A stretch of DNA of 64,000 nt from Selaginella moellendorffii (Eukaryota > Plantae > Lycopodiophyta), in the NCBI RefSeq assembly GCF_000143415.4, contig NW_003314284.1, positions 1,506,086-1,570,085 on the forward strand, in the 5' to 3' direction. Of this stretch, positions 1-64,000 are shown in pieces (the stretch's first letter is position 1; the number at the start of each line of letters is the position of its first letter). Below the pieces are notes generated by a model. That model saw nothing but the letters and a program-made list of their open reading frames with translations, was not told the DNA's origin and did not search any database. A program made the translations under genes and the position numbers.

Positions 1-1851
1 TCCATGCGCCACGTGAATTCGAGTCGAGGCTGACAATGGAGCCATCTTTGAGTTGCAGATACGAACTCCTTTCCAGCAAATTTTCTACAGCGCCCTGAGA
101 AAACAGAGAGAAATTTTATAAAATACCAGCTGCTACAAATGCTACATTTGTTTACCTTAACAAGAAGACGATTCTTTCCAGAAGTATGGGCAATAACACT
201 CATAGATTTGCGAGACCGGTCGAACTCAAGCGAAGCCAATACTGTTGAGCGAGAATTCCACCAGTCGCAGCAGCCTGCAAACAAATACATGAGGACCTCT
301 AACAGAAAGAAAACAGACAGAGCTTACTCAATTCAACCACAGAATGGTCCACAATGTGGTTCTGATAATCAGAATTATAGTTGTGTGGAAGCTTCATCTT
401 CTCAACCAAAACCTTAAGAAAAAAAAAAAAAAACAACAAAAAGGGTGAGCCAAAAGTTCTGCAAAAGACATTCTGAATACCTTTAGAGCAGCTTCAGTTG
501 GCAAGCCCGTGGCACGAAACTGGTTCCCCTTGCACATAATCCCCGCGTCATTGCAGACGGCCGCTATCTCTGCAAGGGACTGTAGATTCTTGCTCATCAT
601 CCCTGGAGTGTAGCCCGTGATGCCTCCATCTCCCGGGTTATACGTCGTTCCCTCCACTCTAAACTCCTCCATGTCAGCCGGGTGGATTCCACTCCCCACG
701 AGCTCCATCACGGACATCTGGTTAGTCGTCAGCGTCCCCGTCTTATCAGAACATATAACGGTGGTACAACCGAGCGTCTCCACGCTCGGAAGCTTGCGAA
801 CTATCGCGTTTTTCTGTGCCATCTTCCTAGTTCCCAGAGCCAGGCACGTCGTGATCACCGCCGGGAGGCCCTCGGGAATGGCAGCCACCGCCAGTGCCAC
901 CGCGATCTCGAAGTAATACGTGCACTTCTCAAAGGAGAACCTGACGTTCGTCGGCCAGCCATCAGCGTAATCCCACGTCAGGAAGTACTTGTAGTTGATA
1001 ATCCATACCAGTAAGCAAATCACACCGATGACCACCGTGAGGCGCTCACCGAACTCATCCAGCTTCTTCTTGAGCGGCGTGTCATCGTCTTGCATGGAGG
1101 CCTCTTGGATCTGTGCCTGGATCTTTCCAATCTCCGTAAACATGCCCGTGGAGACCACCACCCCGACGCAGCAGCCATTGACAATGGTCGTCCCAGAGAA
1201 AACCATGCACTCTTTCGCTTGGAGCTCGACGTCGGCCAGCTCCACCGCCTGTGTGCTCTTGACCACCGCAGCGCTCTCACCCGTGAGAGAGCTCTGTTCC
1301 ACTCGAAGAGTCGAAGTCCTGAGAACCGCGATCCTCGTGTCCGCCGGTACCTTGTCGCCAACTCTGAGCTCCACAACGTCGCCAGGGACGAGCTCCCTGG
1401 CTGCCAAGTCGGGGATCCAGTGACCATCGCGAAGAACTTTGGCGTGCTCTGGTTGCATCTCCTTGAGCGCCTCCAGCGCGCTCTCGGCGTTGGTCTCTTG
1501 CCACACCCCGACTACCGCGTTGATGATGAGGATGAGGAAGATCACGAGCGGCTCCACGTACGCTGTCAAGTCCGACTCACCGCTCTTCTGGCCGTCCAAG
1601 TAAGTGAGGAAGAAGGAGAGCACCGCGGCCACCAAAAGGATCTTCACCAGCATATCGTCAAACTGTTCTAGGACAAGCTTCCACATTGGCTTGCCGTTCT
1701 CCTTCTCGAGCTCGTTCCAGCCATAGAGCTCCCGCCTCTTCTCCACCGAGCTCTTGCTCAATCCATGCGCCAGATCGGTGCTGTACTCATCTACGCACCT
1801 TTCTACGCTTCTGCTCCAAGCTGGAAACGGTGACTTCGCCGCCATCGCCAT
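1..1851 (-). CDS. ECA: ER-type P2A Ca2+-ATPase (5' part; runs off left edge of window)
   Basis: Long exon ~1851-481 has PEGLPAVIT and CSDKTGTLT (phosphorylated Asp) motifs. Later exons encode VLVEKM..., [12 protein letters not shown] and [10 protein letters not shown]. Confidence 0.95.
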
Positions 1852-2655
1852 CGGAGAGTGCCTGGAATCCTGAGCTCTTCCTTGAGCTCGCGAATTCATG
1901 AGACTACCGATCGACACGTCGCGCTGCCCGAGGCGCCGATCGCCGGATCCTATAACCCTAATAGTCCAGCGCCTAGCGGTTACACCGTAAAGCTCCAAAC
2001 CCTAGTTTCCGCCATAGCCAAAAAGGGATATAAATTTCGAAAAGAAAAAGGAAGAGGAGGATCCATCCCGGTTGCTTCGGTGAAGGACTCGCCCAGCCTT
2101 TACACACAGGCTTACGTTGCCTGACGTGGCGGAGCTCCAGCCCTTAAAACTGCCACGCGGGCGAGATGCCACGCACTAACCAGTGTCAACGCTTTATAAC
2201 GAGAAAGAGAGGAAGAAAGTTCGCGTCAAATGGGCGAAAATAAAATTAGTAAAGGAGTGACTTTGCGAGCCTCAGATTTTTCCGCATCTCCACTCAAGAT
2301 CCAAGCTCTCTTCTTTTTCGTTTTCTCGGTGGAGTGGTGTCGGATCTCCACGGCCCTGTTCTTGAGAAAAAGACCACTGCGGTGATGGAAAAGGCCAGCA
2401 TAGTGAAGCTGGCCTCCTCGGTGGCGAAGCTTTTCATAGCTAGGAATCAAATCCCACGCCGTTCAATCCATCCTCTCTCTCATGATGCCTCTCCATGTCG
2501 AGACTCAAGTACCTCCATGTCGGAGAGACTCTCACTTCACTTCTTCTTCCTGTTGTTCATTTCATTGGATTTATCAATCCTTATCACCACATTGTATTTT
2601 ACACCAGCCGTTATTCACGAAAGAAAACGAGAACGAAAATTTCGAGAGCGTCGAC

Positions 2656-5056
2656 TTACGCTGTCACGGTTTGCTTCTTGCAATAGTTCTCCAGCCACTC
2701 CATGGTCATGCTCTTTGGCCTTTCAATTGGAAGACCAAGTGCGCGATCCCACACCAGCTGAAGGATACAAGCAGTCAATTGGAGAGCTTGGAAGCACAAT
2801 GCTAGTACCTGTGCGAGAACGCCTAAGGCCCGAGAGACGCCAAACAACACGGTGTAGTAGCTGCGAGAAGAAAAGTAAAGTGGTCAGAGCCTTTTCCTTT
2901 AATGAGAAAAAAAAGAGAGGAAAAAGAGGAAAAAACGTACTTCTCTTCAGTCAACCCGAAGTATTGTAGAAGTACTCCGCTATGCGCATCCACGTTAGGC
3001 CAAGGATTTTTCACCTGGAAGGGGGGCATTATGATTGCCGTGAATAGCGAGTATTACCTTTCCCGTTTCAAGAAGAATATCAGGCACAACTTCGTAAAGA
3101 TTGGATACCTGTGATCAGAGTGTGGCCAAATGAGAAAATAAAGCAACAATTGAAGGCTACCATTTTGAAGATCGGATCGTCGGGCAGATGCTTTAGTGCA
3201 AATTCGCGCTGGCAAGTGTACCTAGGGTCCGTTTTACGCAGCACTGCATGTCCATAGCCTGGAACCACCTGTACAGCAGAGTTAAGCAACTGATTTTTAA
3301 AATTTTTTTCATTCCAAACAAAGCTGACCTTTCCACTATTCAAAGTATCTTTTACGTATTTTGTCAGCTTTTCCTTGGAAGCATCAGCTCCGATCGCTTC
3401 AACGGCTTCATTAATCCAACGCAACACTTCCTGATTGAGTTTCAGACTTCAGGCCAGAACACACGATGATAAACTCAAACCTGGTTTGCAAGACCATGCA
3501 ATGGACCCGCCAAGCCATTCATTCCGGCCGCAAAAGAAAGGTACGGGTCCGATAGTGCACTCCCCACCTAGAGATAAATAGAGTCATCAAGAGTATTTTT
3601 GGAGAAGACCACAAAAACTTACCAGGCGCACGGTGTGTGCACTAACATTTCCTCCCTCGTGATCGCTGAAAGTCAATTACGCCATCCTCAGTTCACGGCA
3701 AAGGAAACTGTAGCAGACTAACCTATGAATAGTAAGATACAGGCGCATCAGCTCATGCATTTTGGGCTCCTTAAAACCCAGCATGTGAGCAAAGTTTGCT
3801 CCATAATCCAGCGACTTGTTTGACTCAATCAGCTTGCCTCCATGGTATGTTCTGCAGCGAAAACATTTAGCATCACTACAAGTTGCAAATTATGCAAACC
3901 TTTGGTAGATGTAGGACGCTAGGCCTGGCAACCTAGCAATCAAGTTCATCGAATCTTCGTACACTGGTTCCCAAAACCTAGACACACCGCTCAATTATCA
4001 GGAATATATATAACTACGACTACTCACTTTGATTTGTGAATTCCCTTCTCATACGCCTTCTGAAACTCGCTGTCGGTCTGTAGCACGAGCTCAGTAAGTG
4101 TTCTCGAACTACGTCAAACACTTACTTGCAAAGCCATAACTCCAGCAGTCAACTGTGTCATTGGATGCGCATTACTCGGAAGTGCATTCACAACGTCATA
4201 CACATGACCTGTATCAAACACATTTCTGTGAGACAAGCAAAAAAATTGTAATCAAACTTGCCCGGAATGTCAGAACGAGAAGCCCAGTCTTTCGTCAATG
4301 TCGCAGCTTGTTCCTTACTGGGAACCTGAAGGGAACAATGTATAAGAAAGTCAAAACATTTGAAAGCCTAATGCCTTACCTCACCAGTAACAAGCAGCCA
4401 AAACAGTCCTTCTGGTATCGGTTCACCGTCGGAAACGGCAGCTGGAAGCTTCTCTTGACACTCTGGAATGGACAAGCCCCGAAAACGAATACCCTGTTTG
4501 CCAAGGACGCTGAAACAGCAAAGAACAAATAAATCCTTGACTACCTCTTCAGGATCGAGCAGGGACGTCTCCCAAAGCATGCCTTTAATCCCTCGCATTC
4601 CACCAATGGCCTGAAACGAATAGAGAGATCATAGATATGACTAACTAGCTCAAACAAACGCATACCATATCGACTGTGGTTTGGCCGAGCGGAACTGATC
4701 CATGCTCCTTTTTCAGCTTTTTCAGTCGCTCCTATAGAGAAGACGATAGTGCTCATCTACCGCCTTCCAGAAAAGCTCAGTGACCTCACCTGTTCTCCCG
4801 GAATCAGTTCCACCAGCCGCGATCGAAGATCCTACAAGAATTGCCAGCACAAATCACACGCCAGATCCCGAAATATCGCACGGGCAAGCGCCTACCGTCG
4901 TCAGCAATCGCCGAAACCACCAATGCGGAGCAATCTCGCAACCAGCCTGCACGGATCAATCACAGGAGCTAAGACGAGGTCGAGAGATGCGACGACACAG
5001 ACCGAAATGCGGCGAAGCTTGGACGCCACACCGCGCGCTCTGCCGCCCATTGCCAT
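2656..5056 (-). CDS. CSY: Citrate synthase, mitochondrial type (multi-exon)
   Basis: Exons encode [76 protein letters not shown] and LFGVSRALG...IERPKS. Arg-rich presequence-like N-terminus. Confidence 0.95.
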
Positions 5057-5167
5057 CGCTCTTCCTCTGCCCCAACCCTAGCGCCTTCGTCTGACGCTTT
5101 TGATCTTTTTGATCTTGCAACGTGGCGCCGTACGAGCTAAACCCCAGCTCCCCTGTTTTTAGGGCAA

Positions 5168-7251
5168 ATGGGGGAGGAAGGGCCGCCGTGCTACCTCCCA
5201 GAGGTCGACGAGGAGGACGAGGTTTGTATAGGAGAGCGATGTTTCACTCGGCCGTACAGATTCTATGTACCTCCAGTTCACTACAAGCGCGTTCCATCGC
5301 GGGTGAGCTAGCTTAGATGTAATGCATACCCGCATTTTCATTCATTGGGACTAATTCCTCTTGCAGGAGTATAGATGGAAGCTGGGAGCGAAGATCAGCC
5401 CCGCGAATGGATTTCTTGTCAAGTTCCAGCGCGCTCTTGCGTTTCCAGATTGCTTGGGCTTGTGTGAGTTTCTTTTCCTCCTCTTTCAAATGGTTCTTAC
5501 TTTTAGTTTGTAATCCAGCCGACGATGCAAGATGGCGATGGCAGTGGTGTCCTCTCTCCCTTGTCTTGGGGATCAAAGTGACGAAAGAGGACTGGAAAAA
5601 AGAGGACTGGAGAATGGATTCCTCGCGCACATTTGCTTATGCGAAGATCAAGCCAATGTCACTGTTTTGCGGGAAGCTAGGTACTGCAGCTTTTATTCTC
5701 CTAGTGGTTTGATCTTTCACTTTTTCCATCGTTTAGTGATTGAAGGGTGTTGGGCTGTGCAGCCCTGCGTCCTGTCGTCGAGCTTTTTCCCGTGCCTGCG
5801 CTGAGCATAACGAGAACGTTTGATGCTGGTGGTGGCGAAGCGAAACTATGCGCAAGCGTAGAGGTTTTGGGCATGATTGTTTTGTGGTGTGCTAAGTAAG
5901 GTGTTCTAGTTCTCTGACAGGTTAATGGCTCACTTGGACCTCAATGGAGATTAAAGCTCGACTGGCAAGCTGCAAATCTGGTAAGCAGATATTTATATTT
6001 GGGGAAACCATTGCAACTTTTCTGCAGTTTAGAGTATTAGTTCAACAAGGAGAGGATGTTTTATCAATCCAGTACTCGAAGCGGATCAAAATCTCAAAGA
6101 CATGTCAAGCGGTGAGTTGGAAACTCTCGGCAGTGGCGATTTTCACTGGTCATAAGACTTGGTTTCCAGGTTGCTACTGGAGAATTAGATGTTCCATCAA
6201 ATGCGTTTTGTGGAAATTTGGCAACCAGCTTGCCGGCTCGACTAAAAATCGCTTCTATCAAACTGTCGCAAATCTTAAGCAAGCGGGTACTTCGACTTTA
6301 TCTTAAAAGTTTGTCTAGTGATTGTCTCTGTTTTGGCAGACAAAAAGGCACAAAGTACTACCTACGTCTACGTACCTCAAATCCTCGCGTGAAATCGGTA
6401 AGAGTGACCGAATCACAGTCGTTCCAGGTCATTGGATAGATCCTGGATATGAACCTGGTGCTCCTGGCGAGCGGGAATTCAACCTTGATGTAAGTTACGC
6501 TGGTTGTACTGAACTTCTAATGTTTTTTCTTTGTTCTCCAAGGTCGTCAATGTCTTGGAGCGACAACTTCGCCGAAATGGCTGGCAAGTTTTACGTCCTG
6601 ATCGCGACGCTCCAAACCTCTCCTGGGAGGAGTATTTGAATTGGGTGTCTAGACAGGTAGCATCAATTGTTGTAAGATCAATCGTGTTTACCGTTCGTGT
6701 AGAGTTTGAAGGGAACGCCAGTTCTAGAGATTCACGGACAGGTTCGTGTTCTGGTTTTGATGATATGATTTCTCATGTAATTTTCGTACTGCAGGGATCG
6801 AATGCTGATTATAGAGGCTTTGTGCTTGGAGTAATTGGCGACCCGGAAACACCTTTGGGTCGGGTATATCACTTCCCTGCTGCTTCTCGGCAGTATAAAC
6901 TCCTTGTTTTTCTCCAGGAACTTTCCAAGGACTTTGGAATTTTTGACATGGACTGGTCGGATCTTGCGGTGCCCTGTCGCGGCGGGATAATCCTCGAGAG
7001 CTTCAACTCGGACGAGGTAACCTGGAGAAATCATCTGAAGCTCACCATAGCTCACACTTTGTTTCGTTTGAGATCCAAAGGTTTTGGAAATGGCACCTTG
7101 GCATCGAGCTTGCGCTGTGAGGAGACTCGCCAACAGGATCATAACTTGCATCGAGCGAGCGAGCTACGCGAATCGAGGCGCTCGAGGGATGATCCACGAG
7201 ACCCGGACGGACGGCGGCGATGTGAGCACATTAGAATATCCGGAAATTTAA
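5168..7251 (+). CDS. Putative N-acetylmuramoyl-L-alanine amidase (Amidase_3-like C-terminal domain) with beta-rich N-terminal region
   Basis: Phase-0 exons 5921-5980, 6028-6111, 6170-6286, 6340-6489, 6543-6656, 6703-6741, 6795-6863, 6918-7016 and 7081-7251 splice in frame. They give ITVVPGH..PGAPGEREFNLDVVNVLERQLRRNGWQV..VLEIHGQ..GGIILESFN..RRLANRIITCI. Splicing of the 5' exons (5168-5863) is less certain. Confidence 0.7.
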
Positions 7252-7462
7252 AAACGAATAGTTTAGAGAAGCTCCAGCGCTAGAAAGATCGATCCATGAA
7301 TAACATATCCTTGACGAGAACAACACACACAAGATTTGTGGGTACGCCCCTCGAAAGCATGCCAAGATTGGGCGCCACGCCCTTTGGGCAGGTCATTCGC
7401 ATTGTCGTCCTCGCCCACTCCCCTAGCTCTTGAAATAGAGAGAAAATTGGCGCGCCATTGCG

Positions 7463-9432
7463 ATGAGAATCCTCCAATCCCGGCAGAAATCCACGATGCA
7501 AAGCTCCGCGCTGGTGCTGCTGCTGGCGCTGATGATCGCGCGAGGTAAGGAAAACAGAAGCGAGATTGGATGATCGATCGATCGATCGCCCCAATCTTTC
7601 GCGCAATTTTTTAAATGTTTTCTCTTGAATCTTCTTCTTCTTCCTCGCGCGCGCGCAGGGACGGGCGCCGACGAGACCTATCCCTACTCGTTCCTCCGCG
7701 ACGCCGCCGACTCCCCGGTGTACGAGCAGTACGACTACATCATAGTGGGCGGCGGCACCGCCGGCTGCCCTCTGGCGGCGACGCTCTCCCGCTACTTCCG
7801 CGTCCTCGTCCTGGAGCGCGGTCCCTCGCCCTATGGCAACGCCAACATCACGCGCATCGAGAACTTTGGGCGCAGCCTCAACGACACCGAGGGGCAATTC
7901 ACGCCCGCGCAGGCCTTCACGTCCACCGACGGCGTTCGCAACACTCGCCCGCGCGTCCTGGGCGGTGGTAGCTGCCTCAACGCTGGCTTCTACACGCGCG
8001 CCAGCCCCGACTACGTGCGCAGGGTTGGCTGGGATGCGCGCCTGGTTAACCAGTCGTATCCGTGGGTGGAGAGGGTGGTGGCGTTCGTGCCGCAGCTGGG
8101 AGCGTTCCAGAGCGCATTTAGGGCGGGGCTGCTGGAGACCGGGGTGACGCCGGACAATGGCGCCACTTTCGATCACATCTATGGGACCAAGACTGGGGGG
8201 TCGATCTTCGACCATCAGGGCAACCGCCACACCGCCGCCGACCTCCTCCGCTACGCCAGCGCCAGGAATATACTCGTGCTCCTCCGCGCCAGCGTCCAGA
8301 GGATCCTCTTCGACACCTCAGGTGAATTTCTCCTCTCTTCTCCACTTGTTGTCATCGACTTCTTTCTCTCTGTCCGATCGATTCGATTGATTCGATAACT
8401 CCTCCTCGATTCTCTGCGATTGGCGTGAGCCACCGAAGCCCGATCTCTCAGATTTTCTCGAATTTCTGGGATCCCCTGTTTCCTTATTTTACTATCTTTC
8501 TCTTCTCGGCCGGATCGTCGTGTGTGTAGGTTACCAGCCGCGCGCGATCGGGGTCCAATACCGCGATGCCAACAGCCGGATGCACATCGCGCGCCTCAAT
8601 TCCAATCGCCAGAGCCAGGTGATCCTGTCCGCGGGCGCCATGGGCAGCCCCCAGCTGCTGATGCTCAATGGCATCGGGCCGCGCGCGCACCTCGAGAGCA
8701 TGGGCATCCGCGTGCTCGTCAATCTCCCAGGCGTCGGCCAGGGCATGGCGGACAACCCCATGAACACCGTCTACCTCCTCTCGCCCGCGCCCGTGGAGAC
8801 GAACCTCATCCAGGTGGTCGGGATCACGCACTACGGCAGCTTCATCGAGGCGGGCAGCGGCGAGCTCGATGGATTGAGCGCGGGCGTGCTGCTCGAGAAG
8901 GTGATCGGCCCCAGATCGAGCGGCCAGATGACGCTCACCTCGCTCGACGCCGCGGACAATCCCCAGGTCACCTTCAATTACTTCCAGGACCCGGAAGATC
9001 TCCAGAGCTGCGTGGAAGGGATCAACCAGATCGAGGAGATCATCCTCTCCAGCTCCATGCGCCGCTTTCGCTACGACGCCCAAGCTCTTCCCTCGGGCGG
9101 GACGGTGGCATCGCCGGTCCGCGCGGATTCAACGCTCCGGTCGTCGGTCAATGTCACGCTGGCCAGCTTCTGCAGGTCGACCGTACAGACCATCTGGCAC
9201 TACCACGGTGGCTGCCAGGTGGGCAGAGTCGTGGACAGCGACTACCACGTGTTAGGCGTTGATGCGCTGCGCGTCATCGACGGCTCCACGTTTAACTTCT
9301 CGCCCGGTACGAACCCTCAAGCGACGGTCATGATGCTGGGAAGGTAAGTGAGATATTCGTTTTTTTCTTTGATGTGATTGGTGTTCCAGGTATATGGGAT
9401 TGAGGATTATTGCGGAGCGTATGCGCCGCTAG
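7463..9432 (+). CDS. GMC oxidoreductase, HOTHEAD/mandelonitrile lyase-like
   Basis: Signal peptide-like first exon; YDYIIVGGGTAGCPLAATLS FAD motif; RVLGGGSCLNAGFYTRA; TIWHYHGGC; PGTNPQATVMMLGRY. Start could be 7463 or 7496. Confidence 0.93.
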
Positions 9433-9752
9433 ATAGGCGAGATTCTAGCCCTCCATTCTTTTAGAAGAAAGAAAACCGCGAAGCTATGTATCCGTTAAAC
9501 CATTCGAACCGAAAAATCTTGGTCGCATCGTCTTCTCGCGAAGCCCTAAGGACGTGTGCTAGGGTTTCTCGATTCTCCGCCCAGGTATGATCGCGATGAT
9601 CCCTCCATCGCTCGCTGGATTCCACCGCTGGTGCGATTGGCGGATCGCGCGCTAGAGCGGCCGCGATTGTTTCGCAGGGCAGAGAATGCGGGTGGGGGAT
9701 TAGCTCTCCTTGGATTGAGGCAGTGCCAGGGAAGGATGCCAGGGTGAAGATT

Positions 9753-12700
9753 ATGGCCAATGGTCGGGGGCTGATTGATATCCAGGATCTGTGCTCCAGT
9801 GCAGCTTCTCGCGCTCAGGGATTTGCTGCCAGTTCCTTCAAATGCATCGTGGCTCATGTCAAGCGCCCGCGATGCCTGGCGTCTTTCCTGGCCTGGAACC
9901 TGGGATTGACGGCGCTGGAGATCGCGCTCGGGGCAGCAACGTTTGAGATGTCGGCACCACCGCTCCAGAAGCAAATCGTCAAGGTGATCGTCTTCCCACT
10001 CTATCTCCCGCATGCGGTGGGCTTCGCAGTGGCTTGCAAGAAAGGATGCTTCGTTCTCCTGGGAAACTTTGCTGGGCTCTTCGGCGTCAGGCTCTACTTC
10101 ACGGACAGGGGCGTGGAAGGCCTGAATTTCTTGAAGTCGGTGGTTCTTTTGGGGGCTGCTACTCTCAGGACGCTCGAGGTCCACTTTTGCAGCTGGATGG
10201 TGCGTAGATTTTTGTGCTCCGAGACCAGGCTGATACCGACGATCGAATCACTTGGGGATGCTCTGTGGTACTTCCTCGTCACCTGCTTTCTCTCGGCACC
10301 TTTCGAGGCAACCATAGCTTTGATCGAGTGTGTCGGGCGCATGGTGCCGTGGAAGGAGTTTACAATCTGCTGGGCGACATGGTGGCTGGGTGTGGTAGCT
10401 GCCTCCATCACGGTGTCACCTTTCGTTCTCCACTGCTTCGTGTGGCAGCCCAAGCCGGGGATGTTTAGGCCGGGGAAGATTGTGGAGATTTTTTTGGTCG
10501 GGTTCATCACCGTGCTGCTGCTGATAACAGTCTACACGCTCGTCATTCCTACGTACGTGAAGCCACTGCCTTATCTTCTCTTTCCAGTCATCGTCTACAG
10601 TGCTTTCCGCTTCAACCGGATGGGATGGGCCTTCATCTTGTGCGGGATCTCCCTTTTTTGCACTTGGTCGACCGTGAAAAAGAAGGGTGCTCTCTACAAT
10701 ATCTCTGGAGGTGGCCCAACTGTGGAACCGCGGATTGTCATGCAGGTAGAGCTTTTTGTATCTGTTAGCTCAGCTGTAGCTGTGTCACTTGCGGCTGCTG
10801 TCAGGGAGAAGCATCAATTAGCTAAAAAGCTTGAGAAGCTCAATGAGGAGCTTGAAAGTTTAGTGCTCCAGAGAACGCATCAGCTCGTCAAGGCAAATGA
10901 GGAGTTACAGACGTCGAAGCAAGCAGCAGAACTGGCGAGCCAAGCCAAGTCGGATTTCCTTGCCAACATGAGTCATGAGATCAGGTTTGATTATTCGTCT
11001 CGTTTTTTTTTCGCAGTGCCTTAACATACTTTGTTTTTCCTGTACAGAACTCCTATTCACGGAATACTTGGAATGTCAGCGTTGGTGCTTGGAACTTCTC
11101 TCACAGATGAGCAGAAGGAGAACATGACCACCGTCAGCGAGTGTGCCGAGTTGCTCCTGCATATCATCAACAGCATTTTGGACCTGGGGAAAATCGAGGC
11201 TGGCCGTTTTGAAGTGGAGTTGATATCTTTTAATCTTCATCACGTCCTGAAGAGCACTGTGCACATTCTACAGCCGCGTGCGCAGGCACACAACCTTCGG
11301 CTGAGCTATGAAATCGACAGCGCTGTGCCCGAGTTTCTGGTCGGGGACTCGGGAAAGTTGAGGCAGTGCCTGTTAAACTTAGGTGAGGCGGTGGTATACA
11401 CAGTGAGCAACTAACTCTGATCCTCCGTGCAGTTGGAAATGCTCTGAAATTCACACCCGAGGGCGAGGTCCGAGTTGAGGTTTCGGTTCACAGGTTCGGA
11501 ATGCAAGACGATTCGGTTCTATCGAGACTTAACGCCTCTCAGTGGTCAGACATGTCAGAAATGATGCTGGAAGTTACAGAGACGAGAAACCTTTTCATGC
11601 CTCAACACACGCAAGCTCACACCAAGTTTACCAACCGGGGGTCAGCCGACGAAGTGACCATTCTTTACAAGATATCGGATAGTGGGATTGGCATCAGCAA
11701 AAACAAGCTCAAGGATGTCTTCAAGCCCTTCACTCAAGCGGATGCTTCGATTTCTCGCTTATATGGTGGAACAGGACTCGGTCTCTGCGTGGTACAAAGG
11801 TAAGTTTTGGTTTTTCTAAGAACAATCTGGCTAATAAGGAAACTGCAACTGACTTTAAACTCGTTAACAGCTGCGGCGATTTTGCAGATTTGTAGAGCTG
11901 ATGGGAGGTCACATACTGGTGGAAAGCGAATATGGAAAAGGCAGTAGTTTTTACATCGTTTTGCCTTACCTCTTGAACAAGGAGGGCGCTGCCCAGGAAG
12001 CATCTGGTTTCTTCGCAACAGCTGCCTCTGTGACTTCTCAAAGTACGTATTTTTTGCATAGGCAACTTATAAGTATTCTGGTTTGTGTAGGAGCCGAGAC
12101 TACGCAGGGAAAACCTGTTAGTACTGAAGTCGTAAGCTCAGTTGCAGATGGTCACGAAGCCCCGGCACCTCGGGAATCTACGGACGATGAGATTTCCCGC
12201 GTCATGGTCGCCAAGGATGGCACTCAGCAAGCTCCCAGCCCTGTGACTCCGAAAGAAGAAGTCACTCTAAGCGTCAAGGACCCGAGCATTGTACAAGCAG
12301 CAGAAATATCGGTTGACTTAACCAAGCGCATACTCTTGGTGGAGGACAACCTTGTGAATCAGAAGGTTGCGTCTAGACTCCTCCAAAAGCATGGCCACAT
12401 TGTGACCGTTGTGGGGGATGGAGTCCAAGCGATAGCGGCCGTGGACGCAAACCGGGACAACATTGATTTGATCCTCATGGACATCCAGGTAGCTTGTTCT
12501 TTTCCAAGTTTCCAGTTTCAAGTCTTCTTTCCAGATGCCGATCATGGATGGATTGGAAGCAACTCGTAGAATACGGGAACAGGAAGCCAGGGATGGTCTG
12601 AGAAAAATGCCCATAATCGGGTTAACAGCGCATGCCATGCGTGGATACGAGGATACATGTTTTTCAGCGGGAATGGACAGTTACATGGGGAAGCCTTTTG

Positions 12701-12780
12701 AGATTCGCAAGCTTTTAGCTGCCATCGAGATGGTTGCCACTGGCAAGCAAGAAATCCACATCGACGTTCCGGAAGAATAA
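9753..12780 (+). CDS. Hybrid histidine kinase: MASE1-like membrane sensor + HisKA + HATPase + receiver
   Basis: Multi-TM N-terminus with WATWWLG and PLPYLLFP..YSAFRF. H-box AKSDFLANMSHEIRTP spans an intron. N-box NL(V)GNALKFT, G1 DSGIGI, G2 GGTGLGL. Receiver LLVEDN..DLILMDIQMP..KPF. Confidence 0.92.
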
Positions 12781-12834
12781 GTTTCGAGGAAGCCAACTTA
12801 TCATTTATCATCTCAAGGATCCAGACAGAGGGAG

Positions 12835-13894
12835 CTAGCCTTTAAACTGATCCTTGGCGGCTCTCAACGACGCCAGCAGCTCAACCGGATCGCTCTCTCC
12901 CATATGGACTTGGAACTCCTTCACGTTAACACGCATGAAGGGATTGGTCTGGAGCTCCTCTCGGATGGTGGAAGGGACCGTAGGCTTGTCATTCCGACGC
13001 TGCTCTTCCGTCCAGGCAACCTTCTGCTTAAGAGCATCATTGTGGGGATCGACAGACATGGCGAACTTCAAGTTCTTGGCGGTATACTGCAAGGGTGGAT
13101 TCTAAACGCTGAGAGACGGAAAGTATACAAGAAGTGGAAGACAGACCTCGTGTCCGCAGAAGACTCGAGTAGCCGGAGGCAACTCGGCTAGAACTTCGGA
13201 CAGAGAGTGGTACATATCCTGGGCTTTGCCTTCGAAGAACTTGCCACAGCCGGCGACGAACTGCGCAGCGCAAGATTTTAAGACCACAGACAAGGACAAG
13301 TAAGAAAGGAAGTACCAGAGTGTCACCGGTGAAGACGGCAGGATCTCCAGACTTGTGGGTGACAAAGTAGCTGATATGGCCCTTGGTATGGCTACGAATG
13401 CCAAGAGCAGCTCTCAAGAACTAGCATCACAGACGAGAAGAAAAGAGAGGACACTTTACCATGGAGTGTGGAGGGCCTTGATCTTTACATCCTTGGACAG
13501 CTCAAGCTCCGCTCCGTGCTCCAGAGGATCCGTGCAGCCTTCCACATTATCCTTGGCACCACCGAAGACTTTGATCCCTGGGACGAGCTTCTTGATCTCG
13601 TTGTTACCTCCAGCGTGGTCCCTGGTAGAAAAGCTTTCTTGCGGAGGAAAGAATGGAAAGCTAGCTCTACCAGTGCTTGTGGGTGGTGAGAACCATGGTC
13701 ACTTGGGCTCCATGCTTCTTGGCTGCCGATAAAACGCTCTCGGGTTTCACGGGATCAACCGCCGCTGCCTGCTTGCTCGCTCCATCGATTATCCTGATCA
13801 ATCAATCCAGGGAACTTTCGTCAAAGCACTCACTCTCGAGAGCTTACAGATAAGCGTAATTGTCGTCCAAACAAGGCACCGGTATCACCTCCAT
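12835..13894 (-). CDS. GLX2: Glyoxalase II (hydroxyacylglutathione hydrolase), cytosolic type
   Basis: [16 protein letters not shown] start; THKHWDHAGG metallo-beta-lactamase motif; [26 protein letters not shown] and TNPFMRV. Confidence 0.95.
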
Positions 13895-14028
13895 TCTTCC
13901 TTCGTTTGTTCCCAAAGAGGGGTTTTCTCCTTCTCTTGAACGAGTCACGCTAATACAAATGGCACTGCCAGAACATGTCATCTCTTTTCTTAACAACAAA
14001 AAAGTCTTTTACGCGTCACAACTATCTT

Positions 14029-15983
14029 TCACTCTAGTGCGACACGCTCCAGGTCCCCAACCAATTCGTCGAACTGCGAAACCATGGTGTTAAAAGAGAA
14101 AGAGCTAAATTCTTGAGAGCATTACCTTGAGAATGTGGCGGACAAAGATCTCGCTAAAACGCTTGGTAACTTTCGGCTCTGCTATGTGTACAACATCCTG
14201 GACGAAAGAAAAGCAAGAGATTTGAGCTCCCTGATGAGTGAGAATCAAGCAAGCAAGCAAATCCCAACCTCGTCAATGTAGAACTCGACGTCCGCGGTAG
14301 ATGCTACGCTGCCATCGTCGTCAATGTAGTGAGTCTTGTGCTTGTAAGTCATCAAAGCCATCCTGCCAAGTTTTTAAGTGCTGAGAACGCAAGAAGATAA
14401 ACGAAATACAAGCTACCTCAGCGTGGCTTCGTCTACCTCCACAAGCGAGGCTAGCTTTGCAATAGATATCGTGGTGTAAAGCTTCACGTAGTTTCTGATC
14501 TTGTTCAGGAGCTGCTGCTGTCGGACTTCAGATAGAAAGAGCTTCAGCTGCAGCCTGTATGCTTCCTGTGGATTCCAGGTGCCCGCTTAGAACTGAAAAG
14601 ATACGAAAAAAGGACACACTTACCTGGCTGTAGTTTCCAGAGGTGTCACTCAAGTCAGGTAGCGATGGAGAGATAAACTTCGGGCAAGCGTACGAGAAAC
14701 ACTCGTCGAAAGCGGCCTCGTCGTTCTTGTGCATCTTGGATAACTTCTCCCCACGCTTCTCCTTAAGCTGGTGAGTCACGGTCTCATTCCTCTGAGAATC
14801 GCTCCTCGCATTCTCGGACTCTACGAGGTGCCACTGGGGGCAGAACCACAGGCAGATCGCAAGCAACGCGTACATCTGCTCGTTCTTCTTGAGGATCCAT
14901 TCAAACTGCGACGACTTCTGGTGGTACTGCCTCGTCTTGGAGATGTACACAAGCACCTGGTTAAAAGTCTTGATAGCATCGATGTACCTTGGTAGCAAAA
15001 GAAAGGTTTTATCAGCGAGGAGAGCTCACGCTCGAAAAACTCACCTCAGCATCATCATGTTCGAAAACCCGTAGTAGTACGCCGCGGTAATGTGGCAGCC
15101 GATCACAGAGCTGTATACTCCGTGCTGCGTGAGATCAATATGAGCGAGGCGCTTGAGAGCCGTGTGGTAATCCCCAAGCAAGCAGTGCACCCGCGCAAGC
15201 CCAATGATACTAAAGTATCCCAAGACCTTGAGGACGTTGCTGCCACCCTCGTAGTCATATCCATCGTTGGCACTGAAGGCCGTCACCGCCCCGTCCTTCT
15301 CCTCCTCCAGGACTTGCAGAATCTCCGACTTGTCAATCAGAGCCTGGAGGAAATTCGCCACACCATAGACATTCCACACCTGCGAGAACAAAACCGAGAA
15401 GGAAGAAATCAGTGACAGAGTGAGGAAAGCTTCTTTGCTTCCAGACCTGCTCGTCGTACTGCTTGAGCCAGCTTAGCTCCTGCTCGGTCTTGTTCTTGAG
15501 CTTGGTCCGGTACTGGCAAAACGCCTGGAACTGATAGATGAACTCGTCCACCATGTCCCAGAGCCACTGGTTGGGCAGCTGCATATTCACGTTTCCATGG
15601 AGGATGACCGTGAAGAGGTTGCAGTAATTGTCCCAGGATTCCAGCCTCTCCTGGAAGGTGACATTGAGCTTGGCGTAGACGTGCCTGTAGTACATCTCCT
15701 TGTAGAGGAGGCAAAAGACGTGATCGTTGTCGACGTAGGGCGCCACGAGCTCCGCCGAGGGCCAGTGCGACTTGGAGAAGAAGCGCTCGCTCAGCTTGCT
15801 AAAGCTGCTCTCATACATTTGGTGTACCTCGTAGACATTCTTCTCGCGGATGCTGCGGTAGAGGTACCCGACGAAGGACTTGACATAGTCGGGGACGTAA
15901 TCGGGCGGGTGCGCGTCGTCTGGCCGCTCGTCGTAAGAGTCCTCGTAGCCGCCATAGCCATCGCGCTCGTACCCAGCCGCCAT
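14029..15983 (-). CDS. eIF3L: Eukaryotic translation initiation factor 3 subunit L
   Basis: LYKEMYYRHVYA, LPNQWLWDMVDEFIYQFQ, LGYFSIIGLARVHCLLGDY, FSYACPKFISP and KLYTTISIAKLA. Confidence 0.95.
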
Positions 15984-16149
15984 TGCCCGCCCGCCCACCT
16001 TGCCCTGTGCCCTATCCACGCCTAGGGTTTACAGATTTACATTAAATGATAAATACGTTAGTATAGGAAGGATGCTTGAAAATTGACCAACCCTGTCTTG
16101 GAGTGTCTCAAACTACCTCCCTGATTGTATAGTAGAATACCCCACAAAT

Positions 16150-18400
16150 GCATACCCTAGTGTTCGTTCCCACTTCCGTAGAGAGAGGAAGCTCATAAAC
16201 TGGTTTACCGATCTGATGTGAGATCAATGCTCACTATGAATTGAACAGCTATGATGATCAGCTTCCCATTTCGTCATCACTCCATCAGCATCTGAAAAGT
16301 TTATGTTTCCAAGGTTGAAAGTAAGTTGGAAGGAAGCCTTTATTGTTCTGGATGACGCTTGCCAGCACATTTTTCTCAAGTCCAGGTACTCATCCGCTCA
16401 ACTTTTCCAATCCTACTACACTTCGGCTGTATAAATTCTCTTGACAAAGCTTGAGCAATATCTTATACCTCCTTCAGCGTCTAAGAAAGCCGTGTCCAAC
16501 TTCGTCAGTCTTGCATTCCCCGTTGAGCTATCCAGCCAGCTCATCATACTGGGCAAACTTCCTAACCACTTCATCCCAGCTATTGTCCTTCGCAAGAATG
16601 TCGTGAAAGTTTAAAGGGGGAGCGCATAAAAGCCTCCTTTTCTACTTCCTGTGACAACTGCTCACAACAGGTACAAAGCGCCTCAAGAAACAATGGTACA
16701 TATCTGTCAACTCAGATAGTTGCTTGTCAGACTTCTATGCATTGCTGTATAGATTGAGTTACTTGCGTTGCTGTATAGATGTGTATGGAACGTTTGGAGG
16801 TGCTGTATGCCCTGTATTTCGGCGAGTTTGCTCTCATGAAATTCCCCATTCTGTTGATCGTCCTTGTAAACAATTGCTAATGGGGAAATAAAGTGAAACC
16901 TAAAAAACCCTAATGCGGGGGCGGGAAAATTGGCCATATGGCCAACACGGTACACGTAGCAGATATTGCCACATCATCGATAGTCTAATTCTTGTGGGGA
17001 GGAATCTCCGCCCCATGGGATGGACGCCGCTGCGCGTGCGAGTCCTTGATGGGCTGCCGCGTGATGCCCGATCAAGTGGCGTCGGCCCTTGATTATGGAG
17101 CCATAACCTTGACAAAAAACCAAGAACATCTATATGATCATAGACAAAAGAGAGAACTTGAAGAAGAACATCCCTGTGGACCAAGTTGTTCTGGCGAGGC
17201 GCTGCTAAAGGGTTTGGATCGAGCATCTGGCCAGCGTCTGGCGAGCCGGGAACGCATGGGAATTGATGTCCGAATGGAAAGTGGCTATAGCTTTGTCTCA
17301 CACTGGAAGGTTCTGCGCCGGCTGTGGACACCTGAAGACGCTCGCGCTGTTTCGTGATCCATCGCGATGAAACTACGTGCTCGACAACCTCAGTGGCTAC
17401 TTACAAGATGATGGCTGTGTGAGCATGATTGACGCAAAGAGTTTCACGTACGGGGCCCGAGTATTGAGATGGAGTCCTTACGTGCCGGAGATGAGCCAGT
17501 GTAAAGGTGACGTTTTGCCATTTTAGCGCTTCCACCATCCCGGTCCCTCTTGAAGGTGTCTCCTATAAAGTCACAAGTAACGATCTTATCGTTGAAGTGA
17601 CGCTCTTCGTAAGCAGCAGTTTCTTGCACGTCTCCCTCATGAAACGAGTCATAGCCTTGCTCATTCACGCCCAGGATCCTTTTGTCGAGGCTGTTCTTGA
17701 GAGGCTGCCGGCGACCAAGATACGATGTGCAAAGGAACTTTCACCAGTATCATGTCTAGAGTCCGGGTTCGTTGAGATCCACTCCCTCGTTGTCCAGGAA
17801 GTAGAACAATGGAAGAAGCCCTTTCTGGAGAATCTGCCTCCTCCCTGGAAGCCACGAGTAGTGTGCGCATCTATCTAGAACTTTGCAAGCGCACCTCCAC
17901 GGCCAGGCGGAGCTCAGCTGGCTAACCACATTTATCACCAAGCTACCTTGAGAGCTGCGTACTTCCAGCGGAATGTAAATGGACGTAATGCGTCGGAGTC
18001 GTGCAGCTGCTTGTTAAATTTGTGTTGCAAAGCCCATAGCTGCTGGAGGCTGTAGTCCTCAAAGGCTTTGGGTGGCATGCCCGTCTAGATACATTCCAGG
18101 AAGCATCAACAGTCATACGCCACGCTCCTGGCTTCCATCCGGTGCTTCTCGTTAAACTTACTCATAAAACTGGCGGTTTTCTTTTTTTACTTGTTGGGTA
18201 TGAATTACTGGTACGCATCTTACGCGACTCGGAGAGGCATCATCAAATCTGTCGAGTTTTTGTGGCACGCCAACTGGGACCATCACCCTCGACCACAGCA
18301 CGTCTGCAAAGTCATGTGACGGCTCTCCGCTCCCCAGCTCCTTCTTCGACATCGTCACCTCCTCCGCGGGCCTGGTGCTCATCTGCAGCCGTCGTGCCCT
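16150..18400. pseudogene. Unidentified decayed coding fragments
   Basis: Coding-like composition, exon-like blocks, frequent stops and frameshifts (e.g. minus-strand LPLFYFLDNEGVDLNEPGL). No family recognised. Confidence 0.3.
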
Positions 18401-18417
18401 AAATTTAATCAATAAAT

Positions 18418-18566
18418 AAAAGGAGTGATCAGTTTGAAGGTCCCTCCTCTTCCAGGGTTTCGATCCTGGGATTCGGCTCTATAGGACTATCCCATCTCCC
18501 TGGGCTTACCACTACCCCTAGGGTTGATCACTTGAAACATATTGTTTTTTGATTCACTATGAAGTG
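18418..18566 (-). repeat. Copy 1 of a ~150 bp repeat with Pol III A/B-box-like motifs (SINE-like or ncRNA)
   Basis: Near-identical to 20154-20306. Minus strand has TAGGGGTAGTGGT (A-box-like), CCCAGGATCGAAACCCTGG (B-box/T-arm-like), terminal AGTGATCA/TGATCACT pairing and a 3' CCTTTT. Confidence 0.7.
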
Positions 18567-18699
18567 TAGGCACGCCACGTGGCTTTGCCGCGTGGAAAGC
18601 ACAGTCAGCCAAATGATAGTTTTACTAGGGCTTGGAGTCTCGGCGCCACGGGCAAGGAGCTCGGAGGAAAATGCTGGCCCATTTTGTCCAATGTGTGCC

Positions 18700-19640
18700 G
18701 CTCCTTCGGTGATATCAGCCATGAATCTCCATCCACTTCCAAGGAGAAATCCCCTCCCTGGACTCTAGTAAGTTCCCGTTTGCTACCATGGAGGGATCTT
18801 ACGTTCCATTCAGGTTCTTCGCTTCAAAGCCATCAGTGTTACGATGGATCACACCGAAGTTGCTCCTGGCTATGATACCATTGGCAAGAAGCTACTTGGA
18901 TGCCTTCTAGGAGTTTGCATTAAGCTGGCTCGCAGCAAGATCAAGGTTCTCAAGGACGTGAGTGGCTATGTGATGCCGGGTTCCATGACTCTCGTTCTCA
19001 GTTCGCCAGGTTCGTGACCTTGATTTTCATTGTTTGTGACCTTTTCCTTCTAAACAGGCAGTGGGAAGAGCACTCTCCTCAAGGTAGCATGGTGATTGTT
19101 TGGAGATATGATGCTTTGTTTCGTATGCTACATTGGCTGTTAATTCTACAGACAGTGGTGATAACAGGTGATGTGAGGAAAGCTACGTCCCAACAGACGA
19201 CTCAGTCTGGAGGGTGTTGTGCTTTACAATAACGACCCTTTGTCGTCCAGACTTGCTATAAAGTGGCCGATCACTTATGTGACTCAGCACGAACAACGTG
19301 TAAGTACGTGTTGATGTTTCTCAGCTGGCCTACACTTGCAGGCATTTGTTGTTTTTCACAGTCCGAGAAACTATCGAGTTTGTTCTCTATGGCAGCGTTG
19401 TATGCCACAGTCCGATGCCGCGACTCTTACGAGGACTACATCCTATACATGTTTGGTCTCATAAAGATCGGGTTGGCACTCTTGCTGATGGCATCAAGGA
19501 TGGCGACCGAAACAGACTGGCAACGAGATTGCTATGGGTTCATATCGCTGGTTCAGATTTCACCTGAATTCTTTGATCTTTTCGACCGTGTTATCCTTCT
19601 CAGAGAGCGGTCAAGGCCCACATCAATGACTTCTTGAAGC
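18700..19640 (+). pseudogene. PDR-type ABCG transporter remnant (NBD1 fragment)
   Basis: KIKVLKDVSGYVMPGSMTLVLSSP/GSGKSTLLK (Walker A, split by an intron) and ISLVQISPEFFDLFDRVILL. Large deletions; no transmembrane domains. Confidence 0.75.
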
Positions 19641-20153
19641 TTGGAACATGGTTTTTAACACTTTGTTCCTTTTTTACTTTTGTCTGGCAAGCCTGCTCAC
19701 GTAGACGCCGGAACGTTTCACAGGATATTGCAGCTGGCGAGGGTGGACAGTATCGTAGAGCTTAATAAGTTTTATAAAGCACCATGAAATTTCTTTGTTT
19801 TTGTTTGTGCAGCCCATTGTACCTTGTCCATACTGGCATATTATATTTTGTCTAAAGAACCACCATTCAGTAAGTTGTTACGCTACTCGCAAGCTTTTTC
19901 ACTTTTGAAATCGCTGTCCTGGTTTTTAATATGTTATTCGCAGATGCAGATGAACTTTGAGATAAAGAGTGGCTCACATTCTCACCTATGGATAGAATCA
20001 AAGCGAGAGACAATGAACCAAGAAAATTTAAGAACAGGAAGAGCCCATGCTAGTCTAGCCAGAGAGCCAAAGGAAACTAGGAAGCTTTAGTCGCTGAGGA
20101 TATTTGGTTCATTAACAAAAAGAAACAGAGTTCGAATATTCAATCAAAAAATG

Positions 20154-20306
20154 AAAAGGAGTGATCAGTTTGAAGAGGGTCCCTCCTCTTCCAGGGTCTC
20201 GATCCTGGGATTCGGCTCTATAGGACTATCCCATCTCCCCGGGCTTAACCACTACCCCTAGGGTTGACCACTTGCAACATATTGTTTTTTGATTCATTAT
20301 GAAGTG
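20154..20306 (-). repeat. Copy 2 of the ~150 bp Pol III-like repeat
   Basis: Direct repeat of 18418-18566 with a few substitutions and indels. Confidence 0.7.
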
Positions 20307-20714
20307 GTGATGCATTTCCACCGTTGGAAAATTGGGCGGTTGCGATGCCAACCGTGACATCTTCAACCGCCCAAAATCTCGCTGCAAGCTAGCAGCAATC
20401 GCAAGCTAACTCCCCGTTATGAGTGAGTTTCCCGGACAGGCACGCGTGACTGGCGACCAGATACCCAGATTTGTTCGTGAAAGCGGCTGCTTCAACCGAT
20501 CCTTCTCGTGGGCAGCGAGATCATCGACAGAGCTCTCGATCCATCGCAATTCCTGGGGAGAGCCGCGGATCTGGATTTGGATTCGCTGAGGTCTTGCAGG
20601 AACGCAGCATTTCTCCAGAATGGGTATCAACGATGGGCATGGCAAGAGCGAGTACTCGGTGTGGAGCTTTACTCGCTGCGTGTGTGTTTGAAGCGATGAA
20701 GGAAGAGCGCTGGG

Positions 20715-21335
20715 ATGGACGGCGCTCTTGCCGCGGACCTTGCCTCCGTGCTGCCGCGCGTCCACATCGTCTCCAGGCGCACCGTCCGCAAGAACAAATT
20801 CGCGGATTTCGTTGGTAACTGATTGAGAATGGATCGAAATCTCTTCCTCTCCCAGCCGATTCTTGATTTCCTTTTCAATCATTGTCATTGAAATGTCACT
20901 CCCGATTCCATCCTCTAAATCTCCTGTTTTCTTTGTTTTCCTGTTTCCTGATCGATCAAAAAAATCCCTGAAAAGTTTTTCGGGCTTTCTTGTGACTCCT
21001 CCACAGAAAGCATGGCTAGCTAGCTAACAGTTCTTTCTCTTTTTCTCTCAGGAGAATACTATCTAGATTTGATCGTCAGCTATGGGGCGGTTCCAGTCAT
21101 TGTTCCACGAGTTTCCGGGTTAAACTCGCTCCTCGACAGCTTCGAGCCAATCCACGGGGTGCTACTGTGCGAGGGTGAGGATATCGATCCCTGGATGAGA
21201 TCAAGCAAACGCACACCAGTGACATTCTCATCGACCGGAACAAGGATTTGATATAGCTCCAGCTTGCTCGCTGGTGCCTCGAGAGAAACATTCCATATCT
21301 TGGGATTTGCCACGGTTCCCAGGTACTCAACGTGC
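20715..21335 (+). pseudogene. Class I glutamine amidotransferase (peptidase C26, GAT1_2.1-like) truncated pseudogene
   Basis: [55 protein letters not shown], then a frameshift, an in-frame stop, [15 protein letters not shown] and truncation. Confidence 0.85.
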
Positions 21336-22099
21336 AAGAAAAAGCTTTGTTAGCTTCTTTTGGGAAATAAATAAAAAAACTCAAGTTACCTTCTGTGGTT
21401 CCATAAGCTGAGGAGTCCTTGCTGGTACATCCAAGCACAGGAAAAGAGTAGCGATGTGTGTCTAATGTCCAGCAATGGCCCCTGGGAAGATCAGCAAGAA
21501 AACTCTTTAAAGCTAAGAGCATTGTTTTGATAATCACAAACCATGTACGCAGCCACGTCATATGGATGGAGACGAGGCAAAAAAGAGCTGCTGTCAACCC
21601 ACTGGAACAACTACTGCGTTGTCCTTAGTTGCATCCATCTGTGACCACTCTTGCTAGACCACTGGACAGCAGAGTTGGGGTCACCACCACTCTGGCCTGC
21701 TATAATATGATACCAAGGAAGGAGGATGCCATGTTCTTGTCCACCTGGTGGAGCCTCCACTCGATTTAGCGACCAGACACAATCTCCTGGTCCCAGAAGG
21801 TTTTGAGCAAAGCCAGAAGGTAGTTAAGATTCAAGCCAAGCCCGGGAAGATTGTTGCAAATCTGAAAGCAGTACCTTGTCTTGCAGAACGCATGACAAAT
21901 CTGGTCATGTAGAAAAACTACTTACAGGAGAGAATGCCATGGCAAGTTTCGGACAAAAGCACTGATAAGAAATGAATAGACCTTATATGCCTTGCTGATT
22001 GCATCTTGCAATCCTTGGGATCCTGTTTACTCTAGAAAGGAGGTCAACTTGTTTAGAACTTTAAACCCCTCTTATTTGTGTTGCGAGCAGCAGAACAAG

Positions 22100-24800
22100 C
22101 TTAAGCAATGTTTAATTTCCCCGAAATGTTGTGAATGGCCTCTTTCCATTTTCTTGGATGAAATGTAGATAAGGGAGCATGATAAGGAGTGATTGATGAT
22201 GTATCTTTGAGTTGGTAGCTATGGAGTTTTTTGCTTTGTTTTGAGTATGTTTGAGAGTGAGAGATGTGCTGCCTGCACATCAAAATGGTGACCACAATGG
22301 GATGAGTTGATTCTTAATTAGCCCATCCCATTTCCATTCATTTTCTTTCTTATTTCTTGAGAGTTGTGAGGAATTAGAGCACAACTCTCATTCTCAGTGG
22401 TATAATTCATGTCTAGGGGTGCCCTGAGATGGGTTTTTCTAAGCATGGGATTCATAGCCATTCTTGCAGATTTATTAGCTTCTCTTAATTTTCTTTGGGT
22501 TTTGGGATTCACAACTAAAAATTTTGTTCTAGTGGTTTAGTTTCTTCTTTTTTAATTTTTTAATTTTTTTTTTGGCAAATTGAGTAGATAGTCTTGTAGA
22601 TTTCATCTTTCTCTATTATTTGGCATCACAAATCTGCAAATTTAGTGCAGGAATTGGGACATGCAAGGAGATTTGAAGGGCTCATACAAGACTATATTAT
22701 ACACTCTTTACAAGCCATTATTTTCTCAAATCTTTGTAGATCTGCTCCTAAAATTTCCAAAAAGCTCTTTCTTTCTTGATTCAGTTCATTCCCTTAGAAA
22801 GATTTAGTCATTTTTTTAATTATTGAGGAGTTCTTTCTCTTTATCTTGCGGTTTCTAGGAGTGTTTTCCTTGGATTTTTTTCTTTATTCCTAGAAGAAAT
22901 CTAAAGAAAGCTTTCTTTTAAGTTTTGTGAATTTTGGTATGGTGTGTTAAGAAAAATCTAGCATCATTTCTCTTTTTGTGTTGTCTGTGAGGAGTTTGGA
23001 GCTTTCTCTCCTCTTTTCTACTTAGATTTTATAAGATTTATTTTGTTTGAGAGTTAAAGCAAGCCAATAGCTCATCAAAGAGTTATATCTCATGATTTTT
23101 CATGTTGTGTGTCGAGACATCTAACAACATTTCTCTTCTTGTGTTGTTTATGAGGAGTTTGGAGCTTTTTCACCTTTGTTCTACTTAGAGTTTTTGAGAT
23201 TTTTCTTATTTAAAAGCTAGGGTAGGTCAAGAGCTTTCTAACAAGTTTTATTTCAAGTTTTTAACAAGTTTTGTTTTTAGCTCTAGTTTTTCAATTTTCA
23301 CACTCACTCTAGGAGATGTTCTAGATGTGCTAGTTGAGGCCAAGGTATACAATTTTCTTTAGTTTGTGGCATGATTTGGAATTTGCCATTGTTAGGCATC
23401 TGTGGTTCTTGTTGTGTGAATGAGGAGTAGCTCTTTAGAGTACATGTCTCAAACTATTCACTTATACCAAGCATGAGGATCACAATAGCTGGAAAGGTGG
23501 TAGAGGGTGTATTATTTGACTCTAGCTTTGGGAGCAGTGTCATCTCCCTTCACTAGCTTGGCTTGGACTTCCATGATAGCAATTATGCTAAAGACCTTTG
23601 TAAATCATATCTTCTTCTAGCACTCATATTTATGGTGTGATTGGGATTATGAGGTGGCTTTAGCATCTCATAGTGGAGACTGTATCATCTTTAGTCACAC
23701 TTGGCATAAAGTAGTGGATTGTGAGACAAAATGGCATTTAGGTATTATGATAGGTGGCATTATGCAACTCTTCTCAACAAACATGGTTGGCATCTTCAAT
23801 TTAAGCAATCTAAGGCTATAAACACCTTTGAGACACAGCCACTGAAATATAATAATCATATAATAATTCTTTAGTGGTTTACAGACACAAAGTGTTTATA
23901 TACATGTCCTCCATCATCTAGTAGAGTTTTAGTAAGAGAGACACAATCATCTCCAACTTATAGCAACAATTTTATGAACATATATAGAAGTGGAAGTAAA
24001 GGTTTTCAGTGGCTAGTTGGTGTTCCACAGCACTACTTATTTCCCCATCCACTTCTCTTGACTGCTAGCAACTTCTTATAGCAAAAATCTTTTAGTCTTT
24101 TGCATTTGTTAGGGGGGGGGGGGGTTGTCTATAGGAATTTTTTAAAGGATAGTGGGTAGATCAAGTATGGCTAACCAGTTTAAAACATTGTTTAGCTCCC
24201 CTTAAGCATGTTTGTCCTTGTTTTGTGTTTATCTTGGGTTTAAGCGTAAATTTTATAGCATGTTAGCTAGTGGAATACACACTTAATCTTTGCACAAATG
24301 GATCCCTAGAAACCCATACCTCAAATGCTTTTCTTGAGTTGAAGAATGTCACTTTAGATATTTATGAGCTTCGCATCAATGGGCTAGTAGATAATGGCAT
24401 TGATTATAGCTTGGACTCCATCTCACATGAAGACATTCATCTACTCATCATGGAAAAACTTTGTGGAATTTGCTAGTATTGCCATCTTGTGGAGTTGGCT
24501 AGAGGCATTGCATTTCATCCACAAATTAGAGAGATGTTAAGTTCAAGATTCTATGTGGAAGTTTGAGCTCATAACATTGCTTTTGCTCGGGGCGCTCTCA
24601 GCTGTGGTGTTCATAGTGATGCAGCATGTTGTCAATGTTGGTGTTGAGAGCTAGATCTTGTAGTGTCACTTGTGTGTAGCCGAAACATTGGAGGCTGCTT
24701 AGTTACCGTGGTGTATATTTTAGTTTATTTTATGGTTGATATGCAATAAAATTAATCTTGTATTTATAAATTATAAATATGTTTATAATCTATAATAATA
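22100..24800. mobile_element. Highly decayed AT-rich, CpG-poor element (probable old transposon)
   Basis: No long ORFs, very few CG dinucleotides, and an internal duplication (about 22960-23060 vs 23130-23230). No diagnostic motif found. Confidence 0.35.
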
Positions 24801-25030
24801 AGGAGGAGTTTCTGGGCCACCAGACCTAGCCAATGGCAACCATCCGATGGGGGGTAATTATCAAAGGGTTATATCTTTAACCATGTCTTAGCAAATAATC
24901 ACTGATATTTGCTCTCAACCAATGGGAAGTGGCTAATTGCATGGGGCGAGAGAAGAAGGTGTTGTAACACATGTTGCATATAATGTGTTGACCATAACTA
25001 CATTTGTCAAGTGATGATGGCATCTCTCAC

Positions 25031-26137
25031 ATATGAATGGGAGCGCCCTCCACAATTGCAAGTTTGGAGGCTGTGCAGAAAGCATGATAACAATCCCAAG
25101 TATGTCAAGCTACACTCATATGGACCCCTTGAGTGTGTTTTTGAGATGGAAATTGCACTTAAAGAGAACATGGTTAGTGGTATATCAAGTTCTCTTTTCT
25201 TTTCTTTGGTTATGCTAATAAACTAAATATTTTCTATGCAACTAAGCTATGATGACAAGACAATACCCATTCCTTTCAATAGATGCATTCTTGAGTGGGC
25301 AAATGAGTCCTTCTGTCTATGGTTCTCTACAAAACTTCCAAAAGATTTTAAGTTTTACAACATCTATGGCACTTCATGCAAAACTCCATTCCATGTTTGG
25401 TATATGTTCTTTGTTCTTGATAGCTAACTTTCCATGGTGAATTTTTTCCATTGTTTCCAGCTACAGGAGTGAAAAATGCCCCATAGTTGAGCTCAAGGAA
25501 ATTCTCCATACTGAGGTAATGCAAAGTTCTTTCTTAATGCTTATTCAAAGAAACCTTGGACTTTGCAAGCTGATTGACACAGTACCATTTGAGTCTTCCA
25601 AGGTAACCCTCTATTTTTATCACCCGGTTCTGAACTCTACTTTCTTCATAGGTTGATGGGTTCACTGCAACTGCGAGGCACAGGGTTCCATGCAACCATC
25701 GCAGTCTACTAAGATCAAATGGGGTGTTCCTCCTCTTCAAAGACATCCTGGAGATCAAAGATGAAAAAAAGAAGCTTGCAGTTCATGCTGCCCCATACAA
25801 GTCTGACGAAGTGATCAAGAAACAAGCACACTTTTGTCTCAGTGACACCGCCATCTCCCACAAGAACAGTGCATGGGACGCAAACTCCAAGGACAGCCAA
25901 AACTACAACAGTGGTAGCGAGAGCAAGGACAACACCAAAAACTCAGTAGTGCTCACCATCAACACCTAGGATGCTAGAGCTATACCTTACAAGCCACACA
26001 AAGGATTCAAGCTCCATCACCTCAGCATTTCTGTTGCTGGTGTTGCAAAAGGAAGTGATCAAGAAAAGGCTGCCATCACAGTGGAGATAACTATGGCTTC
26101 CACCATTGCCAAGCTCATAACATTGTACAATATGTAA
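25031..26137 (+). pseudogene. LCAT3/LCAT4-like phospholipase 3' fragment
   Basis: YEWERPPQLQVWR, IPIPFNRCILEWANE..KLPKDFKFYNIYGTSCKTPFHV and DGFTATARHRVPCNHRSLL. No 5' half, damaged exon junctions and an in-frame TAG at 25967-25969. Confidence 0.8.
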
Positions 26138-26487
26138 AAATATGGCAAAATACTATTTAAATTCTGTCAAAGTGATGTTTATGTCTTCTTTCCCAAGGTT
26201 TAGGCAGCTTTTAGGTTGAGATAATTCGCTTCAATTGGGAATAGGTATCATGCTTCCATTTTGTGGAAGAAAAAAAATCTCACCAAGACTTTTTCTTTTG
26301 TTATCCAATGGGAAAAGAAGAACAAATGCAAACTAAACATCATGATTAGTATAGTGCATTGTATTAATTTTAGCACTAAATTTATCCTTGCTAACTTTTG
26401 CTAGGCAAGTGTTCAATTGTATTAATAAATAATACTAAACATGAATTATTAAGCAGTAAACTAACCTTCCTCAAAAACCATTTTACG

Positions 26488-27443
26488 TTATTGTGAGTCT
26501 TCTCGGTGTTTCTGTGGTAGCCATCGACGCACTTCTACTTCCTCCACTGTTATTCGCTCCAAATACGTTGGAGAAGACAGATCATGGCCCATGTCAACTA
26601 TGATGTACAGCACCAACAGTGTCTGCAAGCTCGATTGACATGTGTGAGAGCGGATTTTGCTTGAATGATCGTCTCACCTTTGCTACACTGCCACACAACC
26701 GGGTCATACCTTGAACATCCGTCCATGAAGCCAGCCTGCTCTGGGGATCATCTGCCGGGATAACAAGAACTGCATAGCTGCAAGACCACCTTTTGTCACA
26801 AACGGGAGAGCAAAAGCTTCCAATAACTGCGTACTCTGAATGCACCAAAGTCGGGTGGTGTCTGTATGCCATGAAATCGGCTCCATACTGTGGACCAGGA
26901 CGAACAACCCATCGCTTGTTCCTTAGGTGAGAGTAAGCCTTGTACATCTTCACAAACTCCCTGTTGAATTCTTGCATCAAGCACCACAATTGCTCGAGTG
27001 TAAGATCCACACGGCCCTGCAAAGCATAGGACACACAAAGGAACAAAGAGATGAGAGCAAGCAAAGAGGAGCTAAACCTGTGAGCTTTGGCGATGGACGC
27101 GAAGGCAATCTAGCTCGTAGCTCAAGTAGAAAACTTCCTCAAGCATCAGCTGAAAGACGTGTGTAGTCGCCAAATCCTCGCCATCTCCACGACGATCCGG
27201 AGCTGGCGATCACAACACTGGCACTAAAGCTCTGGAAATCACACACTCACTCGAGAGCACATCCGATCCAAAGCCTGTAGCGCAGAGAAGGCGAGCTTGC
27301 TGACAATTCGCCACAAGCGTCCCCCCGGAGGCGCTCAATGCGCACTCTAGACGCGCCGGCCATCGCCTGATCTCGTCATACAATCCAGACAGCGGCGCCG
27401 CCTCGGCCACCGCTTTCGCCCCTCTCCCCTTCCATCGGCTCAT
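26488..27443 (-). CDS. SEN2: tRNA-splicing endonuclease catalytic subunit Sen2-like
   Basis: MSRWKGRG start; YKAYSHLRNKRWVVRPGPQYGADFMAYRHHPTLVHSEYAV; RLCGSVAKTL. The Tyr/His/Lys triad is present. Confidence 0.92.
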
Positions 27444-27483
27444 CGCATAAACCCTAACAAGTAAGCTTCATTTGAATGTAGCT

Positions 27484-29820
27484 ATGGCGGAGGCGTGGCG
27501 GAGTGGAGGCAGCGCCGTGGCGGCGGCGGCGATCGCGAGATCTGGCGCCGCCGCGAGGCAGTCGCTGCTGGCGGCCGATCCGCCGTCGATGAAGAAGCAG
27601 CAGGCGCCGCAGCACAACCCCCAGGGCTACATTGCTCGCGTTCTTCACGCGTTCCAGTCGCTGCCAGGGTTTTTGTCGAGGATCGTGTCCAGGGAGGGCG
27701 AGAGCTCTTCCTCGGAGTCGGAGGGATCGCTAGGTGCGAGGGTTTTGGCACGGCGGGGCTGGATCGCCGTGGCCGTGTCCTTGGCTCTTCTCGGGCTCTT
27801 GTTCTTTTGCTTGCCTCTTGCGTGGGACCATTTGGTAAGATAAACAATATCCATGCTCGCTACGTAGTCTTATAGATTGTTTATTTCTCTTCTGCTTTGG
27901 TTTAGAATCGTCCATATCTCTGTCGGAAGGATGGTGTGATGCTGCATTGTCCACCGGTAAGCTTTCATCTTTGATCTCCATCTTTCCAGCTTAAGAACCA
28001 AAAAATTGGAAATTTTTGTGAAGGTTTCGGACACGCCTTCTTTGTGGCACAATCCAAAATCTGCAACTAAGTCGTGGCGACCTTGCGCCGAGGAGCGAGC
28101 TTCTAACCACATTGGTTCGTTCGCTTCTTTTCTTTGTTAGTTCTTTTGCTTTCCTGTGTCTGATTCAAGCGCTCTTTCTTTTGTATAGTGCCTCTAGCGG
28201 AGGATGAAACAAATGGTTACCTCGGCATCCATGCCGAAGGAGGACTAAATCAACAGCGCATTGCGGTTAGTTGTTTAACAGCAGTTATAGTATGTGTTTC
28301 AAGAGCTCCATAAAATTTGCAGATTTGCAATGCTGTTGCTGTTGCAAGGATCATGAACGTGACGCTCATCATCCCGTTGATGAAGCAGGACCAGATATGG
28401 AAAGACAAAACGTAAGTTGTGCGCTCCTACTATTATCAAAGTCCGTCTGATTGCACACGAATTCCAGGAACTCCTAAGTTAAAGCTTCTGCATGCAGGCG
28501 GTTTGAGGACGTCTTTGACGTGGATCATTTTATAGAGTCCCTCAAAGATGATGTGCGGATTGTGAAAGACATACCGTCGTGGTTGCCGGATAAAGGCGAT
28601 TTGTATACTAGCCTCAAGTAAGCCCGGTTTCACCTTTCTTGTTTTTATAGCGAATTTGCGAATTTGACTTTCAGGAGGACTGTTAAGAACATCCCCAAAT
28701 ATGCATCGGCACAGTGGTATTTGGACAACGTTTTGCCTCGTATCAAAGAGAAAAGAGTGATGGCTCTAAAGCCTTTTGTCGACAGGCTTGGGTAAGCGTC
28801 ATTTGTACTATGTTGTGTATGTTTCTACCATCTGTGTTTCATGCTGTCAGGTATGATAATGTGCCAGCTGAAATCAACAAGCTGAGATGCAGGGTCAACT
28901 ACCACGCTTTGAAGTTTTTGCCTCATATAGAAGAAATGGCGGATGTCCTAGTTTCCAGGATGAGAAACAGAACGGGCTTATTGAAGCCGTATATGTAAGT
29001 CGCGTCATCCCACTACTTGGCTTCCTGTAACGCAGCATTTCAGGGCCTTACACTTGCGATTCGAGAAGGGAATGGTCGGACTTTCATTTTGTGATTTTGT
29101 TGGTAACCGCGAAGAAAAAGCAATGATGGCTGCTTACAGGAAGAAAGAATGGCCTCGCAGGTTCAAGGTAAGCCGTCTTTGCTTTTGTGTTTAGCTCATC
29201 CAATCCTTCCTCGTTTCAGAACGGGTCACATTTGTGGCGTCAAGCTCTACTGAAAAGAAAAGAGGGAAGGTGTCCACTCGAGCCCGCAGAAGTTGGCGTG
29301 GTTCTCATGGCCAAGGGGTATCCAAAGGAGACGCAGATTTACGTCGCGTCGGGCCAAGTTTACGGCGGTGAGAATCGCATGTCCCCGCTACGAAACATGT
29401 TCCCAAACTTGGTAAGTTCTTCCAGAGTTTGTAAATTTAAAATGGTTTTCCTTTTCACAGGTGAGAAAAGACGATCTAGCAACGAAAGAGGAACTCAAGC
29501 CATTCAGACAGCACGTCACCAGCCTCGCTGCTCTCGACTTCCTGGTGTGCGTCAAGTCCGATGTCTTCGTGATGACGCACGGTGGAAACTTTGCCAAGCT
29601 CGTCATTGGTACCAGGAGATACATGGGACACGAGCTCAAGTCCATCAAACCGGACAAGAGCCTCATGGCCAAGGCGCTGGGCGATCCCACGCTGGGATGG
29701 CCGGCCTTCGTGGACCAGGTTGCCTCCACTCACGAGTTCCGGACGGGTTTACCCGAGCCGACGTTTCCAGGATTTGATATCTACGAGAACCCGCTAAGCC
29801 ACTGTATGTGTAGAGCTTGA
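27484..29820 (+). CDS. Plant O-fucosyltransferase family protein (type II membrane)
   Basis: N-terminal TM segment; AEGGLNQQRIAICNAVAVAR; INKLRCRVNYHALKF; ALHLRFEKGMV; GRCPLEP; LAALDFLVCVKSDVFVMTHGGNFAK. Confidence 0.95.
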
Positions 29821-31645
29821 TCAAGGAATATCAATCGCATTGTCTATGATTCCAGTTACTTGCCGAAACTTACACAGGCCTCTTCGATTCTCTCCGAAAC
29901 AATCCCGGACAGACTTGATCATCTGAAGAACTACCTCAACCTTGGAAAGCTTTGCATCCAAGTCCTGCCAAAGCCAAAGTTCATGAAATCAACAAGAAAC
30001 CACTATTCCAACTGAGAAAAATAAACGGCTCACGAGAATGGCAAGTCGGTCGTCGATCCCTCCAGCATTTTCATCACTGTTCACGAAAAGCCTTTGATAA
30101 GCTCGCCTCAGGCTGTTCACCTGAGAACAAAAGAAAGGAATTACAAAACCAATGCAGGAAAGAAGTTTTTAAGAGAGTACCTCGATCTCGGAGAATCCAC
30201 GCCGTCTCAGTCCTTCCAGATTAAGTCCCCGAAGCTCTGCACGATTCCCAGCAACCATCATATACATTGGAACATCTCTGTCCACCTGATGTAGCAAAAA
30301 CATACAGTTTTGGTGAAGATCTTGATAGGTGATTAAAAAAACAATGCGGATCATTTACCATGGAACCGCCTGCCAAGAAGGAGTAAGAGCCGATGTGACA
30401 AAACTGATGCACTGCCGCTCCTCCTCCTGTGTGGATACAATTCTAAACCAAAACTTTTAAGCGTCGCGAAAAACTAGATCGCTACCTCCACCACGACGTG
30501 ACCGCCTAGAAGAGTACCATTTGCCAGAATGTTGCTGTTACCGAGCTTGACGTCGTGTGCAATGTGACAGGCTCCCATTATAAGATTGCTGTCGCCAATT
30601 ATCTGAAAGATAAAAGAACTTCGAATCAAACCTGAGTTCTTGGGACAAGAGAAAATAACTTTTTCGAATCAAACTTGAAGTTTGAGGATACAACGTACCG
30701 TGCTATCGGTGCTTTTGGACGATCTGTGAACGCTGGCGTGCTCCCTTATATCGTTATTATCGCCTATTCGAAGAAAGCACTCGTCTGCATCCTGGAATAA
30801 AAGTCTTAATGGAGAAGAACAAGAGCTTGGATGTTTACTTTGTACTTGAGATCTTGGCACTTCACTCCGACTACCGCATAACAGCCGATGCTGTTATTCT
30901 TCCCGATGACCGTCTCACCAGGAATGTCAGCTCCAACTATTGCTCCCCTGTGATCAATGGAAGACAGAGAAAAAGAGAAATGACGTTTATGAAAAGAGCG
31001 TTTCGTTGCAACGCACGGGAAGAGCGTGGAGTTGTCGCCAATGTGAGTGTTTCCAAAGATGTGGCTGTTTGGGTGGAGTGTGCAGCCACTGCCAAGCTTT
31101 GCACCGGGACCAACGCTGCAAAATGGACCAATACTCACGTACTGCACACGTCCAGAAACTTAAGATAAGTAGAACTGAGAATCACCACAAATTCACATCA
31201 CCAAGAAAGAATTGCACGGGAAACTCACGAAGAACACCACAAACCACTTGGAACTTAGAAACCACGAGAAAGACAGACAAACAGATGGAACTTACCTCAC
31301 CGATGGTAGCTTGAGAGTGAACAATGGCTGTCGGATGGACCCTGGAGCTTCCTGGTGATGGTAGCAGAGAAGGCTCAGAGCTAGAAATCCCAGAATTTTG
31401 CCTGAAAGCGACTCAAATCAGTGGCTCATGGGATTGAGTTACTCACAGATCATCCCTGCTCGTACTATGGATCATCTAAGATAAAAAAAATAATCCAGAA
31501 CTCAAGCAACCAAAAGCGATCACCATACCTCAAATCGACATCGTTTCGCGATGCTATTGAATGCGGTGCTTGCGGCGGGTGGCGCCAAAGGGAATGGCAG
31601 CAGCTGCGCACGGATCCGCCGGGAGGAGCGACGAATCCACAGCAT
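29821..31645 (-). CDS. LpxA: UDP-N-acetylglucosamine O-acyltransferase (lipid A pathway), organelle-targeted
   Basis: Hexapeptide repeats [16 protein letters not shown]; GVKCQDLKY; [18 protein letters not shown]; HIAHDVKLG; VHQFCHIG; [28 protein letters not shown]; C-terminal RRGLCKFR. Arg-rich presequence. Confidence 0.93.
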
Positions 31646-31720
31646 TCCCTCCCAGCCAGTTAAAACAAGTAAAACCCAAGAACCCTAAATTCTAGGGTTT
31701 ATGCTACAGGACGCGACGCG

Positions 31721-31972
31721 ATGGATCCCGCGCAGGTGCGCGCGCTCTACCGGGGTTTCCTGCGCGAGGCGCGCAAGTTCACGGACTACAATGTGCGCGA
31801 GTACATCAAGCGCCGATCCAGGCAAGGATTTCGCCAATCCGGCAATGCGGCAGAGGCATTTGCGACCGGTAAGGAGCAGCTCGAGGTAGTGAAGCGCCAG
31901 ACGGTGGTGTACTCGCTCTATGCTCCTAGCCTCAAGAACGTGATGGAGATCGGCAAGGCCAGGAAAGCTTGA
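31721..31972 (+). CDS. LYRM4: LYR-motif protein 4 / ISD11 (Fe-S cluster assembly)
   Basis: LYRGFLREARKFTDYNVREYIKRR..F..LEVVKRQTVVYSLY. Confidence 0.92.
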   Translation: MDPAQVRALYRGFLREARKFTDYNVREYIKRRSRQGFRQSGNAAEAFATGKEQLEVVKRQTVVYSLYAPSLKNVMEIGKARKA

Positions 31973-32070
31973 AACGAGTGGAAAAGTCTGGTTTTGATCT
32001 TCAGTGTGTTCTTTCCTTGCCTGTAATCAATGCAGTCGCTTCTTTCGCTTGATCTTTTGTTTCCTTTGCG

Positions 32071-32307
32071 CTTGCATGCTTTACAGGATGTTCGATCGAA
32101 AGTCTCTGGATTTTCGTTTATACAATGAGAGAAAAGCTCGCCTTCCAGGCAAGTCACAGCTTTTATCTTTCTTTCTTTCTTTCTTTCTTTCTCTCTTTTT
32201 TCTCGAACAGTGCTTGCATGCTCTACACAGGACGCTCGATCGAAAGTCTCTGGTGTTTCGTTCCTCCAACGAGAGAAAAGCCCGTCTTCCAGGCAAGGCA
32301 CAGTTTT
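32071..32307 (+). repeat. Tandem ~95 bp imperfect duplication separated by a (CTTT)n tract
   Basis: 32071-32164 and 32213-32307 share CTTGCATGCT..CGATCGAAAGTCTCTGG..GAGAGAAAAGC..CTTCCAGGCAAG. Confidence 0.85.
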
Positions 32308-34236
32308 TTCCTTGTGTCTTTTTTCTAGGCCACTGCTCAGCTTGTTTTCACTGCAGGAGCTCCGTGATTCCCTTCAAACGAGCGCCTCTACATTAGCCTG
32401 CGTAAGTGTGCTAGCTTCTATTTTTCTATGGAGAAAGAAGCAAAAGGCCAATCCACTAACCTTGGCGTCTTTGTTCCGTGTCCTTCCGGATTTGATAACT
32501 GGATCGATTGACCACAGACGAGATTCTGGACACGTTGCAAGTATGAAAACAGCGCAGGACTTCCTTCTCTCTTGTTCTAGTCAATCACTTCCTCCACTTC
32601 AGTTTTGCAGTTCTTCCATCGTAGTACTCTCCTGCAATAAGCACACGAACAAAGCATCAACCAGTCCAGAATTTTCTTCGCACCGTGACACCAATCATCA
32701 AACACCTGAGTGATTCCACTCCACTCTCGCCGGGAAAAAAAGAAAAAAAAAGAGAGGAGAGAGATCCGTCCATCATCCATCCATGCCAGACTTAAAACGC
32801 CACAGGTAATATGCGCACTTTCGCCGTTATAATAATTTCTTTCGTCCTGGATTGATTCCCTCGCATATTCAGGCTTGCCAGATCTTTTCCTTTACATAGG
32901 CCAGCTACACGTGCAAGCGATCCGAATATTCAACGGTCAAACGCGGAACAAAATCTCCATCCCACGCACAGAACACGGCAACGGTCAAACTTCTCTTCCA
33001 TTGGTTGGTTTTGTTTTTCCATTTCTTTTTGTTTTTATAGGAAAAATTTTTTTTTTTCTTGGTTGCTTGCCTTTGTTCTTCTGGTTCTGGTCCACCACCA
33101 CCATCATTTCCAGGGACCAAAATGACAGTCACAACAACATGTCCCCCATTTTTTGGCTTTGTTTTTGAGCCAAACCCCTCTCCCTCCTTTTTTTGTGACT
33201 TGTGACCCCAACAACAAGGAGAGGGAGGGGTCCCCTTGTTGGCATTTGTAGTGGCCATACAGCTCAAGAAGCAAGGAAGTAAAAAAGAGAGGAAAGCAAA
33301 ACAATCGTTTTACAGAGTGTAACCTCAAAAATCTACTAGCTCCAATATGTCTTTTGTTTGCCTAGCTATCAATTTTTTCGCTGTGGCTGGACAGCCATCC
33401 CCTTCACACTTGTTACCAAGCAAGAAAGAAGCAAGCAGCAGCATTCCAGAGGGCTTTGACCTTTCACTGAGCTTGGACTGGGACCATCCTCTGGCAAAAT
33501 CACCACAAAAAATACATTGCCAGAGTGAGAAGCACACACACACACACACACACAGAAGTCTTGAGCCCACAAACACACAAATTTGCTGATGCCACTACTC
33601 CCACCCAGAAAAAAAAAGAAGAAAAAAAAAGAACATTACATGTGGCATGACAAAAAGATTAGGTGTGACACACACTTTCTGTTTCCTTCCCACAAATAAT
33701 CTCACACCAAGAAGAATCTCTCTCTGATTATTATTCAGCCATGCATCCATCACCAGGTAGGCCTAAGCTTGTTTTGTCTTCGGATTTCAGCTAATTGCAT
33801 TACAAGCGACAAAGACAATGCTGTATTTGCAGCTTCCAAAAAGATCTCTTGCTACTGTTTCTGCAGCTGCTGCGCTGGTGCTGCTGGCCTGTGTGCTGTG
33901 TGCTCTCTCTGCTGTCAAAAATATATTGACACAATATATACACCATGGTGTTGGAACATGGATAAAGAAGAAAATCTCAAGAACCTCACCCAAGACTAAA
34001 AGCTGGCCAACTAGTACGTAGTGTAGTTTGCGTAAAACCCCCAAAATCACAAAAACAGCACGGAAAAAACAACCCTCCTCCCTCCCTATAATCGCTTAAA
34101 ATGTACGGTGTGGGCACGTAGATAGTAAAAGTACCGGCATTGCATTGCGGTTCTCGGTCGGTCTCTTGAGCACTGGCGGCATACCGCGCGGTGTGCCGCT
34201 GGCCGTTAGCTAGAGCTGGGCGCGTACCGCCATCGC

Positions 34237-35610
34237 TTAGAACGCCACCACGTCCGTCCTGTCCAGCTCCGCCAGGCACGGGTCCTCCGCCCACCACCGC
34301 CGGAGCAGCTTGAGCAGCTCCACGGCCTTCCTCTTTGCCCGATCCGTGCAGTCGCTCTGGATGAGCAGCAGTAGCTGCGTGAGCACCCCGGCCTCGGCCG
34401 CCGCCAGCTGTACCTCCTCGCTCCCGCTGCATACCGCCAGTAGCGTCCCGGCGGCGCACTCGGCCGCCTGGAACGAGCTCCGGCACTGGATGGCCGCCAC
34501 CAGCGCCGGCACCGCCAGCGCGTGCTGCGCCACCACCTCCCGCCCCGCCCGCGTCCGGCACAGCAGCTCCAGCGCACCCAAGGTCCGGTCCGCGTCGCCG
34601 TGCTGTGCCGCCGGGAGGTGCTCCACCAGCGCCGCCGCGGCGCCGGCGGATACCGCCCGCTCGCTGTTGGATGCCGCGCTGCACAGGCACAGCGAGAAGA
34701 GCGCCTTGACGCCCGACTTGGGCGCGCGCGGCGACACAGCCGAGTGGTCGCCCCGGAGGAGATCCACGAGGCCCTCGAGCAGGCCGGGGATCTGGCCCAT
34801 GGCCAGCTTCGCCGCCTCGGGCGCGTCCGACGCGATCTTCTCCACCAGTACCGCCGCGTTGATGCGCGCGTCCATGCTCCGCCCGCGTCGCACGATCCGC
34901 GACACGGCGCCAAGCCGCCGCCGGCACTGCGCGATGGATCGCCGCTCGCTGTCCTTGAGCGGGAGGAGCACCAGCACCGCCAGCGACGACTCCTCCACGT
35001 CCAGGGAATCGCCAAGATGTTGGTCGTGATCTAGCGGCGCGCAGCACGACAAGGAATCGGGATCGAAGGAGCACGAGCACGACGAGGAGAGATTGTCGTC
35101 GTCGTCGTCGTCGCTGGAGGAAGAAGGGATCCTAAACATGGCACGGATAAGAGCCGAAACCGCATTGGCCTCCACCATCAGACCTCGGTTCTTATCGTTC
35201 TCCTTGGCCAGCGCGCGGAGGCTGCGCAGTGCCGGCAGTAAGAGCTGCAGCGCGGTACCGCCAGCGGTACCGCGCGTCACGTCCCGGACGAGCGCCGCGA
35301 CGCGCTGGGGGTCCGCGGGCTGCTTGGGCGTGGGGATGCGCTCGATGCCGCGCGAGCGATTGGCGACGCACCACTCCTGGATGAGGCGGCGCAGCGTGTG
35401 GTTTGGGATGAGCGTGAGATCGGTGAGGCGCTGCATCGTGGCCGGGCACGTCGCGTTGCCGTCGCTCACCCATTTCTCGATGCTGGAGCGGTCATACGTC
35501 TGGCCCGTGGCCACCGTCACCGGGTCGCGCATCAGCTCCAGCGATATCGGGCACCGGAAGTAGTGGGGCACTTGCAGATTTTGGACCTGCATCTTCTTGA
35601 GCCCCGGCAT
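34237..35610 (-). CDS. PUB: U-box/ARM E3 ubiquitin ligase (PUB25/26, CMPG-like class), intronless
   Basis: VPHYFRCPISLELMRDPVTVATGQTYDRSSIEKW..TCPATMQ..LIPNHTLRRLIQEWC; ARM repeats; C-terminal LLLLIQSDCTDRAKRKA. Confidence 0.95.
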   Translation of the reverse strand: MPGLKKMQVQNLQVPHYFRCPISLELMRDPVTVATGQTYDRSSIEKWVSDGNATCPATMQRLTDLTLIPNHTLRRLIQEWCVANRSRGIERIPTPKQPADPQRVAALVRDVTRGTAGGTALQLLLPALRSLRALAKENDKNRGLMVEANAVSALIRAMFRIPSSSSDDDDDDNLSSSCSCSFDPDSLSCCAPLDHDQHLGDSLDVEESSLAVLVLLPLKDSERRSIAQCRRRLGAVSRIVRRGRSMDARINAAVLVEKIASDAPEAAKLAMGQIPGLLEGLVDLLRGDHSAVSPRAPKSGVKALFSLCLCSAASNSERAVSAGAAAALVEHLPAAQHGDADRTLGALELLCRTRAGREVVAQHALAVPALVAAIQCRSSFQAAECAAGTLLAVCSGSEEVQLAAAEAGVLTQLLLLIQSDCTDRAKRKAVELLKLLRRWWAEDPCLAELDRTDVVAF

Positions 35611-36180
35611 CTTGCTCGCCAGCTTGATCGCTCGCTGGATCGATCTATCTCTCTCTCTCAATCTCTCTCGCTCGATTCCCTCCCCTCTCCCTCTCAATTC
35701 GACGCGATCAATCACAAGAGGCTCGTCTTTCTCCTGGCTGATCAATCACGCCCAAGAAGAGCCCATCTTGCTCGCGACAATCGATCGATCCCCGATCTCG
35801 ATTGATCAATCAGACCCAGAAGCCAAGATCCCCTACACTCTTGCCTTCCCCGCCCCAGCCCCGCCAAGAACCCTAAAATCGCCATCTCCAGAGCTTCATC
35901 GCGGCCGGCATTCTTCTCCTTCCTCCTTCCTTCTCTGCTTTAAACCCTTGCTAATTTCTTTTATCGTTTTTCTTCTTCTTCTCGATACACACATGGCCCT
36001 GTTTGTTATAAGTAGCCCTAGCTGCCCGGGAGCGCTGCCCGGCCTGCCCGCGCGGGTCCCCATTGGTCTCGCCGCTGCCACCGACCGACCGTGATGTTTT
36101 CCTCACTTTGACGGGAAACTTACACTACTTTTTTAACACGGGTGTACCACCTTTTTTACCTTTGCCCTAGACGTGTTGGT

Positions 36181-36217
36181 TTGACCTTGACTGACGGCTC
36201 CGTCACCGTCAGTCAAG
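36181..36217. promoter_or_regulatory. W-box/TGACG cluster forming a 12 bp inverted repeat upstream of the PUB gene
   Basis: TTGACC 36181, TTGACT 36187, AGTCAA 36211. Arms CTTGACTGACGG (36186-36197) and CCGTCAGTCAAG (36206-36217). Confidence 0.55.
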
Positions 36218-39190
36218 AGGGCCGCCGTCCCGTTGGCCTTTATTTAATCTAATCGCTGTCTTTTAATTGGTTTTGCGCACTCAATGTAACTGAGCGGCTG
36301 TCCTTACAATTAGTGTGTTGTAATCTCTCCAATTAATGTGGAGGGCATGCGGGTGGTAAGAGATTTGCGATTTTTTTATTTTTACTTTGCTTGTCGAATT
36401 TTACGGGTGGTGGTAAGGTGACCAAACACCAAACAACCAGCCAGAGATGGTGTGGTGTGCGTTCAAAGCTTTGGTCTTCTGGAATCAAGCGCTTGTTTTG
36501 TTTGTGCAGGGAGATTTTTGTTTTTGCTTTTTTCTTCCAGACGAGAGTTCGTGGCGGTGGTCGCTGTCCAATGCGTGCATGTCGGATGTTACGTAGAAAT
36601 GGATTGAGTTTGGTGGCTAAAGGCGCAAAAGAAAAAGGAAAAAACGCAGAAAAAAAAAAAAGAAAAAAAAGCGAGAACAGGACACAAGTCTAAGTCTTGA
36701 TGAGATCTCTCTTCTCTTTCTCGAAGAGGCCCGAAGTTTTCTCGCACAGCCAACCAATCCCAAACCTTTGATCTTGCGAGAAGTGCTCTCTTATTCTTTT
36801 TAACCCCTCTTTTGTGCAGTGTTTCGAAGTCAAAAGACCAGATGCCCCTATCAAATCTTTTCATCACAATCGATCGTCCCCTCCTTGGGGGGAGAAGAAA
36901 TTTTTGATACATTTCGGTCTTCCACGGCAACGACCACGGGGAAAAAAAGATCAAAATTTAAACACCAACGTACAATTCTTGGGGCCCAATTTCATCCATT
37001 CATGGTGGCCAAATCTCGTCACGAGCCACGGTCAAAGCTTATTTTGTCAAGGATAATGCGTGTTTGCTCTTTTGCGTGCTGTCGCCATTGCTACATTACA
37101 TTACAGGCTCTATAGCGACGAGAAAGAGAGGGTGAAAGAGTTTGTAACGTTTTTGCCCCCGATTCAATCGCCCATCATCGACACAATCTAGCAATCCAAG
37201 GAAAACGTTACAAGCACGAGCTAGACAAATGCCGATTAAACAAATGCCCCCGCAATCAATCCTTGCACAAAAGTTGGCGACTAGAAAACCATTCTTTTCT
37301 CCTTGTAATGTGTTGTTTACACCCAATTCCTCGAAGAACTTTAGCCAAAGAGAGAAAAAAAAAGATACCCTCTCTGACCGACGAGGGTGAGAAGAACAAA
37401 GGTCACCTTTCTTTCTTTCTTTCACCTGAACCAGGGAATCCGCTCGCGGCATCTCGAATCTTCCCCTCTCCAGGATTTTCAATGCGTTCCCAGATCAATG
37501 CCAAACCATGTGGGTTCGTTATTGTGGTAGCGTCAATTTTAATCCCCTGCTAGCTTGTCTCCCTTGACAAAAACACCCACTATGATTGTTACTCGCTATA
37601 AAACTCAAAACAAAGGTATCGTCTTCTAGAAAAAAAAAAACGAGCGAGAGTTTAAAAAAACAATTTTGATTCAATCGGACCTTTGTACGATGAACATAAC
37701 ATATGCGCTAGCTGGCCCTGGAATATATATACACATATATACAAGCTGGTTCATCCAGTTTAGCTAGAAGTTGCAAGAGTTATCAATGTGCCTGCAAGCA
37801 AAAACACAAAGCCAGGCAATCAAAGTAAGTGTCCCGCACTGCGCTCAGGTATTTGGCATAATAAATCCACACACATACCTGTAACTTGTTGCTTTTAGCA
37901 GCGCCAGAGTCGCAGCACACGGGAGAAAGGGACAGCGCCAGGCCAGCCCGAGTTGGTGGTCCGAGACAAGAGACCGTGGAAGGAGTCCCCGCCCGAGCAA
38001 CGCACTATAACCGGAGAGGTTTCTTTTCCCGGCGGACGACCACAGTTCGCTATATTTTACCAGCGCAAAAAGCTTTAGCCGAGAACGAGGACCAGGCGCA
38101 GACCTGCAAACAACACAGAGACGAGCATGAAAAGATGAAAAGGAGGGAAAAAAGAAAAAAAACAAAGAGCTCAACGACTACTACTACCTCACGTGTGCCA
38201 TTACTTGCTTTGCAGCTCCTTTTTCTCGTTTTTGTTTTTTGGTTGGGCTTTTTTTTTTTTTGCCTCCCTTCGCTATGCATCCTGTTCTTGTCCCTGTTGC
38301 TATTCTGGCTCTGGCATGCTGCCGCTGGCTGCTGCTGCTGCTTTCGGTTTGATGCTGATGCGGAAAGATCTACCTACACAGAGGTAATGCAATTCACCAC
38401 CTTCCTGTGCCTGCCTGTCTTGTTTGACTGGAGTTAAAAGAAGAAAAACAGATAAGTAACAAAGAGACTCAGGCATGCTTGCCTCACGCCTTCCCGGATC
38501 CGCATAAGCCTCATTACTTGCGTGACGTAATGTTGAATGGATTGGTCACAAAGATCCTCATCAGCGGAGGTACTTTCGCTCTCCAAGCATCACATCTCGA
38601 TAGCTCTTTTTTACCTGCATCGAAATAAGACTTTCAGCTTACAGGACGACAGAAAATTCCGTAAGAAAGGAGCTAACCATCCCGCCGTATCCCGGCAGTA
38701 TCCCACCCAAATTAATGAGTTTGTGTCTTCCTGCCTCGCTTTCAGTCAAAGGCTGCTGAAATATCATGATCAAGGTTGATAGTCTCCATATGCTTGCTTG
38801 GACGGCAAGGCTTGGAAAATTGCACGGCGTGAATAGCGAAACACTGCCTTCCGTTCGGCAGTGCAAAGTCGTTCGTCATCTGCAAGTGACACGGGAAGAA
38901 AACTTAGCGAATCGAGGAGACAAAACGTCTATAGAATGTACCATGAAGAGAAAAAAAAGAAAATATCTCTGCCCATAAATCTGGTCACTGCACGATATGT
39001 TAGCTTCGTGCCGAGCAGATCTGCTCCCAGATCTTTTGTGGAGCTCGTCACCTGCAAGCATGTAACAGTTACAGTAACGAAGTACCAAAGTGAAAAGGCG
39101 TACCTACAGAAGTCTTTAAACAAGTCAAAAAATTGCGCAGCAAGATCTCGTCCCGACTCCCGAGCTACTCCGCAGAGCGCAGAATTTCAT

Positions 39191-42100
39191 TCACACCGCA
39201 CGGAGCTGCTGGAGCGCAGACTGCAAAGTTAATTGCACAGATTCCGCTACTGCCCGCAATCTCCCACTTGACTCTTGACCGGCGGCAGCAGCTTCCAGCA
39301 CTTTGGTCCTCTCTTTCAGCCTCTCCCACTCGTCACCCCTGGACCAGCAAGCCCTGCCCCCATGACTGCCTTCCAAGCCCACCAGAAGCACCCGCCTTCC
39401 ACCTTTGTTGTAGTAGTATCTCATCCGCACCGATACGCACTGCGGCAGCCACCCCGCACCTCCAGCAACGTTCACGTTGACGTGAGGACCCAGGTCCAAG
39501 AAAACAGTCAGAGCGAACTCCACGATTTCTCTTTCGCGATCGTGCAGTATGCTGCTCTTCACGGACGTGCTGCTGCCAGCTTCCTCTTTCATGGTGGTGT
39601 TGATCACCAAACGATTCTCCAGGCACAGCTCAATCCTCGGCCGAGGGGTGGCCTCCACGGCCTGGTTCTTCTGGGCCTCTTTCATCCATGATATCAATCC
39701 AAGGAACTCCCGAAGGACAGCTATCGGTAGCGTCAGGATCGTCACGAACGAGGCCAAGCGGGAGGCATCATACGGTTCAGATGCGACTCGTTGAGCGAAG
39801 AACTCAGTTATTTCCAGCATTTCACCATTTGTCAGGTCCGCGTCTGCTCCTGGGGGGTCTGTTTGTAGCTCGGGAGGCGGTTGCTGAAACTTCTTCACGT
39901 TCAAACCTTGTAAATACAGCTGGTGGCGATGCATATTCACAGCAAACATGCAATTCCTGCACAGCGTGACAAGCAAGTCAGTACAGAGGTTATAAGCCAA
40001 AAGTTGACGTACCCGATATTAAATCGCAAAGCAGGTTGCTCAGGATCCAAGTGGAGAAGAGTTCCATCTCTCCCATTCATAACGGAGCCAAGTACCTCGC
40101 GAATAATATTGGGGAACTGCGCAAAGAGCCAGAGGACACCGAGATACTTAAGAGTGCTGCGCAGGACCTTTTTGAGAGCAGGAAGAGGCACCCATGCACC
40201 GCTGTAACCTCCATCGTCACTCACGCCGCAGAACGCAGAGTTTAGCTCACCCCTGTAGCTTGGATAACCGGGCCCCCCTATGACGAGGTTCCGACCAGAT
40301 GCCGCTGAGCTTGGAGTATTCCGAGTAGCACTTGCATTCGAGCGAGGATTGGCAGATGCCGGACCATTTTGCTGTACGCCGGTGACCACAGTCTCAGAAC
40401 TGTTCAAAACGTTCTCCATGACGAACGGCCGAAACTGCGGGCAAGGTAAGGAACCGCCTGCGTCGGGACCAGCACCCTGAGGCGGAGGAGCTGGCTGCAG
40501 CCACACTTGGTCACCTTCAAAGCACCTCATATCCACCGAGAATTGCTTTCTGTAGACTATCCTGATCCAATATGGCGAGCGCATGAGAACGGAAATGTCC
40601 GTTGGCAACAGGGAGCTTGGAACTATGCCTGGACCAGGCCCTCTCCCGGGGCCGGAAGTGATAGTTGGAATCTGGATCGAGAGTCCTGTAGCTCTGGACT
40701 GAGGCGTGGCGGAACTATTTGGAGGAGAAACCTGACCTGGCGGAGAAATGGCAGAAGCGACAATGCTCGAAACAGGTGCTGTCATTCGTGCTGGACGGAT
40801 TGCACCGGCAAGTGCATGTAAAGGACCAGCCGTTATCCGGATGGCATCAAGTAGAAGCTCCACGTCCCCTCCATTAATCAAGTCCTCCAGATACTGGAAA
40901 GTTTAAACCTGTTAGAAGATCAGAGAAGCTGGAACTCGGAAAAACATACCTTCGTATGGGGCCACAGTTGTTCCGGCGAGACATGAACTATGCAACCCTC
41001 TTGGTCGGATGCCCATTCTACCACAAATCGTGCAAGTATTCCTGGCATGCTTCCTGTATAGCTGAACCATAAGCTCGTAAGGCCCAAAGCCTCGACTTTG
41101 AAAGCCCTGGTAATTGCTTCCCACTTCGTATCTGTCCGCGAAGCTCCTTCGTCTCCCTCGTCCATCCTGTCCTCCAGAAGCTTCTTCATGCAGTGTGCAA
41201 ACGCTCGAGCACTTCTTAAGCGCTCTAGATCTGCTAAAAGCTTCTTGATACTGTCGTCTTCCACCGTACTGTAGCTAAGAATCAAGCCTTCTTGACTACA
41301 TTTGATGTGAGCATCAGCCTCCGACAAAGCCGCGAGCTGAACACCAGCTCCCCAATCCGCCACCTTTTGCTTCTGAAGGCTCCACAGGCTTTTATAGTGC
41401 GAATCACGGACTTTTACTTCCCATCCATCGCTGCCGTGCTGTCCCAGGCTCAAAGATATCCGCTGCCAAGCATTGCAATACTTTCCCATATCTCCTCTCA
41501 TTCGTGAAGTTGCCAGACGGAAAATGAGTCCCGCGGATGATGAAAGCCTGCCTTCTTCGACGTACGATATGCCGAGTGAATCCATCTGGTTCGTTAGACG
41601 AGCGTGCTTTATCACCAGCCAGGACCTCTTCACGACGTGCAGAAGTACGGCCATATGTGTCACCGGAGGAGCCTTCCCTTGATTTGCAGCGGCAACAACG
41701 GCAGCATAAGGCTGTCCAGAGAAAACTTCCAAGGCGTTCGATGGCGCTTCAACTTTCTGTTTCTTCCTTGCTCCAAGGCTTAGTCGCTGCAGTGACGGGA
41801 GAGACGAGAAAATGTCCGACTCTGGCTTGCGCTTCAAGGAACTCAGTTGACGTGAAGGGGCTGGAAGAAGATAAGGCGACCGATCCATATCCTTTGCCAG
41901 GGGTGATCCCAACCCATCCGGTAGGCCCTTGCGAGGTACAAGATGTAGAGACTTCAACGAATTCTTAGAGGCCGACTTCACCGTTCTCGACGACGGTGAC
42001 GAATGAACCTGTCTTAAACCTGTACTGGCCATGTTATCCGTTGCTGGTCCACCCGTTGAGATCGACTCGATCAGCTTCGAAAGATGATCGTCGTCAAGGT

Positions 42101-44541
42101 CCGGAGAGGCGGGATTATCCACAGGAAGTAGAGGGGACTTTAAGCGACCATACTCCAGCTCCGGTAACTTTGTCGATGGAGACATCCGGCTAAATGAGTT
42201 TCTGGCTGGGCTTCCCATGGCTTGAGACACCAACGCTAGCAGATTATTGCTTGATGACGATTTTCTGTTGTGGTTGCCAAAGCTGGCTCTGCTGGATGGA
42301 CTTCCCAATGAAACTGAAGGTGACGCATGATAGCGTTGCAGCTGTCCCATTGCGAAGTTCGGCTGTTGCTCCGCCTTTTCCAGTTTTACTACTTGGTTGT
42401 CCATCCTGTCAAACCCATTCCTCACTTCAGCTGTCTTGGGAACTAAGCTCCTGCCTCCACTTTTTACGTTGTCACTTAATAAACTCAAGTTTTCATCGTT
42501 GCCAGCCAAAGAAAATTTGCTGATGTCGATGCTCATGTACCTTCGTATGACCAGATGCTTTGCTGCAACAGTTGTCCGATTTGGTAGCGGCACCAACTTT
42601 TGAGCTTCCAATAGAACAAAGAGTGGCATAAATGCTGGATCGAGATGCACTGCTAGGAAGTACAAATCGCCGGTGTTGGGAAATCCCAGAACAAGTACGT
42701 CTGAGCCAAGCTTAGGTCCATCCTCCGGAAATTTCAGCGTTATGGCACCTTTTTCAAAGACCTGCAAAGCTTCTCTGAGAAAAAAAATTTTTTAAAGAAA
42801 AGTACTACCAACCTTCAGATTCATTGATCCGCCCAAGGATGCATAGTGGTGGATAATACTTTGATTGCGCAGATTGATAAAGACATCAACGACCGAGGTC
42901 CCCTGATTTATCGCCTCCTCCATCTCTTGAACTAAAGACAATGAGAGTAATGTTGAGGGAGCTCGAAGTACAAAACGTCCATTCCTATTAACATCCAGTG
43001 AATTTAGTTCTCAACAAGGCAAAGAGCAACGCACCTGATACTGATACTAAGACAGATATATAGATCCCCATAAGCGCGCACATGAAGGCTATCTTCACCG
43101 ATGTCCGAGGTATCCTGCACAGGAAAAGAAACACAAAAACCATTAGGAACGCCAAGAATGTAAGCTTTATCTCTCACTGACCTGCGCAGAAGATTTCAAG
43201 AACACATCGTCTTCCACCCTGTGAATATAAGTGTTGGCTTTTAGACTCTTCTGGACCTCGACGAGCCGGGAGTGAATGTTGCAGTTAATGACTCGGAGTA
43301 TCAACTTCTCGACGTCCAGGCGGCTCTGATCTAGTACAAACTCAGCGTCGTTGCCAGTCCCAGGATCCGTGAGCGGCGGCTGGTGCTGGCAGGAAATTCT
43401 CTGGTCACTACCCGGCTCGATCCTCAAGCTCGGTAGCAAGCTCTCACCACCCTTGGCCAAGTCGAGCCAGTAAGTTATCTTCACGCCATGAACACGCGAC
43501 TTGGACGGATCCGCCTCTGCGTCAGCGGGAGCTTGAGTCGCCGGATTCCCAGACGCGGCCGTCTCAAACGAGAGATCCAGCCGTATAGCGTCCTTCCACC
43601 TTCCGTGCCTCAGCGCACGAACTTGGCGCCAAAGCGTGTCCATCACCAGCGCGGCGCAAAACTCGTGAAGAACAGTGTAGATGATCCCAAACGGGTTTTC
43701 CAGAGCCGACATCCTCCGCTCCAGATCGTCGGAGAGCGCGAGACGTTGCATGTCCGAGAACTTTGCCGGCCTGGAGCTCTCCCCGACTAGCAGCTTCAAA
43801 TGGAGCACCCTCCACAGCGACGCATTCCCCCGGTAGCCGAGAGTGAGCTCCACCTCAAACTCTCCATCCACGCGCAGCGTGAGCCGGCCATCGCGCACCG
43901 AGACCGACGTGAACTCCTTTGGAATGGCGATGTCCAGGAGCTTGGATCGCAAAAGGGTGTCGAGCTTTTGAAGAACGTTGTCCTTCTTCCACCCCTCGAG
44001 AACCGGCTGGACGTTGAGATCCTCGATGCACTTGGGCATTCGTGGGAAGCCGCCGGTGAAGAGCACGTCCATGGCGGAGGCGACATCGTACATGGGCGCT
44101 CGCGACTGCTGCAAGCTCTCGTGGAGGTAGAACATGGAATCGGCCGCTTGGGTGAAGCTCATGTCGTGATTGGACAGCGTCCCCATGAGCTGCTGGCATC
44201 GCTCCACGAGAGGAATCTAAGAGAGCAAACGAATAAAAATCACACACATTCTCAAAAATAAATCGACATTTCTACATTCCGATCGCCCGATCGATCGATC
44301 GATCGAGATGGCAATCGAGAGAGATTTGTACCTGGCGACACCATTTGCAGATGACGAGAAGGCGGAGGAGGCGCTGGCGCGTCTTGAGGATGAATTTGAG
44401 AAGGCTGATCTTCTTCTCGGCGTCGGATTGCTCGGGCGCCGCCTCGCAGACCTCCTTGAGCCCGGTGTAGGCGGCCTCGGCCGCGCGCTTGACGAGTACC
44501 GACAAGGGCACGGTCTCCTGCCCGAGCTGCTGGAGCGCCAT
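39191..44541 (-). CDS. MED14: Mediator subunit 14 (STRUWWELPETER-like)
   Basis: LGQETVPLSVLVKRAAE..KISLLKFILKTRQRLLRL..KWCRQV; FTQAADSMFYLHE; RVDGEFEVELTLGYRG; FSVDMRCFEGDQVWLQPA; GGAGWLPQCVSVR. Confidence 0.93.
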
Positions 44542-44689
44542 AGCTAAAAAACCCTAGCCCAACCCATCACAAGGAGTATATTCCCCGGTAAAATATTTCT
44601 CGTTACATGGGTTTGGAAAAAGGCCTAGAATCTTTGGTGGATAAACTTTAGCTTGAATAATCTAGCTTGATCAACACTTTCGCTTCGAT

Positions 44690-45565
44690 TTACCTACCTT
44701 CGATCATCCTGAGCTTGCTGATAAATGCGAGCCCATCTTCGATCTTCCTCTTTCGTTCACCACCACCATGGCTTGCCGCCGGCGTGATCAGCTTCTCCAG
44801 CATCACTCCCAGCTGATACAAATTTGACTCGCCAGTGTACGCCCCGAGCTCGTCCTCGTCCCAGTCCCGGAACTTGAGCTTTGGCTTCTGTCCACCGCGA
44901 TGGTTTTTACCTTCGTTTTGGAGCAGCCCGAGTGCTCTGCAAATGGAGTAAGCCACGGACTTGAGCTCATGTTCATCACGAGCAGATATGCATCGACGCA
45001 ATACTTGCTCTCCTCTAGCCGCGGCCCATGAATGCTCCCGACAATACATCTTCCCCTGTTGCCAGTCTTGATTTTGGAAAAACCCTGGATCACTGGTCAA
45101 CGACGAGGCATCGACGAAGTTGAGGCTTCGGCCGTCGGTAATCTGCCGGACTGAACTCGGCCAAGGTCTTGAGCGAGTCCAGGAACTTGTGGATGGAACT
45201 CTTCTTTTCGCAGGCCAAGTCGCTATGGCTCAGGCTCGGCAATACCTCTGTTCCTCCTTGAACCACCGGTACCAACTTCTCTAGAGAACTCCAGTTTGAT
45301 AGATAGAGGTCCACGGCTTTTGGATCGGGATTCTCGCAGGTCAGTGGCCAAGATTTGACCAACTTCTTGGTTTACACAATTTCCACGAGCAAGCGAATGA
45401 AAAAACTATATAGCTTTTGCAAAGTGTGTATTTTTACCTCCTTCCACTTCCAATGCACTTTCCTCGGTGCTTGGGTCGAGACCGCTGCAGAACTTGGTGA
45501 TTAACATAATCGACACTCCATTTTGGTCATAGCCAACGTTGATCACAATCGTGTCGGGATCCATT
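44690..45565 (-). pseudogene. Degenerate protein kinase-like remnant
   Basis: ELKSVAYSICRALGLLQNEGKNHR (resembles subdomain VIa-VIb) and YTGESNLYQLGVML (resembles subdomain IX). Frameshifts and stops; catalytic residues lost. Confidence 0.4.
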
Positions 45566-46042
45566 CGGACTTTCCCACAGCAGCGATGTTAATCCTGTCA
45601 TCTACAACCACCTTGTCCCTGTTTAAAAGAGCTCCAGTTGATCTTTAACGCATTGTGAGACGTGGAGGTGACCTGGAGATGGTTCAAAACACTTTTTTGT
45701 ATTTCTTTTTCTCATATCTTGTACAAAGTAAAAAAAATTTGGTGTGCTTTGCATGCACTAACATTTGATTTGTTTAATATTTATTAATTTAATTGATCAA
45801 ATGGAAATTTGTATATAATTTATAAACAACAGCATATCAACCATTAAGATGGTAAAATAAAAAAGAATATAATAAAAAGTGTTTAGGAAAACTTATAAAT
45901 TATAAATGTAAAATTAATCTAAATGAATAACAATCATTAGATGGTAAGATATTTTAAAATATTCAAATATATTCACTACCATCTCAGTCCCTTTATAAAT
46001 TTTCTTAAGCAAACCAAAAATCAGTAAGCATCCTCAGTGAGT

Positions 46043-47011
46043 TTACAGGATTTTTGCGATTTGTTTCGTGAATTCTCTCCTCAGTAGTGTGTACGTGTGC
46101 TCCGTTGGGTGAATTAAATCCCAGAAAACATAATCACTTGGATTCTTGCACAGCCCGCTCAAGGTATTTTTGTGTGATAGGCAATTGGGGCAACAACCCC
46201 CTCCATTCTTGAATCCAAACTTAACTGGGTTCTCCACAAAGGATTTGATCAGTGAATAGCCGTCAACAAATGTGCCTCTCATCCCTGGGAATTTTCTTGC
46301 CACCCCCAAAACAATCTCCCGAGCTTGCCCATTGAATTGCTCTACTAGATTGTTAATCTCTCTCACGCAATTTCCACCCGACGTGACAATAGGCGCACAC
46401 CCTAAAGGCCCAACGCTCGAGTAGACAATCTTCCTGAATCCATATCTATAGAGCTGCTCCAAGCCTTTCTCCAATAACACTAGCATTGCTTCCAAGTCTA
46501 TCTCAGCAGTGTTTTGAAGATTTGCCGCAATGTCGTTACCACCCGAAGATATCACAACCACAAAATCATTGAGATTCTTCTTGGAGATCTTGTTGGCTAG
46601 CTGCTCGAGTTGTTTTAGCTGCTCGTTAAACGACACAACACCCCAGTCCGAGTGAGTAGAGTCAAGTAATCCACTACCGTCCAACGCAAAGTTGATGCTC
46701 AGTGGGAGTTGGCTCCCAGCTTTCAAGCCCAAGAATGGTTTTGAAAAGGGCAAACCGATCACTTGGTTTATCAGATCTGGAATTAGAAACCCATCGCTAC
46801 ACCTTCCTGATGGCTTGTTATACCTTGTCTTCCCATATGGCACAAAATCACAACGCGAAACAGAGTTTTTCACGTACTTGTTAGTTCCAACATCAAAGAT
46901 TGAGTCTCCCATGTAGATAGTCCGAAGCTGAGGAACCGATCTCCCATACACGCACGCGCAGAGAGCCAAGATCGCAAACCCAAACACTAAAATCTTCGAC
47001 CATGTCTTCAT
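46043..47011 (-). CDS. GDSL esterase/lipase, secreted, intronless
   Basis: Signal peptide; GDSIFDVGTN; SGRCSDG; GGND; YVFWDLIHPTE (DxxH). Confidence 0.93.
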   Translation of the reverse strand: MKTWSKILVFGFAILALCACVYGRSVPQLRTIYMGDSIFDVGTNKYVKNSVSRCDFVPYGKTRYNKPSGRCSDGFLIPDLINQVIGLPFSKPFLGLKAGSQLPLSINFALDGSGLLDSTHSDWGVVSFNEQLKQLEQLANKISKKNLNDFVVVISSGGNDIAANLQNTAEIDLEAMLVLLEKGLEQLYRYGFRKIVYSSVGPLGCAPIVTSGGNCVREINNLVEQFNGQAREIVLGVARKFPGMRGTFVDGYSLIKSFVENPVKFGFKNGGGCCPNCLSHKNTLSGLCKNPSDYVFWDLIHPTEHTYTLLRREFTKQIAKIL

Positions 47012-47573
47012 CTCGCCAAAACCTTTAGTGGAGAACCTAATACGCAAAGCCCGTTTATATACTGAAACGAGAAAAGGTGGAACTCATCTAACGGCTGCGA
47101 TTCATACCTTTTGGACAAACAGAGCCTTGAACAATTTTTTGTCGGTCTTGTTCTTCTTTTAGCTCGCCAGTAGTTGCGATCCACAAGGATTTCTTCATGC
47201 CGCTCGCAGCATTGGCTCGCAAGTAAAAATTTCCAGAGCCTGGCTATGTTCTTCCCAATAAAACGAGCTCCAGAGCTTAGAACAGGGAAATGGAGCTCGC
47301 AAAGGCGATGGAACTGTGGTCTTGTCGATCCAATCCAACCCGCCGCCAAGTGGAGCTCTCGGCTCTCACACACGCTTTGTCGGGCACCTCGATCATTCTT
47401 GTCGAGGATTACGGACCACTGTAGATCGTAGGCGGCATGATTTCCTTGGATCGTAAAGCGAGCTTCCAGTCTCAATTTTTTTTGGGGCAAATCTTGGTCC
47501 CCGGGATCCTACAGATCATTCCGTGAGACCTTCGTTGGGTGGAATCCATCCAGGAAAATTTTGCTTCCTTTCC

Positions 47574-49591
47574 TCAGTCTCGCACCAGGGGCTGCTGATC
47601 ACTGTCCTGGTCTTGAGGCTTCCACAGGTTTTCCACTTCCTCGAACGACAGTCCTTTCGTCTCGGGGACGAAGCACGCAATGAAGACGATGGCAATCAGA
47701 GCAATGACGCCGAAGAGCGCGAAAGTGAGCGACGTTCCCACGGCTTTCACCAGCGACAGGAACGTCTGAGCCACGATCAAGTTGGAAATCCAGTTGGCCG
47801 TAGCAGCGATTCCTCCGCAAACTCCTCGGTACTTGAGAGGATAGATCTCCGAGTTGATCGTCCAGGGCACCGGGCCCATTCCCGGAGAGAAGCAGCTTAT
47901 GTAGAGGGCCAAGCCGACTAGAGCCAGCCAACCGTATCGGCTCGGGCAGCCTTGCGAGAACCAGCCACCTCCATCGGCTCCGCAAAACTTGGAAGCGGTG
48001 GAGACGAGGCAGCGGCCTGGGAGCATCTGTAAGAAAAAGAATGAGACTTCCGGAAACCAAGACAGAGGAAAAGTTTGAGCCAACCTGGTTGTTCTTGACA
48101 GCACAAAAGCCGCATGTAGATTGCAAGCAGTCCATGCAAGTCCATGGAGTTAGCCTCGAAGGTGATAGCGCCGGGCACATTAGATCTGGAGTCTCAAAAG
48201 AAGCATGCGTGCTTACCAACGGAGCATCTCTGGCAGTAAGGTAGAATGCCGAAGACAGTACTGCCAGCGAAAAGACAACGCCAACCAGGCTAGAGATGCC
48301 CAGCTTCCTGCGGCCGGCGTGGTCAATGACAAAAATACCTACGACGGTCCCAAGAGCGTTCATTCCGGCGATTACAAGGGAGAGCAGCAACGCTGTGTAG
48401 TGCGAGGCAAAGCCCGCGAGTTCCACGATAGAAGGACTGTAGTACATAACGGTGTTGATGCCAACCAGTTGCTGGAATATCTGAAATACTTCACAGTTTT
48501 AGATTAAACAAGGAAGACACACGAAACGAGATACCTGCAGTCCCACGCCCGCTCGAAGGGCCAGCCTGATTTGTTTCGACCCCACTATGTCCCGTATCCT
48601 TAACATTCGTGGCGCCTCTTCCTCTTCTTCCAGAGAGGCTCGAAGGCCATTGATTTCATGTTTCACCTGCTCTGCTGGATATATCTTTTCCAACACTGAC
48701 ACTGCTTCTTCGTATCTTCCCTGATCATTCGAACGTAAGAGCGCTGAAAGGCAAGTACACATCTTACCTGGTGAAACAACCATCTAGGCGATTCAGGCAA
48801 AGAATACATTAGTATAGCTTGTACAATAGCAGGTATTCCAGCAACTCCTAGCATCCACCGCCAAGTGCCAGGTACCTACAGAAATTCAGGCGTAAAGGTC
48901 AGCTCGACAATGGTAGAAGCTTTACCTGGGTGAAGGCCAAGTTGATAAGATAGGACAGGAACTGACCACCTGTTATCATGAGCACGTTGGTACTCACTAA
49001 AGCCCCGCGAATTCTGTTCGGGGAAGCCTCTGCAATGTAGAGCGGAGCCGTCATTGAGGCCACGCCAACTCCCAATCCTACGAGAAAGCGGCCAGCAATC
49101 AGCATATATGGATTGGGCGCAGCTGCCATGACAACTGCTCCAGCTGCGAAGACAGCGTCTGCAGAAAACATTGCAAACTTGCGTCCAAAGCGATCATTCA
49201 TGTGTCCTCCAAAGGCTGCTCCAACAATTGCTCCAGCAATAGCCATGCTAACTATTGTCTCCTACAAGAACAATAACAGTGGTTGTCAATGCTTTCACAC
49301 GCAAACAAGCGGAGGTAGCTTACTTGCAAGAAAGTGCTCTCATTCACGGATTCAAAGTCATCACGAATGTAGAGCAATGCTCCAGATATCACTCCTGCAC
49401 GGTGCGCAGCCGGTGATTGTGAGAAACATGAAAAACAATGTGTGACAACCTGTGTCATAGCCGAAGAGGAGGCCCCCGACACCAGCAGCCAGCGTCAGCC
49501 GAACAAGCAACCAATTGAGCGAGTGGTAAATTCCGGTGGCTCCCTCATTGTCATCTCCGAGGAGACTGCTGGAGCTTGCTTGCGAATCCAT
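47574..49591 (-). CDS. INT: Inositol transporter (MFS sugar porter, INT2-like)
   Basis: [19 protein letters not shown]; DRFGRK; [16 protein letters not shown]; PESPRWL; [15 protein letters not shown]; CxxC loop; PETKG. Confidence 0.95.
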
Positions 49592-49901
49592 GAAAGAACC
49601 TGAGAGAACCAAGGAAATGATTAGAGGGGGCGATGAAGAGATCTCGATTGGAACCTGATCTACGTGGGTTGCGTCGTAGTAGCAGCACGAGGTGAATGCG
49701 GCATTATAATTCCTGAAACACGAAAAAAACAAAGTTGTGCTCCGCCACAAACGGACGAGGACGAACGAGGAAGAACGCCATAGCCAACACTGAAATGCAA
49801 ACTCCCAGTCATCAAGAAGAAAAAAAAAATGAAATACACGAGTGGTGAATACGAGTGAGCCGGAGGAATCGAACCCGGGACCTCCTTCCCAGCTTCGTCT
49901 C

Positions 49902-50592
49902 CTACACGAGCTCAATGTAAGCCATGGGAGCATTGTCGCCCCTCCGGGGCATTGTCCTGATCACCCTGGTGTATCCTCCACTTCTCTCTGAGTAGCGCTC
50001 CGGGACCTCGGCAAACAAGGCGTGAACCAGCTGCTTGTCATAGATGTAGCCCAGAGCTTGTCTTCGCTGGTGGAGCGATCCTCCCTTGGCCAGCGTGATC
50101 ATGTGATCGACGTGGGGGCGCATCGCCTTGGCCCTGGCGCGCGTCGTCTTGATCCTGCCGTGCCGGAGGAGCTGCGTGGCGAGGCCGCGGAGAAGCGCGC
50201 GGCGCTGGTCCGGGGGCCGGTTGAGCTTGGGGACCTTGCGGCCGTGCCGCATGGCAAAGAATCGCGAGCCATTGCCAATACCAATGCCGAAATTCCGGCA
50301 GCCGATCGACGCATCGACATAGATGCCTACGAAATATTTCGAGAGATTGTGAGGAGGTGATAGATCGAGGGGCTCACTCACCGGAATCCAGGCAAGTTCT
50401 TCCACTAAACGATGTCAATGCTGCTCCAATGCAGCTGCCGCTGCTGGATCGCGTCCATTGTGAGGGAATGCCAATCCTACTCCTGCCCTGGACCACCGCA
50501 ACAATCCTGGAACGCGAAGAACACGAAGAAGCATCGGGGATTCTCTGGCGCCTGCTCGCGCAAGGCAGCGCCACCGCCATGGAGAGCGCCAT
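49902..50592 (-). CDS. RPL17: Plastid 50S ribosomal protein L17 with transit peptide
   Basis: [62 protein letters not shown]. Ser/Arg-rich transit peptide; one intron. Confidence 0.95.
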
Positions 50593-50829
50593 CGCTCGCG
50601 AGAAGGATAAAACCCTGGCAAAGAATCAACGATCACAATGTGGCCACCTAGCAGGCTGCCACGTGTAGCGAATGCTTCAGACCAATATATCTAGGGTTCT
50701 TCCTGGCTGCACGAACGCGGTACCAGCTTCCTCTAGGCGCTGGGCGCTAGGGTTCTCGCGACGAAGAGGTCAGTGCCGTGTGCGTCTTTGCGATCGGGAT
50801 CCTTACAGTTTGGTGCACAGTGTTCTCGA

Positions 50830-53817
50830 ATGGAGGATAGCCATCGCCAGCAAACGATCAACGCACGAGGAGGAACTAGGTCTACAGGCGGCAATGGCAG
50901 TGGCTTGAGGAACACGGAATCCAAGCCAGGTGAGGCGATGCCGCAGCACATTTCGAATCGAAGAGGCGGCGCCAATGGAACATCGAGGCAAGCGTGGAGA
51001 GAAAGAAAGCTGCCGACCTCTCAAGAACAGCCGCCATCACTACCAGCGCAGCAGTTCGTGAGCTCCGAGTTTGCAAGATTGAGCATGTCGACCACGACGG
51101 TCACCCCCGCCGGCGCTCTTCCTCAGCTAGCTCAGGGACTTCTGGAAAAACTGCAAAAGGGGGAGATGGAATGCATGATCTGCTACGACATGATCGGTCG
51201 AAACGCCCGCGTGTGGTCTTGCTCGGGCTGCTACTCTATCTTCCACCTTACGTGCATCAGGAAGTGGGCTCGAGCTCCAACCTCGGTGGATCAGAGTGGC
51301 AACTGGAGGTGTCCCGGGTGCCAGGCGATTCAGCTCTCTCCAGCGAACGACTTGCAGTACTGGTGCTTTTGCGGGCAGCAGCTGGAACCCCCGGTGGATT
51401 TCTACTTGACTCCACACTCTTGCGGTGGGACTTGCAAGAAGCCTCTGGACAAGAGCAAGCTGGGCCTTTGCCAGCACATTTGCACGCTCCAGTGCCATCC
51501 CGGTCCGTGTCCTCCCTGTGCGGCGTTTGCGCTCCCGGAAGCTTGTGGCTGTGGAAGGAAAGTTGTGACGAGACGCTGCATCGAGAGGGACGAAGGTGTG
51601 GTCAGCTGTGGATATCAGTGTGGAGGGATGCTCTCGTGCGGTCGGCATTACTGTACCCGGGTTTGCCACAAGGATGAGTGTGGAGGGTGTAAGGTGGTGG
51701 TCGCAGTGGCGTGCTTTTGCCGGAGGAAACTGGATCGTGTGGTTTGCGGACAAGTCCCGGTACCAGGAGACGTCGCAGGCAACGGCATTTTCTCCTGTGG
51801 ATCCATTTGCGGGAAGCTTCTACCTTGCGGCAATCACGTATGCTCGAGGGAGTGCCATCCCGGCGATTGTGGTGACTGCGAGCTTTCTCCGGAGAGCGTA
51901 GCGACATGTCCATGCAAGAAGACGACTCTACGAGCTCTTAGGAGGAGCTGCCTCGATCCGGTTCCAACATGTGGTCAGGAGTGTGGGAAGTACGTGAGCT
52001 GCGGAAGGCACGAATGTATCAACTTGTGTCACCTTGGGCCCTGTCCGCCGTGCGAGGTGCTTGTGGAGCAGAAGTGCCGGTGTGGTGCCTCCTCTCGCGT
52101 TGTTCCCTGCAACGTCGCTACTTCAACCAGCGACGAGCATTCTTTCATCTGCGACAAGAAGTGCGAGAAGAAGCGAAACTGCGGCAGGCACAGGTGCAAC
52201 GTCAAATGCTGTCCGAGTGATTCAGGGGATAACCATTTTTGCATGCTCGAGTGTGGAAAGAAGCTGCGGTGCGGGGAACACTTCTGCCAGGAGCTGTGCC
52301 ATTCGGGGCACTGCCGACCGTGCCTACAGTCCAGCTTCACAGATCTCTCGTGCGCCTGTGGAAAGTCATCCATTCCGCCACCGGTTCCTTGCGGCACTCC
52401 TCGACCGCGTTGCGACTTCTTGTGCCTCGTTCCTCAGCCGTGCGGCCACCCTGCTACTCACACTTGCCACTTTGGAGAGTGTCCGCCGTGTACCGTGCTT
52501 GTCGCGAAGGAATGCGTGGGACAGCACGTCACCATGCGGAACGTGCCGTGCGGCTCCAGGGAGATCAAGTGCAACAGGCCGTGCGGGAAGCTGCGCAAGT
52601 GCGGTGTGCATCCGTGCGGGAAGACTTGTCACTCGGATCCATGCGACAGTGATGACAGCAGCAGCCTGTCATGCGGCCAAGTCTGCGGGGCTTCTCGCAG
52701 GGAGTGCTCGCATACTTGCGTCGCGGCTTGCCACCCGGGGTCACCCTGTCCGGACGTTCGATGCGAGTTCATGGAGACCATCACCTGTAGTTGCGAGCGG
52801 CTCACGGCTGCTGTTCCGTGTGAGATGGGAGGCGCTGCTACCAGAGACAAAGCTCCGGCTTCTCAGAGAAAGCTCAGCTGTGACGACGACTGCGTGAAGG
52901 CGCAGAGGCTCAAGTCACTTGCCGATGCCTTGGGGATAGAGACGAACGGCGATCCCTTGACAGCGTATGGCAGCTCGGACTGCGTCCAAGAGATGGCGAA
53001 GAGGGACTCGCAGTTCGTGACGGCGGTGGAGGACAGGTTCAAGTATTTGCTGCTCGGCCCCAAGTCGGTGGCTTGCGTGACGGGGCTGCGCGTCCACGTC
53101 TTCGCGCCTCTCCCGAAGGACAAGCGGGAAGTGATCTATCAGCTGGCGCAGAGGTGGAACCTCTCCTCGAGCAGCGTCGGCTGGGAGGCGAGACGCTACC
53201 TGGTGGTGCACGTAAACTCCAAGTCGAAAATGCCGGGCCGCCTGATCAAGCTCAACGTCGTGGCACCGTTGTTCAACCCCGGCCTGGACGTGGACCCGAA
53301 GCTGGTGGTGGCTCTTCTGGATCTTCCCGGCGAGGGGGACATCAGCCGCGTGGTGCTGAGGTTTGCCGGGGAGTGCGAGCTGATATGGCTCAACGACAGG
53401 AACGCTATCACCATCTTCACGGATCCTTCTCGAGCTGCGACGGCACTGAAGCGGGTCGACCATGCGACGCCGTATCACGGTGCGTTCGTCCTCCCGCTGC
53501 TCGGGAGTGGCGCGGTTGTGCACAAGCAGCTCGGCTGGGGGGCGCCTTCCAGTTCCACCGCGAGAGCTCCGTCGCCACCTCGGGCTCACGGCCACCGCGG
53601 CGACGAGGCTAAAGTCGAGGAGCCGGGAAGAGGTGTGTGGCTCAAGAGGAACCCGGTGACTCTTGTGAGCAACCCGTGGAAGGCTTTGGAGCAAGATAAG
53701 GGGAGCTCGAGCAGTGGCTCCTCAGCGTCCGGGAGTGTGGAAGCTCGCTCGCTAGCAGCAAAAGCCGCGGAGGAGGATGATCAAAACGTGGTGGATGATT
53801 GGGAGACTGCCTACGAT

Positions 53818-53820
<3 letters not shown>
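50830..53820 (+). CDS. NFXL1: NF-X1-type zinc finger protein NFXL1, intronless
   Basis: RING/PHD ECMICYDMIGR..CYSIFHLTCIRKWA..WRCPGCQ; repeated CGxHxCxxxCHxGxCxxC fingers; R3H-like and RRM-like C-terminal regions; ends DDWE. Confidence 0.95.

Positions 53821-53862
<42 letters not shown>
53821..53862 (+). repeat. (GA)n microsatellite directly after the NFXL1 stop codon
   Basis: Perfect GA run visible in the sequence. Confidence 0.95.
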
Positions 53863-53865
<3 letters not shown>

Positions 53866-54176
53866 TGAGAGCTCCATTTGGAGTTGTGAATTTTTTGGAG
53901 CGGGAATAATTTGCTAGCCGTGGAAGTATATGATTACTGTGAGGTTTTAACAGTCAAGATGCTTTGTGGCTGAAAATTTGTCCATTCTCACTTCCATTAG
54001 TGTCCATTAGTCCATTAGTGTCATAATAAGAGATCATCAAAACAAAATGAATCATTAATAATCAAGTAATTTTAAATACATAAATATACTTTTATTTTAC
54101 TTCAGTTTTATTATTAAACTTTGTAAACAATATATAAATGAAGCAATGAATTAATATAGCAACCACTTTGTGATAG

Positions 54177-55915
54177 TGGTGGGTAGCCTAACAAAAACTT
54201 ATGCAAACCTGCAAAATATATATATGAAAAAAATACATGTATGTTTAATTGTTATAATATATTTATGTGACTTATGAAATAATATTTTAAACAAAACCTC
54301 TTTTTTTTTCACATGGGCATGCATTCATAGGTTAGCACCACATATACTATTTTTTGTGTTGCATAAATTTTAACTAGTAAGTTAGTAAATTAATTAACTA
54401 CACTAAACTCTTTTGGCTTTACATAAGTCATAATTGCAAGATTGATATATATATTAACCATAAAAGGTTTTTTACAAAATTTAGAGGATGAATTCTAATT
54501 CTAAAATCTATATATAACATATTTTTTATGGGGCAATTACATAATTATATTAATGGAGGATTTATGGAAAAAGTATTTTTGCGCCATGAATAATATCAAA
54601 AAATAAATATTTTTCGCTATCCCTAAGATCCTATATTTTTGCAATGGTGAATTATGAAGAAAGTTACAAAGTGATGATGTTATATTTTAGAACATTATTA
54701 ATGTGACAACATATAGTAAATTTTAGTGGGATAAAGGGCCTAACAAATTAACAAATTAATATACTAAAGGTGTGCATCATTTATACTTATGCAAAACTTT
54801 TAACTCTTCAATCATAGAAAAAATTTAAAATGAAAAACATATACATTACTGCATGTGTTAGAAATAAATATTCATAAATTTATTTATGTGCAACTATTTG
54901 TATTGCAATACTTTTTACTCACCATAACACAATCATTATATCTCAAACTAGAAAGTTAAACTTTTATTTTTAATAAAAAGTTATACCTAAGAAAGAAAGA
55001 TTCTAAGTTTTGGATTGATAGCATATCAAACCACCACAATGCCAAAAATTTATATATATATGATTATAAATGTAAGAAATTAATGAAGTTAATGTTTTAC
55101 CATAGTTACAACAAAATTCATTTGCTTACACAAAAACTATTATATTAAATGATTTAAAAAAATGTTTTGTCATTGCCTTTATACTCTAATTGATTATATT
55201 TGCCTTTGTGTCAATTGATCACTACTTATATTAAAGCTTTACACTAAGGCCCTACATTGCAAATAATGCACTTGTAAGAATGATTAAAATGTCATAATTA
55301 TATTAAAATGCACTATAATTTAAACACACTTCCAAGCCGCAAGAAATTAACCATAGTTACATAAAATAAAAAGAGAGAGATGATAAAATCAGAAGGTTAT
55401 AAATTTGAGTCAATGATAAAAAAATAAGATAAAAAAAACCATCACTACATTTATAATGATGTAGCATCAGTTTTATGTAGCAGTCTAAAGTGTCATATTT
55501 TATGATAAAATATTATACACACAATCACGTTACATACATAATATTTATATAATATGTACATAATATTTTTATATGTAACTAAATAAAATAAAATTGCATT
55601 TATACAAATATATTCATCTTTTTGCTCCACCATTATTTAACATCACTTTGTAATTTTTTCCACAATCCAGCATTATAAAGATATACGATACTAGAGATAG
55701 TGGAAGATATTCATTTTTTAGATATTGTTATAACATGTAAATATTCTCAATACTTTTAGTAATTAGAATAACTAGTTTTATCTTGTGAGTCATAGATGTG
55801 TGTTACAACAATTTAAATATATCATATATATATCACAAAACCTCATTATCTAATATGTATTTCTTTTTCATATATTTTGCAAACTTGCATAATTATTTTA
55901 CCAAGTTACCCACCC
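54177..55915. mobile_element. AT-rich foldback/MULE-like element with long nested imperfect inverted repeats
   Basis: 54177-54280 is reverse-complementary to about 55781-55915, and 54590-54678 to about 55641-55727. No coding capacity. Confidence 0.6.
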
Positions 55916-56250
55916 TAGATACACTTCCCCTCTTGGTACCTTCCCCCCAAAATTGTTATAACAAATTACTTGCTATAAGTTTTGTATTAATAAAAATATT
56001 TTTATTTGTCCCCTTTTTTTCTTTCTTTTCTTCTAAACATTAATAAATGAATCATAATATAATATTTATCAAATGCATTTTGCAATTTTTTATATTCATT
56101 TGATATGAACAACCATTGTGCTTCACTCAAAAAATTTCAAACTTCATACTTTGAAATTTAATTATATTAGTTAAAATTTAATAAAAATAAAATAAAACTC
56201 CTTTATTTTTAAACTGGTTAAATAAAATAAACCTGCAACTCCACAGTGTT

Positions 56251-56402
56251 CGCTAGCTGCAAAGCCATGGAAGAGGGTGGTGGATGATTGGGAGACTGCC
56301 TAAGATTAAGAGTGAGCGAGTGAGAGGAGCTGTAAATTTTTTGGAGCGGGAATAATTTGTTAGCTATTGAAGTATATGAATACGACGAACGAGGTTTTAA
56401 CA
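56251..56402 (+). repeat. Diverged duplicate of the NFXL1 3' end and 3' UTR (53751-53952)
   Basis: Shared GTGGTGGATGATTGGGAGACTGCCTA, TTTTTTGGAGCGGGAATAATTTG, GAAGTATATGA and GAGGTTTTAACA. Confidence 0.9.
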
Positions 56403-56422
56403 TTCTTTCGTCCCAAACTTTT

Positions 56423-57641
56423 TTAGAAGGATGCGTTGTAAGGGCCAACTCCGCCAATGCTCAAGCTGGAAGACGCGTACTTTGGTGGTCGCACGATCTT
56501 GTCAATAAGGCCGTAGTCTAGAGCCTCTTGAGCGCTGAAAATCTTCATCCTGTCCAAGTCCTTGTGGATCTACAGCGAAAAAAATACGTGATCTCCAATG
56601 TTTCTCCTTTGGATTTACCTTGTCAACTGGCTGGCCAGTGTTGATGGCGAGCTGCTCGTAGAGGCAGTCTCGCAGTCGTCCAAGCTCGTTCACCTCGGTT
56701 TGGATATCATCTGCCTGTGAAGAAGCAAACGTGCTTGAAACTTGGGTGATAGATTTCTTTCGAGGTCTCAAACCTGGCCTCGAGTTGCTCCCTCCGGTGG
56801 CTGTAATGCGATTCTCGCCAGTGGCATTGCCATTCGCATTCCCTGGTTTTAAAAAGTTTAAGCACAAGAGAACCATTTGTAAAGCTATGAACCTTTTCTC
56901 CGGCTGCGAGGAGAAAACCAGCAATATCATAGGCAGCACCTAGAGCCAGAGTTGCTATCCCACTCCTCACACTTCCCATGGTGTCATAGATCGCCATGGA
57001 GGGAGTTAACTGCGAGAGAAACAAACCATAAACTCGAAGAACTCCAAGCTCTAGCTCTTACACTCCCCCCCGGGCAACTGATGTAGAAGTGGAGGTGCTT
57101 GGACGAATCGACACTGTCAAGGTAAAGCATGGTGGCCACCACCCGATTCGCCAAGTCGTCGTCTATGTGCTGCCCAATGAAAACTATCCTCTCTTGATAC
57201 TGGAAAGATCTTCCATGACTTAGAGAAAGAAAAAAGAAAAGCAAGAAGAAGATGGCGCTACAAAGTTACCAGGACGTTCCAGATATCAACGTATTGCCAG
57301 CTTCCCTCGCTGGACGCCCTGTAAGGAACTTTGGGTACTCCAAGCGGCATCATCACCACTTGAGCTCGGCATTTTCCCCCTCTCTTGCTGTGCGAGAGTT
57401 TTTCGAGAGCTGGCAATTTTCCTAGGAGCCGTCCTCCTGGAGAAAAAGATCTCAAAGCTAGGCCAAGAGAGGGAGAAGAAAGAGAGGACAATGATTTAGC
57501 TAACCTGGTGATGAGGAGCTCCTCAAGGAAATTCTGGGAGGGAAGCTGCGGCGCAAAGATCAGTAGGGCTGCTAATGCGATGGGAGATTACCTGGAGGGG
57601 ACGCATTTTGCAGGGGACAGCGCCAAGCTTGATGTTGCCAT
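56423..57641 (-). CDS. ClpR2: Plastid Clp protease non-catalytic subunit ClpR2
   Basis: [34 protein letters not shown]; [11 protein letters not shown]; [11 protein letters not shown]; QADDIQ; [10 protein letters not shown]. No catalytic Ser/His; transit peptide present. Confidence 0.9.
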
Positions 57642-57995
57642 GTTTGCCCTAAACTAAAGGAAAAGGGCTCTAATTTAAGATCACTGCGAGAGACTAACAA
57701 GCAGGCGTGCTTTTGCCAAAGCATCCCAGCCCATAGCTCTCACTTTGAAAGCGTCATGCCAACCTCCACTGGGGATGGCAACCGGCCATATACCCACATT
57801 CATAAGCCGGGATCAAATAGGTTTTCACAGAGAAAATGAATACTTAGTTTTATTCATTATTAAATCATCAAGTGTCATGCTTATTATGAAGAGGTACAAT
57901 CTCAAGCTTCATCGGGACCACTGCAAGATTGCAAGATTTAAGAATAAATGATTTAGAGCGTATAAGCATGAATCTACTCACCATGGATCACAAGC

Positions 57996-58220
57996 TTAAC
58001 TACAGAAACAACTTTTACAATTGGAACGACAAGTACATATTGTGAACGGGTCTCTACAAGTAAATCTTCGGCATCGGCATACAGCTGCTAAAGGATTATA
58101 AACTTCATCATTTGAGATCTCAATTGCTGGAGTGTAAAATTCCCTTGCAGTAGCAACAACAACACCAAGGAGTAAGAAAACATAAAGCAAACCCTTAACA
58201 TTTGCCATTGAAAGCTGCAT
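57996..58220 (-). CDS. Small secreted Cys-rich peptide, Bowman-Birk inhibitor-like
   Basis: Signal peptide LLYVFLLLGVVVATA, acidic spacer, then 8-Cys domain CRCRRFTCRDPFTICTCRSNCKSCFCS. TATAAA on the minus strand about 25 nt upstream. Confidence 0.7.
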   Translation of the reverse strand: MQLSMANVKGLLYVFLLLGVVVATAREFYTPAIEISNDEVYNPLAAVCRCRRFTCRDPFTICTCRSNCKSCFCS

Positions 58221-59105
58221 GCTGTGACCAAATAGCTTGTATTTATACTGAACCTTTTAGACCTTTCTTTTGAACTTGAGCAATAGGAAAAGCTGGCTTT
58301 TCTTCATCGCACATTGTTCGTCCGCCGCCAGGACCTACCCAGACTCATATTTTGGTTTGATCTAAATAATAAATAATAAAGAGCATCATCTAAGAATAAT
58401 CTAAAATACTTTTAGAAGACGTTTAATGGAAAACTTACTTGTAATGTGGAATCTCTTACCCAGAGATGAAAGCTTCCCCACGCATCTCTTGATGACGAAC
58501 TGATTTATAGTATAGATCACGCACGAACCAAAACCAAGCCTACTGCAGGATAGACTGAATACGACCTTCACGATTATGATGTAGACGGCCACAGCGAGGC
58601 CCAACATGGAAGTCAACGACTAGTCACTATAAAGAAGACCGACGCACCGTCGATAACAACCCAATAAAAGTCATGCCACCGCAAAGTGGAGTGCTCTTGG
58701 ATAGAACAGTCACGCTTCCGTGCAAGGTACAGAGTGGAAGCTGGTCCAAGCAGCGGAGTAGTGATCAAGGGGCCAACATGGATTTCGACATGCGGAGATT
58801 GTTCCAGTGTTTGCAAGAACGCCCTCCCGAGTCCGTAGGATGACCGAGATGATCAAATCCGCTGGAAGATCCAGGGTCTTCATCATCTCTTCAACAGGAT
58901 ACAGCATTCGATCATTCGCCTCTAAGGCTTTGCTGAATGGCCGACACCCTGGTCTCGCTGCCAAGCACCAGGTCTCTCACAAATCATAGCCTGAGATAGA
59001 ATGAGAGTGATCCTGAAATGTACTAATCGTCCAGAAAGCTCATCAGACACCTGCTCATAAAGAGCCGATCCGGGGCATTTCACGAGTTTCAGATGTAACT
59101 GTGAA

Positions 59106-60556
59106 TCAGCCTTGCTGTTTCTTTGCTTGATTCTTGCTGTACTCGATGAACTCCAGCAAGTTCTTGTGGGAGGATCCACCCTGACTCGCAGCTCCTTTAG
59201 CAGCCTCGCTTAGCTTCATTGCATTCGCCTTGAGCTCTTTGGAAACCTGACCCCCATCCATCACCGCATTCATCACTTGCACCAGCTTGTCCGGTTCCAC
59301 AAGCGCATTTGGATCGTCATTGTTGATCTCCAATCCGATCTTCCACTTGTCCACCACCATCTTGGCATTGAGATTCTGCTCGGCGAACCGTGGCCAGGTG
59401 AGAAGCGGCACCCCGGAACAAATGGCTTCCATAGTCGAGTTCCATCCGCTGTGAGACAAAAATCCGCCCACTGAATCATGGCGCAGGACGCGCAGCTGCG
59501 GCGCCCAGGGGACGACTCTGCCGCCTTCGAGCGATTGCGCCTTCCGGAGAAGCGCGTCATCGTCTGGATCCTTAAAGACCCACAAGAACCCAAACTTCGC
59601 AGCTTCCAGCGCCTTTAGAAGTCGATCCGCTTGCTCTGTGGCGAGGCGAGCCCCGCTGCCGAATGCGATGTAGAGAATCGAGCCTGGAGATTCCTTGTCC
59701 AGCCAGTCGATGCAGCTCACATCGCCTTCTTCTGTGGGCTCAGGCAAATGCTCATCCTGAAAGAACCACGGAGGCAGCAGGGGGCCGATTGGGAAGTATC
59801 TCAGCTTCTCTTGGTTCGCTGCGATTGCTTCAGCTTCTAGCTCCTCAAATGTGTTGCCGATCACGCACAATGCCTCCACTGTGCGCTGGCTGAAGCTGGT
59901 CATCAACTCTAATCCCTGAGCTTCATGGAGAAAGCAGTGTGGGAGATCCTTGCGGCGAGCTGGATGTAGCCCGGGTATGATCGTGATCAGCTCGTTTGCG
60001 TTTTCTGGATCTGCAGGACAAAGTAAAAGCAGATATCTCCCAAGAACAACATATCACAGCAAATGCCCAGTATGGGCATGTTTCTACCTTTTAGAGGAAC
60101 GTAGCCTCTGGAGATGAGAAACGGCAAGTTGAAGTACAGGATCTCGCAGGTTGCAGAGGAAGCCCAGAAGCAGACTCTAGGGATCCCGAATTTGTCCGCA
60201 ACGTCCTGCATCCACCCAACGAAGCCATCCGCGATGATCAGAGTGGCCGGAGGATCCAGACTCTGCAGCAGATCTTCGAGCGGCTCCTGCATTCGGTCAA
60301 GCGACTTGAAAACCTCACCAATCGACTTGAATCCCACGTCTGCGCGGCCGTCGGGGACGCCAACGAAGCCCATCCGCGGATGTTCTCGCTCCAGAGAAGC
60401 CCGATTTCGATCCACAGTGACTTGGGGCAAAACGACAGTGATCTGCAACCCGTGTTCTTCATCCGCTAGTCGATCCGACAGCGAGAGTAGAGCATTGAAA
60501 TGGCCAGGCCCATCCATTGGAAAGACCAGAGCATGCGGCTGTGGAGGAGCAGCCAT
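59106..60556 (-). CDS. UGT: UDP-glycosyltransferase (family 1), one intron
   Basis: HALVFPMDGPGHFN catalytic His; PSPG box WAPQLRVLRHDSVGGFLSHSGWNSTMEAICSGVPLLTWPRFAEQ; GGSS..L C-terminus. Confidence 0.95.
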
Positions 60557-60786
60557 TGAGACGAGAGATCTGCTGTAGCCTTTTGTTTTTTTCTCTAACA
60601 CTTTTACTTTTATGGAATTCCAGAACATTATTGCACAAGATATTTTCTTAAAGGCTTGTCCTGGCATTCTCTGAATCAGAATAATAAGATAATAATCATG
60701 TCAGTTAATTTAGAGTATAAAGGCATAAAAAAATTAAAATGCCTTTTAGGGCAGGGAGGAAAGTGATGCACAAGGAGAGAGCATTG

Positions 60787-60896
<110 letters not shown>

Positions 60897-60949
60897 GAGA
60901 ACATATTTTTTAAAAAATAACAACACAACTGGAAAAATCAGGATCATGT

Positions 60950-61800
60950 AGTTGAGGGACACGTTCGAGCAAGGCAAAGATGTTAAGAAGAGTCCCTGCA
61001 GAGAGCGCAAGTAACAAATGGAAGAAGAGCATTGCTTGTACATCTTTTACATCTTTTTCTTTCTGAATATTTACATCTCTTTCTTGTCATAGGGAAAACC
61101 TGGAGAAGTATCTGGAGGAGCTGAAGCCATTGTGAAGTTTCAACCAAGGTAGACCAAAGAAAACAGCAGAAGGTTTGCACAACCAACGGTCAACTATAGT
61201 TGCAGACTGGCGGTCAAAAGTGAAAGGCTGACTGCCGTGTAGAGAGAACAAATGAAATTGTTAATGCAACCAACCTTTGGACGAAGATACTTTTGGCATG
61301 AATGATGAGGATTGGCATATGTACAAGCAAATGGACAGAGACTACAAAGAAGAAGTAGAAGAAGATGTAGATGAAGATGAAGCAAAACTGAGTCGTCTAA
61401 CCTCAAGACTCAAGGTATATCACTTTCATCACTACTTTTGTTTTTCCTTCCTAACTGCTTCACTTCCAGGAAATTGATTTTTCATATACTTCAGTGCCAC
61501 CACCAGGACTGCAGATAATAATGCCAGAGTTTGTAATACAACAGCCTCTTACTGAGAAGGATTACCAAATAGGACTTGGTGTGGAACGATTTAGAGATAG
61601 ACTTCCAGCCCTCGATGGTCAGTGTAGATCAGGCAGGAGTGGGAGAAATGGCATCCATTGCTATGAGGAGAGTGCCAGACTAACTCGTCAGCCGAGTTAT
61701 GGATGGGACAATTCTACTCACAGGTAGAAACTGTGAGTTTGATGGATTTAACAAGAGGATGTTCTTGGAGAGATCGATCACTGGGCTCGGTTATCAGAGT
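60950..61800 (+). pseudogene. ARP5: Actin-related protein 5 (INO80 subunit) internal fragment
   Basis: EDTFGMNDEDWHMYKQM; PLTEKDYQIGLGVERFR; FQPSMVSVDQAGVGEM. Frameshifts and stops; no 5' half. Confidence 0.8.
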
Positions 61801-61929
61801 GCAGACCCGTGAGTAGAATCGTATGAGGAGGAATAAGAACTTAAGCTGATACAAACCACATCAACTTTCATCATGTGGATCTTAGATCCATCATCAAATT
61901 ATTGACAATCTTCAACCTCTAGAGTTGAG

Positions 61930-62700
61930 TGAAGATGTCCTTTCTGAATGTTGAATATGCACTGACTTATGAGGCTACTATTCATTCTTCAATATTGAAA
62001 TATAGATATGAATATTGAGAATTAGTCATTGTACTTAGGAAATTACAAATGTACCTCTTCATCAAGAGTCAGTTAAGTGTAAGTAGGTTTAGATGAAGTC
62101 TGATGTTTCTTTTGATAAATACAAAACTTGGGTTGTGGCTAAGGATATCTGGTGTGAGACATTCTCTCCTGTAGTGTGACTCATTACTGTTCATCTATTT
62201 TTGGCTTATTTTGTTCATCATAATCCTTTTATTAATTAGATAGATGTGAAAATTGACTTTCTTAATGGTGATTTATCTGAAGAGATTTATATGGTGTAAC
62301 CTTTAGGTTTTGAAGTGACTAGTGAAAAACACGAAGTTTGTAGACTTTGGAAGGCCTTATATGGACTCAAACAACCTTTTTGATCTTAGTATAAGAAGAT
62401 TAACGACTTTCTTCTTTGGCACTTCTATGTTGATGATATATCATTTTGGTTTCTATGCAGAGCTCCTTGTACACATTAGGAGATTGATGATTTTGGGTTT
62501 GAGCTCAATAAGTATAATATGTTGAACGCTAAAATTATTCCAATGTTTGGGTGTATGCAAATTCATACATACTAGATAACTATTGTATTTGTATATAGGT
62601 TATTATAGTAGCAGTTATCATTGCTACGTAGGGTTCTAAGGAACACTATTTCAATTGGCAAATCCTTTTTGCATCATATCAATTTGATTTTATTTTTGGA
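61930..62700 (+). mobile_element. Ty1/copia retrotransposon reverse transcriptase remnant
   Basis: DVKIDFLNGDLSEEIYMV*PLGF (about 62240-62310) and RLWKALYGLKQ (about 62342-62375) match copia RT motifs. Heavily degenerate. Confidence 0.85.
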
Positions 62701-62935
62701 TCTTGGAGTAGTTTGAAAATTAAATACAATTGACATCTAGTTTGAGCTGCAAAATTCAAAGAAAATGAAGTACAGTAGGCTTGAATCTGATAATAGGAGT
62801 TGGTTATAGTGCTTTAGTAGGCTTGACTTTTGCTACTTTAGTAGGCTTGAATTTTGCTACTTGATGGATGAGTTGTTAGAAATTCCCCCCGTTAAATAGG
62901 GGCAAATTATTTTGGTGAATCAGAATATTTCAAAA

Positions 62936-63870
62936 ATGAAGGATATTACTCTGCTTATATTTATGATTTGGTCTTCTTTCATACTATTTCCATCTGCAGC
63001 TGTAGTGTTGTGTAACTACACCATAGATTTTTACGATTTCTCAAGTGGTCCTCATATCAGTTGTAATGAACAGAGTGTTTCAGTCCAGCTCTCAAATCTT
63101 AATAGGGACTTTGCTCAAGTCACTGGCAGAATGGTTCCAGGCTTGGTGGAGGTTTCGGAAAAGCAATACCTTATTAACTATCCAAATGAAGTGTTCACTG
63201 ATTGTCCTGGTTTTGACGTCACCAGTGATTCTGTCATTGGCTTTAGTTGGGAGTTTTTCCTCTTTTCAAAAACATGCTTGTATAATTCAAGATCAAATTC
63301 CCTGGAGTGCCCTGGTTGCTCACCTTCTAGGATGGTAAATAATTTTTAATCATATTATCATTCACAAATCCATACTAACATTTTTTAAACTTTTTTTGTA
63401 CAACTTAGTGCTCAAATTCCATCAAGCTGGATGCTGAAACATTGTTCCTATGTGTCACCAGTCAGCCGATCAAGGTGTCAATCCACAACGATTACGATGA
63501 CAATGTTGGGCGGGGATCTAGGGAATCAGCAGCTTTTGTAGCATCTCACAGTGACTTTCAGCAAGGAATCACCGTCATCGGGCAATGTGTGGATTTTTTT
63601 GCAGTCGGGGTTCAGATATATGATACAAGTTGCGCGTATTGAGTGAATCAGGTGAGTGTCACAGGTTTAAACAGCATCTCTCACACTTTCCAGGTTAATG
63701 AGACCTTAAGACCAAACCAACTCATCTTAATGAGGAACTATGCTTCAGTATACAGAACTCAATGCAATGGGCCTAATCTGTACCCCATCAGAATTGGTGC
63801 AACGACTGTGCTCGTTCCAAGGGCCTATAAAACTAACACTACACCAACTAGAATCACATGTCCATGCTAA
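62936..63870 (+). pseudogene. Secreted Cys-containing protein of unknown family, three exons, premature TGA in exon 2
   Basis: Signal peptide MKDITLLIFMIWSSFILFPSAA; exons about 62936-63333, 63409-63651 and 63694-63870; TGA at 63640-63642 lies just before a GTGAG donor. Confidence 0.5.
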
Positions 63871-64000
63871 GGAAACTCAAGCATGGAAAATAAGGGAATA
63901 ATGGGGGCCAGTTCTACGAACTAATTGTTTCAAGAAAACCCTTTGCATTCAAAGAGATTCAACACTAACACCTGTCTTTGTTTCGGCAAGAACTTTGGTT

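Follow-up and report, generated by a model that had tools for sequence, protein, structure and literature searches.

A predicted β-barrel joined to a divergent Amidase_3 domain in Selaginella moellendorffii: a candidate enzyme for cutting the chloroplast wall

The chloroplasts of mosses bear a layer of peptidoglycan, and genes for making one persist in many other algae and non-flowering plants; mosses in which peptidoglycan synthesis is blocked have giant chloroplasts that remain undivided. The means by which this wall opens in plastid growth and division are only partly known. Evidence so far implicates the LytM peptidase DipM together with a lytic transglycosylase and a carboxypeptidase, and the MltB and VanY homologues of Physcomitrium are reportedly peptidoglycan hydrolases according to Utsunomiya et al. 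in 2021, a study cited in PMC12681378. Among the septal amidases, the AmiB/C-type regulatory insertion is auto-inhibitory and is released by LytM activators (EnvC/NlpD). No plastid peptidoglycan amidase has been reported in the papers searched, and a published motif search detected no amidase in photosynthetic eukaryotes (PMC4015805). Here we describe a gene family, kept from Mesostigma to gymnosperms and overlooked by standard domain annotation, that provides a concrete wall-amidase candidate. A literature search found no paper describing the Selaginella protein.

The gene lies within a 64-kb window (the whole stretch of DNA analysed, 64,000 nt). An earlier note, made from the DNA letters, had proposed an intron-containing gene at 5168-7251, and this is what the data reveal: 12 GT-AG introns of 46 to 82 nt interrupt the reading frame, and spliced transcripts are available from four studies (Table 1). 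Eleven of the 12 exon joints were present in transcript contigs from four runs, one set of them in the 5′ part (5302/5367, 5463/5519, 5680/5763, 5980/6028, 6111/6170, 6286/6340) and the others further downstream (6489/6543, 6656/6703, 6741/6795, 6863/6918, 7016/7081), while for joint 5863/5921 three runs offered nothing more than short loose ends. The nine phase-0 exons originally described are the last nine of a complete model of 13, with introns 2 and 3 in phase 1, and the exon carrying the EIH motif does lie in another frame than the 250-amino-acid open reading frame at 6531-7283. The RNA confirmed the joints of the exon model but moved the start of exon 6: an acceptor AG at 6073 was ruled out by the joint to 6028, and the 15 residues gained close a gap in the homologue alignment. 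At exon 4, contigs from three runs used the alternative acceptor 5737 (joint 5680/5737), with which the frame runs into a stop codon, and those from one run used 5763.

The spliced product differs at 12 of its 465 residues from a RefSeq protein of S. moellendorffii of equal length (P0234, LOC9658903; 97% identity), of which the gene is an allele; the database label of this protein has so far been "uncharacterized protein." No second copy was found within the window. Over its full length the product aligns with about 30 proteins of plants and algae (27 to 52% identity), a likeness that exceeds chance by far. Plant genes flank the locus on both sides, and the RNA carries both alleles. Introns had been taken to argue against bacterial contamination, and in view of the twelve introns, the plant neighbours, and the spliced RNA we reject a bacterial contaminant. 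What the locus holds is a genuine nuclear gene of the plant, rich in introns and transcribed.

Table 1. Coordinates of the gene, its exons, and its predicted domains within the window
Feature	Position	Strand	Evidence or remark
Whole coding region, ATG to TAA	5168..7251	+	13 exons, 465 aa
Exon 1, aa 1-45	5168..5302	+	Joint 5302/5367, all four runs
Exon 2, aa 46-77 plus one base, first predicted barrel strands	5367..5463	+	RNA joints, model
Exon 3, with family-invariant W83 and W85 (RWRWQW)	5519..5680	+	RNA joints, alignment
26-nt extension from acceptor 5737, frame-breaking	5737..5762	+	Contigs of three runs
Exon 4, conserved coding form (LALRPVVELFPVPAL)	5763..5863	+	Joint in one run; loose ends 5863/5921
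Exon 5	5921..5980	+	RNA
Exon 6, start RNA-corrected from 6073 to 6028	6028..6111	+	Joint 5980/6028, all four runs
Exon 7, last predicted barrel strands	6170..6286	+	RNA joints, model
Exon 8, linker and amidase start; PGH (H283), GERE (E296)	6340..6489	+	RNA, alignments
Exon 9, helix 1, strand 2, WEEYLNWV helix	6543..6656	+	RNA, model
Exon 10, 39-nt micro-exon, E349-I-H351	6703..6741	+	Both joints in four runs
Exon 11	6795..6863	+	RNA
Exon 12, GG-I-I-L-E403, predicted catalytic Glu	6918..7016	+	RNA, profile alignments
Exon 13, final long amidase helix, disordered tail, stop	7081..7251	+	RNA, model
Predicted barrel	aa ~45-252 = 5367-6286	+	Structure model
Predicted amidase fold	aa ~270-445 = 6391-7188	+	Structure model

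The C-terminal half is predicted to adopt the Amidase_3 fold of the MurNAc-LAA superfamily. Fold comparisons with two independent AF2 models, one of the domain (pLDDT 76) and one of the full-length protein (pLDDT 82), placed 14 Amidase_3 structures at the top (Z 12.2 to 14.0, 147 to 172 residues aligned, rmsd 3.1 to 5.6). The best match was CwlD (7rag_B; Z 14.0 and 13.4, 157 residues aligned, rmsd 3.0 to 3.3), and the others included AmiC and CwlV, the two enzymes suggested beforehand for this comparison, as well as 4rn7, Ami1, AmiP, LytH, and AmiB. Foldseek gave a probability of 1.00 and E values down to 1.9e-5. At the sequence level, a profile from the plant domains alone returned only noise from the PDB, and matches appeared once distant bacterial members had been added: the resulting profile of 26 family domains matched, among 177,635 PDB sequences, Amidase_3 chains only (3czx, E 1.9e-4; CD27L, 4.2e-4; LytH, 6e-4). 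The sole Pfam match of P0234, scored in place of its 97%-identical allele, was likewise Amidase_3 (PF01520; 15.6 bits, E 0.017, HMM positions 1-86). The Amidase_3 identity proposed in the earlier note stands as regards fold, zinc triad, and catalytic Glu but not as regards the Pfam gathering cut-off of 27 bits, which was missed also by the moss orthologue (15.3 bits) and by the bacterial relative P0092 (23 bits over HMM positions 1-173); single exons and the 250-amino-acid frame gave no Pfam match. Because its score stays under this cut-off, the family is a divergent branch of Amidase_3.

The fold comparison also bears on whether the substrate is peptidoglycan of the plastid at all. The next fold family after Amidase_3 was PghP, a poly-gamma-glutamate hydrolase (Z 9.0), and N-formylglutamate amidohydrolase followed at Z 7.0, so that an amidase-fold enzyme with another amide substrate, or one attacking the peptidoglycan of invading or ingested bacteria, has to be considered. 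We regard this as unlikely, given that Amidase_3 enzymes scored 3 to 5 Z units above every other family and were the only ones matched at the sequence level.

The four catalytic codons had been located exactly, with H283 at 6430-6432, E296 at 6469-6471, H351 at 6733-6735, and E403 at 6996-6998. These four residues plus E349 showed no variation across 31 full-length proteins or across 26 divergent domains. In the HMMER alignments to 3czx and CD27L, the GH, GE, and E-x-H of the family sat on GH, RE/NE, and E-x-H, respectively, and GG-x-I-x-E403 paired with GGIVFE of 3czx and AVLIES of CD27L. An hhalign comparison of the plant alignment with E. coli AmiB alone was insignificant (probability 2.7%) and put the AmiB Glu on E298 and not E296. 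The HMMER alignments place H283, E296, and H351 in the canonical zinc-ligand positions, and E403, at the end of the strand preceding the last helix, is the predicted catalytic Glu. The sub-threshold Pfam score, together with a frame-breaking splice form that is common in the contigs, might instead be read as the mark of a catalytically dead wall-binding pseudo-enzyme, or of a contaminant or functionless recent transfer. We deem this very improbable: the four catalytic residues never vary across a family that reaches from Mesostigma to gymnosperms and is strongly conserved overall, and the contaminant version is contradicted by the twelve spliceosomal introns, the plant genes on both sides, the spliced transcripts, and the presence of both alleles in RNA.

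The N-terminal half contained neither an AMIN nor any other Pfam domain and is predicted to form a 12-stranded transmembrane β-barrel. DSSP analysis of the model gave 12 long strands between residues 49 and 250, and all structural matches of this half were transmembrane barrels (KdgM, Z 12.7; FapF, 12.3; NalP, 11.8; a designed 12-strand transmembrane barrel, 11.8; chloroplast OEP21, 11.0). The strand faces alternate in mean hydropathy (1.94 versus -1.17), the difference between alternate strand residues being 3.11 compared to 1.65 ± 0.35 in shuffled sequences, with 0 of 2,000 shuffles reaching 3.11. Ahead of the barrel, exon 1 encodes the Cys motif C-x-G-x-x-C-F, which is conserved and takes the form of a short β-hairpin in the model (amino acids 18-27). 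The N-terminus is acidic (10 D/E in the first 60 amino acids) and unlike a transit peptide, and most plastid outer-envelope barrels likewise are without one. The earlier note had missed this half of the protein, and a predicted membrane barrel makes anchorage in an outer membrane the likely location in place of import into the plastid.

From the barrel fold, the N-terminus unlike a transit peptide, and the species range of the family, we infer a location in the plastid outer envelope. The same barrel could nevertheless be soluble or sit in another membrane, e.g., the mitochondrial outer membrane, in which case the amidase would never meet plastid peptidoglycan. Matches at Z 10 to 12, indeed, show a common arrangement, not a location. 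We judge this alternative quite improbable, as the matches are all transmembrane barrels, chloroplast OEP21 included, the strands show strong dyad amphipathicity, and the species range tracks the plastid wall and not mitochondria. An outer-envelope barrel remains the preferred reading.

That range is limited to green algae and non-flowering plants. Named members were found in the streptophyte algae Mesostigma, Chlorokybus, and Zygnematophyceae, in liverworts, mosses, lycophytes, and ferns, in the gymnosperms Ginkgo and Taxus, and in the prasinophytes Pycnococcus, Picocystis, and Chloropicon; Klebsormidium and hornworts were absent from the named matches, and no angiosperm was found among the named relatives. 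Plastid peptidoglycan genes are reported to persist in these groups, and a peptidoglycan toolkit has been reported in Selaginella, Marchantia, Physcomitrium, and Chloropicon (PMC12681378, PMC10784329). The co-occurrence is not complete: no family member was found in Asparagus or Citrus, for which a full toolkit has been reported (PMC10784329), a point in favour of another amide substrate or a role in defence. However, loss of the family in angiosperms and core chlorophytes is more in keeping with work on the plastid wall than with general defence, and a membrane-barrel anchor is ill-suited to a secreted defence enzyme. Two models that can be transformed carry orthologues, namely Physcomitrium patens (P0236) and Marchantia polymorpha (P0221, MPTK1_4g21500).

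Using the plant profile, bacterial relatives (P0060, P0084, P0070, P0092, P0095, P0101, P0107, P0118) were found at E values of 1e-5 to 1e-16, and they share the family motifs and the five invariant residues. Every one of them bears another wall-hydrolase or wall-binding domain (LysM, Peptidase_M23, DPBB lytic transglycosylase, Glucosaminidase, or phage tail lysozyme), which speaks further against a substrate other than peptidoglycan; no bacterial fusion of barrel and amidase was seen. These nearest prokaryotic relatives adjoin M23 peptidase genes in FtsK/SpoIIIE-M23-amidase modules of a kind typical of mobile elements. The family is akin to bacterial wall-hydrolase domains.

As to origin, the gene had been called probably cyanobacteria-derived, and a cyanobacterial donor would be one candidate. 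In its favour, the ESM Atlas clusters closest in features and in shape hold "amidase family" proteins that are labelled cyanobacterial and have no Pfam domain, and P0092, the sole bacterial relative on a cyanobacterial-looking contig, lies with an NblA gene; this one neighbour and the Atlas labels are the basis on which the bacterial relatives are assigned to taxa. The bacterial branches in a tree of 36 domains were very long and joined at unsupported forks, so that no donor could be placed. Two pattern scans covering 185,579 genomes of bacterial and archaeal species (WEEYLNW / PGH[WF]IDPG, then patterns from the bacterial relatives) yielded no confirmed relative, and a word-indexed search with a bacterial-first alignment returned metagenome proteins only.

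The same Atlas clusters and NblA contig, along with the fold matches to Nostoc AmiC2 and E. coli AmiA/B/C, would suit a vertically inherited cyanobacterial septal amidase, i.e., an AmiC-type orthologue that the plastid takes up and that works where the plastid divides. This seems improbable to us. The N-terminal half is a predicted β-barrel, with no AMIN domain, and its acidic start does not resemble a transit peptide. In the same structural alignments the catalytic domain spans ~167 residues, versus ~232 for AmiB, which would leave little room for an AmiB/C-type regulatory insertion. The bacterial relatives occur in FtsK/SpoIIIE-M23-amidase modules and not in division clusters, the tree provides no supported donor, the scans of the 185,579 genomes yielded no confirmed relative, and the motif searches of Miyagishima et al. 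turned up no Ami homologue among photosynthetic eukaryotes (PMC4015805). As the protein has none of the AmiA/B/C architecture, the label "septal amidase" is a guess.

Overall, we lean, by a little, toward a two-domain protein in which a plastid-outer-envelope barrel is combined with a zinc amidase cutting plastid peptidoglycan. The barrel would insert into the outer envelope membrane without a cleavable transit peptide, and the amidase domain, joined to the last barrel strand, would hang in the intermembrane space, the site of the plastid peptidoglycan. There it may cut stem peptides off the glycan strands, leading to wall turnover or splitting in plastid growth and division, with H283, E296, and H351 placed to hold zinc and E403 presumably acting as the catalytic base. 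Membrane location, topology, substrate, and division role are all inferred; the barrel could sit in some other membrane, or the amidase could face the cytosol. More tentatively, and with considerable doubt, a barrel-amidase fusion built in the green lineage may couple wall cleavage to the outer membrane and be the missing wall-splitting amidase of plastid division, lost when angiosperms and core chlorophytes gave up the classical plastid wall. The barrel half suggests how a wall hydrolase could stay at the outer envelope without a transit peptide, and the family is a candidate, and one amenable to testing, for the enzyme cutting the chloroplast wall.

Compared with known systems, the closest in fold are the compact Amidase_3 enzymes (CwlD 7rag, CwlV 1jwq, the endolysin CD27L 3qay, LytH 7tj4, Ami1/Rv3717 7agl and 4lq6, AmiP 7b3n), which share ~150 to 157 residues at Z 12 to 14 and rmsd ~3 Å and the order strand-GH, Glu opening helix 1, strand-E-x-H, strand-GG-x-x-x-E, and long final helix. 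The Selaginella family differs from them in an identity of only 14 to 21%, in a score below the PF01520 cut-off, in motifs of its own (PGHWIDPG, RPDRDAP, WEEYLNW, EIHGQG), in being eukaryotic, nuclear, and intron-rich, and in the predicted barrel that replaces SH3, SPOR, LysM, AMIN, or PG_binding modules. Even the bacterial relatives of the same divergent sub-family, prokaryotic and linked to wall domains, are without the barrel. The septal AmiA/AmiB/AmiC of E. coli and AmiC2 of Nostoc have the same catalytic fold (Z ~12), and their removal of stem peptides for the separation of envelope layers is the task proposed here too, but the Selaginella protein has no AMIN domain, no signal peptide, and a catalytic domain much shorter than that of AmiB.

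The barrel half, in turn, resembles the KdgM/NanC porins, NalP-type autotransporter translocators, intimin-type barrels, and OEP21 in its twelve predicted antiparallel amphipathic strands (Z 10 to 12.7 over ~145 to 180 residues), and the order of an N-terminal barrel followed by a functional domain recalls the inverse autotransporters; unlike the known 12-stranded outer-membrane barrels, however, it belongs to no Pfam family and has no sequence similarity to them. Among plastid hydrolases, DipM (LytM/M23; Cyanophora and Physcomitrium; PMC4015805) and the MltB and VanY homologues of Physcomitrium are likewise encoded by nuclear genes of bacterial type confined to plastid-peptidoglycan lineages. 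They have been proposed or shown to be necessary in chloroplast division, and the Selaginella protein would differ from all three in the bond attacked (the MurNAc-L-Ala amide, as predicted), in its fold, and in its barrel anchor.

The gene runs in an ATG-to-TAA frame at 5168-7251 on the plus strand, interrupted by 12 GT-AG introns of 46 to 82 nt each. Its exons were first put together by eye and then tested on transcript contigs from four public RNA runs, each from a different study. Eleven of the 12 junctions were present as joints with GT..AG ends, 10 of them in all four runs, including both junctions flanking the short E-I-H exon, and the coding junction 5680/5763 (intron 3) in one run only; the twelfth, 5863/5921, was covered by short overhangs only, in three runs. 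The RNA contigs also set the start of exon 6 at 6028, not 6073, which adds 15 residues and closes an alignment gap relative to the homologues. The final model has 13 exons and a 465-aa product. The earlier note had read nine phase-0 exons from the sequence and had suggested RNA data as a check. The last nine exons are indeed in phase 0, the transcript joints include both sides of the E-I-H exon, and the four codons it assigned to zinc binding and catalysis are exact, corresponding to H283, E296, H351, and E403; its observation of the spliced gene is confirmed.

Exons of the predicted barrel-amidase gene in the final model (window coordinates)
Feature	Position	Strand	Remark
Exon 1	5168-5302	+	
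Exon 2	5367-5463	+	
Exon 3	5519-5680	+	
Exon 4	5763-5863	+	
Exon 5	5921-5980	+	
Exon 6	6028-6111	+	Start set by RNA
Exon 7	6170-6286	+	
Exon 8	6340-6489	+	
Exon 9	6543-6656	+	
Exon 10	6703-6741	+	39 nt, E-I-H motif
Exon 11	6795-6863	+	
Exon 12	6918-7016	+	
Exon 13	7081-7251	+	

At intron 3, contigs of three of the four runs joined 5680 to 5737 and not to 5763 (contigs give presence, not proportions). Acceptor 5737 adds 26 nt and puts translation into a frame that reaches a TGA after about 22 codons; the barrel-amidase protein cannot be made from such a transcript. In the frame used downstream, the extension reads ..VLGCAALRP.., and the fact that P0004 and P0011, transcript-derived homologues from other species, start with ..GCAAL(Q/R)P.. 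suggests that the acceptor is conserved across species. The 5680/5737 form could be a case of unproductive splicing used for regulation, or it could yield a shorter isoform.

The gene model is already public, annotated without function or Pfam domain. A profile search matched the 465-aa RefSeq entry [quoted passage not shown] (P0234), from which the window product differs at 12 residues, none of them in conserved columns. Such differences, e.g., R24Q and F32L, recur as single-base variants among the RNA contigs (5238 G>A, 5242 T>C, 5263 C>A, 5851, 6220, and others), indicating that both alleles are transcribed. In our reading, the window carries the second haplotype of the LOC9658903 locus; the published Selaginella assembly presumably contains both haplotypes.

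On the upstream side (window 4946-5112), transcript contigs of high coverage have their ends at 5002-5112 and continue upstream over junction 4947-5002, the ends of which are CT..AC, or GT..AG when read on the minus strand. A neighbor on that strand seems to start there head to head with the amidase gene, within ~60 to 170 nt of its ATG. It is probably the gene with exon 4368-4598, which we take to resemble citrate synthase; a 75-aa piece of this exon had no Pfam match. Downstream, an intron-containing GMC-oxidoreductase gene lies at 7463-8400 (+), with a signal-peptide-like first exon (~7463-7548) and Pfam matches to GMC_oxred_N and NAD_binding_8 in ORF 7625-8395, an ordinary plant gene that confirms the eukaryotic context. 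GC content in the window departs strongly from the ~0.48 found elsewhere at 54001-56000 (0.24) and 34001-36000 (0.64).

Single exons and a 250-aa ORF had no match in Pfam, and the sole match of the full protein was to the N-terminal half of the Amidase_3 model (PF01520), at 15.6 bits against a family cutoff of 27. A profile of the plant domains alone likewise found nothing among PDB sequences. Structure prediction gave a clear result: with both the domain model (pLDDT 76) and the full-length model (pLDDT 82), the top structural matches were 14 Amidase_3 structures (CwlD, C. difficile 4rn7, Ami1, AmiP, CwlV, LytH, Cwp6, AmiC, a phage endolysin domain, 3czx, 3ne8, AmiB, PlyPSA, and CD27L; Z 12.2 to 14.0, ~150 to 170 residues aligned), followed by poly-gamma-glutamate hydrolase (Z 9.0) and all others at Z < 8. 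Foldseek agreed. When 1.84 billion representatives were searched exhaustively with an HMM, only 111 relatives came out. Once distant bacterial relatives had been added to the profile (alignment A5), the nine best PDB-sequence matches were without exception Amidase_3 chains (E 2e-4 to 6e-4 for three), and the printed alignments paired the family GH, GE, E-x-H, and GG-x-x-x-E with the equivalent motifs in 3czx and CD27L. In an alignment of 26 plant, algal, and bacterial domains, just eight columns do not vary, among them H283, E296, E349, H351, and E403, which are likewise invariant in 31 full-length proteins. From these models and alignments we concluded that the domain belongs to the Amidase_3 superfamily, as a divergent branch whose catalytic set is intact. 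The enzyme class proposed in the earlier note holds for fold and catalytic residues, AmiC and CwlV, its suggested structural comparators, being among the top matches, but by the cutoff of PF01520 the protein falls outside that Pfam family.

The N-terminal half, left undiscussed in that note, is predicted to form a 12-stranded membrane barrel. In the full-length model, 12 long strands span residues 49 to 250 and match transmembrane 12-stranded barrels, with KdgM on top (Z 12.7, 156 aligned, rmsd 3.3), then FapF (12.3), a COG4313 channel (12.2), NalP and a designed 12-strand transmembrane barrel (both 11.8), the chloroplast outer-envelope channel OEP21 (11.0), and NanC, Tsx, OmpG, and OMPLA. The mean hydropathy gap between alternate strand residues is 3.11, versus 1.65 ± 0.35 in within-strand shuffles (0 of 2,000 reach 3.11), and charged strand residues number 23 on one face and five on the other. 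With 10 acidic residues and three Ser/Thr in its first 60 positions, the N-terminal sequence appears unlike a stromal transit peptide. Apart from Toc75, the barrels of the plastid outer envelope are known to insert without a transit peptide.

Named family members come from streptophyte algae (Mesostigma, Chlorokybus, Netrium, Closterium, Spirogloea, and Mesotaenium), liverworts (Marchantia, Riccia, and Calypogeia), mosses (Physcomitrium and Sphagnum), lycophytes (Selaginella and Diphasiastrum), ferns (Ceratopteris and Adiantum), gymnosperms (Ginkgo and Taxus), and prasinophytes (Pycnococcus, Pseudoscourfieldia, Picocystis, and Chloropicon). The named matches include none from angiosperms, core chlorophytes, red algae, or glaucophytes, in databases dominated by angiosperm proteomes, and none from Klebsormidium or hornworts. 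PMC12681378 reports all ten Mur-pathway genes in Selaginella, Marchantia, Physcomitrium, and several prasinophytes, and PMC10784329 names Chloropicon among the likely bearers of a plastid wall. Asparagus and Citrus, said to possess the full peptidoglycan toolkit (PMC10784329), contributed no family member to the matches. The correspondence with plastid peptidoglycan genes is therefore imperfect, if suggestive.

The family also occurs in marine metagenome proteins, some with eukaryote-type gene neighbors. A 230-aa member lacking the barrel half (P0123/P0045; L001 1162-1854, also L002 and L003; marine and estuarine metagenomes) is probably picoeukaryotic, since its gene adjoins a calponin-homology (CH_2/CAMSAP_CH) gene. 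In the abundant marine proteins P0018, P0022, and P0035 (1,100 to 1,181 aa; L004 1335-4637), a ~900-aa region without Pfam domain precedes the C-terminal amidase domain; some database sources mislabel members of this cluster "chemotaxis protein histidine kinase CheA."

In the distant prokaryotic members, which are wall hydrolases of several domains, the divergent amidase domain is combined with Glucosaminidase (P0060, P0084, and P0070), LysM repeats (P0095), M23 (P0107), M23 and a DPBB lytic transglycosylase (P0101), or M23 and phage tail lysozyme (P0118). P0060, P0084, and P0092 share the gene order FtsK/SpoIIIE ATPase, two small genes, M23 peptidase, amidase, which supports a peptidoglycan substrate for the subfamily. 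On three unrelated metagenome contigs (L005 5001-6200, L007 8001-9107, and L009 8001-9266), several small genes precede the ATPase and the amidase comes with or without Glucosaminidase; the module resembles a conjugative or phage-like unit for breaching walls. Because NblA lies near it on L007, a cyanobacterium is the probable host in at least one case.

The family may be cyanobacteria-derived, as the earlier note proposed, with observations on either side. In favor, cyanobacterial amidase-family proteins that lack Pfam domains make up the nearest clusters in the ESM Atlas (features 0.93 and 0.92; shape TM 0.77 to 0.80), and the P0092 contig carries NblA and a tRNA ligase whose nearest cluster is cyanobacterial, albeit tied with proteobacterial ones. 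Against this origin, or neutral to it, are the very long bacterial branches and unresolved forks of the domain tree, the failure of scans of bacterial and archaeal species genomes to find relatives, and a bacterial gene context that is mobile-element-like and not a division cluster. The spikemoss protein also has no AMIN domain, and orthology to the septal AmiC is for this reason not supported. Overall, the earlier interpretation is partly supported.

The evidence best supports a zinc amidase anchored by a barrel, with folds and catalytic residues resting on predictions and alignments. Both termini of a 12-stranded barrel lie on one side of the membrane, in bacterial outer-membrane barrels the periplasm side, equivalent to the intermembrane space, although the same orientation in plastid envelopes is not guaranteed. 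The barrel would insert into the plastid outer envelope and the amidase domain would face the intermembrane space, where it may cleave the MurNAc-L-Ala bond of plastid peptidoglycan, with a possible role in wall turnover or splitting at plastid division.

The protein was not described in the literature searched (plastid/chloroplast peptidoglycan amidases, Selaginella, barrel plus amidase, and the Marchantia gene; few subscription journals covered). Miyagishima et al. (2014) found Ami homologues in cyanobacteria and identified only DipM homologues in photosynthetic eukaryotes (PMC4015805); hydrolases go unmentioned in MacLeod et al. (2023). A predicted Amidase_3-fold enzyme, divergent and with an N-terminal membrane barrel, would be an architecture new to that literature, as would such an enzyme in green algae and non-flowering plants, and moss and liverwort models allow a direct test of the proposal.
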